This document shows, one piece after another, positions 1 through 64,000 of a stretch of DNA of 64,000 nt. Positions within the stretch are counted from its first letter, which is position 1. Each line of letters opens with the position of its first letter. The position numbers and the translations under genes are program-made. Below the pieces are notes generated by a model. That model was not told the DNA's origin, ran no database searches, and saw nothing but the letters and a program-made list of their open reading frames with translations. The stretch covers positions 448,001 through 512,000 of the forward strand of contig CM000432.1 of the NCBI GenBank assembly GCA_000165345.1, written 5' to 3'.

Positions 1-67
1 AACTGGTACACTAATTTTAGAAAAAATTGAAGATTCTGATGTATTTGCATTATCATGGGAAGGAAAA

Positions 68-1033
68 TTGCTCGAATGCTTTAGTAGCAACAAACAAAGC
101 ATTCAAGATGTCTCTAAATACTCATTTTTATTGCAATACATTATTGATATTAATATAAAAATTATTCAAGATGATGAATTCTTTATTTTTATCAAGTCTG
201 ATTTCCAACTTGAGAATGAAACCATTTTTCTTCAGTTTTCTTTTAATTCAGAGGAAAAGGCAAACTTCTGGTATAATAATTTAACTAAGTATAAACGATT
301 AATTATTAAAAAAACAAATGTTGAAGAAAATGATAATAATACTAAACAAACTCAAGTAAAAAGATCTAGAGAATATTCAAATGATTGCCAAATTAATGAT
401 CAGAAACATAAATCTCTTTCAATAAGTAACTCTCAACCCCCAAAGATTTCAATTCCTTTTTATAGAGATAATAAACATTCCAAAAAATCGTCAAATATTC
501 CAAACACTCTTAGTTATTATCAATCTGAGAATCTTTTTCCTCTGGTTAAACATGAAGATAAAGTTCATATTGAAAATCAAATTAAAAATCTCATCTACAC
601 AAATATTAGCATTACAAATGATCTTGATAATAATTCTACCGATGTATTATCATCTTTTGATATTGAATCTAACAAATCCATTATTAAGCAAAAGTGTTCA
701 TTTATTAAATTTATTGTCAACTCTATTCAATCAAATATTGTGGAAAATAAAACTTCATCATTGTCAATTTCAACATTTCCAAAGTCTATCCAATCCTCAT
801 CATCATGTGATAATACACTAAATTTTCAAGCAACTAAAGAAAATTATGCACAAAATTCCCAACCCCAAATTTTTACATGCCCGATATGCTATGAAAGTTT
901 TGATTATAATGATATAATTACGCTTCAACCATGTGGACATCAATTATGTTTTTATTGTGAGCATAGATTGGTGGATTCTAAATGCCCTTGGGATAGATCT
1001 AAATATACTATTAAAACTCAAGAAAAGTGTTAA
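68..1033 (+). CDS. RING-finger protein, 3' part (the gene starts upstream of the window or in another exon)
   Basis: The frame is open from position 41 to a TAA at 1031-1033. No ATG occurs anywhere in this 321-codon frame, and the track start at 68 is a TTG. The C-terminus CPICYESF...CGHQLCFYCEHRLVDSKCPWD is a C3HC4-type RING signature. Confidence 0.6.
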   Translation: MLECFSSNKQSIQDVSKYSFLLQYIIDINIKIIQDDEFFIFIKSDFQLENETIFLQFSFNSEEKANFWYNNLTKYKRLIIKKTNVEENDNNTKQTQVKRSREYSNDCQINDQKHKSLSISNSQPPKISIPFYRDNKHSKKSSNIPNTLSYYQSENLFPLVKHEDKVHIENQIKNLIYTNISITNDLDNNSTDVLSSFDIESNKSIIKQKCSFIKFIVNSIQSNIVENKTSSLSISTFPKSIQSSSSCDNTLNFQATKENYAQNSQPQIFTCPICYESFDYNDIITLQPCGHQLCFYCEHRLVDSKCPWDRSKYTIKTQEKC

Positions 1034-1275
1034 TTAACAGGTTAAAATATCATTGACTGGACGAAAATAAATCCAATTATACTCCTAAAAATATAAACTT
1101 TATAAATTTAATAATTAAAAATTTGTTGTTACAAAAATTTTTGATTGAAATAGAATATAAAATTAATTTAGGAAATACTATAATAATCCACTAAATTTAT
1201 ATAAATTTTTTAAAAGTATTTTTCACTAAAAAATTTTTAAAAGATCAATTTTCATAAATATTTTTCTTATTATTT

Positions 1276-1983
1276 TCACTCTTTAATAACAATTGCTAAA
1301 TTGTTATCAGAATCGATATTATTCTTGGTATTTACATTAGTAGTAGTAGTAGTAGTAGCATCACCAGCTTTAACTTCTTTGTCTTTTATATCTCTTGAAT
1401 TAATTCTTGATAAAAGAGGTTTATTATCCAAATTACTTGAAATTTTATTTATAGAGTTCATATACTTTGAAGATCTAAATTTTTTACCAGATAACTCTTC
1501 AAAAATACTTGATGCTTCTATTTCATTCAAATATTCAGAAATCTTCCAAATACATATCACACTCAAAATGGTACTAATCATTAATACGAATGATAAAGTC
1601 AAGCCAACACTAAAATCTAATATCACAAAATCCTTTGTATTTTTATACATAATACTTTCAACAAATAACCCAATTGAAATCAAAAATGTAACTAAATTCT
1701 CCATCGCTAAAAGAGGAATTGTTGACCTTATTGCGAGTCCTGATGGACAAAGAATCCCAATCATTCCAACTATTGATGTGATTACATCAATAGATCCAAA
1801 TGCCAAACATACTGCAATAAATATTGGCGAAGAAACCTTTAACCAAGCAACGCTAAATAGTGATATTCCGTAAACCATCGGGAGAAAATATGATAAAAAA
1901 GCTCTGAACCTTGTGCTAAATATCTCGCAACTCATCTTTTTTTCAATAACTTCTGTGTCACTTTCTTTAGAAGCATTGTCCAT
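1276..1983 (-). CDS. hypothetical multi-pass membrane protein (about 4 predicted TM helices, poly-Thr tail)
   Basis: A 235-codon ORF with an ATG start at 1983, far longer than chance allows in AT-rich DNA. It contains several hydrophobic 20-residue segments and a (TAG)6 run encoding TTTTTT. No family is recognisable. Confidence 0.45.
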   Translation of the reverse strand: MDNASKESDTEVIEKKMSCEIFSTRFRAFLSYFLPMVYGISLFSVAWLKVSSPIFIAVCLAFGSIDVITSIVGMIGILCPSGLAIRSTIPLLAMENLVTFLISIGLFVESIMYKNTKDFVILDFSVGLTLSFVLMISTILSVICIWKISEYLNEIEASSIFEELSGKKFRSSKYMNSINKISSNLDNKPLLSRINSRDIKDKEVKAGDATTTTTTNVNTKNNIDSDNNLAIVIKE

Positions 1984-2306
1984 TTTATTTAGTATTCTTC
2001 TCGGATTCTTATAGTTTTCTTTATTTCGAATAAATAATTCCCACGGGTCTTTTAGTTTCTCTTAATACAGTTTAAATGCTTTAATTAATCCTTTTATTTT
2101 TTTTAAATCATATTCTGTATTTCAATTTAATGTATTGGTGCACCATTTAATAATATTTTTTTAACACCCCCAGGCACACTGTGTGTTAAAACACACCAAA
2201 AAATATAAATTTTAAAAAATTATCGAGTTCAATTTATTAATTTTTTTTAAATAAGAATGAGCTCGTTTAGTATTAGCAATATCACAGATTGCAATAACAA
2301 TATTGT

Positions 2307-2954
2307 TCAATCAATTATTACAATCTTCAATTCTCGACTATACTTATCTCCTAAACTAATATTTGCAAATAATGAATAAATATATGAATAAATTACTGAT
2401 TTAGTTTCGTTTGATAAATGTTCATCAATATCTATTAGCTTATCAAATTGATTGATTATTAAATATTTAATTTCTCCATATTTATATAATTCATGTATTC
2501 GGAGAATAATTTCAAACAACGAAATTTCTCCCCCCATAGAACCAACAGATAGTGATAACCTATCAGAATACTTTATTAGCACATTGTTTAAAAACTTATA
2601 TTTAGATAATTGCCCAGGCTCATTCCTAAGTGATTTATGAAAATCTCTATCTAATATCAATAATATATTTTTTTTTCGAGTATAGTCTGAATGAATTGAT
2701 TGCTCTTGCAACTCATTAATATTGGTTCCGTGTAATGAATTAATTTTCTCGGATAAATGCTCACAATACTTCAATAGCCAATCAGATTTATCTGTATCTG
2801 ATGTAAAATCATTAAATCTCAAAACTAATATGTTTTTATTATATTCAAGCATGAAAGCTTGAAATAAATTTTCATTAATTTCTTCATTTAGGAAAAAGGT
2901 ATTTAATGCTACATCGTCGAAATCTACTTGATCTTCAGCCAGCTCAGATAGCAT
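2307..2954 (-). CDS. hypothetical protein
   Basis: A 215-codon ORF with an ATG at 2952-2954. I recognise no motif. Confidence 0.4.
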   Translation of the reverse strand: MLSELAEDQVDFDDVALNTFFLNEEINENLFQAFMLEYNKNILVLRFNDFTSDTDKSDWLLKYCEHLSEKINSLHGTNINELQEQSIHSDYTRKKNILLILDRDFHKSLRNEPGQLSKYKFLNNVLIKYSDRLSLSVGSMGGEISLFEIILRIHELYKYGEIKYLIINQFDKLIDIDEHLSNETKSVIYSYIYSLFANISLGDKYSRELKIVIID

Positions 2955-3154
2955 CTAATTGTCCAATATTGATTAGGTTCTTTTTTATTCTTTAATGATT
3001 ATAATTTAAAAAAAAAAAAAAAAAGTTGTTTTCCTTCGAATAATTTTGATTATTTGTCCCTCACTTCCACCCCCCAATTTCAGCTAACTAATAATACTGA
3101 AGAATTTGGCAAAACTTCGCTTATGAATAGCAATAAAATACTTAACAGTAGACT

Positions 3155-3895
3155 TTAAACTGAAAATGATGCTTTTTCCAATATATTTGATAGGAATTTT
3201 GCTAAAATTGCTGAGATTACACGTGTTGAAACTACGATCAATATATATTTTCCTTGTACTGTAGGTGTAATTAATTGCCATGCAACCCAAATTAATGTTA
3301 TATATGTAAAACTTCTCCAGTTCTGAAAAGGTTTAATTGGCCAATTAAAGATCCTATTATTATTTACTACTTCAATTTTCATGTGTAACTTACTTTCGCA
3401 GACCTCATAAAAAAATTCTTTACTATTAAAAATATTAATACTAGTGTAAATATAGTATTTACTGTTATCCCCACTAATAAAGTAGAATAATTTAAAATCT
3501 AAAATCATTGATTTAATACTTTTATATTTATGAATAACTTTTGTTACTTACCAATTTATATTTAAATATGTTATAAACTATTTTAACCATTGTAGGAACA
3601 ACTGTCATTTCAAACAATAAGCTAATTAGAAAAAACAAATAAAAATAAATTTCATGTTTTGTATAAATGGATTTTAACTGGTCGATAGTAATTGAATTAA
3701 TATTCCATATTTCACTAAATGACTTATTTTGAATTTTAAATGATAATAATTTATCCAATTGATGTGGTAAGCCTTTATGAACAATAAATTTAAACATTTA
3801 TTTATATTTGAAGTTGTTAATTTCTACTTACCTATTTTTGAACTCCCATCAGGCTGTTGGATTAATATTGGTTCAATCTCTTCAACAATCATTTT
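3155..3895 (-). CDS. small multi-exon membrane protein gene, exon structure only partly resolved
   Basis: The ATG at 3895 opens exon 1, which reads MIVEEIEPILIQQPDGSSKI and ends in a GTAAGT donor. A 58-nt intron follows, then an 89-codon exon that itself ends in KL followed by GTAAGT. Only 19 nt downstream a second long open frame (117 codons, 3155..3508) with two TM helices begins. The two frames differ by +1, and I could not find the splice that joins them. Both frames are too long to be chance in roughly 27% GC DNA. Confidence 0.35.
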
Positions 3896-3999
3896 ATTTG
3901 TAAATTTTTTTTAGGAGATTATAATTTGTCTAAAATTAAATAACTCAATAAATTTACTTAATAGTCACTTTTCATACACGTAATTTCCACATTACATGT

Positions 4000-4007
4000 T
4001 GCATGCA
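4000..4007. promoter_or_regulatory. TGCATGCA palindrome in the divergent intergenic region (3896-4592)
   Basis: An exact read. A second copy lies at 4319..4326 in the same spacer. Confidence 0.4.
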
Positions 4008-4364
4008 TATTTATACAGAAAATATTTTTTTTGGTACCGGTACATGTAAATTACTATAATTTAAAATTAGGATATTCAATTAGAAATATATCCAAACTTA
4101 ACTTATTATTAAATTATGAATTCAATTAATCTAATTTTTTTAATGAATATAATTCGGAAACTTCTTTATCCTACAAAGTGGAAATTTAAAAACTACTAAT
4201 TGTAGAATATTCATATAGAAATAATTAACCAGGTTTAAATATAAATATTTAGTTTGAAAATACTTTTTTTAGATATTAATAACAATAAATGTGTTGTTTA
4301 TATTGTTTATTTCTATTTTGCATGCAATTATTTTAAAAGGTCCTACGGAGACTTGACATCCACA

Positions 4365-4373
4365 TTTGGCGCA
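4365..4373. promoter_or_regulatory. E2F-like site TTTGGCGCA upstream of the 4593 gene
   Basis: An exact read. It is a GC-rich 9-mer in AT-rich intergenic DNA and a member of the recurrent [A/T]TTGGCGC[C/G] family. Confidence 0.45.
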
Positions 4374-4592
4374 TCTTTATTTTATGTGGCTTTAATCAAA
4401 TTATTTATGCAACAATAGCCAAAAAAAGTAAAACAAAATTGATATCATAAAGAAAAAATATTCATGTAACACAACTTAATGAATACTTTATGTATTATTT
4501 CCATTACTTAGGTTAACAGAGTAACTTTTTTCTTGTAAATTATTTAAATATGTTCAATTAGAAGATCTATTAAGAAGAAAACACCTTCAGAA

Positions 4593-6548
4593 ATGAAATT
4601 TGAAAATGAAGAATATTATGAAAAAATAACTGACAAAGATCGAGAGCTTAGCAGCTACTCTGAAACTAGTAACAGTTATCTTTGCTCAAATAAAGAAGAA
4701 AATTATAAAGAAATTAGTACCAAAAGCTTTCACACAACTCCAAAAAGATTATTAAAATATAATAAAAATGAAAGTGATAATGAAAGTTTACAACAAAAAA
4801 TTAGATCTAAAAAAATTGCAAGAAATGAACTCAGTGAATTAAAAAGAATTGAAATAGAATTGGTAAAAGAAATGGACTCCGCGAGATCTACGAGTAGAAA
4901 TTCATCTGAAAATAGAAAAAAATACGAGAACTATTTGCTGAAACGAACCGATAAAATTTCTTTGTTAGAGCTAGAAATTTTGACAGAAACAATTAATATT
5001 GATTCTAATAATAATGACCAAAGTGCATTAGTACAGGATATACTTTCATTTATTGATCGTTTAAAAAATTTATTTGCAATATTGAATAATAAAAAAATCC
5101 AGTTTCCATTGGATTATTATCAAAAATGGGTTTTAGAATATAATCAAATAATAAATAATTTATATAATACAAATAAAGAATCTTCAACTAATTACGAACA
5201 TTACTTCAAATTAAATGTTGAGTCAGTTAAATTAATTCGATCATTTTTTTATTATTTCCAAAATTTATCTGAATTATTTGTTAAAGAAAAGAAAAATAAT
5301 AAAAAAATATTAAATAATAATATGGTATTAAAACAGGATAATATTAAATTATCACATTTAATTAAATCATTAAAAATCAATCATAATAAAGAAACTGAAA
5401 AGAAATCAAACGGTTTATCCATAGAGAAAACATTGGAAGTGTCAATTATTAATAAAAATACTACTGGAAAACAATTTTCTGATGCATTAGTTGGTACTGA
5501 TGAACCAATTTGTTTAATAAATAATAATGTAAATAATGATGATATAAACAATATTCTCATTGATCTTATTCCAAACAAAAATAAGCAAACTTTATCTAAA
5601 ATAGATTCAATAAATGAAATAAGCATGTTGAGAACTGGAAGATTCCAAGATGCTCAAAACTATAGGGAAGGAATAATGAAAATAACTCAAGAATATAGTG
5701 GGCTTTATGATCGTACTAGAAATGAATATATTGAGAGATTATTGGAAAGACAAAAAAACCATGATATGGAAATAAAATTAATGATATCAAGCCATAAAGA
5801 AGACATTGATAAGATGAACGACTATTTTATTGAAGAAAAAAGGAAGATAAGTGAACAACATGATAGACAACTAAACGAGTTGCTGCAGGAGAATAAAAGA
5901 AAAATTGATATTATGAAATCAGATCATTCTTTAGAATTAAGGTTAGTACAACAGAAATATAAGCAAATAATTAATGATAACAATAAAGAAAAAGATAACT
6001 CAATTCAAGCTTTCAAGATAAAATTTGAGCATATATTGATTGACATGGAGAGTAATAAAGATAGGGAATTGTTGAATATGCAAATAGAATATGAAGATAA
6101 AATCAATGAACTAAAAGAAAATTATAAAAATATTATAGATAATTTAGAACTTGAATTACAAAGAAAAGAATTGCAATTCCAAGAAGAAAAGAAAATGATA
6201 ATTAATGAATTTGTCACAGCTCATAAAAGAGAGGTTGAGATATTAAAAAGTCAATCAATTAAATCCTTTGATTTCGAAAGAGATATTGACAGCCAATTAA
6301 TTACTGATACTAATATTTCTATTAATGATAACAATAATGATGAAAACATTGAAAACAATAAAAAGGATAAGATCATCTTAGGTGATGATAAAAAATATAA
6401 CGAAATTATCAAGAGATTAGATAATATAACAAGTAGAAGTTCTTCAAAAGCTGAAAGTGGAAAAATTGGATTGTTTGAGAATAAGCATTCATCAACTACA
6501 AATTCAACCGCATCATCTTCGGCTATTCCATCAAACAATATATGTTAA
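4593..6548 (+). CDS. coiled-coil protein, K/E/N-rich, hypothetical
   Basis: A 651-codon ORF with an ATG at 4593. It has long heptad-like K/E/Q/L stretches in the second half and no enzymatic motif. Confidence 0.5.
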   Translation: MKFENEEYYEKITDKDRELSSYSETSNSYLCSNKEENYKEISTKSFHTTPKRLLKYNKNESDNESLQQKIRSKKIARNELSELKRIEIELVKEMDSARSTSRNSSENRKKYENYLLKRTDKISLLELEILTETINIDSNNNDQSALVQDILSFIDRLKNLFAILNNKKIQFPLDYYQKWVLEYNQIINNLYNTNKESSTNYEHYFKLNVESVKLIRSFFYYFQNLSELFVKEKKNNKKILNNNMVLKQDNIKLSHLIKSLKINHNKETEKKSNGLSIEKTLEVSIINKNTTGKQFSDALVGTDEPICLINNNVNNDDINNILIDLIPNKNKQTLSKIDSINEISMLRTGRFQDAQNYREGIMKITQEYSGLYDRTRNEYIERLLERQKNHDMEIKLMISSHKEDIDKMNDYFIEEKRKISEQHDRQLNELLQENKRKIDIMKSDHSLELRLVQQKYKQIINDNNKEKDNSIQAFKIKFEHILIDMESNKDRELLNMQIEYEDKINELKENYKNIIDNLELELQRKELQFQEEKKMIINEFVTAHKREVEILKSQSIKSFDFERDIDSQLITDTNISINDNNNDENIENNKKDKIILGDDKKYNEIIKRLDNITSRSSSKAESGKIGLFENKHSSTTNSTASSSAIPSNNIC

Positions 6549-6664
6549 ATTATTTATTTTAATAACGGCTCTTGCTATTTTAACAATTATTCTCGTATTT
6601 TCCATTTTTTTGCTTATGCTTAATGAAAATTTATACATTAGAATCTTAAATTTAGCACACATTA

Positions 6665-6684
6665 GGCGGGAGAATGCGGCGCCA
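6665..6684. promoter_or_regulatory. GC island GGCGGGAGAATGCGGCGCCA (E2F-type GGCGGGA plus GCGGCGCC) upstream of the Tctex-1 gene
   Basis: An exact read. A 20-nt stretch with 75% GC sits inside a roughly 20% GC spacer. Confidence 0.4.
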
Positions 6685-6844
6685 CTCACTCTCGTAGATT
6701 AATTATGTGGGCTTTAGTATATTTAAATAAATCAAGTTAAATTCAGGTTGTGCAAAAGAAATTATATATAAATATATATAATAAGAAACCAGGAAGATTA
6801 ATATTAATAAGAAGTCAATTTGATTGATTAGTACTCTAATTAAA

Positions 6845-7300
6845 ATGTCAAGTTCATCAAATTTAGGGAGTGACCCTTCAAATCCTACAAATAAATCAAC
6901 TGAAAACCCCGTAGGTGGTACGGCAGAACATGATTTTGACCCAAATTCTATGCCCAATGGACAGATCTCGTCAATTTCTTCATTTTCTTCAATAAAGGAT
7001 GGCGTTCAAGATTGTATTATTACATCTATCAACTCTGTTTTAGACCAATCCACTGAATATAATGCATCTGAAGTCACAACATGGGTAGATTCAATTACAA
7101 GTCAATGTTTAGAGAATTTACGCAAGCTGAGTGAAAAATTCAAGTATATTGTGAGTGTTATCGTTCTACAAAGGAGTCCCGCAGGTTTCCATCTTTTTAC
7201 TACATGTTACTGGGACCAGGCAAATGATGGAAGTGTTACCCATCGTTGGGATAACAAAAACTTGCATTGTGTCGTGGTCGTATATGGGGTTGCATATTAG
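6845..7300 (+). CDS. Tctex-1 family dynein light chain
   Basis: The C-terminal half reads VLQRSPAGFHLFTTCYWDQANDGSVTHRWDNKNLHCVVVVYGVAY. This matches the Tctex-1 domain pattern (vLQ+.GAGlH...sCfWD...DGs.t..WeNK.myCvv..fGlai). The real ATG is at 6845; the track start at 6824 is a TTG. The stop is TAG. Confidence 0.75.
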   Translation: MSSSSNLGSDPSNPTNKSTENPVGGTAEHDFDPNSMPNGQISSISSFSSIKDGVQDCIITSINSVLDQSTEYNASEVTTWVDSITSQCLENLRKLSEKFKYIVSVIVLQRSPAGFHLFTTCYWDQANDGSVTHRWDNKNLHCVVVVYGVAY

Positions 7301-7562
7301 TTATTAGTGAAAAGTGTAAATAGAAGCTAATTATTATGCATGACTTACCAAGCATAATATAATTGGAATAATAGGGAATTAAATTAAGAAATTGATAATA
7401 AGGACCTCGATTTATTTTCTTATTTTTTGCATATCTTCCTTTAAATTTATAAATGCATTATAAATCAGTAACTAGAAAATATGAAAGAGGCAATGGGAAT
7501 ACAAGTTAAAAAAAACTAATATATATTATCAAAATAGTGCTGGAAGAAATTCTAGAAAATCA

Positions 7563-10055
7563 TCATTCGACATGAATTTCACTTTTCTTCTTCATAAGTT
7601 GTAGTGCCTTATCAATTATTCCTGATTTATTTAAATCAGATTTAAAGTTAAAATCCTTGAAATTTGATTTATTTTCACTTTTTTTCCTAATGTTGGGCGT
7701 TTCCTTTTTAACTTTGGATATTTGCTTGTTAAATGTCTTCCTGATCATTTTTTTGGAATTTTCTATCAAATTAGGTTTGTTTTTTTTCAACAAATTATTT
7801 TTATTGTTAATATTCATTCTTTCCTTATGGCTTATAACTCCATCTAGATACTTAATATGGCCAATGATTTTATTTGGTTGTTCATTAATTCCAAAAGAAG
7901 ATGCAACATGGCCAAGGTGTAGTTTCTTAATTGAAAAAATCTTTGAAAATTCACGGTCATAACTCATATATGATCTTACAAAAGCAATGTATGCTCTCCT
8001 GGCTTTATTTAATAACTCATTATGTGAGTCATTTGGATCTAATGTAATAATTTTATTAATAATAGAATAGAAAAAACCAGATATATCATCTATTTTTCCA
8101 GAATTATTATTGTTTGAAATTAAACCTTCCCAAATTGTAGTGTCACTTAATTTTATAATTCCATTTTTACCTGTGATATTATAATTTTTTAATATTTCCA
8201 AATAACCCTCCTCTGTTGGCCTAAGAAAAATTATTCCTGTTCCCTTATCTCCCATGCGAGCAGTTCTTCCCATTCTATGAACATATTCTTCTATTGATTG
8301 AGGTGGATCTAGCTGTATTACTGTGTCTATCTTTGGAAAGTTTAATCCTCTACTTGCTACGTCAGAAGTAATTATTACCCCACCTTTCTTGCTTTTTTCA
8401 AAAGAATTTAATTGGCCGAGACGATCATCTTTATTCATATGTCCATGTAGCATAAAAATAGGTGGCTGTGTAACCGATTCGTTATTTGAAACAATATCGC
8501 CATCATCAAGATATTTATTTTCATAATTTAAATCAGAAGACTCATCATACTCTACTTCATCATCGAAAATAGAATTTTTAAATATATATTTATCAAACAT
8601 GCTTTCAAATATTTCAACTAACTGTGAACTATTTGTAAACCATTTCTTATGGCCTTTATGAAAATTATTATTATCAGATCTTTTCTTGTCGATCCTTGAT
8701 TCAAATTCAGAGTCAGAGTCAGAAAGAATCATTTCGCCATTTAAATCTGTATCGGACTCGCTGTCATAGCCATTGTTCAATTTCTTTTTCTTATTACTTT
8801 TAAATTTATTTGGTATTCGATCGTTTTTTGTTTCGCTACGCAAATCTTTATTATCAATTTCCTTTTTAAAATTCTCTAGTAATTTGATTGAATTCTTAAC
8901 GTTAGGACCACCTTTTATCAATAACTTTGATGGCCATCTAATACTTTGTAATAATGCAAAGTAAAATTCTACAACCTGGGTGCTAGAAACAAACAATACA
9001 GTTCTTTTCCCACTTCCTGTACGTGATAATAACAATGAAATAAGAGCCGGAATTCTGAATTTATCTTGAACAATCACATACTCTTGACGAAGATTAATTG
9101 GAACTGAAAATAATCCTTTGCTTGGAATATTCTGGTTTCCCTCTAAAACATCTTGGAATATCTCTAATTCTCCATCATCTTTCTTATGGCCTATTTCTCG
9201 ATATTGATCCAACACCAACCATTCAGGATCATTTTTAAGAGAATATCTTGCTAAATCTTCTACAGGTTTTGACAAAGTTGCGGAAACAAGAATAATTTGT
9301 CTATTAACTTTATCTAATTTTTTCTCTTTATTAACTTTAACATTCAATAGCATTGACAACTCTTCATCATCATCTCCGTTATATATTCCGTGACTACTTA
9401 AGTTTGCATTTTGATTTATTACAAATTGATAAATCTTTTTATAAGATGCCCCAAAACCTTCTTCTAATAATCTATCAGCTTCATCTACTATTAAAGTTTT
9501 CAAGTTTGTAACCTTAAAACAATTTGTTGAATCAATATGATCTAGAATTCTGCCAGGAGTACCTCCTAAAATTGTGATTCCTTTTCTTAGCCTTGCCTTT
9601 TCACTTTTTCTCTTTTCGCCTCCGCATATGCATCCTGTTACACACCAAGACATTTTTTGAACAATTAATCTTGCAGTTTCAATTGTTTGTATACAAAGCT
9701 CTCTTGTTGGTGTCAAGATTAAAATAATTGTCCCATCGCTTCTCCGAAAAGTTGTCCTTCCAATATCGTTTAATAAACTTCTCTGTATTGCTGGTACTAA
9801 AAATGAAAGAGTCTTGCCTGTTCCTGTAGGAGCCCTAAATAGTATATCGCCTCCATTAAGTATCTTTGGAATAACTAACTCTTGAACCTTAGTCATTTTC
9901 TCGTATCCCAAAGAATTTAATTGAGAGACCAATTTCTCATTTAATCCTTTTACGTCAGAAAATTTACGTGTATAAATTGACTCTGGTTTTGTCTGCTCAT
10001 TTATCTCCTCCTCTTTCAATTCTTCATCCGGAAAATATAATACATTCTCATCCAT
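7563..10055 (-). CDS. DEAD-box ATP-dependent RNA helicase (nucleolar ribosome-biogenesis type, DDX10/DDX31-like) with a large acidic/Ser-rich insertion
   Basis: Motif I is APTGTGKT, motif II is VDEADRLL, and SAT and HRMGRTARMG follow. A Q-motif precedes motif I. The stretch NGDDDEELS...SDSDSEFESRIDKKRSDNNNF is inserted between the conserved blocks. The gene starts at the ATG at 10055, ends in TGA, and is a single exon. Confidence 0.85.
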   Translation of the reverse strand: MDENVLYFPDEELKEEEINEQTKPESIYTRKFSDVKGLNEKLVSQLNSLGYEKMTKVQELVIPKILNGGDILFRAPTGTGKTLSFLVPAIQRSLLNDIGRTTFRRSDGTIILILTPTRELCIQTIETARLIVQKMSWCVTGCICGGEKRKSEKARLRKGITILGGTPGRILDHIDSTNCFKVTNLKTLIVDEADRLLEEGFGASYKKIYQFVINQNANLSSHGIYNGDDDEELSMLLNVKVNKEKKLDKVNRQIILVSATLSKPVEDLARYSLKNDPEWLVLDQYREIGHKKDDGELEIFQDVLEGNQNIPSKGLFSVPINLRQEYVIVQDKFRIPALISLLLSRTGSGKRTVLFVSSTQVVEFYFALLQSIRWPSKLLIKGGPNVKNSIKLLENFKKEIDNKDLRSETKNDRIPNKFKSNKKKKLNNGYDSESDTDLNGEMILSDSDSEFESRIDKKRSDNNNFHKGHKKWFTNSSQLVEIFESMFDKYIFKNSIFDDEVEYDESSDLNYENKYLDDGDIVSNNESVTQPPIFMLHGHMNKDDRLGQLNSFEKSKKGGVIITSDVASRGLNFPKIDTVIQLDPPQSIEEYVHRMGRTARMGDKGTGIIFLRPTEEGYLEILKNYNITGKNGIIKLSDTTIWEGLISNNNNSGKIDDISGFFYSIINKIITLDPNDSHNELLNKARRAYIAFVRSYMSYDREFSKIFSIKKLHLGHVASSFGINEQPNKIIGHIKYLDGVISHKERMNINNKNNLLKKNKPNLIENSKKMIRKTFNKQISKVKKETPNIRKKSENKSNFKDFNFKSDLNKSGIIDKALQLMKKKSEIHVE

Positions 10056-10189
10056 ACTTAAATTAGTATAAATATATCTTTATCGACATATATAAAGTAA
10101 TAAATTATACAAAATGCATAATATATTTTATGCAATTTAATTTTTTTTTATTGTCAAATTTTACATATATCTGTTTAAATACCGCTAAC

Positions 10190-10199
10190 TTTGGCGCAA
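10190..10199. promoter_or_regulatory. E2F-like site TTTGGCGCAA upstream of the DEAD-box helicase gene
   Basis: An exact read, about 135 nt 5' of the ATG at 10055 on the minus strand. Confidence 0.45.
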
Positions 10200-10777
10200 T
10201 TTTTTTAAGCTATAAGTTGCGAATAGAATTATTAATCTGCTATGAATAATGTTTCCATTAATTTCATTTGAATGGCTCAAACTTTTTACTTTAAAAGTTT
10301 TTTTAACTCACAAATTTTATTTACTAATTTACTTAATAGATTATTTAATTCCCCTTTCTTTTTTTTTTTTACTTTTCATATTCTTTAAGACAATGTTTAA
10401 AGTTTTAGCGATAATAACACTGAGAAATTTTGAACAGCCATATACACAGTAATTCATAAGAAACATCAATTATGAGAAACATTTCTGAAATAAATTCTAT
10501 CTCAAGTGCTTGGCAGCACATGTATTAAATTTTGTGTACTTTAAATCAATTTGAAAAAAACTCGCTTTGAATAAATTGCTAATCATCGATTAATAATTAA
10601 AAAGACAATTGTATTAAAAAATTGAAATATTTCCTAAGTAGCATAACAAATCAATGAATATTTAGTAAATATTATTATTTCAGAATTTATCCCATAAAGA
10701 TATAAATTATGGGCGGAAAATATTAGAGTTAAAATTTATTTCCTTTATGTGGAATTTAACTTGAATAGATTTTTAAA

Positions 10778-12847
10778 ATGAAAATAAAATTAAATGATAC
10801 AAACAACGGGATTATTATTTTTACAAAATGTGATTCTGAAGATTTAATTATCACGAAGTGTGTCATCCAATTAAATGAAGATTTTGAACATTTTTTCTCA
10901 CAAATTACTAAGGATAAAGTTAAAAATGATACTTGCTTTAATAAGATATCAATAACAATGAATAGGAATCCATCAGAAGATGTGTCTATATTTACTAAAA
11001 GACTTTCTCTGAACCTGAAGAAACATATTGGAAATTTTATTAAGTTGAGATTTAGCCAAAGCTTGAAAGTAGAAATTAGCGTAAAAATACAAGATAATAA
11101 TTTCAACGACATTGGAAACGTGAAATTAGAAGATATTATTAATAGTCAGAATCTGGATGTTGCTAAAGTTAGTGTGGTGGCAAATAATGAAAAATGCCAA
11201 CACTTTTATTTTTTAATTAAGAAAAATGTACCTTTGATTGAATCTGTAAACATAAAAAATGAAATCATATGGGGGTTCCCAATTGTACCAAACATAACAT
11301 TTATAAAAGGGGAGTCGAATAATTTTTCATATAAGTGGTATTTACAGTATAATATAAATGAAGCAAAAACAAAACATGATATATTGCCAAATCTTCCAGA
11401 AAATGTAATTGAAATTGATCAAAATTATATTTGTGATTTGAAAGCAGAATTTACAAATAAAGAGGAAATGTCTAAAATTCTCGAGAACATTGAAAACTAT
11501 TCAATAATATTTAGAATTATGCTAAATTCTGAAATATCTTCATTATTTGACACTATTTATAGATTTAATCATATTAATAAACCGCTGGAAGCATGTTGGA
11601 GAGAAGAAAGAATAAACCGTTTTAAAGGTGATTTGAAATTAAGTCCTGAATTGAATGTTAATAGATTAAAAATAGTGACTTTCAATATTCTATCGGAAAT
11701 ATGTGCTCAGACAGATAAGGCTCTAAATGAAATGTATACAAGTTGTCCACAATATGCATTACATTCCAATTATAGAAGAAGTTTATTAGCTAGGGAGCTT
11801 ATTGACTTGAATGCAGATATAATAGGTCTTCAAGAAGTTCAGTCTTGTTTATACGAGTCGTTTATTCATATATTAATGGAATTTAAAGGATATTCAGGTG
11901 TTTTTAATTCTGACTATGCCAGTGTTACAACATTTTACAAAAGAGAATTATTTAATTTATTAGAATCTGATACAATACTTTTCAAAAAAATGTTAATTAA
12001 TGATTATCCGGAAATTGTTAAAGAAATTAAAGTAAAATGGCCAAACTTTATTGAATACTTGCTAGATAAAATTTTAACAGTATTTCAAATTGTCGTATTA
12101 GAACATAAAATTACCAATGTAATTTATGTGTTCGCCAACACGCACTTCTACTATCATCCTTTTGGGGGTCATGTTAGAATTCTACAGGCAAAGTTACTCA
12201 TGGATTTAATTGAAAAGTACCTGAAGAGATTAAGATTGAGTTTTCCATCTAAAGAAGTTTTCACCTTTTTATTTGGTGACTTCAACACGCTTGCCATTTC
12301 AGATGCTAGAACACTTTTCACTGAAGGTATTATTAACTCAAATTCATCCGAATGGATTCACTCTACACTTCTTAATTATAATAAAAAAGAAAGATCAGAC
12401 AGCAATGATGAACAATGTGAAAATGTTAATGGCCATCTTAACGAAGATGAACTCAAAAATTTAGAGTTACATAGTTTGGGTTTTGATCTTCAGACCAATA
12501 ATAGGTGTATTGATTTGTTGGATATTCATCTAGACAAAAAATATAATAATATACAAATTCGTCATAAAGAAAAAGAAAGGATTGAAAATGCTGATTCCAA
12601 AGGGTTTAGTAGTAGTTTATATTATCCTTTCACAAATAAAGTCAACCGGTTTTCTGGCCAGTTAGATTATATTTATCTAGTAGAAGAAGAAGCTTTTTCC
12701 GACAAGTTTAACATTTTTTTGAACAACTTTTTGCCATATATAGATGAAGCAGCCTTATCTCCAATTAACACTCTTCCATCACCTCAATATCCATCGGATC
12801 ATATCTCAATAGGAATTGATATTTCAATAACTAAGAATGAAAATTAA
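10778..12847 (+). CDS. endonuclease/exonuclease/phosphatase (EEP) family nuclease, CCR4/nocturnin/angel-like, with an about 280-aa N-terminal extension
   Basis: The nuclease domain is delimited by LKIVTFNILSE...IIGLQEV, THFYYHPFGGHVRILQAKLL, FLFGDFNT and a C-terminal PSDHISIGIDI. This is the EEP catalytic motif set, including the terminal SDH. Confidence 0.75.
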   Translation: MKIKLNDTNNGIIIFTKCDSEDLIITKCVIQLNEDFEHFFSQITKDKVKNDTCFNKISITMNRNPSEDVSIFTKRLSLNLKKHIGNFIKLRFSQSLKVEISVKIQDNNFNDIGNVKLEDIINSQNLDVAKVSVVANNEKCQHFYFLIKKNVPLIESVNIKNEIIWGFPIVPNITFIKGESNNFSYKWYLQYNINEAKTKHDILPNLPENVIEIDQNYICDLKAEFTNKEEMSKILENIENYSIIFRIMLNSEISSLFDTIYRFNHINKPLEACWREERINRFKGDLKLSPELNVNRLKIVTFNILSEICAQTDKALNEMYTSCPQYALHSNYRRSLLARELIDLNADIIGLQEVQSCLYESFIHILMEFKGYSGVFNSDYASVTTFYKRELFNLLESDTILFKKMLINDYPEIVKEIKVKWPNFIEYLLDKILTVFQIVVLEHKITNVIYVFANTHFYYHPFGGHVRILQAKLLMDLIEKYLKRLRLSFPSKEVFTFLFGDFNTLAISDARTLFTEGIINSNSSEWIHSTLLNYNKKERSDSNDEQCENVNGHLNEDELKNLELHSLGFDLQTNNRCIDLLDIHLDKKYNNIQIRHKEKERIENADSKGFSSSLYYPFTNKVNRFSGQLDYIYLVEEEAFSDKFNIFLNNFLPYIDEAALSPINTLPSPQYPSDHISIGIDISITKNEN

Positions 12848-13068
12848 ACGAATTTTTATTATAATTTTTTACATATTTACAAGAAAAAAAATAAGAAAAT
12901 TTGGTGTGCACAAGCATTATTTTTTAATGGATTAAATTCTTTGGTGTGTGAAAGAAAAAAAAAATTCAATTATTAAATTTTTTTTAATATCTTAATATCA
13001 GAAAATTGAAAGTGGTAATATAAACAGTTTCCCTCTTTTTTTACTGATCTTAAATCTAGAAAAAAAAA

Positions 13069-15060
13069 ATGAGTTCCACTGAGTCAAATAGGCCAATAGT
13101 ATTGGAGAAAATTCAGCTCGAATCTAGAAAAGTTTTCTCAGTAAATAATAGGAGGGCAGTAATTGAAGAAAGAAGAAATGATAGAAAATTATTCAATAAT
13201 GAATTAATGAATGGAAATTCTTTTTTTGTAAAAAGACAAAAATTAATTAATGAATTACCACCGCATCCAAAAAAAGTGCTTTTGCCAATCATAGAAAATC
13301 AATTTGTGTTCTTAGGGGGGGTTGCATTGTCACTAATTCACAAGGCTTTGATGAGTAATTTTGGAAAGAGCATGATTGACTTTATTATTTTAAGATCTAT
13401 TTTCGGGAATGGATTGTTAATATTTTTGTTATTTGAAATTCATTATTTAAAAAGAAGAATTAATATGCTATCAACTACAAAAAGATATCTAAGAGATTTT
13501 GGTTCATTGGACTCTTCAACAAACAATGAAAGCAATATCTTTGCTAGTCTTTCTAAAAAGTCAAAGCTATCCCTAATTATATGGATGTTTATTTCTAGTA
13601 TTTTTACAATATCCCAACCATTGGTAGACAAATTTTTCCCAATTCAAATAATTTCTTTGTCCCAGCCTTTCACTCCACTAATTTCCCTGATAATACTTTT
13701 TATATTTACATATAAATCAAATAAAGAATATCACTTCACAAAGTCTTCAAAGGACAAAATGATTTATACTAAATTAGGTATTTGCTATAATGGTCGATCA
13801 GATACTTCAACTAATGTTACAAACTTCTCAGCACTTGAAAGCAGCAGAATAACTGAAAATATTAAGCTTGAATCCGAAAAATTATTTCAAAGGTCAAGAA
13901 TGATTGCTGATAATCAAATTTCTTATAAAAATTTACTGATTATTTTTTTGAGCTTCATTTCACTTCTTTCAGCCACTCCAATTAAAGGAATGCTAATATA
14001 CTTTGAGAAAACAACTATCAGCTTCTTTTTGTGTGGACTTATTCCAACACTAATACTTCCTTGTTTACATGAAGTTTTTTTCCACATAATTTGTAACCGA
14101 ATCTTAAGTGAGCTATTAGCAGATAAAATTGAATCAAATCCACAATCTAACATTGTATTCACCAGAATCAGTCCGATCGATGATTTAAATAGGAAATTAT
14201 GTAATATATATATTCATCTCTTCATGACTTTAGGACAAATCTTGATAGTACTACCTACTTGTATTGGTATTAAAGCAATATTTTATTTGAAGTTTTCACG
14301 ATTAATTTCAACTGATGGAAATGTTTCCAATTTAAGCTTGATTGGATCAATTTTTGAATCTCTTTTCGACATTGGCAAGATAGAAATTGTCACCATTATA
14401 TTTTCGGTCGTTTCAATGCTTGGAATTTACCAGAGGTGTAAAATTAACAATGCGGAAACCTTTGGGTTAGCAGGACTGATGTCAGTTCAAGGATTCCAAA
14501 CACTTTTAAGCACATCATTAAAAAATAGTTGGTCAACTTGGCTAAATAATCATCTTACTGGTTTAATTTTCTCAATTTCCTCAATTGCAATATTAAGATT
14601 TCAAGATATAATTGGAACTTTGAAAATTTTCTATTTATATGCTAGATGGACTTTATATTTTAATACTCAAGTTATTGCTGGGAAGGATGAAAGAGCTTAT
14701 GAATACGAAAATATTAAATCATATAAATCAAATATAAGAATTATTGGAGGAAGTATTGATATCAATTCCAATATTGCAAATCTTCATTTTTTAGACAGCA
14801 AACCTCGCCTTTCAAATCAAACTTTGATGGATGATGAAGTTTCATTAAAATCAGATAGTGAATCTGAGAATATAAAATCATTAATTGAAGACAACACACA
14901 AAAAACATCTAATGGGTATAATATAAAAACAATCTCATTGGAAAATAAGAATCATGATAGCAAAACTAAGCATGATAATAAATTTGACTTAAAATCCAAT
15001 TCAAATTATTTCATTGAAACACCAATTATGTCTGCAAAAGTTGTTGTTTTGCAAAACTAA
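13069..15060 (+). CDS. hypothetical polytopic membrane protein (at least 10 hydrophobic segments)
   Basis: A 663-codon ORF with an ATG at 13069. It contains many 20-residue hydrophobic helices. I do not recognise a family. Confidence 0.5.
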   Translation: MSSTESNRPIVLEKIQLESRKVFSVNNRRAVIEERRNDRKLFNNELMNGNSFFVKRQKLINELPPHPKKVLLPIIENQFVFLGGVALSLIHKALMSNFGKSMIDFIILRSIFGNGLLIFLLFEIHYLKRRINMLSTTKRYLRDFGSLDSSTNNESNIFASLSKKSKLSLIIWMFISSIFTISQPLVDKFFPIQIISLSQPFTPLISLIILFIFTYKSNKEYHFTKSSKDKMIYTKLGICYNGRSDTSTNVTNFSALESSRITENIKLESEKLFQRSRMIADNQISYKNLLIIFLSFISLLSATPIKGMLIYFEKTTISFFLCGLIPTLILPCLHEVFFHIICNRILSELLADKIESNPQSNIVFTRISPIDDLNRKLCNIYIHLFMTLGQILIVLPTCIGIKAIFYLKFSRLISTDGNVSNLSLIGSIFESLFDIGKIEIVTIIFSVVSMLGIYQRCKINNAETFGLAGLMSVQGFQTLLSTSLKNSWSTWLNNHLTGLIFSISSIAILRFQDIIGTLKIFYLYARWTLYFNTQVIAGKDERAYEYENIKSYKSNIRIIGGSIDINSNIANLHFLDSKPRLSNQTLMDDEVSLKSDSESENIKSLIEDNTQKTSNGYNIKTISLENKNHDSKTKHDNKFDLKSNSNYFIETPIMSAKVVVLQN

Positions 15061-15173
15061 TAGATATTTGTTTAATACTAATAAATGCCTAGCAAATATT
15101 GTTAATATGAATCCACAAAAGTAATTTTATATATATTTATAACTTATTTTTTATTTTCTAAATTCGTTTATCC

Positions 15174-15842
15174 TTATCTATGCCCCATTGTAGGCATTAA
15201 AATTGGAGTAAATGAATGGTCTTCACTACAAGTTTCCGATAACGCCTCTTCAGATTCCTCAATAGGTAAATCCTTTATGTAATTAATGTCTTTTAAATCA
15301 TTTTGAATTACATTAATGCTTGCAATTAAATCATTAGAATCTATGAAATAATCTAGCAAGATTCTGATCGAATTTGTATTACTGAATCTTTCGCTTGCAT
15401 CATTTTCCGGATTTTCAATTTTAATAACTACTCTGATCGACTTGAAATATTGTGTTTTGTTTTTTATTGAAGAGGAACCCAGTAGACTTAACTTCATATC
15501 ATTACTAATTTTTGTTTTTTTTCCAAGTAAATAACAATTTAGATTGTGGACTTGAACAGGAATACCCTCGTGAACTATATACATCCTATGTAATCTTACC
15601 ATGATGTCTTCAGATGTGTTATTAAATCTTAAAACCAAGTGATATTGGCTTTCAAACTGGCTTATTCCATCAAAATTCACATCAATATAATATGGAAGTA
15701 AAACCTTTGTAATTTCTTCATTAATATTTAAATTTGAATAGTAATTATTTGTGGGAGAAATATGAATAATTTCTCCGCCAGTGTCAGTATAATTACATTC
15801 AAATACACCACATAGCTTTATTTCTTTATTTAATTGATTCAT
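15174..15842 (-). CDS. hypothetical protein
   Basis: A 222-codon ORF with an ATG at 15842, lying convergent with the upstream gene. It has no recognisable motif. Confidence 0.4.
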   Translation of the reverse strand: MNQLNKEIKLCGVFECNYTDTGGEIIHISPTNNYYSNLNINEEITKVLLPYYIDVNFDGISQFESQYHLVLRFNNTSEDIMVRLHRMYIVHEGIPVQVHNLNCYLLGKKTKISNDMKLSLLGSSSIKNKTQYFKSIRVVIKIENPENDASERFSNTNSIRILLDYFIDSNDLIASINVIQNDLKDINYIKDLPIEESEEALSETCSEDHSFTPILMPTMGHR

Positions 15843-16156
15843 TAAAACAATTCTTGACCAATTTAATAATTTAATAATGAAGCTAAATTTAATTTATATT
15901 TATTTACAGATGTAAATAAAATTCCAATATATATTTACTATTGGCAAATCTCATAAATATTTATTTTATCACTCGCAAATGTTTTAAATAAATAATTTTT
16001 TTTCTTTATATTGTAATTAAATCCTCAAAATTGCTTCTTTTTTCAGTGATTAAATTGATTATTATGTAAGCTTTTATAAAAAATTCTCGTTTTTTTCTTT
16101 TTGTTAATATTATTTTGGATGTGGGATTGTTTCCCTCCCCCCCTGGCTAAAATAAA

Positions 16157-16168
16157 TGCATGCATGCA
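16157..16168. promoter_or_regulatory. TGCATGCATGCA in the divergent promoter region of the AP2-like gene and the 15174 gene
   Basis: An exact read. A C-rich tract, TTTCCCTCCCCCCC, lies adjacent to it. Confidence 0.4.
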
Positions 16169-16579
16169 ATAAAAACTGTGGGAAAAATATAAATATATAT
16201 TAATTTTAAAAAACTAATTAGAGAAATTTTGAAAAAATTATATTTATATATCTCAATATGAAAATTTCTATAAATAATTATACAATATCATTATGTATCG
16301 TGGCGACGTGTAATTAATTTTGGTGGTTGGTACCCACAAAACTTTAAAAAAATCATAAGCTGACAATTTCGGCAGTCAGTTTAAAAAATTATTATTAATG
16401 GAATAAAAGTGGTGGAAATAAATGAAAAAGTAGTGGAGGAATAAATTGATGACTTAAATTTAACATTAATCTGGATTAATTAAGAGAGCTCAATTAAATG
16501 AAATTCAATTGTATGTGTAAAAAACTTATGTAAAATAAACAAATTAAATCGTTGAATATAGTTTCTGCCAAAACAAAAA

Positions 16580-19500
16580 ATGATAATAGAACAAAAAACA
16601 GGAGATGAAATTAAAAAATTAACCGGAAGAAATATTATTTGGTCTCCAAATGAACTGGGGATTCCATACTTAGGACTTTATGAGGAACATGGGAAAATAG
16701 GTAACGAAGATTACTTGAGATATGGTGTTAGATACATTGGAAATAAAGCAATAAATGGAAACAATGAAATAATAATAATAGGCGAAATTTATGGAGAATT
16801 ATTGAGTTTGGATAGCTTAGTTTTCAGGAGTAAGGAATTTGAGTATACTGAATTAAATAGTTCTTTAAATTGGATTTGGAGATATAATGGAGTTGTTATA
16901 GATACAAGAAATATTACTGGTATTCTTGGATTTATCCAAAAAACATGGAAAGAAAGTGATGAAAGTAATTGCCATCTGGAAGTTATTGATGGCAGGTTAT
17001 ATGTTACTTCAAATCCAAATGTATGTATTTATCCAGGAGATGAGTTAGTATTATCTGTAAATAACAATATGGATCTATTAATTCCTACTATTGGTGATGA
17101 AGTTATGAAATTGAGAAGTAGAAGTCGTAAGATTGAACAAAAATTGGAAAGATTTAGTTATAAAGAATCTCCAAAAAGTTGTGAAGCAACAGCTGTTTCA
17201 GTTTCATCTGCAAGCACAGTGGTCACTAAGAATAAGTCGTGTATAAATGATGAATACGATAATAATAACGTTTCTGTTCCTTATTCTTTAAATTGTACAA
17301 ACGAATATTACTGCAGTCTTTGTAGTAGAAGTCAAAATAATGCAGTTACAGGGTCTAATCATTTTTACTATGGTGAATTGAGATTTTCAACAAGAATTTT
17401 CAAAAATGCATTAGTTTTTGTTCTAGGTGAAAAGGAAAATATTCTCGGTTTAACAGAAAATCAAATTCATTACTTTGATCGTTGGAAAAGTACCAGCTGT
17501 GATAGAGAGCTTTATGCCCTCGCTTCTACACACAAAATTAGTTTTAAATCAAAAAGAGGTGTTTCAATTGAAACCATTCAAAATGAAAATGAAACTGATC
17601 AAACACATAATTTTCCAATAGAAACCTTACTTGTGAAAAACTATGTTTCAAAAAGTATCAATGAAATGATAATCAGTGAGTTTCAGCTTGTGAGAGATGA
17701 TAAAAGTCACAATTTTGGAGATTTAACAAGAAAGTGTTATATTTCCAAATCTGTTTTACTCTACTACTTTTTCGAAAAATGGATGAATGAAAAATTTGTT
17801 GGAGAATATAAATATTTGAGAATTCCAATACCCATGTTAATTGAACAGCATAGGCAATTATTATTACCCTATCCTGAAGGAATTCAATGGGATCTAGAAA
17901 CTTTATCCTGGAGATATAATATTCAAAAGAATATTGGAATATGCAAGCAGGAAATAGGAAATAATTTTTCACTGGAAGCAAGTATTAATGACCATATAGC
18001 TCAAGAACAAGAATATGTTGGAGTAAGAGTAACAAATGAAAATGACTCATTCGAACTTTTTAAGAATTATATCACCATTTGTTCCATAAAATACAAAAGT
18101 GCAAATCAATCAAAGTCTAAAGATATGAACTCTTCGTGCATTTACAACTCTAGCAGAGCAGACTGTAACATGGATTATCAGTCAAATTCAATTGGTAACA
18201 AGAAAAAGAGACAAAAGGAATTTGTAGAGGTAAAGAATAAAGAATACGAGCATGAATTGTTCGAAATGGAAGCTCAGAATATTTCAAGAAAAATTGGGAA
18301 TAGCTTCTCTGAAAGTCCTGATAATGACTTGGTTAGTATTCATGAAATTATTGATAAATGCAGTGAGATCAAAAGCATAGATCAAATTAACAGTAAGAAC
18401 AAACAATTACTTACAGTCGTTTCAGATGATATAGGGATAATTTCTCAGCAAGTTGAAATTATTCTAGTTCCTCCCTATTCTTCATTCATAAAGTTTTGTG
18501 TAAAAAGGTTAGGTTTCAGCATAACTTATAATAAAAGAAGAGCATGGTTTTCAGTCAGATCTAGAGGAGTTTTAGAAGCATTTAACCTGGCAATCAAATG
18601 GATAAAAAAACAGAAATCAATTAATGAGAAAAACCATGCTAATAACTATTTGGATTCAATAAATAACAAATGTAGCAATTTAGAAAATGTTTCATCTTCA
18701 AATAATCAATCAATAAATTCAAAATGTGGGATAAATGGGAAAAGATCGTCGTTGAAAATAGGGAATAATAATAATAATAATAATAAAACCCATTTCACAT
18801 TTACAAAAGCTGAAAATAATATCAATTTTTGTCAAGATAGTGATACCGATAGTGTTTTAAGTTTAAATGAACAAGCAAATCGTCTCAAGCCTTTACCTAA
18901 AAGAATTATTTGGGTTCCTAGCAGAAGAGTATTTATTGTTTCTTATAAACGTTTAGGAGCTATAAATCAGATGAACACTAAATCATTTAATCCTACGATT
19001 TATGGAGGAGTAAAGAAAGCATTAAAGCATGCCTGTATTTTTCAATCACAAACTGAACAATGCAAATTTAACGGCTTTGCTGATAATAGTGGAGTTACAG
19101 AAGCAAATTCATCATATTCAAGTGTGAAAAACAAAATAGATAGTATTGATGAGAAAAGTAGAATGGAATCATCGCTGAAGCCTCTCAATTATTGGGTAAA
19201 AAGTATAGACTCTAAAGTTTCTCCTGAAAAAGTTACAAGCGCTTATAGAGAAGCAGTGTCAACATATCTTACACAATCTACTACTTTTTCTCAAAATAAT
19301 ACAACTTTAGGAGGGCCGGAGAACTATTGTGAAATTGACCTAGAACAGAATGCTAACTTTTTATCTTTAACCCCAAATTTGGAAAGCTCGCAAAAAGAAT
19401 GTATTGACGGCTCATATACTGCTGAAAATGCCCAAAATACTAATGAAAATGTGGATTTTCTTGAAAGTCAAGTTCGAATGAAAATGGATGAAAGCTATAT

Positions 19501-20011
19501 CAATAACTTTAATACTGACTATGCTTTCTCTGGAGAGCCAAATGCATTACAAACAATGAATGAGAATTTGTCTCTAAATAAAGATTTTGAAGCTAACGAG
19601 GCTGAGTATTCTCAGAATATTGAGTTCAAGCCCTTTAAGATGTACTATGACCAAGTGTTTATAAATAAAGACTCCGCGTTAAATATGATGAATATAGATG
19701 AAGTGCTCAATCTTTACAGTTCCAATGGTAGTAATGTACAAAATGATTCAACAGATGGGCAAACTGTCATTCTTGACGAGGAAATATGTGGTACAGAGAA
19801 TCTAATTGGCCAAGAAAGCCTTTGCAATTCAAGCGTTGCAGACTATATGAATTCTTTTGAAGATTACAAAATCTCCGAGCCATTAATTTCAATTAGCGAC
19901 CCTTACACAAATATAATGCACTTAGATGACCCCCCTACTCTTCACGATCAATACATTAAAATGGTATCTCCATATGAATACATCGATTCGTTCACATTAA
20001 TAGAACCGTGA
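16580..20011 (+). CDS. large S/N-rich nuclear-type protein with two AP2-like (ApiAP2-type) putative DNA-binding domains
   Basis: A 1143-codon single ORF. Segment 1 is GFSITYNKRRAWFSVRSRGVLEAFNLAIKW and segment 2 is RIIWVPSRRVFIVSYKRLGAINQMNTKSFNPTIYGGVKKALKHA. Both resemble the AP2 core (W..W/F..FSV..yG...A..LAi), but segment 1 is shorter than a canonical AP2. A (AAT)7 poly-Asn run sits inside the gene. The stop is TGA. Confidence 0.45.
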   Translation: MIIEQKTGDEIKKLTGRNIIWSPNELGIPYLGLYEEHGKIGNEDYLRYGVRYIGNKAINGNNEIIIIGEIYGELLSLDSLVFRSKEFEYTELNSSLNWIWRYNGVVIDTRNITGILGFIQKTWKESDESNCHLEVIDGRLYVTSNPNVCIYPGDELVLSVNNNMDLLIPTIGDEVMKLRSRSRKIEQKLERFSYKESPKSCEATAVSVSSASTVVTKNKSCINDEYDNNNVSVPYSLNCTNEYYCSLCSRSQNNAVTGSNHFYYGELRFSTRIFKNALVFVLGEKENILGLTENQIHYFDRWKSTSCDRELYALASTHKISFKSKRGVSIETIQNENETDQTHNFPIETLLVKNYVSKSINEMIISEFQLVRDDKSHNFGDLTRKCYISKSVLLYYFFEKWMNEKFVGEYKYLRIPIPMLIEQHRQLLLPYPEGIQWDLETLSWRYNIQKNIGICKQEIGNNFSLEASINDHIAQEQEYVGVRVTNENDSFELFKNYITICSIKYKSANQSKSKDMNSSCIYNSSRADCNMDYQSNSIGNKKKRQKEFVEVKNKEYEHELFEMEAQNISRKIGNSFSESPDNDLVSIHEIIDKCSEIKSIDQINSKNKQLLTVVSDDIGIISQQVEIILVPPYSSFIKFCVKRLGFSITYNKRRAWFSVRSRGVLEAFNLAIKWIKKQKSINEKNHANNYLDSINNKCSNLENVSSSNNQSINSKCGINGKRSSLKIGNNNNNNNKTHFTFTKAENNINFCQDSDTDSVLSLNEQANRLKPLPKRIIWVPSRRVFIVSYKRLGAINQMNTKSFNPTIYGGVKKALKHACIFQSQTEQCKFNGFADNSGVTEANSSYSSVKNKIDSIDEKSRMESSLKPLNYWVKSIDSKVSPEKVTSAYREAVSTYLTQSTTFSQNNTTLGGPENYCEIDLEQNANFLSLTPNLESSQKECIDGSYTAENAQNTNENVDFLESQVRMKMDESYINNFNTDYAFSGEPNALQTMNENLSLNKDFEANEAEYSQNIEFKPFKMYYDQVFINKDSALNMMNIDEVLNLYSSNGSNVQNDSTDGQTVILDEEICGTENLIGQESLCNSSVADYMNSFEDYKISEPLISISDPYTNIMHLDDPPTLHDQYIKMVSPYEYIDSFTLIEP

Positions 20012-20230
20012 TTTTCTATGCATATGGTTGTAGAAATATAAATTATACAGTGAGTTAAAAATCAAACAAATGGATAATGCTTATGTTGAAAATTGAAAAA
20101 TAGAACTAAAATTTACTAATTTATTTGTAAATATATGTCTTTAGTATGAAAAGTTCGTTTAGCTGGAAATAAGAGAATAGAAAATTAAACGTTTAAAAAT
20201 TGCTCCACCAGCTTTGCCAAACACATACTC

Positions 20231-20239
20231 GGCGCCAAT
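20231..20239. promoter_or_regulatory. E2F-like site GGCGCCAAT (reverse complement ATTGGCGCC) upstream of the AMP deaminase gene
   Basis: An exact read. The same 9-mer recurs at 26565 and 62569. Confidence 0.45.
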
Positions 20240-20425
20240 ATAAAGACAGTGCATATATATATTTTTGACCTAAGGAGAGAATAAATTAGTTTCCATTTAG
20301 TTTTAATTCAAGTCGAATCCCTTTGAATTGTAAATACTGAAAAATCTCGGGAAATTCATACGTTTAACAGGTATCAGCATGCATCTTAAGGATAATCTGT
20401 AGTTGAACTTTAATTCAATTGAAGA

Positions 20426-22966
20426 ATGTCTGAAAATAGCGTTGATATTCGCTCTGTGCAAGCCACGAACTGCACAGAGTCTGACATGGGGCAAACCTTA
20501 ACAGAAAATATACTTAATTCAAAAGAAAATAGAGAGGCTTCACTCTCTTTTGACGACTTTTTTCTCTTTAAATCTTCCTCAGATAGTAAGATTGAGAAGA
20601 TTAATTATTCCGATTTGGTCGAACATGATTCCGCAGATTTGGACGATAATTCAATCGATTATATATCTAATCCAGATAAAACTCAAATGGAAGACTTAAA
20701 CTTTACTGGAAGTACTTCAAGTCGCTACTCTAATACTGAATTCAAATTAAAAAAGAGTGCTTCAAATAGTACTTTAGACGAGTTTAATAGAGGGATACTA
20801 AATGATGAACTCGAAACTGAATATGTCAAGTTGATCCCTAACTCAGAAATTGTTTTTGCTAAGTCATACGATAAGGAAATGAATATTGCAATTGGTTTGA
20901 TTGACGAGGTACTAAAAATGAGAGACGAATGGAATTACGAGCTACCTAAAATAGAACATGATCATTTAATAGCTCACAACTATGGGAATTTACAAGATGG
21001 AAACCCTATATTAGATATTGAATTATTGGTAGATACTTTACCAGAAAAGATAGATGCCAAATATGAAATGATTAATGGTGTTTATAGTATTAAATGGTAT
21101 TCAAATAGAAATTTACTTTATAACCCTATAACATTCAAAGCAATTAAGAAAGCAGGTACAGCTGACATAAACTTGAATTTTGACGTAAAATGTGATTTTA
21201 ATGAACAATCCGGAGAGTCACTATGCATGAAAAAAAGTTTCCCAATATATGAATCTGAAAGTAAGTCTGTGCACGAATTCATAAGATGTTTAAGAAGAAT
21301 AATGAGTCTGGTTCATAGTCCAATAGTAAAGAGTTTTACATATTATAGATTAAAATTCTTACTACAAAGCTATCAATTATATTCACTTTTTAACGGAAAA
21401 TTTGAAAATGAGTTGTCGAAAAAGAATATTAGGACTGGTTTCTATAATGTTTATAAAGTTGATACACATGTTCACCATTCAGCATGCATGAGCCAACAGC
21501 ATCTTCTTAAGTTCATTAGGAAATGCTATAATTCAGACAAGGACCGTGTAGTATTTTACAATCATGATAATGCTCCAAGTACATTAGGGCAGGTATTCAA
21601 TAATGTGTTTGGTTGTGACTATCAAAATAACTCTATAGATCACTTAAATATGGATGCAATTAGGAACTGTTTTCAAAGGTTTGATAGATTTAACGAGAAA
21701 TATAATCCATTCGGTTCCAATCTGATGAGAGATATATTCTTAAAATATAATAATCCAATTAAAGGAAAATATCTTGCTGAAATTACAAAGGAAGTAATTC
21801 AAGATTTGAAAACTACGCATTATCAATTTGTGGAATGGAGAATCAGTGTCTACGGTAAAGACAAGAGCGAATGGAAAACTTTAGCAGAGTGGCTATATAA
21901 TAATGGTTTATATTGTAAACATGTAAGATGGATCATTCAGATTCCAAGACTTTATAATATTTTTCACAAAGATGGGTGCGTTAAAACATTCAGTGAAATG
22001 CTCGAAAACATATTTTCCCCATTAATAGAAGCATTGATCAATCCAAAAGATAATCCCCTGATTTTTATTTTACTTACTAATATTGTTGGTTGGGATACAG
22101 TAGATGATGAAAGCCAAATAAGTAAGTATTCAATGGATAACCCGAACTTTTGTTATCCAGAATATTGGAGATCAGGAGATAACCCACCATACTCTTATTG
22201 GGGCTTCTATCTTTATAGTAATATTCGAGTGCTAAATCAACTTTTATACTCTAGAGGTTTAAATCCATTGATGTTCAGGCCTCATTGTGGAGAAGCTGGA
22301 AAAATCTCACACTTAGCTACAATGTATTTATTAGCTGATTCTATTAACCACGGAATATTACTAAAAAAAACTCCAGTATTGCAATATTTATACTACTTGA
22401 AACAAATTGGCATTGCAGTTTCTCCTGTTTCTAACAATGCGTTGTTTTTGGAGTTAATGAAAAATCCATTCCCAAAGTTTTTTAATGTTGGATTAAATGT
22501 CTCGCTATCAACTGATGATCCCCTTATTTTTCACTTCACAGATGAATCTCTTCTCGAAGAGTATTCTATTGCCTCTCATATTTGGAAATTGAACAATATT
22601 GACCTTTGCGAGATCGCAAGAAATTCGGTTCTTCAGTCTGGATTTTCACCAAAATATAAGGCAAGTTGGTTAGGTGTGAAAAACTACAGTCATTTAAATA
22701 AATCACTATATAATATTTTAAATGATTTGGAACCTTGTGAAATCAACGATATTTCGAGGTCTAATGTCCCAAACATTAGAATCCAGTTTAGAAAAGATAT
22801 GCTTAAAGGTGAAATGGACCTCATAAATAAGTATACAGTTTCAATTGATAGAATCGAAAATGCAATAAATATTGTAAAAAATTTAAGACTGAAAAATGTT
22901 TCTGATAATATAAGCAAAGAAGGAGTTAATCGTAACTCTAATACCTTAATGAATAATTTCCCCTAA
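20426..22966 (+). CDS. AMPD: AMP deaminase
   Basis: The sequence contains YKVDTHVHHSACMSQQHLLKFI, the AMP deaminase zinc/active-site block (VDTHVH.S.CM.QKHLL.FI). Later conserved blocks follow: FRPHCGEAG and the SLSTDDPL motif. An ATG at 20426 starts a single exon. Confidence 0.85.
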   Translation: MSENSVDIRSVQATNCTESDMGQTLTENILNSKENREASLSFDDFFLFKSSSDSKIEKINYSDLVEHDSADLDDNSIDYISNPDKTQMEDLNFTGSTSSRYSNTEFKLKKSASNSTLDEFNRGILNDELETEYVKLIPNSEIVFAKSYDKEMNIAIGLIDEVLKMRDEWNYELPKIEHDHLIAHNYGNLQDGNPILDIELLVDTLPEKIDAKYEMINGVYSIKWYSNRNLLYNPITFKAIKKAGTADINLNFDVKCDFNEQSGESLCMKKSFPIYESESKSVHEFIRCLRRIMSLVHSPIVKSFTYYRLKFLLQSYQLYSLFNGKFENELSKKNIRTGFYNVYKVDTHVHHSACMSQQHLLKFIRKCYNSDKDRVVFYNHDNAPSTLGQVFNNVFGCDYQNNSIDHLNMDAIRNCFQRFDRFNEKYNPFGSNLMRDIFLKYNNPIKGKYLAEITKEVIQDLKTTHYQFVEWRISVYGKDKSEWKTLAEWLYNNGLYCKHVRWIIQIPRLYNIFHKDGCVKTFSEMLENIFSPLIEALINPKDNPLIFILLTNIVGWDTVDDESQISKYSMDNPNFCYPEYWRSGDNPPYSYWGFYLYSNIRVLNQLLYSRGLNPLMFRPHCGEAGKISHLATMYLLADSINHGILLKKTPVLQYLYYLKQIGIAVSPVSNNALFLELMKNPFPKFFNVGLNVSLSTDDPLIFHFTDESLLEEYSIASHIWKLNNIDLCEIARNSVLQSGFSPKYKASWLGVKNYSHLNKSLYNILNDLEPCEINDISRSNVPNIRIQFRKDMLKGEMDLINKYTVSIDRIENAINIVKNLRLKNVSDNISKEGVNRNSNTLMNNFP

Positions 22967-23816
22967 GTAATATTCAATTAATTTAGCGAAAAATTCAATA
23001 TCAACATTGGCTTGATTTCACTTTTATACTTGAATGCATTATTATACAAAGTGAAAATCTTTTTCTGTGTTTTAATCATTGTCAGATAAATTATCTTAAT
23101 GAATACCGTATAAAAGCTAGAGAAGATAAACCGGAATACCAAGTTCATAATTCAGTATGAGATAAACATCCGTCAATTTTTTAAAAATATTGAACCTTAC
23201 TCAAGTAAAATCAATACGCGATCATTTAAATCTTATATTAAAAACAATATATAATTTACATTTTTAAGAATTCAAACGTATTTAAAAACCAAGTAATTTT
23301 AAACTAAATTATTTTTTTATATTCATTTTGAGAAAACTCATGACAGAACCAGCACATTTCGGACATTTGCCTTTTCGTAAAGTAACTGTAAATTGGATAG
23401 ATTGTTTGATTGGGCATTACTATTTTTTTCAGCTTGGTAAAGGTTATAATGTATTTTTTTTTGGTATTCAACAAGACTGAATAAAAGTTTATTTTGTAAT
23501 TTTAATTTTTTTTTTTCCAAGCTGGCGGAAATTGCTATTAATTTTGTGGTTAGTAAAATGTACCAGCCATTTGGGGGTGGTGATTTCTTTAATATTTTTT
23601 TCAATGGTAGTTGGTGCTTGATTAGAATTTTGAATGATTAACTTTTCATCAATTTCCTGTTTTTTTTCTAATTTTTTTATTCATGTTTTTTTTTCTTTTT
23701 TGGAATTATACAGGGCTGGGGGCTGAATCTATTGCGCACAGAGATTTTATGAAATAGTAATTAAAAAAAAAAGACTATCTTCGAATGCGGATTGAATGAT
23801 TAAATTCAGTTGAAAA

Positions 23817-24691
23817 ATGCAGGGAAAAGATCCATACTATAAAGCTTTCAGGTAAGGAAATTGATTAATTTTTTAAAAATATTTTCATTTGCATGTTTTA
23901 TTATTTTTAGTGAGCTTGAAAATATTTCAGAAAATATAATTCAACAATGTAAAGATTTTAAAGAGAAGGCATGCAAAACTTCTAATTACAGTAAACATAA
24001 AGAAGTTGAATCCCTATACGAAAGAATTAATTTGGAAATTGAAAGTTTTGAAGAAATGTATAAATTGCTGGATAATATAATCAATAATGTTAAAAACAAT
24101 CCAGAAAAATTTATCGAAATAAATAGGGATGAAATAAATAGCAGAGAAAAAAAATTGAAAGATAAGTATGAAATTATGATAAATTGCAAGGAAGAAGCAA
24201 GGTTAACATATAGTCATGCAAAAGAAAAAGAAATTCAGAATCAACGAAGAATAAATAGAGACTTTTTATTGAATAGCCATGCAACAATAAATAACTACAA
24301 CTTAGAGCATGAATTTCATAATATTGAAATTTCAAACAAGGATGAGAATTTAGAATATATACATCAAAATACTAAAAAGCTTCATAGTGCAGCATTAATA
24401 ATATCTCAGGAATTGAATGAACAAAATAATTTAATTGAAGGAATGATATATCAGGTAGAAGAGGAAAGTAAGTTATTAATCCAATGATTTCCATGATTCA
24501 CATAAATTTTTCAGATATTAAGTTGAACTTTGTTTTTGATAAGATGATGAAGCAAATAGGAATATCAAGTAAGTTAAAAAATCAAGTATTAAATTATAAT
24601 CATTCCAATTGAAGCATGGAAGGAATTAAAATTGTTTACATATCTTTTATTTATTTCTGTAATTCTATTTTTGATAATTCTTATTATATAA
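23817..24691 (+). CDS. tail-anchored Q-SNARE (syntaxin-6/8 or Bet1-like), 4 exons
   Basis: The exons are 23817..23851, 23911..24467, 24515..24568 and 24615..24691. Donors are GTAAGG, GTAAGT and GTAAGT, and acceptors are TTTTAG, TTTCAG and TTGAAG. The spliced product ends ...LHSAALIISQELNEQNNLIEGMIYQVEEENIKLNFVFDKMMKQIGISTWKELKLFTYLLFISVILFLIILII*. That is a SNARE heptad motif with a central Q, followed by a C-terminal TM anchor. The track shows only the middle exon, with a TTG start. Confidence 0.6.
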
Positions 24692-24743
24692 TTAATGTAA
24701 TTAGAAATATAAAAAGATAAAATTTACGTGATTTAATTTAGTT

Positions 24744-26189
24744 TCAGAATTTCATATTTTCTATAATGTGATCTAATAGCTGGAAATTATTTCCTAAAAG
24801 AAAATAACCCCAGTTTTCAAAACAAAACATCATTAACTGATGTGAGAAAAACCGGTGTATTTTGCTTTTGAATAATACAGAGGTCTTCATCCAAACAAGT
24901 TTGTCTAAATTACCATTCGGGCTTTTATCAAATACATCACTCAATGTTTTGTGATTTAGAAAATTGTGATATTTTTCTTTAACTAAATTAATAAGTTTTT
25001 TTCTATTTTTTATGTTCCTATAGTAAATTTCATTTTTATTTTCATAAGATTTCTCGTTTCCAGAATCAATTACTGTTATCCATTCGATTAAATTATCTTT
25101 CTCACCACTTTTTGCCTTAATGATATTTGGAACGAAATTTGAATGATTTTTATTAGTTTTTGAATATAATTGGTAGTTTTGTTTAAAGTTTTTAAGCCTG
25201 TAAATGTTATTTGTTTGATACCTTCTCTCAAATTCATAGATATTGAATGATACCAATGATAAGTTTTCATTATCTATGCAGAAAGGCAGAAGAGATGCTG
25301 AAGTTGGTGGCACTAATAAATCTCCCTTTAATGACCCAATTGTGTGTCTGTGTTTAAACCAAGAGAGAGGATTAATCATATTCATATTATTCATCATATC
25401 TGCTATTAATGGCTTATTTTTATCCATCAATAACAGCTGCGAAATAGTTGGTAGCCACGAAATCCACTTCCATGGAAATAAGACTTTGAGAATTTCGAAT
25501 CCAAAAAAAGTACAATCATCACTTAGTACGCCTTTATGTGGAGTGCCAATTGAAATGAAATTCATTGGCTTGAGACCACCTATTAAACCAGTACTATTTT
25601 TAGATTGAATTTCTTTTTCTAAAGGGTAATTACTCATTAAAGGAAGAACTGCTCTATTATAAAGACCACCAAGACTATGACCAATGAAGGATATTTTTTC
25701 CAAAGAGGGCGTTCTTATGATTACTTGTTGAAGCTCTTTTGACATTCTTAAAGCACCGTTTTCAATACCATCAGATGTTATAAAAATGCTTCTGAAATAT
25801 CCCCAATTTGAGTGAATTTTGTAAATTAAAATGCATTCAGATTTTTGTATTTGATTATTTTCAGTCCATTGACTATTATCCAAAATATTATATTTATTTA
25901 AAATTCTTTCCGCAAGAACGTCCATATTTGCTGGAGTTCCTGCCCACCCGTGAGTCATTACTACAATGTGATTTGGGTCGCTACAATTTACCCTGATCTG
26001 ATTTTTTCCTTGCGTTACAATGCTGATCAAGGAAACCACAATGCAAATTATAATGCTCGATATAAGAAAAGTTATTTCCAAACTCATTCCTTCATTTGGA
26101 CTTTCCAAAAAACTGTCATTACTTCCAAGGCTACTTTTATATTTGTTCTCAGGTAAATTATTTAATTTTTGTTCTTTATATGATATCAT
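24744..26189 (-). CDS. alpha/beta-hydrolase, DUF676-type putative lipase/serine esterase with an N-terminal TM anchor
   Basis: VVMTHGWAGTPANMD and FIGHSLGGLY form a GHSLGG nucleophile elbow, as in the DUF676 putative lipase family. An N-terminal hydrophobic helix is present. The ATG is at 26189. Confidence 0.65.
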   Translation of the reverse strand: MISYKEQKLNNLPENKYKSSLGSNDSFLESPNEGMSLEITFLISSIIICIVVSLISIVTQGKNQIRVNCSDPNHIVVMTHGWAGTPANMDVLAERILNKYNILDNSQWTENNQIQKSECILIYKIHSNWGYFRSIFITSDGIENGALRMSKELQQVIIRTPSLEKISFIGHSLGGLYNRAVLPLMSNYPLEKEIQSKNSTGLIGGLKPMNFISIGTPHKGVLSDDCTFFGFEILKVLFPWKWISWLPTISQLLLMDKNKPLIADMMNNMNMINPLSWFKHRHTIGSLKGDLLVPPTSASLLPFCIDNENLSLVSFNIYEFERRYQTNNIYRLKNFKQNYQLYSKTNKNHSNFVPNIIKAKSGEKDNLIEWITVIDSGNEKSYENKNEIYYRNIKNRKKLINLVKEKYHNFLNHKTLSDVFDKSPNGNLDKLVWMKTSVLFKSKIHRFFSHQLMMFCFENWGYFLLGNNFQLLDHIIENMKF

Positions 26190-26564
26190 TTTTTTTTTCT
26201 GAACAATTGTTAAACTAATTTTTTAAATTAATTTTGGTAATCTTTATAGCTTTATTATTTACTTTAAGTCAAAATAAATAATGAATCCATTAATTTAGGT
26301 TGCCTTTTAATAATATGAAGAATTTACAATGACAAAATCAAACAAACAAAATGAAAAATGGTTGCTTTAAAATTGTTCCTAACCACTCATTGTTTTCTTA
26401 ATTCGGTACAACAATTATAATGAATTTTTAAAGTTTAAGAACAACGAAATTATAGTGCAACTCTTTATATTAGTCATCATTACCTGTTGTCAATTAACAT
26501 GCATTACATTTTTTTAGCATTATTGAATATAGCTCGGTAAAAAATAACCTAAAATTTGCATGAT

Positions 26565-26573
26565 ATTGGCGCC
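26565..26573. promoter_or_regulatory. E2F-like site ATTGGCGCC in the region 5' of the lipase-like gene and 3' of CCR4
   Basis: An exact read. Confidence 0.4.
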
Positions 26574-26706
26574 TGGAAAAAGCAGTCTGGCAAGTCAAAT
26601 AAGTGGGTTAAAATAATGCAGTAAAAAAAAGTAAATCAATAGATTATATTTTCTATTAATATTAAGAACTAAATAAGCAAAATAATAATTAATTAAATTT
26701 AAATTA

Positions 26707-29055
26707 TTAAATATTCCATTCAAATTCTGTTAATAATGGAAGGTGATCAGACGGTCTTTGAGGATTTGGCAGAGACCAGTCAGGAAGTTGCAGAGCAGCA
26801 GCTTCACGAATAAGGGCCTCCTCATCTAAAAGTTCAAGAACTCCTCCAAGTCTTAGTCTTTCATCAGTATAGAATACATAATCTAGACATCCAAGATAGT
26901 TTGGGGTATAATTCGTGAAAACAGGTTCAAGAGATTCAGTAGATGACACGAGCATGTTTGGGTTGTGACCTTCAACCATAGCTTTTGCCATAGAATATGC
27001 ACTGCGTAAACGCATTGAGTGTCCAAGTTGTAGATCAGAAAGTAGTCCATAACGGTCCATGGCAAGGTCTTTGTGTGTTTTTTCACAGGTTCCAGTTGCT
27101 AAAAGACGATATAAGGCACTATCAGGCGTACTGTTGAAATCACCACAAATAATAAGGCCAGGTAATACAGGCTGTCTTCTGTAACAGTCATGCAGATATT
27201 CTTCTAATACTGACACTAGAGTTTGCGCCTGCCAAATTTTTACATCATTTGCTTCTGGATTTGCAACTATGTGTGTATTTGCAATAATAACTTGTAGTGG
27301 AGTAGAAGAATTCATCGATTTCTTAGGATCAGATTGTATTTGGTTATTCGATGATGGAATGAGTACTCCGGCTTGATTCTGAACATTGTTTACCATCAAG
27401 TTAGTACCACTCATTCCAACAATTCCTCTGTTATTTACTCCTGACGAATTTCCTGTTAGCTGATTATGAATGGAATGATTTGAATCTGAGCCAATTAAAT
27501 CATTTTGACGATATTCAAGAAGAATAACAACTGCAACATTATCTTTAAGCAGTCTTTTAATTGCTGCGGGATTATTCTTTACTTCAGCCGGGAGGGTTCT
27601 ATGCGTAGCTTCTTTGATAAGAGCGGAAAACTCCAATGAATAGTTTTCCTTAGCAATAAATTTATTGGTTTTATAGAACGTAGCACATCCATCCATAGTA
27701 TATTTCCCATCTTTCCTTCTTCCACTTCCGGATGTAAAGATCTCTGTAGTTTTTTGTTTATAAACACCTTCATAGCCATATTGTTGCAATACGGGCTTGA
27801 AAAAGTCGTCAAAGTGCTCAGTTTGAACTTCTTGGAGGCAGACAATATCAGGTTGATGACTCAGAATTTCAACAATAATTCTAGTTTTACGATACGACCA
27901 TGAAAGCATGTATGCATCGCAATGAGGAAATGCTTCTTGGCTGGCATAAATTTCTGCAAGAACATTCCAAGAAAAGACTTTAAATCTAGAATGACTTATG
28001 GCCGTTCCTGTGTTGTGATGAATCCCAACTCCATTCATTTGGTTATTAGGCATATTTAAAATACACCTCGGAGGAGCTTGAGGAAGATTAGGAACACAAC
28101 AGGCTGTAGTGATTTGCGAATAAGTTTCTGAAAAACTTCTAGCTTCGGATAGAGATTTTTCAAAAAGTTCTGAATTTGGATCTAATCCTGACTTAAATAC
28201 TAAAAAGACTTCCAATTTCAATTGGTGACCGACATCTTCCGAAACTGGTAAATAATTCCTCTGGTCACCGACCGGAATCCACTCTTCTTGATCTGTTGAT
28301 ATATGAACTAATCCTGTCTTTAAAAGGAGAGAAATATGGGCATCATCTCTGTCTCTCAAGGAGTTGTCTGGGTCATTAAATTGAAACGGCCTACAGGGAA
28401 CACCATAAGTATGGCTATTTGGATGCGGAGATATAGGACTCATCCCCCTAACTTCATAAAAGCGCCTTAACTGAGCAAATCCTTGCTTATAGCAGCCAAC
28501 TCCGCAGAAGCATCTTAATGTTGTGGCACATTGTAATGTTGCAACTTGGCTTGGATGAAATGTACAAACTGCACGAGATGGGCCTCTACTCCAGCGGTAA
28601 TGAATACTAGCCAAGCCACTGATTACAGGATTTTCTGGGTTTTCATCGTCATCATCCCAAAGCTTGCCCATTTTGTCTCTTAAAATCACAATAGGTTGTA
28701 ATTCACAACTTTCTACCGGAGTTATTGGGACTTTTTTTCTAGATGAAACATAAACCAAATCACACCTATAAAGTTCTACCCCATTTTTGTTATTAGAGTA
28801 ATTTTCAGAATTTTTATTTGCAGTGAATTCTTTTTCTAGAATCCTCCCTTCAAGATCCCCATCCCCCTTCATATCAGAAATTGACTCTTTATTTTTTCTG
28901 TGATTTGACCTGGAATTCTTCTCATCTGAAATATTATTAGTTTGCTGGGTTACTGTCCCAATTCGTTCTGAGGTTTCCCTCTCAAATTTAGTTCCATTAG
29001 ATTTTACTTCGAAACCTTTATTATTATCATCAATAATATTTGCTATCTTATTCAT
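26707..29055 (-). CDS. CCR4: CCR4-type deadenylase (CCR4-NOT nuclease subunit homolog)
   Basis: FKVFSWNVLAEIYASQEAFPHCDAYMLSWSYRKTRIIVEILSHQPDIVCLQEVQTEHFDDFF aligns well with the CNOT6/Ccr4 nuclease N-block (FTVMCYNVLCDKYAT...YCPSWALNWDYRK..I..EIL...ADIVSLQEVET). The C-terminus has the EEP motifs IICGDFNS and PSDHLPL. The gene is conspicuously GC-richer (about 40-45%) than its neighbours. Confidence 0.85.
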   Translation of the reverse strand: MNKIANIIDDNNKGFEVKSNGTKFERETSERIGTVTQQTNNISDEKNSRSNHRKNKESISDMKGDGDLEGRILEKEFTANKNSENYSNNKNGVELYRCDLVYVSSRKKVPITPVESCELQPIVILRDKMGKLWDDDDENPENPVISGLASIHYRWSRGPSRAVCTFHPSQVATLQCATTLRCFCGVGCYKQGFAQLRRFYEVRGMSPISPHPNSHTYGVPCRPFQFNDPDNSLRDRDDAHISLLLKTGLVHISTDQEEWIPVGDQRNYLPVSEDVGHQLKLEVFLVFKSGLDPNSELFEKSLSEARSFSETYSQITTACCVPNLPQAPPRCILNMPNNQMNGVGIHHNTGTAISHSRFKVFSWNVLAEIYASQEAFPHCDAYMLSWSYRKTRIIVEILSHQPDIVCLQEVQTEHFDDFFKPVLQQYGYEGVYKQKTTEIFTSGSGRRKDGKYTMDGCATFYKTNKFIAKENYSLEFSALIKEATHRTLPAEVKNNPAAIKRLLKDNVAVVILLEYRQNDLIGSDSNHSIHNQLTGNSSGVNNRGIVGMSGTNLMVNNVQNQAGVLIPSSNNQIQSDPKKSMNSSTPLQVIIANTHIVANPEANDVKIWQAQTLVSVLEEYLHDCYRRQPVLPGLIICGDFNSTPDSALYRLLATGTCEKTHKDLAMDRYGLLSDLQLGHSMRLRSAYSMAKAMVEGHNPNMLVSSTESLEPVFTNYTPNYLGCLDYVFYTDERLRLGGVLELLDEEALIREAAALQLPDWSLPNPQRPSDHLPLLTEFEWNI

Positions 29056-29766
29056 ACTTGTACAAATTCAATATTTTAATAATTTGTGATCACCCGACCT
29101 CTTGAAGTAATATTAAGTATATTCTCGAAGTTCACACCCTTTTTAATATACTTTCTATATTAAAGTCTTAATTAATTTAGTTCCGGGTAGTCACTAGCAT
29201 AATTTATTAATCATTAACCCCTTAATATCATTCGAATATTAAAAATTCGACATCTATCACCTACAGGTAATAAAACCTTGCCTCTATTATCTGTAACTAA
29301 TTGTTATTTTATATCGCAATTCTTGTGTACTTTTTGTTTACTTCAGCATTCCTTTTTCCTTGTATTTTCAAATAATTGTTTTTCATTTGGTCTAGACAAG
29401 ACGCGTACAATTTAAATATTGAAAGTTAAATGAGTACCACCTAGTACAATTAGTTTGAAGGGCTACAACATCAAATAAAGCAAAAAGAAATAATTTAAGA
29501 TGTAACTGCACTACAACATCGGTAAATTAAATTATTGTAAAACTTATACTATACACTGACTAAAAATAATGTTTAATTTTACTAAACTTTATATAATTAG
29601 TGTCAACTTCTACAAAATTGTATATTAGGAAGCAATAGCAAAACGATGTAGATATAATATTGGTATCTGATAATCTAATATGTCACTTATTGAGGTAAAG
29701 TTTAGTAATACTTGGAATCAATACTTGTTAATATTTAGTATAGATCTGAAGCGTATATTTCTACGT

Positions 29767-30834
29767 TTAGACGAGATTATTTAGGTATTCTTTTATAAGC
29801 TCACTGGAAAGTTTCAATTTGTATATAACTTTGCCATTCTTGTTCTCGCTATCATTTAAGAATTGCTTCGACAAGACGTCATGAGTGAACAATTCGATTA
29901 AAAGCTGTGAAAGAGAACTTTTCGTTGTAACAGTCATAGAGGATTTAAGACTTTTTAAAAGCTGGTCTTCAGCAGCATGTCCATATTCGAGTTGCAAGGT
30001 GGCAATAGTGTTTACAACTTGAATATGACTAGGTGTTAGACAATTTAATATCGAGTTCAGCTGCTCTAATTTGCATTGCTCGCGTGAATTATCAGAAAGT
30101 GCTCCCAACCATGGAGGAAGTTGGCTCTCATATAAGTGATCTAACTCTACATCATATTCTTCAAACGTGGATACTTTCAAATATAAAAAATTCATTTTGC
30201 AGCGCATTGAATTATTCCAAAGAAGAGGCCATCTGATATTGTCGACCGAAACAATTACACTCATAAATGGAAGCTGTGATAATTGCGATATTGCAGGCAA
30301 ATATTGTCTAATTGATATACTATCTATACTGTGTATTATTAAGAAAATGTTCTTGAAATATGTACTGGAATTGTTATACAACAATTGAATCTTTGCAATC
30401 ATTGAATCGATACTACAATCATTACTAATGAAATTATTGTAGGATTTAGTGCTATCTTTTAAAAAATCTTCTGTGTGATCCATTGCTTTTAATAGTTCAA
30501 ATAGGCAGGTTTTGAATTTAATATTTTTAAAATAGCCTCTGATAGTTAGAGCAACATAGTTCCCATTTATTTTCTTTTTCACAAATTCATCCAAGAAGTT
30601 TCTTTTCGAGCCGAATCCATATATTAATACACTAAATCCTGACAGAGACCAAGTTAGCAATTTTTCGTGCGCGGAATTCCAGCTCGATCTCTTTTCTCTC
30701 CTAATTTTATCAAGTTTTTTTTCAATCGCCGCATTTCTCTTTTTTAGAAGTTGCAGGTCAACTTCAGGAAGTTCTTCAGCTAGATTGTAGCTTGAGCTAC
30801 TTTGAATCAAATAATCGGAAAATGTTCCTTTCAT
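29767..30834 (-). CDS. ORC2: origin recognition complex subunit 2-like protein (C-terminal ORC2 domain)
   Basis: SGFSVLIYGFGSKRNFLDEF matches the conserved ORC2 box (L..YGfGSKr.ll..F). The 355-aa length corresponds to the ORC2 C-terminal domain only, so an upstream exon cannot be excluded. Confidence 0.5.
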   Translation of the reverse strand: MKGTFSDYLIQSSSSYNLAEELPEVDLQLLKKRNAAIEKKLDKIRREKRSSWNSAHEKLLTWSLSGFSVLIYGFGSKRNFLDEFVKKKINGNYVALTIRGYFKNIKFKTCLFELLKAMDHTEDFLKDSTKSYNNFISNDCSIDSMIAKIQLLYNNSSTYFKNIFLIIHSIDSISIRQYLPAISQLSQLPFMSVIVSVDNIRWPLLWNNSMRCKMNFLYLKVSTFEEYDVELDHLYESQLPPWLGALSDNSREQCKLEQLNSILNCLTPSHIQVVNTIATLQLEYGHAAEDQLLKSLKSSMTVTTKSSLSQLLIELFTHDVLSKQFLNDSENKNGKVIYKLKLSSELIKEYLNNLV

Positions 30835-31152
30835 TACGCATTTCTGAATAAGTCGATTTGCTTAAAAAAACTATTGCTATTAGGCTCTCAATTGAAATCT
30901 TGGTACTTGTTATTAAAGATTGCTTTAAAACTCAAATTTATTGAATTTTCTGATGATTATATGAGGGGAGCTAGGGTATACCTAATGAAAAAAACTTTAT
31001 TAGACCTGAAATTATAACAGATAATTTACTTGAATTTGCAAGTACATTTGTGTGTTATTTAGTAATTGTTTCGTTATTGAATGTGTAATACTTATATGCA
31101 ATTTATTATTAAATAAATTAATCGAACCGCCAAAAAAAAACTTTATTAGCTA

Positions 31153-31161
31153 GCGCCAAAA
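31153..31161. promoter_or_regulatory. E2F-like site GCGCCAAAA (reverse complement TTTTGGCGC) upstream of the NDK gene
   Basis: An exact read, about 310 nt 5' of the ATG at 31468. Confidence 0.4.
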
Positions 31162-31398
31162 TTTTGTCTCATAAGAGGTACGATATTATTATGGCAAGGC
31201 TTATTAAACCATAAATAAATTTATAGTTGGCCTAAGTCTAAATATAGCTGGTAATAAGAAAATTCTATTGCATTAATTAGGCGAGCATATATAATTCACA
31301 TTTTTGTACAAAGTGGGAAAATTACGTATTTTACTTTTCTCTATTTTATTAATTATTTTGTTAAAAAAAAAACAAACCCTAGTGGTTTTCATAAATAA

Positions 31399-31920
<522 letters not shown>

Positions 31921-32009
31921 ATGCTATCGAAAGGAATTTAGAAAATAAATTTAAAACTAGGCTACTAGAATTAACTTTGTTTTCAGACATTCAATTTTCC
32001 GAGGTTCTC

Positions 32010-32729
32010 TTAGAATAGATTGTTATTATACGGTCTTACTACCTTGCATTTTATGTTATCTAACAAAATTTCTGATAAGTGTCTGATAAGACTGTTTGAT
32101 GTTGCAATCGACAGTGAGATGGGGTGAATCTCATCTAATAATTCATTATGAGAAATACCGGTACCTTTATTAGTAATACAGGAAAAAATGTTCTTTTCCG
32201 TTGTATTTATAACTATTGTAGAACAACTAATGCATTGCTCAAATTCTGATTGTGTTGGGTCTAGCATTAAATGAGAAATATCTCTTTCCCCGTAGAAATG
32301 ACTAGATTCAGCTATTGAGACGGCTAATGGGAAAAATTCCATAGGGATCCCCAAATCAATGAGGGCAAGAACTGCTGCATTGATACAGACTGGTAAGATC
32401 GGACCGTCTTCTGATACAATCTGCAGTGTAATAGAAATAACGCATCTGGAAAAAGAGTTGAAGTCTATAACCTTCTCAAAGAGTCTTAGAATATGGTATT
32501 CAATCAGTTTATGTGATTCCTGAGGTTGACCAATTCTGGGTCTTAAAATTACTTCCAAGTATGATTTACATTTATTACTAGATGCTTCCTCCGGCCTCCA
32601 AACAGTTGCTATAACTTTAGAAAGCCCAATCGAAAATTCTGCAGATCCATTTAAACTATTGAAAATGCCTACATTAGCCGATATTGCACCACATTCCAAA
32701 TTTGTCCTTCCATCATATCTTATAACCAT
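32010..32729 (-). CDS. exosome complex RNase PH-domain subunit (Rrp41/Rrp46-type)
   Basis: The N-terminus MVIRYDGRTNLECGAISANVGIFNSLNGSAEFSIGLSKVIATVWRPEEA fits the RNase PH domain start (DGR...R.......adGSa.f..G.TkV...V.GP.E). The 239-aa size matches a catalytically inactive exosome ring subunit. Confidence 0.7.
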   Translation of the reverse strand: MVIRYDGRTNLECGAISANVGIFNSLNGSAEFSIGLSKVIATVWRPEEASSNKCKSYLEVILRPRIGQPQESHKLIEYHILRLFEKVIDFNSFSRCVISITLQIVSEDGPILPVCINAAVLALIDLGIPMEFFPLAVSIAESSHFYGERDISHLMLDPTQSEFEQCISCSTIVINTTEKNIFSCITNKGTGISHNELLDEIHPISLSIATSNSLIRHLSEILLDNIKCKVVRPYNNNLF

Positions 32730-32844
32730 TAACTTAAAACTAACTTATTAAGAATAAATATTTGCTAGGTAATTATTTTTCATAACAAAAAAAAATGGGC
32801 GGTAATATCTAAGTGATTATAATTTTTTTGTTACAGCAAAAGAA

Positions 32845-33918
32845 ATGGACAGAAACGATGCGGATGAAAACTCTATTGATGAAAGATATAGTCGTCTAAC
32901 TGCTCTGGAAAATATGGGAGTAGTTGACGATTATTCTCTTATTATGAAAAAAACTATTTTTGTTATAGGCGTAGGAGGAGTTGGTTCTGTTGTTGTAGAG
33001 ATGCTGACTAGATGCGGAGTGGGAAAACTGATAATAGTTGATTTTGACATTGTTGAGTTATCAAACATGAACAGAATGTTTTATAATATGAATCATATTG
33101 GTATGTATAAAACAGATGCATGTGTTGATACTTTGAAGCTAATAAATCCAAAAATTAACATTGAAAAATATAACATAAATATTGTCGAAGACTATTCAAT
33201 TTTTTATAATATTTTCAAAACAAAGAAAATTGACTTACTAGTATCTTGCGTTGATAATTATTCTGCAAGAAGTATTATTAGCCAAGTCTGTAATGAGTTT
33301 GATTTAGTATGGTTCGAGTCAGGTATTTCTGAGAATGCAATTTCTGGTCATATTCAATTTGTAATCCCAGGTATGACTGCGTGTTATTGCTGTGCACCTC
33401 CTCTTGTTAATTTTGAAAGTAATTTTAGCGAAGATAAAATTAACTCCATTGTGATGAACTCTGAAAATGAAAATAATTCGAAAAAACTGTCATCCAGGAC
33501 TTGTGCAGCATCACTATCTACTACAACGAGCGTTATTGCCGGAATTTTAGTCAACAATATTTTAAAATATTTTTTGGGATTTGGAGAAAACTCGAATTTT
33601 CTCGGTTACCACATGATTGATGATTATTTTCCAAGATACTCAATAATTCCTAATAAAGAATGTATTGACAAATGGTGCCGGTTACGTCAAAAAGAGAAAG
33701 AGTACAATAAAAATGAGAAAACAAAAAATAAGTCTCCCTATAAAGAAGAGCCATCAAGATCCAACGTTTCAAATGGCGAATTACTTGAGAATTATTCTAA
33801 TTTTGAAGTAATCGAATCTGATATTCATATGGAATCATCTAAAAATTTATTGGAAAGTTTAAATAACTTATCAATTTCCGAGCTTATTAACAAACTGGAT
33901 GAAGTTTCGTCAAAGTAA
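32845..33918 (+). CDS. UBA5: ubiquitin-like modifier-activating enzyme 5 (UFM1-activating E1)
   Basis: YSRLTALENMGVV, IGVGGVGSVVVEMLTRCGVGKLIIVDFDIVELSNMNRMF, LVSCVDNYSARSIISQVCNEF and ESGISENAISGHIQFVIPGMTACYCCAPPLV are near-colinear with human UBA5. Conserved features include the ThiF fold, the catalytic Cys context and the CxxC motif. Confidence 0.85.
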   Translation: MDRNDADENSIDERYSRLTALENMGVVDDYSLIMKKTIFVIGVGGVGSVVVEMLTRCGVGKLIIVDFDIVELSNMNRMFYNMNHIGMYKTDACVDTLKLINPKINIEKYNINIVEDYSIFYNIFKTKKIDLLVSCVDNYSARSIISQVCNEFDLVWFESGISENAISGHIQFVIPGMTACYCCAPPLVNFESNFSEDKINSIVMNSENENNSKKLSSRTCAASLSTTTSVIAGILVNNILKYFLGFGENSNFLGYHMIDDYFPRYSIIPNKECIDKWCRLRQKEKEYNKNEKTKNKSPYKEEPSRSNVSNGELLENYSNFEVIESDIHMESSKNLLESLNNLSISELINKLDEVSSK

Positions 33919-34011
33919 AAGCAGATTTAAGTAAAATGGCTAATTTAATTATTTTCTTATAAAGGCCTATCTTATTAGCGAAATAATATTTGTCTATATT
34001 TACTCTTTTAT

Positions 34012-34019
34012 TGCATGCA
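34012..34019. promoter_or_regulatory. TGCATGCA upstream of the GMPG-repeat membrane protein gene
   Basis: An exact read, about 300 nt 5' of the ATG at 34323. Confidence 0.35.
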
Positions 34020-34322
34020 GACCAAACCGCCTTTACATGTGCAAAGTGAAAATACGTATAAAAGAAAATTTCTTGAATTTATATATTAAAGATTAAGATT
34101 AAGTAGAAATCTTTCATTGTTAAATTTTTGCCCAATTGAGTTTTTCTCGGAAGAACTCAAGATATATCAATTTGGAATTCTATTCTAGTTGAAGAAGCCA
34201 AATAACTGAAAACAGAAATTGGTAAAAGAGGCTGAACATTTGATCAATTTGAAATAAATTGACTTGTTCAGAAATATCGTCTTTCTGAACAAATAATATT
34301 TCATGTTTAGCTATTAATAAAA

Positions 34323-35111
34323 ATGATTAAGATAATATTTATTACGCTAATATGTTTGTTAATTAAGTAAGTTAATAATTTAATTTTCCGAGTATTTAAA
34401 CATGTTCTCATTTATAGGGATACTTTTGGTTTGGAAATGCGATCAATTGGAAATTCCAAACTTGAATCGTTTTCAGTTACTTATTCCGGAAATCTTCATA
34501 AGTTAAGTGCGCATTCAAGCTTGTTTTCGAACTCACAATTTGAGTCATGCAATACTATGTGCGATGATTTTGATCCAACATGCGACTGCAACACTGCTTC
34601 TACAACAGAAACAGAAATAACTATTGATCAAGTTGAGAGTTGGATTGAAATCATTAAAAAAAATGCTGAGGCTGCTGCAAACCCTATTTTAAAGAACGAT
34701 TCTACGTCAAACACTACAGAAACAACAGATTCTAGCAATCAATATGTATGGATTGGTATTGGTGTTGGAGCCATTGTTCTTATTGGATTAATTATATTCT
34801 TCATTACAAAGTCAAGATCTAATAACAGTCAGGGTCAAGATCCCAATGCAAACTATAATATGCAGGGAGGAGCCCCAGGAATGATGCCAGGTGGAATGCC
34901 TGGTATGCCCGGTATGCCTGGAATGCCAGGTGGAATGCCAGGTGGAATGCCTGGTATGCCCGGTGGAATGCCCGGTATGCCCGGAATGCCCGGAATGCCT
35001 GGAATGCCTGGAATGCCTGGTATGCCTGGAATGCCTGGTGGTATGCCTGGAATGCCAGGCGGAATGCCTGGTGGTATGCCTGGAATGCCTGGTGGAATGC
35101 CAATGCGATAG
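34323..35111 (+). CDS. type I membrane protein: signal peptide, Cys-rich/Thr-rich ectodomain, one TM helix and a cytoplasmic (G-M-P-G)n tandem-repeat tail; 2 exons
   Basis: Exon 1 (34323..34366) encodes [16 protein letters not shown] 51-nt GTAAGT...TTTATAG intron follows at 34367..34417. Exon 2 (34418..35111) is in frame with the track ORF. The product has a Cys cluster ([18 protein letters not shown]), a T/S-rich stretch, the TM helix [19 protein letters not shown] and about 25 copies of GMPG/GGMPG. Confidence 0.55.
34876..35103 (+). repeat. imperfect tandem 9/12-nt repeat (GGAATGCCT / GGTATGCCC units) encoding (Gly-Met-Pro-Gly)n
   Basis: A direct read shows about 25 consecutive near-identical 9-12 nt units. 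Both other frames and the antisense strand stay open across it purely because of the periodicity. Confidence 0.85.
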
Positions 35112-35252
35112 AGAATTTCTAAAATTTAATTAGGAGTACTATTAATAGAATTCTACAGTTGTTTTGATTGAAAGATATTTTCATATTTCTAGAGCTAAAT
35201 AATAATATATATGCGATTTTTCAATAGAAAGGTGATAAATTGCAAACATAAT

Positions 35253-36332
35253 TTACTCCTTGTAGTTTAACTTGAAACTTAGTGCGCATTGAATAATATC
35301 ATTAATATTTATTGTATAAGGAGCTGTCTTCAAAGTATGCAAAATATTTTCAAATGACTGATTGAAAAGAGAGTTCTTCAAGATTTTCAAAATTGCAATG
35401 GAAATTTTGAAGATTAAGTCTACACCTTCAAGGAAAAACAGGTCCCAAATCCTCGCAACTGCATCCAAATTAAAACTGTAGGCAAATATAGTCATAAACC
35501 ATTGGGAAGCATACATAGTTTCATCCACATTTTCGTTTCTAAAGTGATTATAAAGATTTGGAATCCGTTTCTTAAATATTTTTCTTAACTTCTCTAAATG
35601 AGTATTTAATAATGGCAACCCTGGAAGATACAAGCCAGAAAATTTATACTTTCCAAGAATAGAAATTAGCATATAGAATGAATCCTCTTCTGACATGTAC
35701 ATTAACAGAACACCAACAATAAATCCCATTCCTTGGCAGTAACCAACATCCGGATTATATAGACTATAGGCCCTTAAAACTGAAAACAAAGAATTTTGCC
35801 CATGATTATTTTTATCACGAAATAAAGAATGTCTTGGAAAAGTTCTACTTATATCTCTATATATATCACCACAGCATGGGGCATTTTTTATTTCAGATAG
35901 TTGATAATATAGATTCTCGCTATGCTCGCTTTTTATATTTTCTACTTCTGCCAGCTTCATCCAAATGAATCCTCTAAATTGAGCTGGAATTCCCTTTCTC
36001 AGTTTACTCAATATTTTTAAATGATCTTTTTCTAAATCAAATTTCTCAAAATCGTAACATAAAAATCTCCACTCTTCAATTTCAATTAGTCTACTTCTGT
36101 AGTCAAATTTATGGGGAATTTTTATGTTTTCTGAGTTCTTACTTTGAATATCGCCGATATTTTCAGCATCTATAGTTTTATTTTCACATTCTGAGAACTT
36201 TGCTACATTATCATCATTTATTTCTGGGAACTCTTTAGAAATTTCATTATATCTCTCTTCAAAATCAGACATGTGTTCTCCTTCTACAAACTCCTTATTT
36301 TGAGAGGCTTTTTCCAAATCTTCTTTCGGCAT
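35253..36332 (-). CDS. TBC-domain Rab GTPase-activating protein
   Basis: It carries the RabGAP arginine finger GDIYRDISRTFP (IxxDxxR) and the glutamine finger YCQGMGFIVGVLL (YxQ). The ATG is at 36332. Confidence 0.85.
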   Translation of the reverse strand: MPKEDLEKASQNKEFVEGEHMSDFEERYNEISKEFPEINDDNVAKFSECENKTIDAENIGDIQSKNSENIKIPHKFDYRSRLIEIEEWRFLCYDFEKFDLEKDHLKILSKLRKGIPAQFRGFIWMKLAEVENIKSEHSENLYYQLSEIKNAPCCGDIYRDISRTFPRHSLFRDKNNHGQNSLFSVLRAYSLYNPDVGYCQGMGFIVGVLLMYMSEEDSFYMLISILGKYKFSGLYLPGLPLLNTHLEKLRKIFKKRIPNLYNHFRNENVDETMYASQWFMTIFAYSFNLDAVARIWDLFFLEGVDLIFKISIAILKILKNSLFNQSFENILHTLKTAPYTININDIIQCALSFKLNYKE

Positions 36333-36550
36333 TTGTTACACAAGCTTATATTTACAAAAAGTCTCAGTAAAATGTATAGCTAAGGTTTCATAATAGAAAG
36401 AAAGAAATCCTAGTTTTTCTTAGAATAAGCAAAGTATTATCAGATATATGATAGTAAAAATATATATTAAATAATTGTGTGCTAAACCACATGTGATCAA
36501 ATTTGCAATTCTAAAGTTTGCGCGGTATTGAAAGCAGTTAATTCTTGTAC

Positions 36551-38032
36551 TTAAATATTAATTCCCCTTCTTTTTAAAATACTTTTCGAAGGAGAACTGT
36601 TGGATTCAGAAGGCTTTGATAGTGCCTTTTCAGCAGAGATTATCTCTATATTTTTAAGAGAGTTCAAGTTGTAATTTTTACAGGAATCTGACGAGCAGAG
36701 TTCAGGATCATTTTGGATATCAGAATTCGGTGAAGACCTAAATAAAATGCAGTTTATTTTATTGCTACCCTTCATATCACTTTTCTTATCAAAAATTTTT
36801 ACAAGTGCTCTCGATGTAGATATTGAATCAGGGAGGAGCATACGTACATTCTTTGACATATCAAATCTTACTCTTTTCTCTTTATCTTCATTTTTACTTT
36901 CGTAATTAGCACTTCCCTGCTTGTTAAGTGAATTTCTCTTCTTGTTTTTTGAAACCTTTGGTAAGCTGTTTGAAAGTGCCACATTATTTTTTAAAAAGTT
37001 ACTTATCTTTTCCATAGTTGAATATATATTATTTCTTTTATTTTGAGTAATTGAATTTTCATTAGATTTGGAGAGATTCGAAAGACTTGAATGCAATTTT
37101 GACATGAGATTGACAATATTTTCCAATAAGAAACTGGAGATTAAATTCCTTTCTTCTTGATTAATATTTAAGTCATCAATGTCGCATACCACTTGATCAA
37201 GAAGTGAATCAAAATCAACAAATTTTAGAATCAATTGACTATAAATATTTTCTGTTAAGGTTGAGTGAGTTGTACAAGTTCTGATGACATTAATAATAAA
37301 CTCGGAGTATTCAATAAAAAATGAAGAAATGTATTCATTCAACAAATTTTTGTTTGATGGATTTTCTTTAATGAGTTTGTATTGCTCATATAATAAATAA
37401 ACAGATTCTTGTGGGAATTGCTTACAAAAAATTAAAGATACTCCAATACCTGTAGACCTGTTCGAATATGAGTTAATTGATGGATCAACTTCATCGCCGC
37501 TTCCTATATGGTCACTAATCATTAAAAACTTCCTTTTTTTACCTATAGAATTCTCATTATCTATATTTTCAACAAATAAACATCTACGGTAGACATCAAG
37601 CAAGCCCTTTGCAAATTCAGGATCAAAGTTTTTTTTACTGAGTAAATTTAGTGATTCAGCAAGCATTGTTCTTTGTAAAAATGTAAATTTATCCATCCTA
37701 TAATGATCCATGCCATCCCATCTAAATCTCATCATCAGATAAAATTCTTCAATAAAAGAGAATAAATATTCTTTTACCTCAAATCTTTTCTGTAATTGTG
37801 AAATATTCACTGCAATTTCTCTTTGAATTAAAACTTTATCTGAAAGCCACATACTATAGTAGAGCCCCTTCCAAATTTTCAACATTTGTAAACGCGTCAT
37901 TGAATTGTTGTGCTTTGATATATATCTAGTTATAATGTCTAGACCTTTTTTGCGGCTCGCAGGACTGATACTAGTTAAAGTTTTTGATAACCTCATAAGA
38001 AGCTCATTCTCATTTTCAGAGTTACCCTTCAT
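36551..38032 (-). CDS. RRP1: Nop52/RRP1 family nucleolar pre-rRNA processing protein
   Basis: The N-terminal block RLQMLKIWKGLYYSMWLSDKVLIQREIAVNISQL matches the Nop52 signature (K.WKGLFYCMWMSDKPL.QeEL). The protein is 493 aa. Upstream there is a possible non-coding 5' intron, GTAAGT...TTTTAG, at about 38085-38141. Confidence 0.65.
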   Translation of the reverse strand: MKGNSENENELLMRLSKTLTSISPASRKKGLDIITRYISKHNNSMTRLQMLKIWKGLYYSMWLSDKVLIQREIAVNISQLQKRFEVKEYLFSFIEEFYLMMRFRWDGMDHYRMDKFTFLQRTMLAESLNLLSKKNFDPEFAKGLLDVYRRCLFVENIDNENSIGKKRKFLMISDHIGSGDEVDPSINSYSNRSTGIGVSLIFCKQFPQESVYLLYEQYKLIKENPSNKNLLNEYISSFFIEYSEFIINVIRTCTTHSTLTENIYSQLILKFVDFDSLLDQVVCDIDDLNINQEERNLISSFLLENIVNLMSKLHSSLSNLSKSNENSITQNKRNNIYSTMEKISNFLKNNVALSNSLPKVSKNKKRNSLNKQGSANYESKNEDKEKRVRFDMSKNVRMLLPDSISTSRALVKIFDKKSDMKGSNKINCILFRSSPNSDIQNDPELCSSDSCKNYNLNSLKNIEIISAEKALSKPSESNSSPSKSILKRRGINI

Positions 38033-38642
38033 TTCTTTGATACTAGCTTCCGGGATATGCCTCGTGTTAACCCTAAAATTATAATCTCAATATAGTTATA
38101 TGTTTCAATTCGTAAGTAATTTTACTTACAATAACTACAGATCTTACTTAATAAGTCTAATTTTTGAATATAAAATACATATTATTTTGATTGGTTGCTA
38201 ATAATAAATAATCAAGTCCAAAGATCGATAATTTAATCTTCTACCCAATTCTTCGATTTTCAATTATATTATTGTTATTCAGACAAATTCTTGAGAGTCC
38301 AAATAATTTTTGTTGAATTAACGGAATCTAAAATAAGACTTACAAAAAAATTTATTCTTTGACCGTTACCAAGCGCTACTCATTTTTACGTCTGTGTCAA
38401 TTCTGGAAGGCGGCCAATTACATGCAATATTTTATTTGTTCTAGATCAAGTTTGACAATTTTGTAAGAAAAAAAAACATGGGTTTTTAAAAGAGTAATTT
38501 AAAATATATCAAAAAGAATACATTTAAAAGCTATAATTGTTAGTTTATGAAATTGCTTTATTTGATATACTTCAAATCATTTAAAAGATTGTGAAAGTAT
38601 AAATAAATATTTACATCGTGCTAAAGCGATACATTTAAAAAA

Positions 38643-40106
38643 ATGTTCGAGTTTATTTCAGAAATGTTTCATTCATGTTGCAAATTAAAGAAAAATCAAA
38701 AGAATGATGAATACATTTTTATCTTGTGCCCTGCCCCAAGCGATTTAGAAGAGGAATATATTGATCAAGAAGGAAATGTCAAAAAAAAGAAGCTCGAAAA
38801 AATTAGAGGAACTGCCAGAAATATTGTCGATAAGGAAATTGTCAGGGAGTGGAGTGGAAGGGAAATTGGAAGCTGTATTTGCTGTCATTTAATATATGAA
38901 GACGAAATGAATGTTTATAGAGCTGATAAATATGGCAGACATATTGGTAAAGACCATGAAGAATATGAAGGTAGCCAAACAAGAGAAGAAAACTGTGTTA
39001 ACTCAGTTGGATCTCTGAGCTCATATGGCTCAAGAAAACATTTTTCTGAGGAGCCAAATAGCGCAGATTCCAACTCTACCTCAATAAGTTCAGATGAAAA
39101 TAATAATGCAGTTGAGAATAAGAGTAAAAAAACAAAAGAAAGGAGGAAGTTAAATATCAATAGATCCCCAAGCGCAATTGAGAAGGAAATAGATGAAAAA
39201 GAAAAGAACAAAAAACTAAAAGAAACAAAAGATGCCAATAATAAAGAATGCTCTACAATTAGTTCTGATATAAATAATGATATCCATAACACGAATGAGA
39301 AAACAACTGATAATAGAAATAACAAAAAGCCAGAGAATACTAATTTAAAGAATGACGAGCAAATTCCATTATCCGATCAAAAAAAATATTCTAAATCTTC
39401 TCCACTTTCAAAGAATCAATGCCCTCCAAAGTTAGGAAAAAGGCCACCCATAAAGAATGAATTATTGGCTATGAATGATCAGAAAAACAATTCACTTAAG
39501 TCATCAATTCCAAATAGTAAAAAATGTAGTAAAAAAATATCAAGTGCTCCGAAAAATGAATTTAACAAAATTATTTTGGAAAAAGAAAAGGTAGAAAGTA
39601 ATTCTCGCGATACTCATAAAGATGACAAAAATCAAACTGGAAATAATAATAGCCAACAAATCAACCACATTACTAGCAGTTCTAATTCTGATAAAGAAAT
39701 GATTGATAACAATGGGGAAATTAAATATGAAGAGGAAGAGATGAAGTTTAACAAAGACATTTCTTCGAAAATAATACGTCACAGAGCATTAATAGGAATT
39801 CAAGCCGAAATTATTCTAAAAGATGGATCGACAACGGACTGTAAAGTTAGCTTCTCAGATGAGGAAGATGATCTCTCATTTATTTGCAACGATAAAGTTA
39901 AAGCTGTTCCTTGGAGTAACATTAGAGAGATTTTTACAACAAAAAGTGAACTTAGAATGGTGAATACACGAGCAGCTATTTTTAAAGACCCAACATTAAT
40001 TATTGCACTACATTTAAAAGATACAGGAAATTGTATACCTTTGAAATTTAATTCTAAGAAAGGCAAAGAAGATTTTTTAAATTTCGCCCTCAGAATGATT
40101 GGGTAA
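38643..40106 (+). CDS. hypothetical low-complexity protein with N-terminal Cys-Cys and a C-terminal globular (PH-like?) domain
   Basis: A 487-codon ORF with an ATG at 38643. A long K/N/S-rich central region separates MFEFISEMFHSCCKLKK from a conserved-looking 100-aa C-terminal domain. The family is not recognised. Confidence 0.45.
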   Translation: MFEFISEMFHSCCKLKKNQKNDEYIFILCPAPSDLEEEYIDQEGNVKKKKLEKIRGTARNIVDKEIVREWSGREIGSCICCHLIYEDEMNVYRADKYGRHIGKDHEEYEGSQTREENCVNSVGSLSSYGSRKHFSEEPNSADSNSTSISSDENNNAVENKSKKTKERRKLNINRSPSAIEKEIDEKEKNKKLKETKDANNKECSTISSDINNDIHNTNEKTTDNRNNKKPENTNLKNDEQIPLSDQKKYSKSSPLSKNQCPPKLGKRPPIKNELLAMNDQKNNSLKSSIPNSKKCSKKISSAPKNEFNKIILEKEKVESNSRDTHKDDKNQTGNNNSQQINHITSSSNSDKEMIDNNGEIKYEEEEMKFNKDISSKIIRHRALIGIQAEIILKDGSTTDCKVSFSDEEDDLSFICNDKVKAVPWSNIREIFTTKSELRMVNTRAAIFKDPTLIIALHLKDTGNCIPLKFNSKKGKEDFLNFALRMIG

Positions 40107-40555
40107 TACTAAAAGCTCACAGAAGATATTTAGTCGTCTTTTATGTAATAAATAAAGGAACATAAAATTTTGGGAGAAAATGATGGAAGTTGCTCCCAAT
40201 GATATCAGACCAGGCTTTTATATTGCCATTTTGTTAGATTGAATTTAGACTTTTATAAATAGTTTAAACATTTAGGCGGCTACTTCTTTTTGCTAAAAGC
40301 TTCATACGAAGGGAATTGTAATTTAATTCTAGTTTACAAGATTCTAATATAAAATATAGAAAATCATCTAGCTAAATAGATTTTTGGAATAAATATTGTT
40401 CAATTGTATTTGCACTTTTTGATTAACCAACAGATTTAAACTTAATTTTCTAGGCACAAGTAATTTACAAAATCAAGCAATATATTAATGATCATTTTAC
40501 TTACATGATAATTAAACAATTTTGATTAATTGAGTTTGTTTTTCTATACTTAATA

Positions 40556-41986
40556 ATGAGTGAAGATGATCAGCTACAGGCATTTGTTGACCCTTTGATT
40601 TTATTGAAGGATACTATTACAAGAGGGAAAACAGATGAAATAATTAAATTAGGAGATGAGTTTCATTTCGAGTTTTACAATTGTTCATTGAATGTTAATA
40701 CTCCCACCAGATGTAGAAATAGAAGAGGAGAGTCATTAAATTTAGATGATTTATATTTATTCATTACAGCTTCTAAAAGCAAGAAGTACACAATGAAACT
40801 TGCTCAAGATAATGGACTTAAATTCATAAATATTCTAGAAAAGAAAAATATTTTGGAATTCCTGAATGAGTTTATTGAAAAAACACAAGATTCAAGAATT
40901 CCATCTACATATTCCATTGAAGATTTAGGTAAATATGAATGTATAAATACGGAATTTTCCTTACAGCCATGCAGAATATTAGATAAAAGTAAGAAAATTT
41001 TAAATTTAAATTATCCATGGGTCGAATATAAGGTAAAAACAGATATTGAATCAATTAACGGAAAAAGCAGTGAAAATATAATACATTCAAAAGTTGCAAA
41101 TTCAATCCAATTAAAGAATAGGGATGAAATTATGTTTGTTAAAAGAAAAGTTAATTTAATTTCACAGATATATCCAATAAATATTGACTACATTTGTCAA
41201 GGAATTGATATGTATACTAGAATTAATAGCTTGCTAACATTTATGAATGAGCCTGCAAAAAGCGAGAACAAAAAAAGATCAGCCGAATCTAGTTCATATA
41301 TTCATAACGCGGAAAATAAAAAATTGAAAGACGGTAGAAGATCTAACACTGCAGATTTTGGAAAAAGAGGTTCCGAATCTTTGATAAGTACTTCAAATAT
41401 ATCAAAATCAAGGAACATACCAAAGTCAATAAATTCTCAACAAAGATCAACATTATTAGCATACCTAAATTCAAATAATCTCAACCCAATAATACTAGTT
41501 CCACCATCATCCAAGAGCCCAATTACATTAAACAATATAATTCAATTCTTACGAGATAAAGAATTTGTAGACCCTAACCTAGCAAAGAGAAACTTTGCTG
41601 GTAACGAACAAACTGTTACATTAAGTTTTGGCTCAGGAACCACTGTACAAAAGGTCACATTTCGAATCCTTGAATCCACTCTTAACTTTAGGAAAAGGGA
41701 TTGGTATTCACTAATTGCAGTGTTCCTTACTGGAGCAGAATGGCAATTGCAGTCCTTCCCATTTAAAACGATTCAAGATATATTTACAATGGTAAAGGGA
41801 TATCATATAACATATGATTCAGAGCCAATTCCTGATAACATCCGAAAATGGAATGTTGATGTCGTAAGAATTAATAGGACAAATCGCCATAACGACCTTT
41901 CAGTTTGGTTTCAATTCATGGAGTCTATTGAATCCGTTTTAGCGTCTAGTAGAGATCATTCTAAATTAGATAGAAGTAAATTATGA
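40556..41986 (+). CDS. CDC73: CDC73/parafibromin (Paf1 complex subunit)
   Basis: The C-terminal domain DWYSLIAVFLTGAEWQLQSFPF...DIFTMVKGYHITYDSEPIPDNIRKWNVDVVRINRTNRH aligns with the parafibromin C-domain ([21 protein letters not shown]...KAFHLKYDE...NVQKWDV). The N-terminus DPLILLKDTI is also CDC73-like. Confidence 0.75.
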   Translation: MSEDDQLQAFVDPLILLKDTITRGKTDEIIKLGDEFHFEFYNCSLNVNTPTRCRNRRGESLNLDDLYLFITASKSKKYTMKLAQDNGLKFINILEKKNILEFLNEFIEKTQDSRIPSTYSIEDLGKYECINTEFSLQPCRILDKSKKILNLNYPWVEYKVKTDIESINGKSSENIIHSKVANSIQLKNRDEIMFVKRKVNLISQIYPINIDYICQGIDMYTRINSLLTFMNEPAKSENKKRSAESSSYIHNAENKKLKDGRRSNTADFGKRGSESLISTSNISKSRNIPKSINSQQRSTLLAYLNSNNLNPIILVPPSSKSPITLNNIIQFLRDKEFVDPNLAKRNFAGNEQTVTLSFGSGTTVQKVTFRILESTLNFRKRDWYSLIAVFLTGAEWQLQSFPFKTIQDIFTMVKGYHITYDSEPIPDNIRKWNVDVVRINRTNRHNDLSVWFQFMESIESVLASSRDHSKLDRSKL

Positions 41987-42067
41987 ACGTTAACATTATT
42001 CGAATTAGACGATAGATTGCAACAGAAAGCAATTGATATATAATCTAATATTCAATGACTTAATAGT

Positions 42068-44249
42068 TTACCTTGAATAAATACTTCTCTTGTTTTTTCT
42101 ATTAAGTTTGTGGATTTTAAGATCATCTTTGTACGCCAGTACAACTGAATCGCTATTATTATAAAAGGTAGAACAATCCTCAACTCTACTTTCAACTTCT
42201 TTAATTGAATAAGAATATAGATTACCTCTTTTTACGGCTTCAAAGTCCCAAACTATAACAAAATTATCTATGCTTGTAACGATTTTAGTTTCCGCCCAAA
42301 ATCCTTCTGGCCCTTGGCATTGGTCAAATCTGGCAGGCGTGAAGTTAACTTCTGTAATTTTGTAATGAAACAAATCTTCGGGCTTTAAACGCAGTTTCCT
42401 GGATGGAGGTTTATTCCTCAGACTTGAAACAAATCCATTTCTACCTTCAGATCCAGAGTTTTCTTCTTGCTCAGTTACTGGATATAAGTGAATACAATTT
42501 TTTGTAGTTGCGAGAATCCAATTACCATTTCTAGTCACATCTACGGATATAATTGGAGACCCAAATGAATTAAGTAGTGTCTTTGCCTTTTTAAATTCTC
42601 CATCTTTGTTCATTGTACCATCATATAATCTTAGCTCTCCTAAGTCGTTGCCAATCAATATATGTCCATCTTTATCAGTTGCCATACTACTAAAAAGAAC
42701 ATTAGACCTATATATCTTTGAAGTAAATCTGTTGGAAGACTCCTTGATCCTACTATCCATTATAAACATTGCGCTGTTACTTAATCCCAAAAACGTTGGA
42801 ACTGGAGTGGATTGAGAATCTTTGCTTGACAGTCCTAAACAAGAAATTGGAAGTCCATTTGCATCCCAACGACGTAAAATTTTTTCATTTGTCAAATCCA
42901 TTTGATAAACATAATTAGGATCTGTTTCCGACAGAAACAACATTTGGGTTTCACAGTTGTGTAGTTGGCCTCCTACAGGAAGTACACTTTGATTTTCGAA
43001 TTCAATATTTTTAATTACAGAAATATTTCTTGCAGGAGTTCCACTAATATTATAATTGCTTCCTTCCGATTCTGTGTTTTTAAATACAGCAATTTCTGAC
43101 TTCCCATTACGCCTATTTGCCCTACCAACAAAAGTATTTTCATGTCCTATTAACATATATTTGTGATTCAAATACAATTCGTTATTTTTTGTTACTCTCC
43201 TAGGAGTTGAATAACATTCATTTTCTACTTCATCAGCTGAACAAGTGTGGTCACTTTCATTATCGCTGCATTCCCACATAATCTGATCTTTGCTGGGATT
43301 ATAGTTATCATCCAGGTCCATTTTATAACTCACTCCATAGTCTGAAACTTCGTTTTTAATGATTTCAGAAATACTTTTTCTTGGCCTTTTTTCTTCCGGA
43401 TTTACTTGATCTATGTGCTCTAAAAGTTTAGCAATAAATCCATCAATTTCTTCCTCTGAGCTATAGAAGGATTTGTTATCTTCGCCTTCATTCTGTATTC
43501 TTTTAAAATGAATTCGATATCTTTTTCTTATTTCGTCCTGATTAAACCCATAAAATTCAACAACTCTTTCACTTAATTTAGGCAAAAAAAGAATGTTATC
43601 CCCAATTATACTGGCAAACAGTACTTCGCCTTTTCCTGATAAATTCTTAATAGAAAAAATTGTGTCTTTGAAGTCTTTACTCGACAAAAGCTCGCAAATA
43701 GCATTTAGGCTTATTGGCTTCCATTCTTCAGCGTTAAAGCTCAAAATAGAATCTCTTTTCTTTTTAGTTATTGTATCATCGTGTTCATACAATTCTATTG
43801 GGATTTGATCTTTTATACTGCAGAGAGAACGAAGAGACAATGTTATATTATACGATAAGAATGAAAGAATATGTAGATCCATATTTTCAAACTCGAAAAC
43901 GAATTTTACCAAATCTTGTCCTGACCTCGTAATAATTATAAATTCACCCTGTTTATTACTATGAAAGTAATGTATATTCTTAAAATTGAATATATAATTT
44001 TCTTTTTGATCATCATTTGGATTTACACCGCTCATGATTATGTCATCTTCAATATTCATGCAGCAGGATTTAAGTACAAGCTGGTATGTCTTTCCGTTAC
44101 ATTTATACAGAGACCCTAAACAATAGTATTTAGTTCGTTTGATACTAGTTTAAACTGTCTAACTTACCATGATAGCTTTTACTAATTTTAGGGGAATCAC
44201 CAGCACTCGCAGAAAATCCAGTAAATATTCTTCGTATTAAACCACTCAT
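42068..44249 (-). CDS. VID27: VID27-like cytoplasmic protein (PH-like N-domain plus C-terminal beta-propeller), 2 exons
   Basis: Exon 1 is 44168..44249 and reads MSGLIRRIFTGFSASAGDSPKISKSYH. A 52-nt GTAAGT...TGTTTAG intron lies at 44116..44167. Exon 2 is 42068..44115. The blocks AVFKNTESEG, QMLFLSETDPNYVYQMDLTNEKILRRW and KIVTSIDNFVIVWDF align with yeast Vid27 (GVFKTDDEDD, PMLYMEDRNLILTDGENENKLYKMDIERGKVIEEW, TIVTSTGPYAISWSL). Confidence 0.65.
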
Positions 44250-44506
44250 ATGTATTCGTTGTTTTTGGCATTAAATTAATTTTCACTAAGATAATATTTT
44301 ATGCTCCAAGGAGATTAATTATTATTCTATTAACAATTTGCTATAAAATGTACCGAGGGCGGGGATAATTCATGTTTTTTTTAATTAGATCTCTTAGAAG
44401 TTCTCGAAAGTAACTGAAAGTGAATAATTAATTTTTATAAAATGAACTTAATTGGAATAGTTTAAATATTAGAAAAATAATAATTGTTTTGCGGGCAGAA
44501 AAAAAG

Positions 44507-44591
44507 TGCGTAGAATGGGATTCGAACCCATGAGAGCATACGCTCATTAGATCTTGAGTCTAACGCCTTAGACCAACTCGGCCATCCACGC
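44507..44591 (-). tRNA. tRNA-Leu(CAA): tRNA-Leu (anticodon CAA), class II with long variable arm, no intron
   Basis: The minus-strand sequence is GCGTGGATGGCCGAGTTGGTCTAAGGCGTTAGACTCAAGATCTAATGAGCGTATGCTCTCATGGGTTCGAATCCCATTCTACGCA. The 7-bp acceptor stem carries one G-U pair. The D-arm GCCGAGTTGGTCTAAGGCG is typical of tRNA-Leu. The anticodon loop is CTCAAGA, the extra arm is long, and the T-loop is TTCGAAT. The discriminator is A, and the gene is followed on its own strand by T7, a Pol III terminator. Confidence 0.9.
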
Positions 44592-44808
44592 GCCGCTACT
44601 ACCGACCGTTTATTGTAAAATATATTCAATAACAAGAAACTAAAAATCAGCCAAATTGACGAGGGGGCGTCAATAAAAGTAAATAGTGGTTTAAGTGAAG
44701 AAATGAATTAAATTGACCTAGGAGTACTATATACCTGTAATATATGTTAATTTTAGTTACATTTTGAGAAGTGGCAAATAAGGAGCTATTTATTTGGTAA
44801 AAAAAACA

Positions 44809-45329
44809 TTAAATAAAGTCTCCATACCTGCCTCTTAATTGTCTAGCTAATCTTATATCTCTTGGTAGTAATGTAACTCTTTTGGAGTGCAATGTGCATA
44901 AATATGCATCCTCGAATAACCCTTGTAAAAATGCTTCTGCTGCGCATTGAATAGCATGCAAAGCCTCTGCATTCCATCTCCACATTTCGCCATGTGGCAC
45001 AAATTTTAATGTAACCTCTCTAACAACGCGAGCAAAAGGTAGTTTAGCAATAAGTAAATCAGTTGAGGCTTGATATTTTCTAATTTCTCTTAATGCAACC
45101 GTTCCTTAAATAAATATAATTTGAACACAGAATAAATTATTTAGCTTACCTGGTCTTCTTCTATATCTCCTTGGGCTAATGGGGCTACTACTAATTGCTC
45201 TATTATTCGTTGATTGGTGAAGAATAGGAGTCTAGAGAACTAATGAATATGTTGCATAAATGGAATTAATCAACTTACTTTTGACGGATATTTTGCAATT
45301 CGCTTGCTTGAAGTTTTAGAACGAGCCAT
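44809..45329 (-). CDS. cenH3: centromeric-type histone H3 variant (CenH3/CENP-A-like), 3 exons
   Basis: The exons are 45279..45329, 45150..45231 and 44809..45104. The introns are 45232..45278 (GTAAGT...TCTCTAG) and 45105..45149 (GTAAGC...TTTAAG). The product is [136 protein letters not shown].... It has an H3 histone fold with a divergent N-tail and a lengthened loop 1, as in CenH3. Confidence 0.8.
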
Positions 45330-45745
45330 AATCAATGAACCAATAGAAATTACTATTGAAGCCGTTAAAACAACGACTGCAATAGTAATAATTGTTAATT
45401 ATCAGCTCTAGACTAATTATTTAGTATTACTTGAAATATCTATTTATTAATTCCAGAAAAATATATCGTTTTCCAAATGAAGCCCGTTTCATGCATGAAT
45501 AATATCTTAATTAAACAACCAAAATATTCAAAAAAAATTATTCTTTTTAAGAAAGAAATTAAGTTTAATATCTAATTTTTTTTTATAAAAAAACTTTCAC
45601 ATGTATAAATTTATTTTATATTCTTTGCAAATTATTTGGCTTTGTCGTCTGTCCATCTAGTTAGTATATATTTCTTTTAAATGTGGGTAATGATTTGGCG
45701 CTGGCGGCACTGCTGCTTTTTTTTAAGCTTAAACTTCTAACATTT

Positions 45746-46718
45746 ATGTTAAAAATAATAGAAAGCAAATCACATGCTCTTACACACAAGATAATACACT
45801 CTGGCTTGTTGCTTATTTCAATAAGTATTGATCACGGAGAAGAAAGTAAATTCTCAAAGTGGAAATGTGCTCCTAAACTTTACTTTATTATCCCAAGAAT
45901 AGGTTATTTATTATCTTTGATTGACACTATTCAGGACTATTACGCTTCTATTGATAAGGAATTTTATAATTTAATTGAAAACACTTTCTCTTGGTTTGAG
46001 TACGATGGTTTGGTCATAAATAGGTAATTTATTTTTTAATAATTACATTAAATTGTATCCTTTCTAAGCCAATTCCCTGTAGGAATATTATTTGATAAGT
46101 ATCACAAAAGCAATGATAGCGTTTCATTCAACATTAAATTGGTTCTTCAATACAATAATAGTAATAAAAATAATCGGAAAGCTCCTTTTTTTTCTGAAGA
46201 AAACTCAGTATTTAATAATAACTTGATTAAGATTATTACAAATAACATTAAGCTATCTCAAACTGTAATGTTTGGAGATTGCAGAAAACTTCAAATGATG
46301 AATAAGAAAGATTACAATGAACTATTTGATTCTATATACTCTCTCTCCAAGACAACAGGTGAATACGAGAAGATAATTCATCGATTGTTCGGGTCAGCAA
46401 ATGAAATATATTTCAATACTAAGTAAGTTCTTCAGTATTTAAGCTTTAATAATTTAAAAAAAAAAAATTAGGAATATTCCGGTAAAAATTCACGTTAAGA
46501 ACGAATCATTTTTGAGATCATTCAAAAAAGATATTAACAATCAACTAATTGAAATAAAAGATATTCTAAACCATTTCAAATTTGAAACTAATGTGAGCTT
46601 AGATTCAAATAAAGTAATTTTTCATGGGGTCGCACTACCATTAAATACGCCATTAATATTTTTAACAATATTTTGCCCTTATATTGATGGGATTGTTCAA
46701 TTAGTTATTAAAGATTAA
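45746..46718 (+). CDS. ATG5: autophagy protein ATG5, 3 exons
   Basis: The exons are 45746..46023, 46069..46422 and 46472..46718. The donors are GTAATT and GTAAGT, and the acceptors are TCTAAG and AATTAG. The product aligns with human ATG5 throughout. IHSGLLLISISIDHGE aligns with VWFGRIPTCFTLYQDE, PKLYFIIPRIGYL with PYYLLLPRVSYL, and SWFEYDGLVIN/SQFPVGILFD with [21 protein letters not shown]. In addition, VIFHGVALPLNTPLIFL aligns with VMIHGIEPMLETPLQWL. The track splits it into three TTG/GTG-started ORFs. Confidence 0.7.
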
Positions 46719-46723
46719 TAATA

Positions 46724-47099
46724 TTAGCTTCCTATATTAGTGTTTGTAGAATTGTTTTCAGATGCGCCTCTCTGATCAAGCAATACATTATTAGGCATAA
46801 AGTAGATAGACATAAACCCCATAGTTAGGAACCCAATAAGTGTAATCGTTCTCTGGAAATCGCTATTGTTGGAGGTTGTTATACTTGAAAATATCAAGAC
46901 TACTGAAAGAAAGAATAACTGTTTTATCTGGAAAATTGCTGCTGAAAATCCAGTTATCATCCCTCCTATCAAAATCAACTCCGAAAGCAGAGTGGCTTTA
47001 GTTGCTAAAAATCAAGTAAAAATTATTAATCAAACACATTTTTGGCATACCTGATCTCAATATTTTAATGAAAGGTACGGACTTAGAATCATCTATCAT
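46724..47099 (-). CDS. small multi-pass membrane protein (about 114 aa), 2 exons
   Basis: Exon 1 is 47051..47099 and reads MIDDSKSVPFIKILRS. A 46-nt intron at 47005..47050 runs GTATGC...TTTTTAG. Exon 2 is 46724..47004. The product has three hydrophobic helices, and its identity is unresolved (weak EMC6/DAD1-like). Confidence 0.45.
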
Positions 47100-47147
47100 T
47101 TTAAAAATTTCTAATTAAAAAAAATAGCAATTTCCCTACATCCACTG

Positions 47148-47155
47148 TTGGCGCG
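47148..47155. promoter_or_regulatory. E2F-like site TTGGCGCG between the Pcf11-like 3' end and the start of the small membrane protein gene
   Basis: An exact read. Confidence 0.4.
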
Positions 47156-47184
47156 TAAATATTCTTAGTCTAAATGATAGACAA

Positions 47185-50150
47185 CTACATAAATAAAAAC
47201 TTTTTATTATTCTCCTTCTGAACTGTTTTGATATTAATACTGTTCATGTTAATATCACTTAGATTTGGAATTGAATACTTATATTTCTGTGTTTTCCCTT
47301 TAAGAAAGTTTGAGATTCTATTATTAATATCGTTATAAATGAAGTAGTGTATAAAGCACGACTTATGTGCGGTAACAAACTTATCTCCAACTAGATTCTG
47401 GACGGAACTATTTCCTGATCCAATTGATGAACAATTTTCCTTAAAGGGCCTAAATTTAATTATTTGGTTCGAATTATTTAATACTCTTGTAGGGAACTTC
47501 CACTGAATAAAGCTTAACATTTTGTCGTTAATTTTTTCCTTAATGCTGTTTAATTTAGTAATACTTGCGTCTTGAGATGTATCAACCACAGCCAAGATTA
47601 AATTATGAGATGAGCTTTTCCTATTTTCATCTTCAAATGTATATTTAGTGGAACTTTGTGTGAGAGCTATTGCGTCAGTTGAAATCCAAGATTTATTAAT
47701 TGAGCACCATTTAATATTTAGTGATTCATGACAAATATCGCAAACCATATGTAAATGATCAACTGGAGTATAGGTAGTAATTACACTTTGTGTCATTTCA
47801 TTCCAAAGTGAAGACAAACTATTGCAAATGTCATCTACATCTTTAATTATTTTTCCATAAATATCGTTGTTCGTATCATTAGTGATTGTTACAAGTTTAT
47901 TTAATAACGATTCAAAATCAAAATTAGAAAAATTTTTTAAATAATTTATGTATTGAGCCAACAAGATATTTTTGGATACACCAATAGAAGATGAAACTTT
48001 AACAGTTGGATTAGAACTAGAATCAATTAAATTAACTTCAATTGAATTATCATTAATCCCTTTATGTTCTCTATTTGTTTCAGAAGCCATATGCTTTCCT
48101 GGCTTTCTTTTGAACAATGAGTTAAATAGATCATCAAAGCTGATATTCTTGTCACTAATTTGAGAAACTTCATTCGTGAAATCATTCGATTTCTCACCAA
48201 TTGAATTTCCTAATTTGTCATTATCGCTCATAAAATCCTTACTTTCACCAGAAATTTCGGGTGAGGTCTCACCTAATATATTTTTATCGGAACTGTAAAT
48301 CCAATCCTGAAGAGAAGGCCATAGAATTTGAAAGTTTGAACTTTGTTTTCTTTGTCTAAATATAAGATTTTTCGTTAGATGAATTTGAATATGCGATTCT
48401 TTCTTTTTGCTGTCAATAAATCTATAGCCACAAGTATGGCATTGATTCGGTCTCTCAGCATAATACATCGAAACATTTGCCTGCAAATTGAAATCATTTA
48501 TATTATCAATTATTCTTTTCCTAATGAAATGTGATTTTAACCAAACAGATCTTTTGAACTGAATTGAAGCGTCAACATTCTCTTGGAGTTTTTTGAATAA
48601 AAGTAGCAAATTACTTATTTCTTTAACTTGAAGGCCTTCCAAAAAAATACTTTGATCCCCTCTACCGTCTATAACGTATGAATCTATTCTCCTTAGATTA
48701 TCAGATTCTATTCTTGAATTACCACGAAATAGTTGATTCCAAACAGAAAACAAAATGGATGATGTACTATTTTCTAAAAATCTTGGTGAAAATGTTTTTT
48801 TAATATTACCAGCAATCCCTGATGTGCTTAATGTCGATGCAGAAGATATTGAAGATGATACCGTTGGAGACAACTGTTGTGGGGCGGTGCTAGAGTGAGG
48901 AATATTCATTTTTGATTGAGGCTGGGAAATAATTGGTTGTGCGGATAAAATACCAGATTGGTGTTTTTGATGTTGAATCTGTGCCTTGGATTGTACTACT
49001 GCAGCGGCAGCGGCCGCTGCTGCTGCTGCTGCTGCTGAGACTGATGGAGATACAACAGGATTTGAAGTTGCTGGTAGTTTAACAGATTGATTGGAAGACA
49101 TTTGAGGAGGAGAGACATGCTGCTGTAGAGAAGAAGGTATTCCGATCTGTTTTACAGATTGGGAATTTGAATGATTAAAGTGAGTTTGATTCATTGAATT
49201 AACCTCAGAGTTCCTATTTACTTTGTTAATTGTAATCTCTTGTTTTTGTCTTTTACTAACTGGAAGTTGATCATTTATAGGGTTAACATGTTTATGTTCA
49301 AAATTATTTGACTCTATATTCATTACCAAAGTGTCCATTAACTTTTGGGACTCTTGAATCTTCCCATAAGTGTTCAAGTATGCTATCTTATGTACAATAG
49401 GATCTGAAACCAACTTATTCAATAGAATATTACCTCCATCAGAGATGTTACACTTTTTTATAATTGTTCTTGAGATACTTGTATATATTTCGTTAAGTCT
49501 AGCAGCTTCCGTTCCTGCATGTGACGTTTCAGCTGTGTTTGTAGTAGTCCCGTTTATACCAACGCTAGAGCTGGGGGCTATATTACTTCCAGTGCTTAAA
49601 TTGGGGCTTGTTAATTTAGAAGATACGGAGTTTATGTTATTAACTTCTATTTCTATTGGTGGCTCATTCAATTTTGATCGCACACTATTAGTAGTGGAAA
49701 TAAGTTTTTGAACAATATCTTGAGGGAACGAATCACTCCATACTTTCAAAAGTTTTTCTAAGGAACGTAGTATTTGAGGTGATGTTTTTGTTGTGTAAGC
49801 TTCGGCAAAGTATGGTGCGATATAAGGCAAAAAATATGGAAAAAATATAGAACCCGATCGGCATTTGCGAACGATAGAGTCTACCAAACATAAAAGAACA
49901 TACTTCCTTGGAATATCTGACCTTGGAATCTCTTCTAAAATAACGCTTGCAATAATATGGGCATATTGTCGCTGATCTTCTGCAAGCAAAGTTAAATTCT
50001 GAATCATCTTTCCTGATCCTGCAGGCCCTCTTAAATTTCTTAGAACTTCAGCGTACCTTATTCGAACTAGTTTCTCTAAAATTAAATGAATAACGCAATG
50101 AGATTATACTTTCAATAGCTTTTCAACTTACCTGGACTAGAGCTATCCAT
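47185..50150 (-). CDS. CID (RNA polymerase II CTD-interaction) domain protein with C-terminal zinc finger, Pcf11-like; 2 exons
   Basis: Exon 1 is 50132..50150 (MDSSSP), followed by a 56-nt GTAAGT...AATTTAG intron at 50076..50131, and exon 2 at 47185..50075. The spliced N-terminus is MDSSSPEKLVRIRYAEVLRNLRGPAGSGKMIQNLTLLAEDQRQYAHIIASVILEEI...VLLCLVDSIVRKC...LEKLLKVW, a CID/RPR-type helical domain. YAERPNQCHTCGYRFIDSKKKESHIQIH is a Pcf11-type zinc finger. A (GCN)12 poly-Ala tract lies inside the gene. Confidence 0.6.
49001..49036. repeat. (GCN)12 trinucleotide microsatellite encoding a poly-Ala tract on the minus strand; includes a GCGGCCGC site
   Basis: The sequence is GCAGCGGCAGCGGCCGCTGCTGCTGCTGCTGCTGAG. 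It sits inside the Pcf11-like CDS and is extremely GC-rich relative to its surroundings. Confidence 0.8.
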
Positions 50151-50377
50151 CCTGATGGAAAATACAATGAACTCAAATTTTAAATCATAATATGTAAAAA
50201 CGGTCAAGAGGCAACTGTGGCCAGCAAAAGAAGTTATAGAATGCTTTAATATTGATTCTTAAATCTAAGAAAAGAATGTATTGATAAGGGCGATATTAAC
50301 AATTTGCATTCAATAAATAACTTATGTAACAGAATACGTAATTATTAATTTAAAAAATAAAACCGCCTTGGCTTTTG

Positions 50378-50385
50378 CGCCAATC
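50378..50385. promoter_or_regulatory. E2F-like site GCGCCAAT (reverse complement ATTGGCGC) in the divergent promoter region between the Pcf11-like and XRCC2-like genes
   Basis: An exact read. A second GC element, AACCGCCTTGGC, lies just upstream. Confidence 0.45.
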
Positions 50386-50537
50386 TCACTGCAATATCAA
50401 GTTTATTTAAAATTCATCACTTATGGTAAATAAAAATTATTACAAAATACCTAATTAATAATCCTGCCTATTGTGTGCAAGGCTTTACATAGTTCAGAAA
50501 ACACTTTTAATGCAATAATGTAATTTATATATATGAA

Positions 50538-51599
50538 ATGATTAAAGGAATTTCTGCATTAGAGCTATTACACCGTGAAACAGCATCTACAAATCGAATA
50601 AAAACTCTTTGTGGTACCCTTGATAAAATGCTTTGTATGTTTGAAAACAAACACTTTCCTATTGATTTCTTTTATTTTAAATAGGTGGAGGAATTATTAT
50701 TGGCAAAGGAATTATTGAATTATGCGGTGTTCCAGGAAGTGGAAAAACTCTCTTGTGCAAAATATTAGCTTTAAATATTCAAATCCCAAAAAGTATTGGT
50801 GGGCCAGGCTTGAATGCAATATATATAGGTAAGTCTGTTCTTATTTTCCATAGATCAATTTATTCCACTAAGATTCAGAAGGTGGTTTTAGTGATAATAG
50901 GCTAAGAGAAATCTCAAAAAGTACACTCAATTATATTAATGCGAAAAAAAAAACAGAAGATATGACCTGTGAGAATTTGATTAAAAACATTAAATATATA
51001 AGAATTTTTGATTTGGAAGAATTAATTAATGTATTAACTTTACTGCCTTCTGTAAGTTTAAAGCAAAGTTTTGAGTTATTTACCATTTTTACTAGATGTG
51101 CAAGAATAATAATATTGGCATAATAATAATAGATTCAATAAGTATGCTCATCCGTATTTGTAATTTAAGTAAGTATTGTGCTCATATTATTTTAAATACT
51201 TTATTTTTAGATAACCAACCGTATAGATTAAAAATGCAACAAAAGATTGCAAAAACTTTAGAAAACATGTCCAAAGAATACTCTCTTTCAATAATCGTCA
51301 CTAATCACATGACAAAAAAATATTTCGATGATCAAAAAAAAAAAGATCAATTCGCAAATGTTGCTACAGGAAAAAAAAATTTAGAGCCTTCTTTGGGCTT
51401 ATCTTGGAATTCACTGATTTGTGAAAGGCTAATTTTGAAACGTGAAAAGGATCTTAAGGCTGATAGTGAAGCTTTAAATACCATTTCCGTAACCAACAGT
51501 TTTGGTGAAGTTGCATTTTTTAAGGTAATTTATTCCTAAAATTAAAATAATATTAACTCTTGTCATTAGATCAATTTAAATGGGATTCAAGATTATTAA
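50538..51599 (+). CDS. XRCC2: Rad51 paralog, XRCC2-like; 6 exons
   Basis: The exons are 50538..50634, 50685..50828, 50879..51051, 51096..51168, 51211..51524 and 51570..51599. The donors are GTATGT, GTAAGT (three times) and GTAATT. The Walker A motif is ELCGVPGSGKTLLCKILALNIQIPKSIGGPGLNAIYIEGG, to be compared with XRCC2 [38 protein letters not shown]. The Walker B motif is IGIIIIDSISMLIR and the C-terminus is FFKINLNGIQDY, to be compared with HFFIIGESGVEFC. The fourth intron is 42 nt and frame-preserving, so the track reads through it. Confidence 0.6.
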
Positions 51600-51681
51600 A
51601 AAAATTTATTAAAGTAGATATTTAACTCATTTCTATTTATAATATTTTTAAATAGCGACCTAAGAAAAACTCCTTTTCTTC

Positions 51682-51693
51682 TGCATGCATGCA
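51682..51693. promoter_or_regulatory. TGCATGCATGCA upstream of the cyclin gene
   Basis: An exact read, about 100 nt 5' of the ATG at 51796. It shares the 14-mer GCATGCATTTTTAG with the copy at 62297. Confidence 0.4.
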
Positions 51694-51795
51694 TTTTTAG
51701 AATTCGAAAATATTTTGTTTGTACAATTTTTAACTATTATTTAAAACTTGAATACTTCTTCTCAATTCATCATTTTAAGATATATAATTAATAAA

Positions 51796-53109
51796 ATGAC
51801 AATATTATTTAAAAAACTTAAAGAAAATGAAACATTTAAACATTTCTTTCGTCAAGTCTCAAAATACTTGGAAGGTAACTCAGATGAAAGCAAAGAAAAT
51901 AAAAGTAATATCTCTAAATGTAACTTAAAGACAAATTATCAATTAATAAAAAGAGAAAATGGTAAAGAAAATAATTATATTAGTGTCAATAACACTGAGT
52001 TTTCATCTGGAATTTTTGAATTTAGTAATAACTTCGAAAAAAGTGAATATAATGAATCAAAACCAGTTAAAAAATTCAAATTTAACATTGGGCAGATTTT
52101 CACAAATAGGATTCTTTCTAAACAAAATGATTATAATATGAAAAGGATTTATACATATTATAGAGAATGTTACAAAAAACAAATTGAGCCAGGTAAAACC
52201 TTAATAGATTTTAGAAGAGAGATAATCGGAGAAATGTCAGAAATTATTTGGAAATATCACCTTAATGAAGAAATACTTTTCCTTACAGTACATTTCATGG
52301 ATAATGTTATTATTAAAGATCAAATAGAGGAAGAAAACTCATTAGAAAGATTAAGATATTTGGGCTTCACATGTCTATATATCACTATTAAAATTGAAAG
52401 AGTGGTGAATTTTAACTTTAAAGAAATTATTAAAAAGCTTTCTTTAAATTCTATTAAATTAATTAGTATGGAGAAATATGTGTTAAATCAACTTACATTT
52501 AAGTTGAACCCTATTTCATCACTCTTTCTTCTGCAATTTCAAATGGGAATTATAATGGAAAGCTATTTAAAGGATATTATTGGGGTAGAAAATATTGACT
52601 ATTCAAGGAAAAACTCAGAAAATAAATATTTTAATTATAGTTATTCAGATAAATATAATAGCCAGATTGTTCAAAGTTATAATTCAAATAGAGTTGGAAA
52701 CGAAGATCAATTGGAGAACAGTTCATCACTATTAATCAATGTATTGAATATGAAAAGTAGCAAAGGGATAAATAAAGTATTGGAATATTTCATCAGCTGT
52801 TATTTATTGGAGATATGCCTCTATGATATTGAAATATTAAAATATTCTCCTTTATCTCAAGCAGTTTCTGCACTATTCATTGCGAAAGAATGTTTAGGAG
52901 CAAGAAAGGATAGCATTGAGGAAGAATGTATTAACGAATATTTTAACATGGAAGTATTGATCGAGGATTATGTGTACAGAAATATTAATGCGATTAAAAG
53001 AACATTAAAATATCCCTACATTAAAAAAATTTCTACAACAAAGAAATACCTAACGAATGAATATATGAACGCAGCTAATTATGTTTTGAGGCTTATATAC
53101 CCAAAATAA
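51796..53109 (+). CDS. cyclin (cyclin-box fold protein)
   Basis: The cyclin N-domain spans EMSEIIWKYHLNEEILFLTVHFMDNVI...RLRYLGFTCLYITIKIERVVNFNFKEIIKKLSLNSIKLISMEKYVLNQLTFKLNPISSLFLLQ. The real ATG is at 51796; the track start at 51748 is a TTG. Confidence 0.7.
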   Translation: MTILFKKLKENETFKHFFRQVSKYLEGNSDESKENKSNISKCNLKTNYQLIKRENGKENNYISVNNTEFSSGIFEFSNNFEKSEYNESKPVKKFKFNIGQIFTNRILSKQNDYNMKRIYTYYRECYKKQIEPGKTLIDFRREIIGEMSEIIWKYHLNEEILFLTVHFMDNVIIKDQIEEENSLERLRYLGFTCLYITIKIERVVNFNFKEIIKKLSLNSIKLISMEKYVLNQLTFKLNPISSLFLLQFQMGIIMESYLKDIIGVENIDYSRKNSENKYFNYSYSDKYNSQIVQSYNSNRVGNEDQLENSSSLLINVLNMKSSKGINKVLEYFISCYLLEICLYDIEILKYSPLSQAVSALFIAKECLGARKDSIEEECINEYFNMEVLIEDYVYRNINAIKRTLKYPYIKKISTTKKYLTNEYMNAANYVLRLIYPK

Positions 53110-53173
53110 CGGATCGAATAACCCATATCCGTATAGAATTTTAATAGTTTAAAAATCTAAGTAAATTCCTGTA

Positions 53174-54199
53174 TTATTTTGTCCGAAATGATCCTCTTGC
53201 CGGAGAAATTGATTGCTCTTCGTAGTCTAATTGTTTAATATTTGATAATTCTAAACCTACTAAATTGTGAATATTGGCATTATCATAATTGGACTCTCCT
53301 TTGCTCGTATTTTCTTTTTCTTCTTTTATTTTATTTTTTTTTGCAGCTATTTTTTTCCGATCTGCAACTATCCAGTCTACAGACGAAACAATTTGTCTGC
53401 AAAAGTCATCCGTATTACAGCAACAACAAATTCCTGGCTTATTTTTACTAGTTTCATCTTCTATAACAATCTTTGTAAGATATTCGTAAGTTGTAACCCC
53501 TCTGAAAACCAAATAACAGTGTAATACAAAGAGGTGTCCATTTAAAATTAACAAAGGAATATCAATAGCCAGTATTAATACTCCTATGGTGTAAAACGTT
53601 ATTGGAGACCAAAAATAAAGTCTTGAATTCCAATAGATATATGTGTTATTATTTATAGTTTCCATTATTATCGAAGATATTGTTGCTATAATAATCATAA
53701 TAAGGAGCATTGTCACAAAAAACAAAAGCAAAAAGAAATGCCGATAATTTTTTTCGCCAATACAAGTATTAAGCCACTTGCAGTGATGGTCATAGCGTGG
53801 GATACATTTATTACAAAGTTTGCAATGTTTACTATTTTCCTCAAAAAATAAATGGCAAATCTTACACTCACTGCAGTTAAGGTTCGATGAGTTAAATAAA
53901 GAGTCTTCTTCAGAATAGCCGGGATTAATAGCTGTTACTTTCCATCCTAATGTAAAGACAATTATGCAAAGTATTGCAGAAATTATTCCGATAATAGTAG
54001 CTAGCAATAGTGGTAGAGAGGGAATAACAAACGTATAATACGCCAAAATGTTTGAGCCAAATAATGCCCAAATCAGAATTTGTAATGCAACGAATGGCTT
54101 TTGAAATCCATTTTTTCTAATAATTTCATTTTCGAGATCTTCCTCTAAAATACAGCATGGTGTCTTAGATTTATTAAAAGCATTATCACTATCATTCAT
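53174..54199 (-). CDS. DHHC-type protein S-acyltransferase (palmitoyltransferase)
   Basis: The DHHC-CRD reads CKLCNKCIPRYDHHCKWLNTCIGEKNYRHFF and is flanked by four TM helices. The first ATG in frame is at 54199; the track start at 54238 is a TTG. Confidence 0.8.
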   Translation of the reverse strand: MNDSDNAFNKSKTPCCILEEDLENEIIRKNGFQKPFVALQILIWALFGSNILAYYTFVIPSLPLLLATIIGIISAILCIIVFTLGWKVTAINPGYSEEDSLFNSSNLNCSECKICHLFFEENSKHCKLCNKCIPRYDHHCKWLNTCIGEKNYRHFFLLLFFVTMLLIMIIIATISSIIMETINNNTYIYWNSRLYFWSPITFYTIGVLILAIDIPLLILNGHLFVLHCYLVFRGVTTYEYLTKIVIEDETSKNKPGICCCCNTDDFCRQIVSSVDWIVADRKKIAAKKNKIKEEKENTSKGESNYDNANIHNLVGLELSNIKQLDYEEQSISPARGSFRTK

Positions 54200-54572
54200 C
54201 CCAAACTCAAAAAATCTGCCCCAAAATATTATATGCAACAGTAAAAAATAGATTTATTTCAGGAAAGTTGCTTTTGAACTTTAAAGGTAACTCAGTGATT
54301 TGCCGCCGCAACCCCTCAACAGTGCTATCTTATTTAAAACAAAAACTTAAGCATTATAAACTGATAGAGTGCAATTAGTATTGAGTGAACGACTAAAAAA
54401 CTATATTATATATGTTTCCGCACCAGTAAGATCGTATATTACTAATGAAATTTAAAGTTACTACTTAGTGATATCAAACATAAAAATTTTAAACATGTTC
54501 TAGCTAGAAAACATTTGCCATATAATTTACGATAAATTATCGCTAATACTACACAATTAATTTTTTATGTAG

Positions 54573-56324
54573 TCAGTTGGTGATTGCTTCATACTTGTTT
54601 TTTGCAGCAACTGTAAAATGATGATTAGGGCCTGTTAATATACTGAGATAGCACCATGTGTCGTAGTAATATCTTTGTATTGCAGAAATTTCTTGATTGG
54701 TTTTGGATTTACCTTTATGACGTTCATCTTGCAATATGCTAAGAATGTCCCCTAGTTCCTCAGTTATCCATGCCAATGTATAGGTACAATCTGGGAGGAC
54801 ATTTCTTACGAAATTCAGCCTATTATATAGACAAGAAAGTGCAAATGAAAACTGCTGGGACTCTTTGTATGCTTCAAAAAGCATAGTATCTAATTCGTAC
54901 ATAATCCAGTGCTGAGTAAACACTTTTTGAGCCTCTTGATATACTGCTTCAACATCCTCAACATCATTCTTATCTGTCTCTTCCAGTCTTGCAACATACT
55001 GTGATTCAAGATCAGTATAGCTATCAATAATTTCCCTATCAGGCTGAGATCTGCAGACGGAACATCTACTTGATCTTGTTACTCCATTTTCATCCTCCTT
55101 GAAAAACATGCTTCCAACTCCGCAAGAGGCGCACTTCAACCCTCTAGAAAGATCTGTGGGATTGTTACATCTCTCGCATTGGCAATAAAATAACCAATTG
55201 CTAAGTAATTCTCTTCTAGTTTTAGAACATTTAAATAAATCATCATCAGATATGTAAGATATTGTTATTTCGTCTCCAACTTCTAAACGCGTCTTTGCTC
55301 TTAAAACAAATGTATTATCTACGCCATAGTGCCAGCAACAGCTTGCTCCGCAGTTATGAGCCATCATACTGATTACATTATATAAAACTATTCCATTATT
55401 TGAAGTATGATTGAATGAATTAAACCTCCAAGCATTCAAGGTTCTTTCATATAAATGCGGATCAACATCTATCCCAGTATTTTCTATAATTTTTTGAACA
55501 TCATAACTTGGTTCGGCAGAAGGATCTGGGACCCATTTATCTAAACAAATAGCTTTATCTTCTTCTTCAAGCATTGTTAATGTACACAAAGCTGCTACGT
55601 GCCACAGAGGAGGAAGAGTAAAAGTCTCTTTTGAATTCATATCTTCTAAGAACTCTGATAGTTCTGGAGCAAGTTCTGGAGTGACTACAAGCAACGGGCT
55701 TTCTGCAAAAATAATATCGCCGGGATTAAAACACTTTCGTGCATATAAGCATCTTCCTTTGCTTTCAGTGTATCTCACCTCAACACTCTCATGAATGCTC
55801 TCCAGATCCCATGGTTGAATTAGTTCATCAGGAACAACGTCTGCCTCGTCAATATTATGTTCATCGGTTGCAATCCCTCCTTCTTCGTCAACAGCCAACT
55901 CTTCTAATTCTGCATCATCATCGTTAAACCCAAATTCCCTGGCTTCAACTCCTTCGTTAACACTAAATGCTTCTTTGAAGTGATATCTAATCATTTCTGG
56001 GTAAATAGAGACGTCATCGTTTTTGTTTTTCATCCTGTAGTAACTCTCATCTTCATTATTATCAAATGCTCGATCAAACGACTCATCCTCATCTACTTCT
56101 CCTTCCTCTCCTTCCTCTCCTTCCTCTTCTTCAACTTCATCTTCCAAGTCTTCTTCATGATATTCATATCCATCCTCTTCATCATAATCCGAGTCAGCAT
56201 CTTGTTCTTTTTTTATTAAAGTTTTTTTGTATTCTGCAGTAGATAAAGTTACCCATCTATCATCTCCAAAATCAACTACTGGCCTCAACTTTGTACCTGT
56301 ATTATTTTCATAATATGACGACAT
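54573..56324 (-). CDS. SET-domain lysine methyltransferase with an acidic N-terminal region (SMYD/SETD-like)
   Basis: The SET core block reads GRCLYARKCFNPGDIIFAESPLLVV. The SET C-terminal signature is MMAHNCGASCCWHYGVDNTFVLRAKTRLEVGDEITISY. A post-SET Cys cluster CQCERCNNP...CASCG...CSVCRS follows. An acidic E/D/G repeat sits at the N-terminus. The gene is GC-richer than average. Confidence 0.7.
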   Translation of the reverse strand: MSSYYENNTGTKLRPVVDFGDDRWVTLSTAEYKKTLIKKEQDADSDYDEEDGYEYHEEDLEDEVEEEEGEEGEEGEVDEDESFDRAFDNNEDESYYRMKNKNDDVSIYPEMIRYHFKEAFSVNEGVEAREFGFNDDDAELEELAVDEEGGIATDEHNIDEADVVPDELIQPWDLESIHESVEVRYTESKGRCLYARKCFNPGDIIFAESPLLVVTPELAPELSEFLEDMNSKETFTLPPLWHVAALCTLTMLEEEDKAICLDKWVPDPSAEPSYDVQKIIENTGIDVDPHLYERTLNAWRFNSFNHTSNNGIVLYNVISMMAHNCGASCCWHYGVDNTFVLRAKTRLEVGDEITISYISDDDLFKCSKTRRELLSNWLFYCQCERCNNPTDLSRGLKCASCGVGSMFFKEDENGVTRSSRCSVCRSQPDREIIDSYTDLESQYVARLEETDKNDVEDVEAVYQEAQKVFTQHWIMYELDTMLFEAYKESQQFSFALSCLYNRLNFVRNVLPDCTYTLAWITEELGDILSILQDERHKGKSKTNQEISAIQRYYYDTWCYLSILTGPNHHFTVAAKNKYEAITN

Positions 56325-57021
56325 AATTCAATTTTAATTATAAATTGAGATAATTGCTCACTACTGCTTTCTTAGTGCACTTTTGCAAACTATTGTTCGT
56401 TTCCTTTGACGGGTACAATCGATTAATTCCTCTAAATAATTTAACTAATAGCAATAAATCCATATATTTTATATTGTAAGAAAGAATACTTTCCAGGTAT
56501 TATCTAGTTAGTATTATGCCTTTCGATCAAATAACCTGTCATTTTATACTTTATTAAATGTACTTGTTATGCACCTTTTTTGCCGCCTGTGAGTTTATTG
56601 CCCGCTGAAAAAAAGACGGGAAGAGCATGCTTGATCATTTTATCCAAATAGCTATCCTATAAACGTTTTTGTGTGATCAACCAAAACTTTATCAGAGTTT
56701 GTTTTTAATGTGTGTGCGTTTTTAGGGCTTAACAAACATTAATTAATAGGAATGATTTTAGAAAATTTGTGTTGATTTAGGCATCACTATTGCTCTTTAA
56801 TAATCGATTATAATTTATAGAGCGGCGCGCGATAATTTGTTTGTAAAATATTCCTCTATTTATATAACTTGTAAGGTTAGAATAAAAATATAATTTGCAT
56901 TAATTATTTATATCTTTAAAGTATATCAAGTTCGATTAAATAAAAGGTGATAATTTAATTGTTTTTTAATACTTATTTCCACTTGATATTGCTGGTAAAT
57001 TGAATTCATATCGGAAACTAA

Positions 57022-57285
57022 ATGGCAAAAAAAAACGATAAGAATAAGAAAAAAAGATACATTGAGTGGTTGAAAGAAGTGGAGAAGGACAGTAGAAAAA
57101 GAGCAGAAGTGAATGCCATGAAAAGACAAAATATGAAAAGCAAAACTGAGAATATAATTAATGGCCAAAAAGATGTATGCATGAATATAGTTAAGGTAAA
57201 GAAGAAGAAGGTTAAATTAGACAGGAAAGGCCAAAAAAGACTAAATAAACTATCTGGTAAGTTTCTTTTTATTAATCTCTCTTGA
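57022..57285 (+). CDS. possible small lysine-rich basic protein (about 87 aa)
   Basis: An ATG-initiated 87-codon frame, MAKKNDKNKKKRYIEWLKEVEKDSRKRAEV...VKKKKVKLDRKGQKRLNKLSG. It ends at a GTAAGT, so it may be spliced to a short downstream exon (57326..57360). No family is recognised and it could be spurious. Confidence 0.3.
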   Translation: MAKKNDKNKKKRYIEWLKEVEKDSRKRAEVNAMKRQNMKSKTENIINGQKDVCMNIVKVKKKKVKLDRKGQKRLNKLSGKFLFINLS

Positions 57286-57734
57286 TTCAATCAAATTAAT
57301 TCGTGAATTAATGTCTAATTTTAAGGTATTAAGAAGAGTAATACCTCAATGGATTTATAAGGTAGCTTTTTATATAATAGCAAAATTATGTAGCTTAACT
57401 CCAAATAATAGTGATTTTTAATAAATTATTTCATTTAATTATTTTTTTGATCGCTTTTATTTTAGTTACCCTCTGTGGGGGAAAAAATTAATAAGTGGAG
57501 CCAAAAAATATTGGTAACTGAAGAAAATTTTTCTACTCTAGAAAGTGATTTCATTGAGTTTCATACTTTGTATTATTGAATTTTGCTTCAGATGGTGATC
57601 ATTATATTGTTTTAATATTGCCATTAAGTCTCAAATTAAGTAGTAGTTAATTTAAATGAATGTACATGTGTACATTTATATGCATATATATAGATAAAAT
57701 ATAAGAGAATTAAATAAATATTTTAATAAAGAGA

Positions 57735-59069
57735 ATGAAGTCTGACAAGCCTTCGTATTCTGAAAAAAATGGTTTACCAAATATTTGCATGGTATCTGAC
57801 TTTTTTTATCCTGGTTTAGGCGGAGTTGAAATGCACATTTATGAATTATCTCAATGTTTGATGGTCCGTGGATATAAGGTTATTGTTGTTACTCACAGCA
57901 GGAATGATAGATATGGCGTTAGATATATGGGTATTGGCCTGAAAGTTTATTATTTGCCCTACAAAAGTATCTATGATAATGTTGTTTATCCTTCTTTATT
58001 TACCCTATTCCCTTTATTCAGGCAGATCCTTATCAGAGAAAAAATAGATATTGTTCATGGCCATCAATCAGTTTCAATGCTAGCACTAGAATGCTTATTT
58101 CATGCCACTACAATGGGATACAGAGTGGTATTTACTGATCATTCATTATTTGGACTTTCAAATTATGATTCAATTCACGCGAATAATTTTTTTAGGATAA
58201 ATTTATCCTGTATTGACAATGTGATTTGTGTTTCACACACAAACAAGAAAAATTTGATATATAGATCATTAATTTCTCCAAAAAATGTCACTGTAATACC
58301 AAATGCAATAGATAGCAATGATTTTTTACCCAATCCAAATTACAAGTCTCCAATAAATAATGAAGTCATTGTTATTTCAATTTGCAGAATGACTTATAGG
58401 AAGGGCGTTGATCTACTTGTCGAAATAATTCCAAGAATATGCAACAGCGACCCGAATGTAAGATTCATACTAGGAGGAGACGGCCCAAAAAAACATTTAT
58501 TACATGAAATGTGTAAAAAGTACAATCTTTCGAATAGAGTTGAACTTCTTGGTTCTGTTCCTCACACACAAGTTTGTCGAGTTTTGCAAAGAGGACATAT
58601 TTTTTTAAATACATCTTTGACGGAAGCGTTTGGAATCAGTATTATTGAGGCAGCATCATGTGGTCTGCTTGTTGTTTCTTCAAATGTAGGAGGTATTCCC
58701 GAAATTCTTCCTCAAGAATTCCTTAGGCTTTCAAACCCTTCTATTTCAAATATGGTGAACGAGCTTAAAATTGCAGTAAATATTATTAGAGAAGGAAAAT
58801 TTGATCCATATTCATCACATAAGAAAATCTCAGCAATGTATTCATGGCATGACATTGCAAAGAGGACAGTTTCTGTATATCAGAAGTCGAATCAAGTTGA
58901 TATTATTGGTACTAAGGAAAGAATATTACGTATATATAAGACAGGGAATTTAATAGGAAAGATATTTGCTCTAATAGCAGCGCTAGATTATTTTATTTGG
59001 TTCTTTCTAGAGTTTTTCTACCCAAAAGAATCAATCGAGCATTGCATCGATTTTCCTGGAATCTCTTAG
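57735..59069 (+). CDS. PIGA: phosphatidylinositol N-acetylglucosaminyltransferase catalytic subunit (PIG-A/GPI3)
   Basis: The N-terminus is a GT4 fold (ICMVSDFFYPGLGGVEMHIYELSQCLMVRGYKVIVVTH). The C-terminus has the nucleotide-sugar binding EX7E region (LNTSLTEAFGISIIEAASCGLLVVSSNVGGIPEIL), plus a C-terminal TM helix. It is colinear with PIG-A over 444 aa. Confidence 0.9.
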   Translation: MKSDKPSYSEKNGLPNICMVSDFFYPGLGGVEMHIYELSQCLMVRGYKVIVVTHSRNDRYGVRYMGIGLKVYYLPYKSIYDNVVYPSLFTLFPLFRQILIREKIDIVHGHQSVSMLALECLFHATTMGYRVVFTDHSLFGLSNYDSIHANNFFRINLSCIDNVICVSHTNKKNLIYRSLISPKNVTVIPNAIDSNDFLPNPNYKSPINNEVIVISICRMTYRKGVDLLVEIIPRICNSDPNVRFILGGDGPKKHLLHEMCKKYNLSNRVELLGSVPHTQVCRVLQRGHIFLNTSLTEAFGISIIEAASCGLLVVSSNVGGIPEILPQEFLRLSNPSISNMVNELKIAVNIIREGKFDPYSSHKKISAMYSWHDIAKRTVSVYQKSNQVDIIGTKERILRIYKTGNLIGKIFALIAALDYFIWFFLEFFYPKESIEHCIDFPGIS

Positions 59070-59174
59070 ATTTAATATCTTGTATATTAATGTTAAGTAT
59101 TATCAAAATTTTTCTATTTCTCTCCACAAATATTCAGCGTTGCTAACTTTGTCTAAGAGCTTTATTTATTTAGC

Positions 59175-59863
59175 TTATTTATAATTTGGAAACTTACTGT
59201 TTTCATGAATTTGTAGTTGAAATGTCTCGGTTTTTGTCGGGTAATTTACTGGAATAAAGTGGCCTTGTATAAAAGATTCGGAAATCAATGACCAAGTTAT
59301 CATAGAAATACTCTGATACATTTTTTTTTTTGCATACAACACATCCTCTGAATCTCTCATCGATTTTAATAGATTCTTCTTTTTTTCTAATAATAATGCA
59401 TACCTACTATGAACACTTGACAATTCTTTCTCGATCTCCTCACATTTTGATGACATCAAGGCACTGCGTTTATTGTCTTCTTTAAAATTGTTGTAAATTT
59501 CATTACCACTATTATTACATATATTTTCTCCATTTTCAAGTTCCTCTAAGTAGCTATTTTCTATTGATTTGATATCTAGAAGAATATATTTAGTAAATTA
59601 TTGTAAATAAATAATGTATTAAACTAACCATCAATTAGCATCTGCAGCTTGTCATAAGTAGATTTAATATAATTTTCTAGCTCAGCAATTTCATTTTGGA
59701 TCTGAGATAGAACATCTGTTTCGCCCCCTAAATGTTCATAAATACCAGCTATTTCCTGTGTTAACAGTATTATCTCTTTAATATTTTCATTAAATTGAGG
59801 CGAAATAGACATTTTTCTAACTCCTCTCCCAACCCTATTTCTATCTTGAATTGATTCAAACAT
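59175..59863 (-). CDS. coiled-coil protein, 2 exons
   Basis: Exon 1 is 59629..59863, with the first ATG at 59863 and an alternative ATG at 59812. A 53-nt intron at 59576..59628 runs GTTAGT...TTCTTCTAG. Exon 2 is 59175..59575. The splice joins the two separate track ORFs in frame (...DKLQMLID/DIKSIENSYLEELENG...ALMSSKCEEIEKEL...). Confidence 0.5.
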
Positions 59864-60102
59864 TAAAAGAATTAAAATAAATTGATTTTTTGCTTGAAAC
59901 CTCAATATGAATTTCTGATTTCAAAGAATCAAGTTGATTCTTTTGTATTTCAATATTTAAAAAATAATTCTATCCACTTAAAAAACTACGCCCGCATATC
60001 GATTTTATTTGTCATTTGCATGTAAAGTAAACTTACAAATAAGGACACAAAAAATAAATATATGAAATTATTTAAGAATTAATAGCAATATTGAAAGTAA
60101 TA

Positions 60103-62010
60103 TTATTGATCAACTCCGCCATTTACAATTTCGACATTAACCTTCTCTGATCCTTGAGGGCTGTCCTTGATATCTGGCAAATTCGTTCTGTAAGCTGTAC
60201 TATTTTGGTATTTATTCAGAAGAGAGAGGCCCATTCCCCTGGTAAAGTCGGGATCAATAAATACTGCTTGATTTTCAATTCCGCCGATATTTTTTCCTCT
60301 TCTAATTTTCGCGTAACCCTTCTTTCCCCAATTAGCTCCCCACGAGTTTCGAATAATCCAATATGGAATACCATTTTCTTCACCCCAGCCTACAATAGCA
60401 ATAGCGTGATTGGTGTATTCCCATCCATTTAATTGCTTATTTGGTAAGTCGCAATATTTGGTATGATCATTAGGTATTGAGTCATATACCCCATTATCGT
60501 ATACCAATAAGGATGTATCTATATGCATTGCAACTGCTATCGGACCATTCTTAAATATTTCTTCTTTCATCCTATCTTCATCGCAGCAACCATAGCAACC
60601 GCCTACATAGCCATATTCTTCCGCATACATTCTTTCACCTTCTTCACAGTAAATTCGGTCTTCAATTTCAGGTGTTATAAATGGCGAAAAATTACATTCC
60701 TGATTTGAATCCGCATAGTATCCCATACACTTTTCCGACGATATTCCTATTTCTTCAGCTTGTCTGCCGACCAAAAATGGATAGCCACCCTCGCATCCTT
60801 GATTAAAAGGAGAACATGAAAGAACTGATTGTGGTGAAAGCAAAATTTTTTCTTCTCTCGAAGCTCCATTTGTCAATTTGTTTAATTTCAACTCTGCTCT
60901 TTTTGCTAAAATATAAACAGAAGATACAGCATAACATGAACCACAATTACCTTGATTAAATGGAAAATCACTATATTTCTCGTCTGTAAATGGATCACCA
61001 ATGGAAAACGAGGAGGGCAATTTTACTTCATCAGTTTTCCTCCTGACTACGTTGCATGCAAAAATTGAATCGACAATGTTGTCATAATTATCAACACTCC
61101 CCACTCCGTCCTTAAACATCTCGATGAAAGACGAGTGCTGCGAACCCATAATTCTAAACGGATGTATTTTTCTAAAATTTACAGCATTCATATAATATGA
61201 ATGATGCGAGAAAGCAACATCTGTTAAACTAAAATTGCTTCTTGCCCTCCAGTTTTTTGAATCTTTACGATTATGCCTATGCGCAAACTCCTGCAATGAA
61301 TTAGATAAACTTCTTATACTAGACTCGAAAGATTTCTTGATTGGGATCTCCACCCTATTTTTAATAATATCAAGTGAATTCTCGTAACTTTCATCTTTTC
61401 TGCCACTGACACAACCTCTTTTTTTAGAATCTCTGAGATAATACCAACCAATTTGAATTTGGGACGAGTCAGTTTCATAACACAAAGTTTCACCCTTTGT
61501 CGTCTCATTATCTCCATCCTTTGCACTACAATTTCCATTATTTAATAAGTTATATTTCATTATTCCAAAAATTGTCATATTATTTACGACTATTTCAAAT
61601 CCTTCATCATAAACCATAGTCCATCTCCCGACAACTTTTCCATTTTCGGGGTCTTTAACTGCCAAAAATGTCCAATCGCTCCTTCCTGGAAACATTGATC
61701 TATCTAAATCACTATAATCGTTTTCTGAAAATAAAAGATCAGTTAGTATCAGATCCAGTTTCTCTAATTTGCCGTTTGTTTTTGTAGTGAGCCATTTGTT
61801 ATAATCAGCCAAGCTTGGTTGTAAATTTTGAGTGTTTTTGTTTGGAACCCCTGAACCACAACCATCAATCCAATTATTAGCAGGTTCAGAATATTGAAAT
61901 TCCCATCTTCCTATAATATCTGCGGTTGTAACATGTATTGGCAAGTCGCATTTCACAAATACAATGTAAAAAAAGGCAAGTAGTATGGTCTTTCCCAACG
62001 ACTTAAACAT
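60103..62010 (-). CDS. CTSC: cathepsin C / dipeptidyl-peptidase I-like papain-family cysteine protease (signal peptide, exclusion domain, pro-region, catalytic domain)
   Basis: The signal peptide is MFKSLGKTILLAFFYIVFV. The exclusion-domain start is DLPIHVTTADIIGRWEF, to be compared with DTPANCTYLDLLGTWVF. The catalytic Cys block is QGNCGSCYAVSSVYI, and the His/Asn region is YTNHAIAIVGWGEENGIPYWIIRNSWGANWG. Confidence 0.85.
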   Translation of the reverse strand: MFKSLGKTILLAFFYIVFVKCDLPIHVTTADIIGRWEFQYSEPANNWIDGCGSGVPNKNTQNLQPSLADYNKWLTTKTNGKLEKLDLILTDLLFSENDYSDLDRSMFPGRSDWTFLAVKDPENGKVVGRWTMVYDEGFEIVVNNMTIFGIMKYNLLNNGNCSAKDGDNETTKGETLCYETDSSQIQIGWYYLRDSKKRGCVSGRKDESYENSLDIIKNRVEIPIKKSFESSIRSLSNSLQEFAHRHNRKDSKNWRARSNFSLTDVAFSHHSYYMNAVNFRKIHPFRIMGSQHSSFIEMFKDGVGSVDNYDNIVDSIFACNVVRRKTDEVKLPSSFSIGDPFTDEKYSDFPFNQGNCGSCYAVSSVYILAKRAELKLNKLTNGASREEKILLSPQSVLSCSPFNQGCEGGYPFLVGRQAEEIGISSEKCMGYYADSNQECNFSPFITPEIEDRIYCEEGERMYAEEYGYVGGCYGCCDEDRMKEEIFKNGPIAVAMHIDTSLLVYDNGVYDSIPNDHTKYCDLPNKQLNGWEYTNHAIAIVGWGEENGIPYWIIRNSWGANWGKKGYAKIRRGKNIGGIENQAVFIDPDFTRGMGLSLLNKYQNSTAYRTNLPDIKDSPQGSEKVNVEIVNGGVDQ

Positions 62011-62296
62011 CTCATATAATTCAACACTTTATTTATAATATTTACTTCAAGCTCTATAAATTCTTTTTAGAATTAATTTTTTTAGTTCGAAATTTGCCAT
62101 ATACCAACGAATTCCAATTATTAATAAATATACTCTTTTCTTCGAAATGCAGCTCAAATACTAAAATACCTAATAACTCATTTATTGTTGAACCCGGTTG
62201 GTAATAAAATTTTATATTAAAAATTCCAGCTGCTATATAATCTAGTAATAATTCGAATTACAAAATATTAGTTATATAAGTCTTAAATATTCTAGT

Positions 62297-62331
62297 GCAT
62301 GCATTTTTAGGCGGTATATCTCTTTGCATGC
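62297..62331. promoter_or_regulatory. TGCATGCA plus TGCATGC pair in the divergent promoter region between cathepsin C and the sorting nexin gene
   Basis: Exact reads at 62297..62304 and 62325..62331. Confidence 0.4.
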
Positions 62332-62568
62332 TTGTATTAAAAAAAAAAAAGAGAGAAAAAATTTACCTGTAAAAAGTACATTTAAAAATTAATAACAATT
62401 TACTTCCAAAAACTATTAAAATTTGATTCATAACTTAGAAATAATGCTAATGCCAATATAAAATCTTATATTCAAATATATAAAGTAAAATGTAAGGATA
62501 TTAACTTATTAAATATATTTTTACTATTTTAAACTAGTATTTAAAAAAAAATTAATAAAAAAATTAAC

Positions 62569-62577
62569 ATTGGCGCC
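62569..62577. promoter_or_regulatory. E2F-like site ATTGGCGCC upstream of the sorting nexin gene
   Basis: An exact read, about 190 nt 5' of the ATG at 62763. Confidence 0.45.
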
Positions 62578-62762
62578 TTTACATTGAGGGGTATCAAATT
62601 GTATTCGGATTTTAAAGCACAGTTAGAAAACAAACAATAGTAAATTAATAAAAAAAAACACTTTTAGAGAATATTATTTCAGTATTATAATTGGGAATTA
62701 ATTAACTTCATTTAAAAAGTTTCATTCAACATTAATTTGTTAATTGCATATGAAACTTTAAA

Positions 62763-64000
62763 ATGTCGCCTGATAGCATTAAGACTGAAAATACAGAGAA
62801 TGTTGGCGATCAAGAGCAAATTAATAATCTTATTATATCTGACTGGGGAATGGAACCAAAAAGATACAACTATCAAGTGAATGTGACTGATCCTGAAAAT
62901 AAATCCATAGGATTAGGAAAGTATACGGTATATTTAGTTTCTGGGGTTACTCCAGATGGTCACAATTTTTCTACTAGAAAGAGGTATAGTGATTTTGAAT
63001 GGTTAAGATCTACCTTAGTAATTCAGTTTCCAGGTGTATTTATTCCTCCAATACCAAAAAAGAAAAAAGTTGGTAGATTTGAAAAAGATTTTATTGAATT
63101 TAGAAGACGCTATTTGGAGGAGTTTTTAAGAAGAGTATTTAATAGGGGATACCTTATTTCCTCTAATTTGGTTAGAACATGGCTAAATAGAAGTGATAGC
63201 GGTATGGAAACTTTGAAAAAAGAGGAAGCAAACCGTCCTCTCTTCGATATTGTTACTCAATACTTTAGCAGTTTTGACAACGTTTTATCTACAGATAATC
63301 CTAATAGCAGACCGGGAAAACCTTCTAACCGTTTTTCAGTTCCAACAGTAGATATTAGCCCTATCTCTGAATTTTCAAATCGTTTAGAGAATCACTTTAT
63401 TCAACTTGAACAACTAAGCGAGCACTTGAATACAATTACATCCTCATATAATCGTGCACATATCTCTTTCAAAGAAATCCCATCACTGTTTCACAATATT
63501 TCGCTGAATAACACAAATAATGAATCAAGACTTGATCTATCTTCTATTTTCCAAAATTTGTACAATATTAATTCTAATTCTTCTCAGAGGCATTTTGACA
63601 TGCTTTATAGTATAATTGCAAGAGAGATGAATGACACCGAGTGTATGCTCGAAGCAGTTCAAACTTTAGAGAAAATGCAATGCTTATTAAATACGAATAA
63701 CTCAGCTATGCAATACTCTGATGAAGTAAATTCAGGAGACTTGAGATCTAATTCATTTGCAAATTCAAATATTAGCAATAGCTCAATAACGAGTGTAGTT
63801 AGTTCAGCTGCCAAGGGACTTGTAAGCGGTTTTTCTTTATTTTCTTCGAAGACTCGTGAAGGATCATTTACTTCAGACGCAAATCTTTCTAAACTAGATA
63901 GATATAGGGAAGACCAGTCCGCACTAAAAACGCTTCTTTCAGCCGGAAGGGTGGTATTGATTGTACACGAAATGCCTCACTTCTTTTCAGAAAAAATAAA
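62763..64000 (+). CDS. PX-domain sorting nexin, 5' part (open to the window end)
   Basis: The ATG is at 62763. The PX domain is YTVYLVSGVTPDGHNFSTRKRYSDFEWLRSTLVIQFPGVFIPPIPKKKKVGRFEKDFIEFRRRYLEEFLRRV, giving the R-Y-S-D-F, PxxPxK and RR..LE.FL signatures. The frame then stays open for 412 codons to position 64000 with no stop. Confidence 0.75.
   Translation, partial: MSPDSIKTENTENVGDQEQINNLIISDWGMEPKRYNYQVNVTDPENKSIGLGKYTVYLVSGVTPDGHNFSTRKRYSDFEWLRSTLVIQFPGVFIPPIPKKKKVGRFEKDFIEFRRRYLEEFLRRVFNRGYLISSNLVRTWLNRSDSGMETLKKEEANRPLFDIVTQYFSSFDNVLSTDNPNSRPGKPSNRFSVPTVDISPISEFSNRLENHFIQLEQLSEHLNTITSSYNRAHISFKEIPSLFHNISLNNTNNESRLDLSSIFQNLYNINSNSSQRHFDMLYSIIAREMNDTECMLEAVQTLEKMQCLLNTNNSAMQYSDEVNSGDLRSNSFANSNISNSSITSVVSSAAKGLVSGFSLFSSKTREGSFTSDANLSKLDRYREDQSALKTLLSAGRVVLIVHEMPHFFSEKI

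Follow-up and report, generated by a model that had tools for sequence, protein, structure and literature searches.

CenH3 offers a handle for locating centromeres, none of which is sequence-defined in Cryptosporidium, an important diarrhoeal gut pathogen. Does the H3-like gene at 45329..44809 on the minus strand of the 64,000-nucleotide stretch of DNA analysed here (the window) encode this histone, and how would its product mark chromosomes? A preliminary description of the stretch had called the gene CenH3/CENP-A, a call upheld by protein identity, diagnostic substitutions, a longer loop 1, a search with the segment from loop 1 to the C-terminus and a tree: it is very probably cgd4_2030 of Cryptosporidium parvum, a single-copy gene on chromosome 4 for CenH3, the orthologue of CENP-A and Cse4. 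The gene is already known, having been annotated, tagged and mapped by CUT&RUN, and finding it again therefore brings nothing new. What we add is a corrected gene anatomy with the neighbouring tRNA in tandem, comparative proof of both introns, a histone fold that is invariant across intestinal Cryptosporidium species, and the conclusion that punctate localisation is unusable as a test of CenH3 identity in C. parvum.

Results

Gene structure and identity of the locus

The gene and its upstream region comprise the following features (basis in brackets).

45330..45745, no strand: intergenic region shared with the divergent ATG5 gene, presumed CenH3 promoter (ATG5 exon match and synteny)
44809..45329, minus strand: CenH3 gene cgd4_2030 from ATG to stop, three exons, 142 aa (splice model and translation)
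45279..45329, minus strand: exon 1, with a phase 0 donor (splice model)
45232..45278, minus strand: intron 1, 47 nt, GTAAGT...TCTCTAG, at a position common to other species (splice model)
45150..45231, minus strand: exon 2, the variable middle of the N-terminal tail followed by a conserved RRYRRRP-G block (splice model and species comparison)
45105..45149, minus strand: intron 2, 45 nt, GTAAGC...TTTAAG, phase 1, within the Gly codon of PG/TVAL (splice model)
44809..45104, minus strand: exon 3, the entire histone-fold domain (end of alphaN, alpha1, longer loop 1, alpha2, alpha3), the C-tail RGRYGDFI and the stop (alignment and structure search)

An ATG at 45329 and a stop codon at 44809-44811 delimit an in-frame CDS of 429 nt, and its 142-aa product contains every peptide quoted in the preliminary description, whose H3-type gene with two introns is thereby borne out. 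Both short spliceosomal introns have to be spliced out to yield this protein. An alternative acceptor for intron 1 (TTAG, 8 nt upstream) was rejected because it breaks the reading frame. The two intron positions are kept in five species (C. parvum, C. felis, C. bovis, C. ubiquitum and a gastric species), but the lengths and sequences of the introns are not. Two introns had been thought unusual for a histone gene; introns are, however, normal in variant histone genes, and ~10.8% of C. parvum genes bear them, these genes averaging 2.6 exons (PMC4637869). The old Iowa II partial model (XP_625797.1/EAK87944.1), of 98 aa, corresponds to exon 3 alone, whereas current models and the window agree on 142 aa and two introns.

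On the upstream side, exon 1 of ATG5 (45746-46027) has a match to Pfam ATG5_UblA, and the divergent ATG5/CenH3 arrangement is common to four other Cryptosporidium species. As a candidate regulatory element in the intergenic region between the two genes we considered an E2F-like motif (TTTSSCGC or GGCGCC), present in C. parvum as GCGCCAAA at -372, and dropped it since no position of such a motif in this region was conserved across the five species.

The 142-aa product is 100% identical to QOY42241.1, WKS77541.1 and WRK31784.1, all named "Centromeric histone h3-like protein [C. parvum]". Assignment to cgd4_2030 was fixed through the accession order of neighbouring genes and the tag CPHLJ_4g2020; a literature search with neighbouring locus tags gave no match. 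Four cgd4_2030 oligonucleotides (three primers and a guide RNA) listed in a 2025-26 preprint (bioRxiv 10.1101/2025.09.30.679541) have unique, exact matches in the window, with a primer falling in exon 2 (45188-45211) and the guide RNA in the spacer between CenH3 and the tRNA (44717-44739). Read against the sequence, the CDS forward primer of the preprint equals the first 20 bases of our gene model, and its CDS primers, applied there to cDNA, coincide with the opening and closing codons; its 5'UTR primer (3HA linker), placed by eye, lies at ~45493-45532, ~200 bp upstream of the ATG. According to the same source, the cgd4_2030 CDS was amplified from cDNA and the protein epitope-tagged as CENH3, and the genome holds separate canonical H3 genes, cgd3_2540 and cgd4_3220, whose products stain differently. 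A tblastn search of the 64-kb window for a second H3-like sequence returned exon 3 only.

Comparison of C. parvum with C. felis gave 47 synonymous and 0 nonsynonymous differences in exon 3, and 7 and 0, respectively, in exon 1. The histone fold is invariant among the intestinal Cryptosporidium species, and the C-tail ..RGRYGDFI throughout the genus. CenH3 is often fast-evolving, and the invariant Cryptosporidium fold stands in contrast to this. Altogether, the intron positions, the 47:0 substitution pattern, and the cDNA and tagging data of the preprint indicate that the gene is real, expressed and constrained.

Histone fold, diagnostic residues and phylogeny

The product matches the Pfam Histone family (PF00125) far beyond chance (E = 1.8e-35; score 122 bits, cut-off 26.4). 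In phmmer searches it aligned over its full length with solved H3 and CENP-A chains (E down to 5.5e-37), and sequence matches to such chains at ~1e-37 settle the fold. In the histone-variant literature, CenH3 is told from H3 by replacement of the H3-invariant residues Q68, F84 and T107. These align with A, W and A in the C. parvum protein; nearly all aligned CenH3s have the same or similar states, while H3 of human and yeast retains the Q, F and T. Loop 1, measured between the columns of H3 E73 and R83, spans 12 residues compared with 9 in H3, 11 in human CENP-A and 12 in Cse4, so that the lengthening noted earlier amounts to three residues relative to H3. The C-terminal extension noted with it is also three residues (RGRYGDFI, as against RGERA in H3), and is hydrophobic. 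The CENP-A state is found at 12 of the 35 columns that distinguish human H3.1 from CENP-A, 9 of these 12 being in loop 1 or alpha2. With residues 76-142 (loop 1 to C-terminus) as the query, the top 12 solved chains were all of CENP-A sequence (63-68 bits), compared to 60 bits for Cse4 and 56-58 bits for canonical H3, a modest CENP-A margin over H3 of ~6-10 bits. Sampled hits outside Cryptosporidium were of the CenH3 type, even those labelled 'histone H3'.

The N-terminal tail starts ARSKTSSKR, retaining R2 and K4 and with S in place of T3; it runs for 43 residues before PGTVAL, precisely as many as the H3 tail has, and its phmmer alignment to the latter begins at residue 2. Between residues 6 and 38 it bears no resemblance to the tail of H3, and it lacks the K9, K27 and K36 contexts. 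The tail had been described as unrelated to ARTKQTARKS and devoid of K4, K9 and K27 contexts, which is correct for K9 and K27 but overstated for the ARSK start with its R2 and K4, and for a tail of 43 residues. Since many protist CenH3-type hits likewise begin MARTK or MARSK, we do not count this H3-like start against CenH3 membership. Relative to canonical H3/H3.3, the tail keeps the first-four-residue start (ARSK vs ARTK) and the length only, none of Q68, F84 and T107 is retained, and loop 1 has three extra residues.

We built a neighbour-joining tree from 98 histone-fold columns (Kimura distances, 200 bootstraps) with no more than three canonical H3 sequences, entered by hand from established knowledge and with the C. 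parvum H3 genes left out, and with a CenH3 set made up of the query's own best hits. On this sampling, canonical H3 separated from all the rest, including the cgd4_2030 product, with 96.5% bootstrap support, and the phylogenetic check suggested in the preliminary description hence places the protein outside canonical H3. In the same tree, the Cryptosporidium sequences grouped with CSE4 of the apicomplexan Cardiosporidium (73%). The preprint's own tree agrees in placing CENH3 with CenH3s and apart from H3 (bioRxiv 10.1101/2025.09.30.679541).

Localisation and centromere organisation

As described in the preprint, tagged CENH3 is diffuse, not punctate, and CUT&RUN gives ~400 small CENH3 sites over all eight chromosomes, read by its authors as holocentric or polycentric organisation (bioRxiv 10.1101/2025.09.30.679541). 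The peaks are many and low, and mostly inside genes; depth was ~3x (samples about 1.5-6.6x), with variable genome coverage. The sections consulted report neither kinetochore co-localisation nor a depletion phenotype. Given the diffuse localisation and the many low peaks, a centromere-defining role for the protein in C. parvum remains putative. Chromosome-wide rather than punctate localisation had been proposed as grounds for refuting the CenH3 call; exactly such a pattern, with its ~400 sites, has now been published and interpreted as holocentricity, which makes this criterion unsafe and the refutation invalid.

Three of the published CENH3 sites lie within the window. A clustering of sites near the tagged gene was considered and rejected: three sites in 64 kb is the genome average (~405 sites per 9.1 Mb), and we hence claim no enrichment near the CenH3 gene. 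GA-rich motifs are the claimed signature of CENH3 sites in the preprint (bioRxiv 10.1101/2025.09.30.679541), and no GA-rich runs were found at the three sites within the window with a purine-run measure that is too crude to contradict it.

A more novel reading, though less likely than not, is that Cryptosporidium CenH3 may no longer mark one discrete centromere per chromosome but hundreds of short sites, many of them intragenic, and that the frozen fold (0 nonsynonymous against 47 synonymous differences in exon 3) may reflect constraints of such dispersed deposition. Holocentricity itself was put forward by the preprint; the new part would be a speculative link to the constancy of the sequence and to the H3-length ARSK tail.

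It is on balance unlikely that the protein is instead CenH3 by descent in a monocentric C. parvum, acting as in Toxoplasma and Plasmodium at one regional centromere per chromosome, with the diffuse signal and ~400 sites owed to the tag, the level of expression or noise in shallow CUT&RUN data. A histone fold and C-tail that are conventional for CenH3, the low depth (~1.5-6.6x) and variable coverage of the data, and the mostly coding location of the sites are all consistent with such an account, as are the three sites in the window without GA-rich runs by our crude measure, and the authors of the preprint themselves list alternative explanations. Against it, the diffuse pattern persisted whether the tag was C-terminal 3HA, smHA or one at the N-terminus of a second copy, and a T. 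gondii control gave single peaks under an identical protocol. Moreover, according to the preprint, CENH3 sites correlate with H3K9me3 and lack H3K4me3, and this compact genome is not known to contain gene-poor regions that could be candidate centromeres.

The tRNA-Leu neighbour and synteny

Downstream of the stop codon, the window contains the following features.

44592..44808, minus strand: spacer of 217 bp, the CenH3 3' UTR region and the tRNA upstream region (sequence)
44507..44591, minus strand: tRNA-Leu(CAA), class II (ARAGORN; Rfam RF00005)
44499..44505, minus strand: T7 run, presumed Pol III terminator, with a single C between the tRNA discriminator and T7 (sequence reading)

ARAGORN, a match to the whole of Rfam RF00005 in which a long variable arm appears as an insertion (60.6 bits; gathering score 29), and reading of the sequence confirmed the class II tRNA-Leu(CAA) with its T7 run that had been described, and its 5' end is indeed 217 bp from the CenH3 stop. 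The two genes had been called convergent, but ARAGORN and Rfam put the tRNA on the minus strand like CenH3, and it therefore lies downstream in tandem. Sequences like box A (GGCCGAGTTGG) and box B (GGTTCGAATCC), whose consensus is general knowledge, are visible in the tRNA gene. T-runs are known as Pol III terminators, and a T5 replaces the T7 in other Cryptosporidium species. Lying between CenH3 and VID27, the tRNA gene would be transcribed by Pol III as a unit of its own, independent of CenH3, from internal promoter elements to a T-run terminator. In the spacer, an AATAAA occurs ~15 nt past the CenH3 stop, and conservation between species is confined to one short block, ACAGGTATATAG. The tRNA-Leu itself is virtually identical in five Cryptosporidium species, and in all five it lies on the same strand as CenH3 and downstream of it.

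CenH3 and the tRNA most probably lie next to each other simply because the genome is very compact and highly syntenic. Collinearity between Cryptosporidium species has been reported, so that conserved neighbourhoods are to be expected (PMC4637869). That the tRNA is functionally coupled to CenH3, whether by forming a Pol III barrier or insulator or by aiding transcription termination between CenH3 and VID27, appears very unlikely. Such coupling would fit the order and orientation shared by five Cryptosporidium species (ATG5 pointing away from CenH3, then CenH3, tRNA-Leu(CAA) and VID27 all in the opposite direction), and a stop-to-tRNA gap that stays at 213-218 bp in four intestinal species despite a diverged spacer and varying intron lengths. 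The gap, however, is 1,333 bp in the gastric species, Cardiosporidium CenH3 has no tRNA within 3 kb downstream, and 45 tRNA genes among ~3,900 genes (PMC4637869) would by our own estimate leave ~2% of genes with a tRNA neighbour by chance. Moreover, parasites with the tagging cassette placed between CenH3 and the tRNA were viable, according to the preprint (bioRxiv 10.1101/2025.09.30.679541).

Discussion

We consider it extremely unlikely that the protein is an H3 variant, of the replacement type or specific to the lineage, that acts in chromatin generally and to which the CenH3 label was carried over by similarity, since the diffuse nuclear staining seen in the preprint, the tail of H3 length with its ARSK start, the extreme conservation of the fold between species, as in canonical histones, and the 60% identity to human H3 over the histone fold are set against CenH3-ward changes at all of Q68, F84 and T107, the three added loop 1 residues, a Cse4-like hydrophobic C-tail, CENP-A ranking above H3 in the search from loop 1 to the C-terminus, the 96.5% bootstrap split from canonical H3, the many protist CenH3s that also begin MARTK or MARSK, and the presence of two ordinary H3 genes with products that stain differently.

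As the CenH3 of C. parvum, and by analogy with CENP-A and Cse4 nucleosomes, the protein would take the place of H3 in some of the nucleosomes. The CENP-A targeting domain, formed by loop 1 and alpha2, would distinguish it from H3 for a dedicated deposition pathway, and its hydrophobic C-tail (..RGRYGDFI, cf. ..RGQFI in Cse4) would, from its sequence, offer a docking surface for CENP-C. Together, H3 replacement, targeting domain and C-tail would mark the sites of kinetochore assembly.

Comparison with known systems

Human CENP-A shares with the C. parvum protein the H3-type histone fold, in which 61% of residues are identical, as well as a longer loop 1, W at F84, A at T107 and the absence of Q68, besides the alpha2 motif AEAFL..LFEDAYL.TLH and a 6-residue extension after RG. 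They differ in that loop 1 of human CENP-A is two residues longer than that of H3 rather than three, its C-tail ends in LEEGLG rather than RYGDFI, and the tails at the N-terminus are unrelated, that of C. parvum being H3-like in length and first residues; human CENP-A is also focal, whereas the C. parvum protein is reported as diffuse in the preprint.

Centromeres are of the point or regional type in S. cerevisiae and S. pombe. Their CenH3s, Cse4 and Cnp1, show 53% and 60% identity, respectively, to the C. parvum protein over the histone fold, and have W at F84, with Q68 replaced by A in Cse4, as in C. parvum, or by S in Cnp1. Cnp1 is among the best solved-structure matches. Cse4 has the same three-residue lengthening of loop 1 and a hydrophobic ..FI end (RGQFI, compared to RGRYGDFI), but unlike the C. 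parvum protein it keeps T107 and has a long, essential N-terminal domain of ~130 residues.

The closest named apicomplexan relative among those compared is Cardiosporidium CSE4 P0017 (68% identity over the histone fold), with the same MARSK start, equal loop 1 length and the QCAAEA and EDAYLC motifs in common. CenH3 of T. gondii and P. falciparum, known here from the literature, is focal, at one regional centromere per chromosome, unlike that of C. parvum (bioRxiv 10.1101/2025.09.30.679541).

Canonical H3/H3.3, finally, has the fold (60% identity), a 43-residue tail and a closely similar start (ARTK, against ARSK) in common with the C. parvum protein, which departs from it in lacking the K9/K27/K36 contexts, in its replaced Q68, F84 and T107, in a loop 1 and a C-tail that are each three residues longer, and in its separate position in the tree.

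The locus is the annotated centromeric H3 gene of C. parvum

The window is AT-rich (G+C ~30%), and its centromeric-type histone gene, the adjoining tRNA gene and the published oligonucleotides that fall on them are arranged as follows.

45329 (ATG) to 44811-44809 (TAA), minus strand: CenH3 gene, in-frame 429-nt CDS, 142-aa product
45278-45232, minus strand: CenH3 intron 1, 47 nt, GTAAGT...TAG
45149-45105, minus strand: CenH3 intron 2, 45 nt, GTAAGC...AAG
44591-44507, minus strand: tRNA-Leu(CAA) with a long variable arm (ARAGORN and Rfam, 60.6 bits)
45188-45211 and 44812-44831: published 5' homology primers
44717-44739: published guide RNA with PAM
44573-44612: published 3' arm primer, extending into the tRNA gene

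The 142-aa product matches the Pfam Histone family (E = 1.8e-35) and is identical, letter for letter, to GenBank entries QOY42241.1, WKS77541.1 and WRK31784.1, which lie on contigs of ~1.1 Mb and are labelled 'Centromeric histone h3-like protein [Cryptosporidium parvum]'. Its 90% cluster holds orthologues from C. hominis, C. meleagridis, C. canis, C. felis, C. ubiquitum, C. bovis, C. xiaoi, C. ryanae and a chipmunk genotype. The first Iowa II model (XP_625797.1), a partial of 98 aa, equals exon 3 only. The downstream neighbour is VID27 (XP_625796.1, tag 'CPHLJ_4g2020') and the gene after it CDC73 (EAK87881.1); the histone gene is therefore cgd4_2030, taken as C. parvum CENH3 by Kimball et al. 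(bioRxiv 10.1101/2025.09.30.679541). Four oligonucleotides in Table S1 of that preprint (three primers and the guide RNA) have exact and unique matches in the window, and its CDS primers, applied to cDNA, have the same ATG and last codon as the present gene model. The gene cgd4_2030 is already known, annotated and experimentally handled.

Variant histone genes usually have introns, those without being the replication-dependent canonical genes. The preliminary description correctly reported two introns but considered them unusual for a histone gene; since ~10.8% of C. parvum genes have introns, with a mean of 2.6 exons each (PMC4637869), a three-exon gene belongs to a minority but is not odd.

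Sequence comparisons separate the protein from canonical H3

We aligned the product with human H3.1 and H3.3, yeast H3, human CENP-A, S. pombe Cnp1, Cse4 residues 130-229 (from PDB 6uph_A) and 24 database hits; for human and yeast H3, CENP-A and Cnp1, well-established sequences were used, with partial cross-checks of H3.1 and of the CENP-A targeting domain against the structure matches. Three residues constant in canonical H3 are replaced in C. parvum (Q68 by A, F84 by W and T107 by A), and the interval from the end of α1 through loop 1 has 12 residues compared to nine in H3. The CENP-A state is present in 12 of the 35 histone-fold columns that differ between human H3.1 and CENP-A, nine of these 12 being in loop 1 or α2. 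Against solved structures, residues 76-142 as sole query retrieved CENP-A-bearing chains in the top twelve places (63-68 bits), with Cse4 at 60 bits and canonical H3 at 56-58 bits, while the full-length query placed H3/CENP-A chimeras and S. pombe Cnp1 on top.

In a neighbour-joining tree (98 histone-fold columns, 200 bootstraps), the canonical H3 set, comprising three sequences, split from all others, a CenH3 set drawn from the query's own hits, in 96.5% of bootstraps. Cryptosporidium CenH3 proteins formed a 100% clade, grouped at 73% with CSE4 of the apicomplexan Cardiosporidium and one 'fly' protein. A tree in the preprint that includes the C. parvum H3 genes cgd3_2540 and cgd4_3220 is reported there to lead to the same conclusion (bioRxiv 10.1101/2025.09.30.679541). 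The CenH3/CENP-A assignment of the preliminary description is thus upheld by the three replaced residues, the longer loop 1, the ranking of CENP-A above H3 among structures and the tree split. Its description of the N-tail as unrelated to H3 holds only in part: the K9 and K27 contexts are missing, but the tail equals that of H3 in length, with exactly 43 residues ahead of PGTVAL, and begins ARSKTSSKR, compared to ARTKQTARK in H3, with R2 and K4 kept.

Matches from outside Cryptosporidium sampled from the large protein search were of CenH3 type regardless of label. Several plant 'hypothetical proteins' (hits P0003-P0009 and others) of 180-250 aa (179-248 aa for the entries near the top), longer than a single histone, outrank true CenH3s in that search. 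They list several overlapping histone-fold Pfam families and, judged by this and their length, resemble gene models that were fused or wrongly merged, with inflated scores; they are not close relatives. The fly protein (P0053, 'Uncharacterized protein LOC129618338 [Condylostylus longicornis]'), which groups with apicomplexan CenH3s, lies on a 17.6-kb contig and probably stems from a parasite of the Apicomplexa, for instance a gregarine, contaminating the fly assembly.

The histone fold is strongly conserved across Cryptosporidium

Orthologous loci from C. felis, C. bovis, C. ubiquitum and a gastric species were compared with that of C. parvum. In each of the five species the two introns have GT..AG ends and interrupt the coding sequence at identical codons; they vary freely in length and sequence, and exon differences are mostly at third codon positions. 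By the Nei-Gojobori method, exon 3 of C. parvum has 47 synonymous and no nonsynonymous differences from C. felis, 38 and none from C. ubiquitum, and 46 and one from C. bovis, the synonymous sites being saturated in these comparisons. The fold and C-tail (window 44812-45104; proteins P0001 and P0122-P0130) are identical in the intestinal species examined, apart from one I/V exception in C. bovis, and variation among these species is confined to tail residues 11-39, mostly 24-39. These comparisons prove that the gene is functional and spliced, and altogether C. parvum is shown to have a real CenH3-type gene under constraint. Judged from these sequences, Cryptosporidium CenH3 is under more constraint than many CenH3s, unusually strong for this class; the available text of the preprint makes no mention of constraint on the histone fold (bioRxiv 10.1101/2025.09.30.679541).

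The adjacent tRNA gene is a conserved neighbour

The tRNA-Leu(CAA) gene is the only tRNA gene in the whole window according to both ARAGORN and Rfam, and is followed 3' by one C and then seven T. The initially measured distance of 217 bp from the CenH3 stop to the 5' end of the tRNA is correct, but the two genes, described as convergent, are both on the minus strand, in tandem. The order and orientation of ATG5 (divergent), CenH3, tRNA-Leu(CAA), VID27 and CDC73 are kept in all five Cryptosporidium species, with a nearly identical tRNA always downstream of CenH3 on the same strand. The interval measures 1,333 bp in the gastric species, compared to 213-218 bp in the four intestinal ones. No tRNA adjoins CenH3 in the Cardiosporidium locus. 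Since Cryptosporidium genomes are reported to be collinear, with 45 tRNA genes among ~3,900 genes (PMC4637869), we regard this adjacency as a fact of the neighbourhood and not as a functional unit.

The spacer is unconserved between species except for a short ACAGGTATATAG block. This sole conserved part, TTACAGGTATATAG (window 44717-44740, minus strand, ~70 nt past the CenH3 stop), is shared by C. parvum, C. ubiquitum and C. bovis, with partial retention in C. felis. This block may act in 3'-end processing or as an element of the UTR, and is also the target site of the published guide RNA. Directly after the tRNA T-run, ~240 bp upstream of the VID27 start, is a conserved G+C-rich block (window 44489-44498, minus strand; CTGCCCGC in C. 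parvum, TGCCCCGC in three other species) that may be a VID27 promoter element.

The old Iowa II model gives VID27 (cgd4_2020) a length of 663 aa, compared to 709-710 aa in newer annotations. The additional N-terminal residues would come from a short upstream ORF (MSGLIRRIFTGFSASAGDSPK...) that precedes an apparent intron; the tRNA would then lie within the 559 bp that separate the stop codon of CenH3 from the ATG of VID27.

44249-44145, minus strand: short upstream ORF of VID27, followed by the apparent intron
44059-42068, minus strand: VID27

Published CENH3 sites and the localisation pattern

Three published CENH3 CUT&RUN sites fall in the window. They were placed through GCA_048859185.1 (one mismatch in 3431 bp), with chr4 coordinate = 901086 minus window coordinate, assuming that the IOWA-CDC reference of the preprint is collinear with the present assembly; for the first two sites, the genes named in the preprint agree with this placement.

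41998-42398: Chr4 858688-859088, in cgd4_2020
41086-41486: Chr4 859600-860000, in cgd4_2010
34488-34888: Chr4 866198-866598, 'intergenic' as published
34431-35111, plus strand: 226-aa ORF with a hydrophobic segment and a C-terminal run of ~25 GMP/GGMP repeats

The first two sites lie on either side of the point where VID27 and CDC73 converge with their 3' ends, at 2.4-3.7 kb from CENH3 itself, and the 'intergenic' one falls within the 226-aa ORF, whose GMP/GGMP run is encoded by a 9-nt tandem repeat, TGGAATGCC, at 34892-35101. Three sites per 64 kb equal the genome average, and, by a crude measure, none of the three contains GA-rich runs.

According to the preprint, tagged CENH3 shows a diffuse and not a punctate localisation. 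CENH3 CUT&RUN, at a sample depth of only ~1.5-6.6x, yielded 400-bp windows on all chromosomes, 347 of them coding and 58 intergenic, correlated with H3K9me3 and depleted of H3K4me3, which its authors read, with listed caveats, as holocentric or polycentric (bioRxiv 10.1101/2025.09.30.679541). A chromosome-wide rather than punctate distribution had been proposed beforehand as evidence against CenH3. As this pattern has already been found by experiment without overturning the assignment, it is not a valid criterion in C. parvum.

Comparison with CENP-A and Cse4

By analogy with CENP-A and Cse4, the C. parvum protein would take the place of H3 in particular nucleosomes, with loop 1 and α2 providing a deposition route of its own. 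From the end of α1 through loop 1, it matches Cse4 in length (12 residues) and exceeds human CENP-A (11 residues) by one. The same analogy would have CENP-C, which apicomplexans possess (PMC7340582; PMC8822342), dock on the hydrophobic C-tail, and, by the title of Verma & Surolia (2013), the P. falciparum protein has a C-terminus essential for centromere function. After the conserved RG, this tail reads RYGDFI in C. parvum, compared to ERA in H3, LEEGLG in CENP-A and QFI in Cse4.
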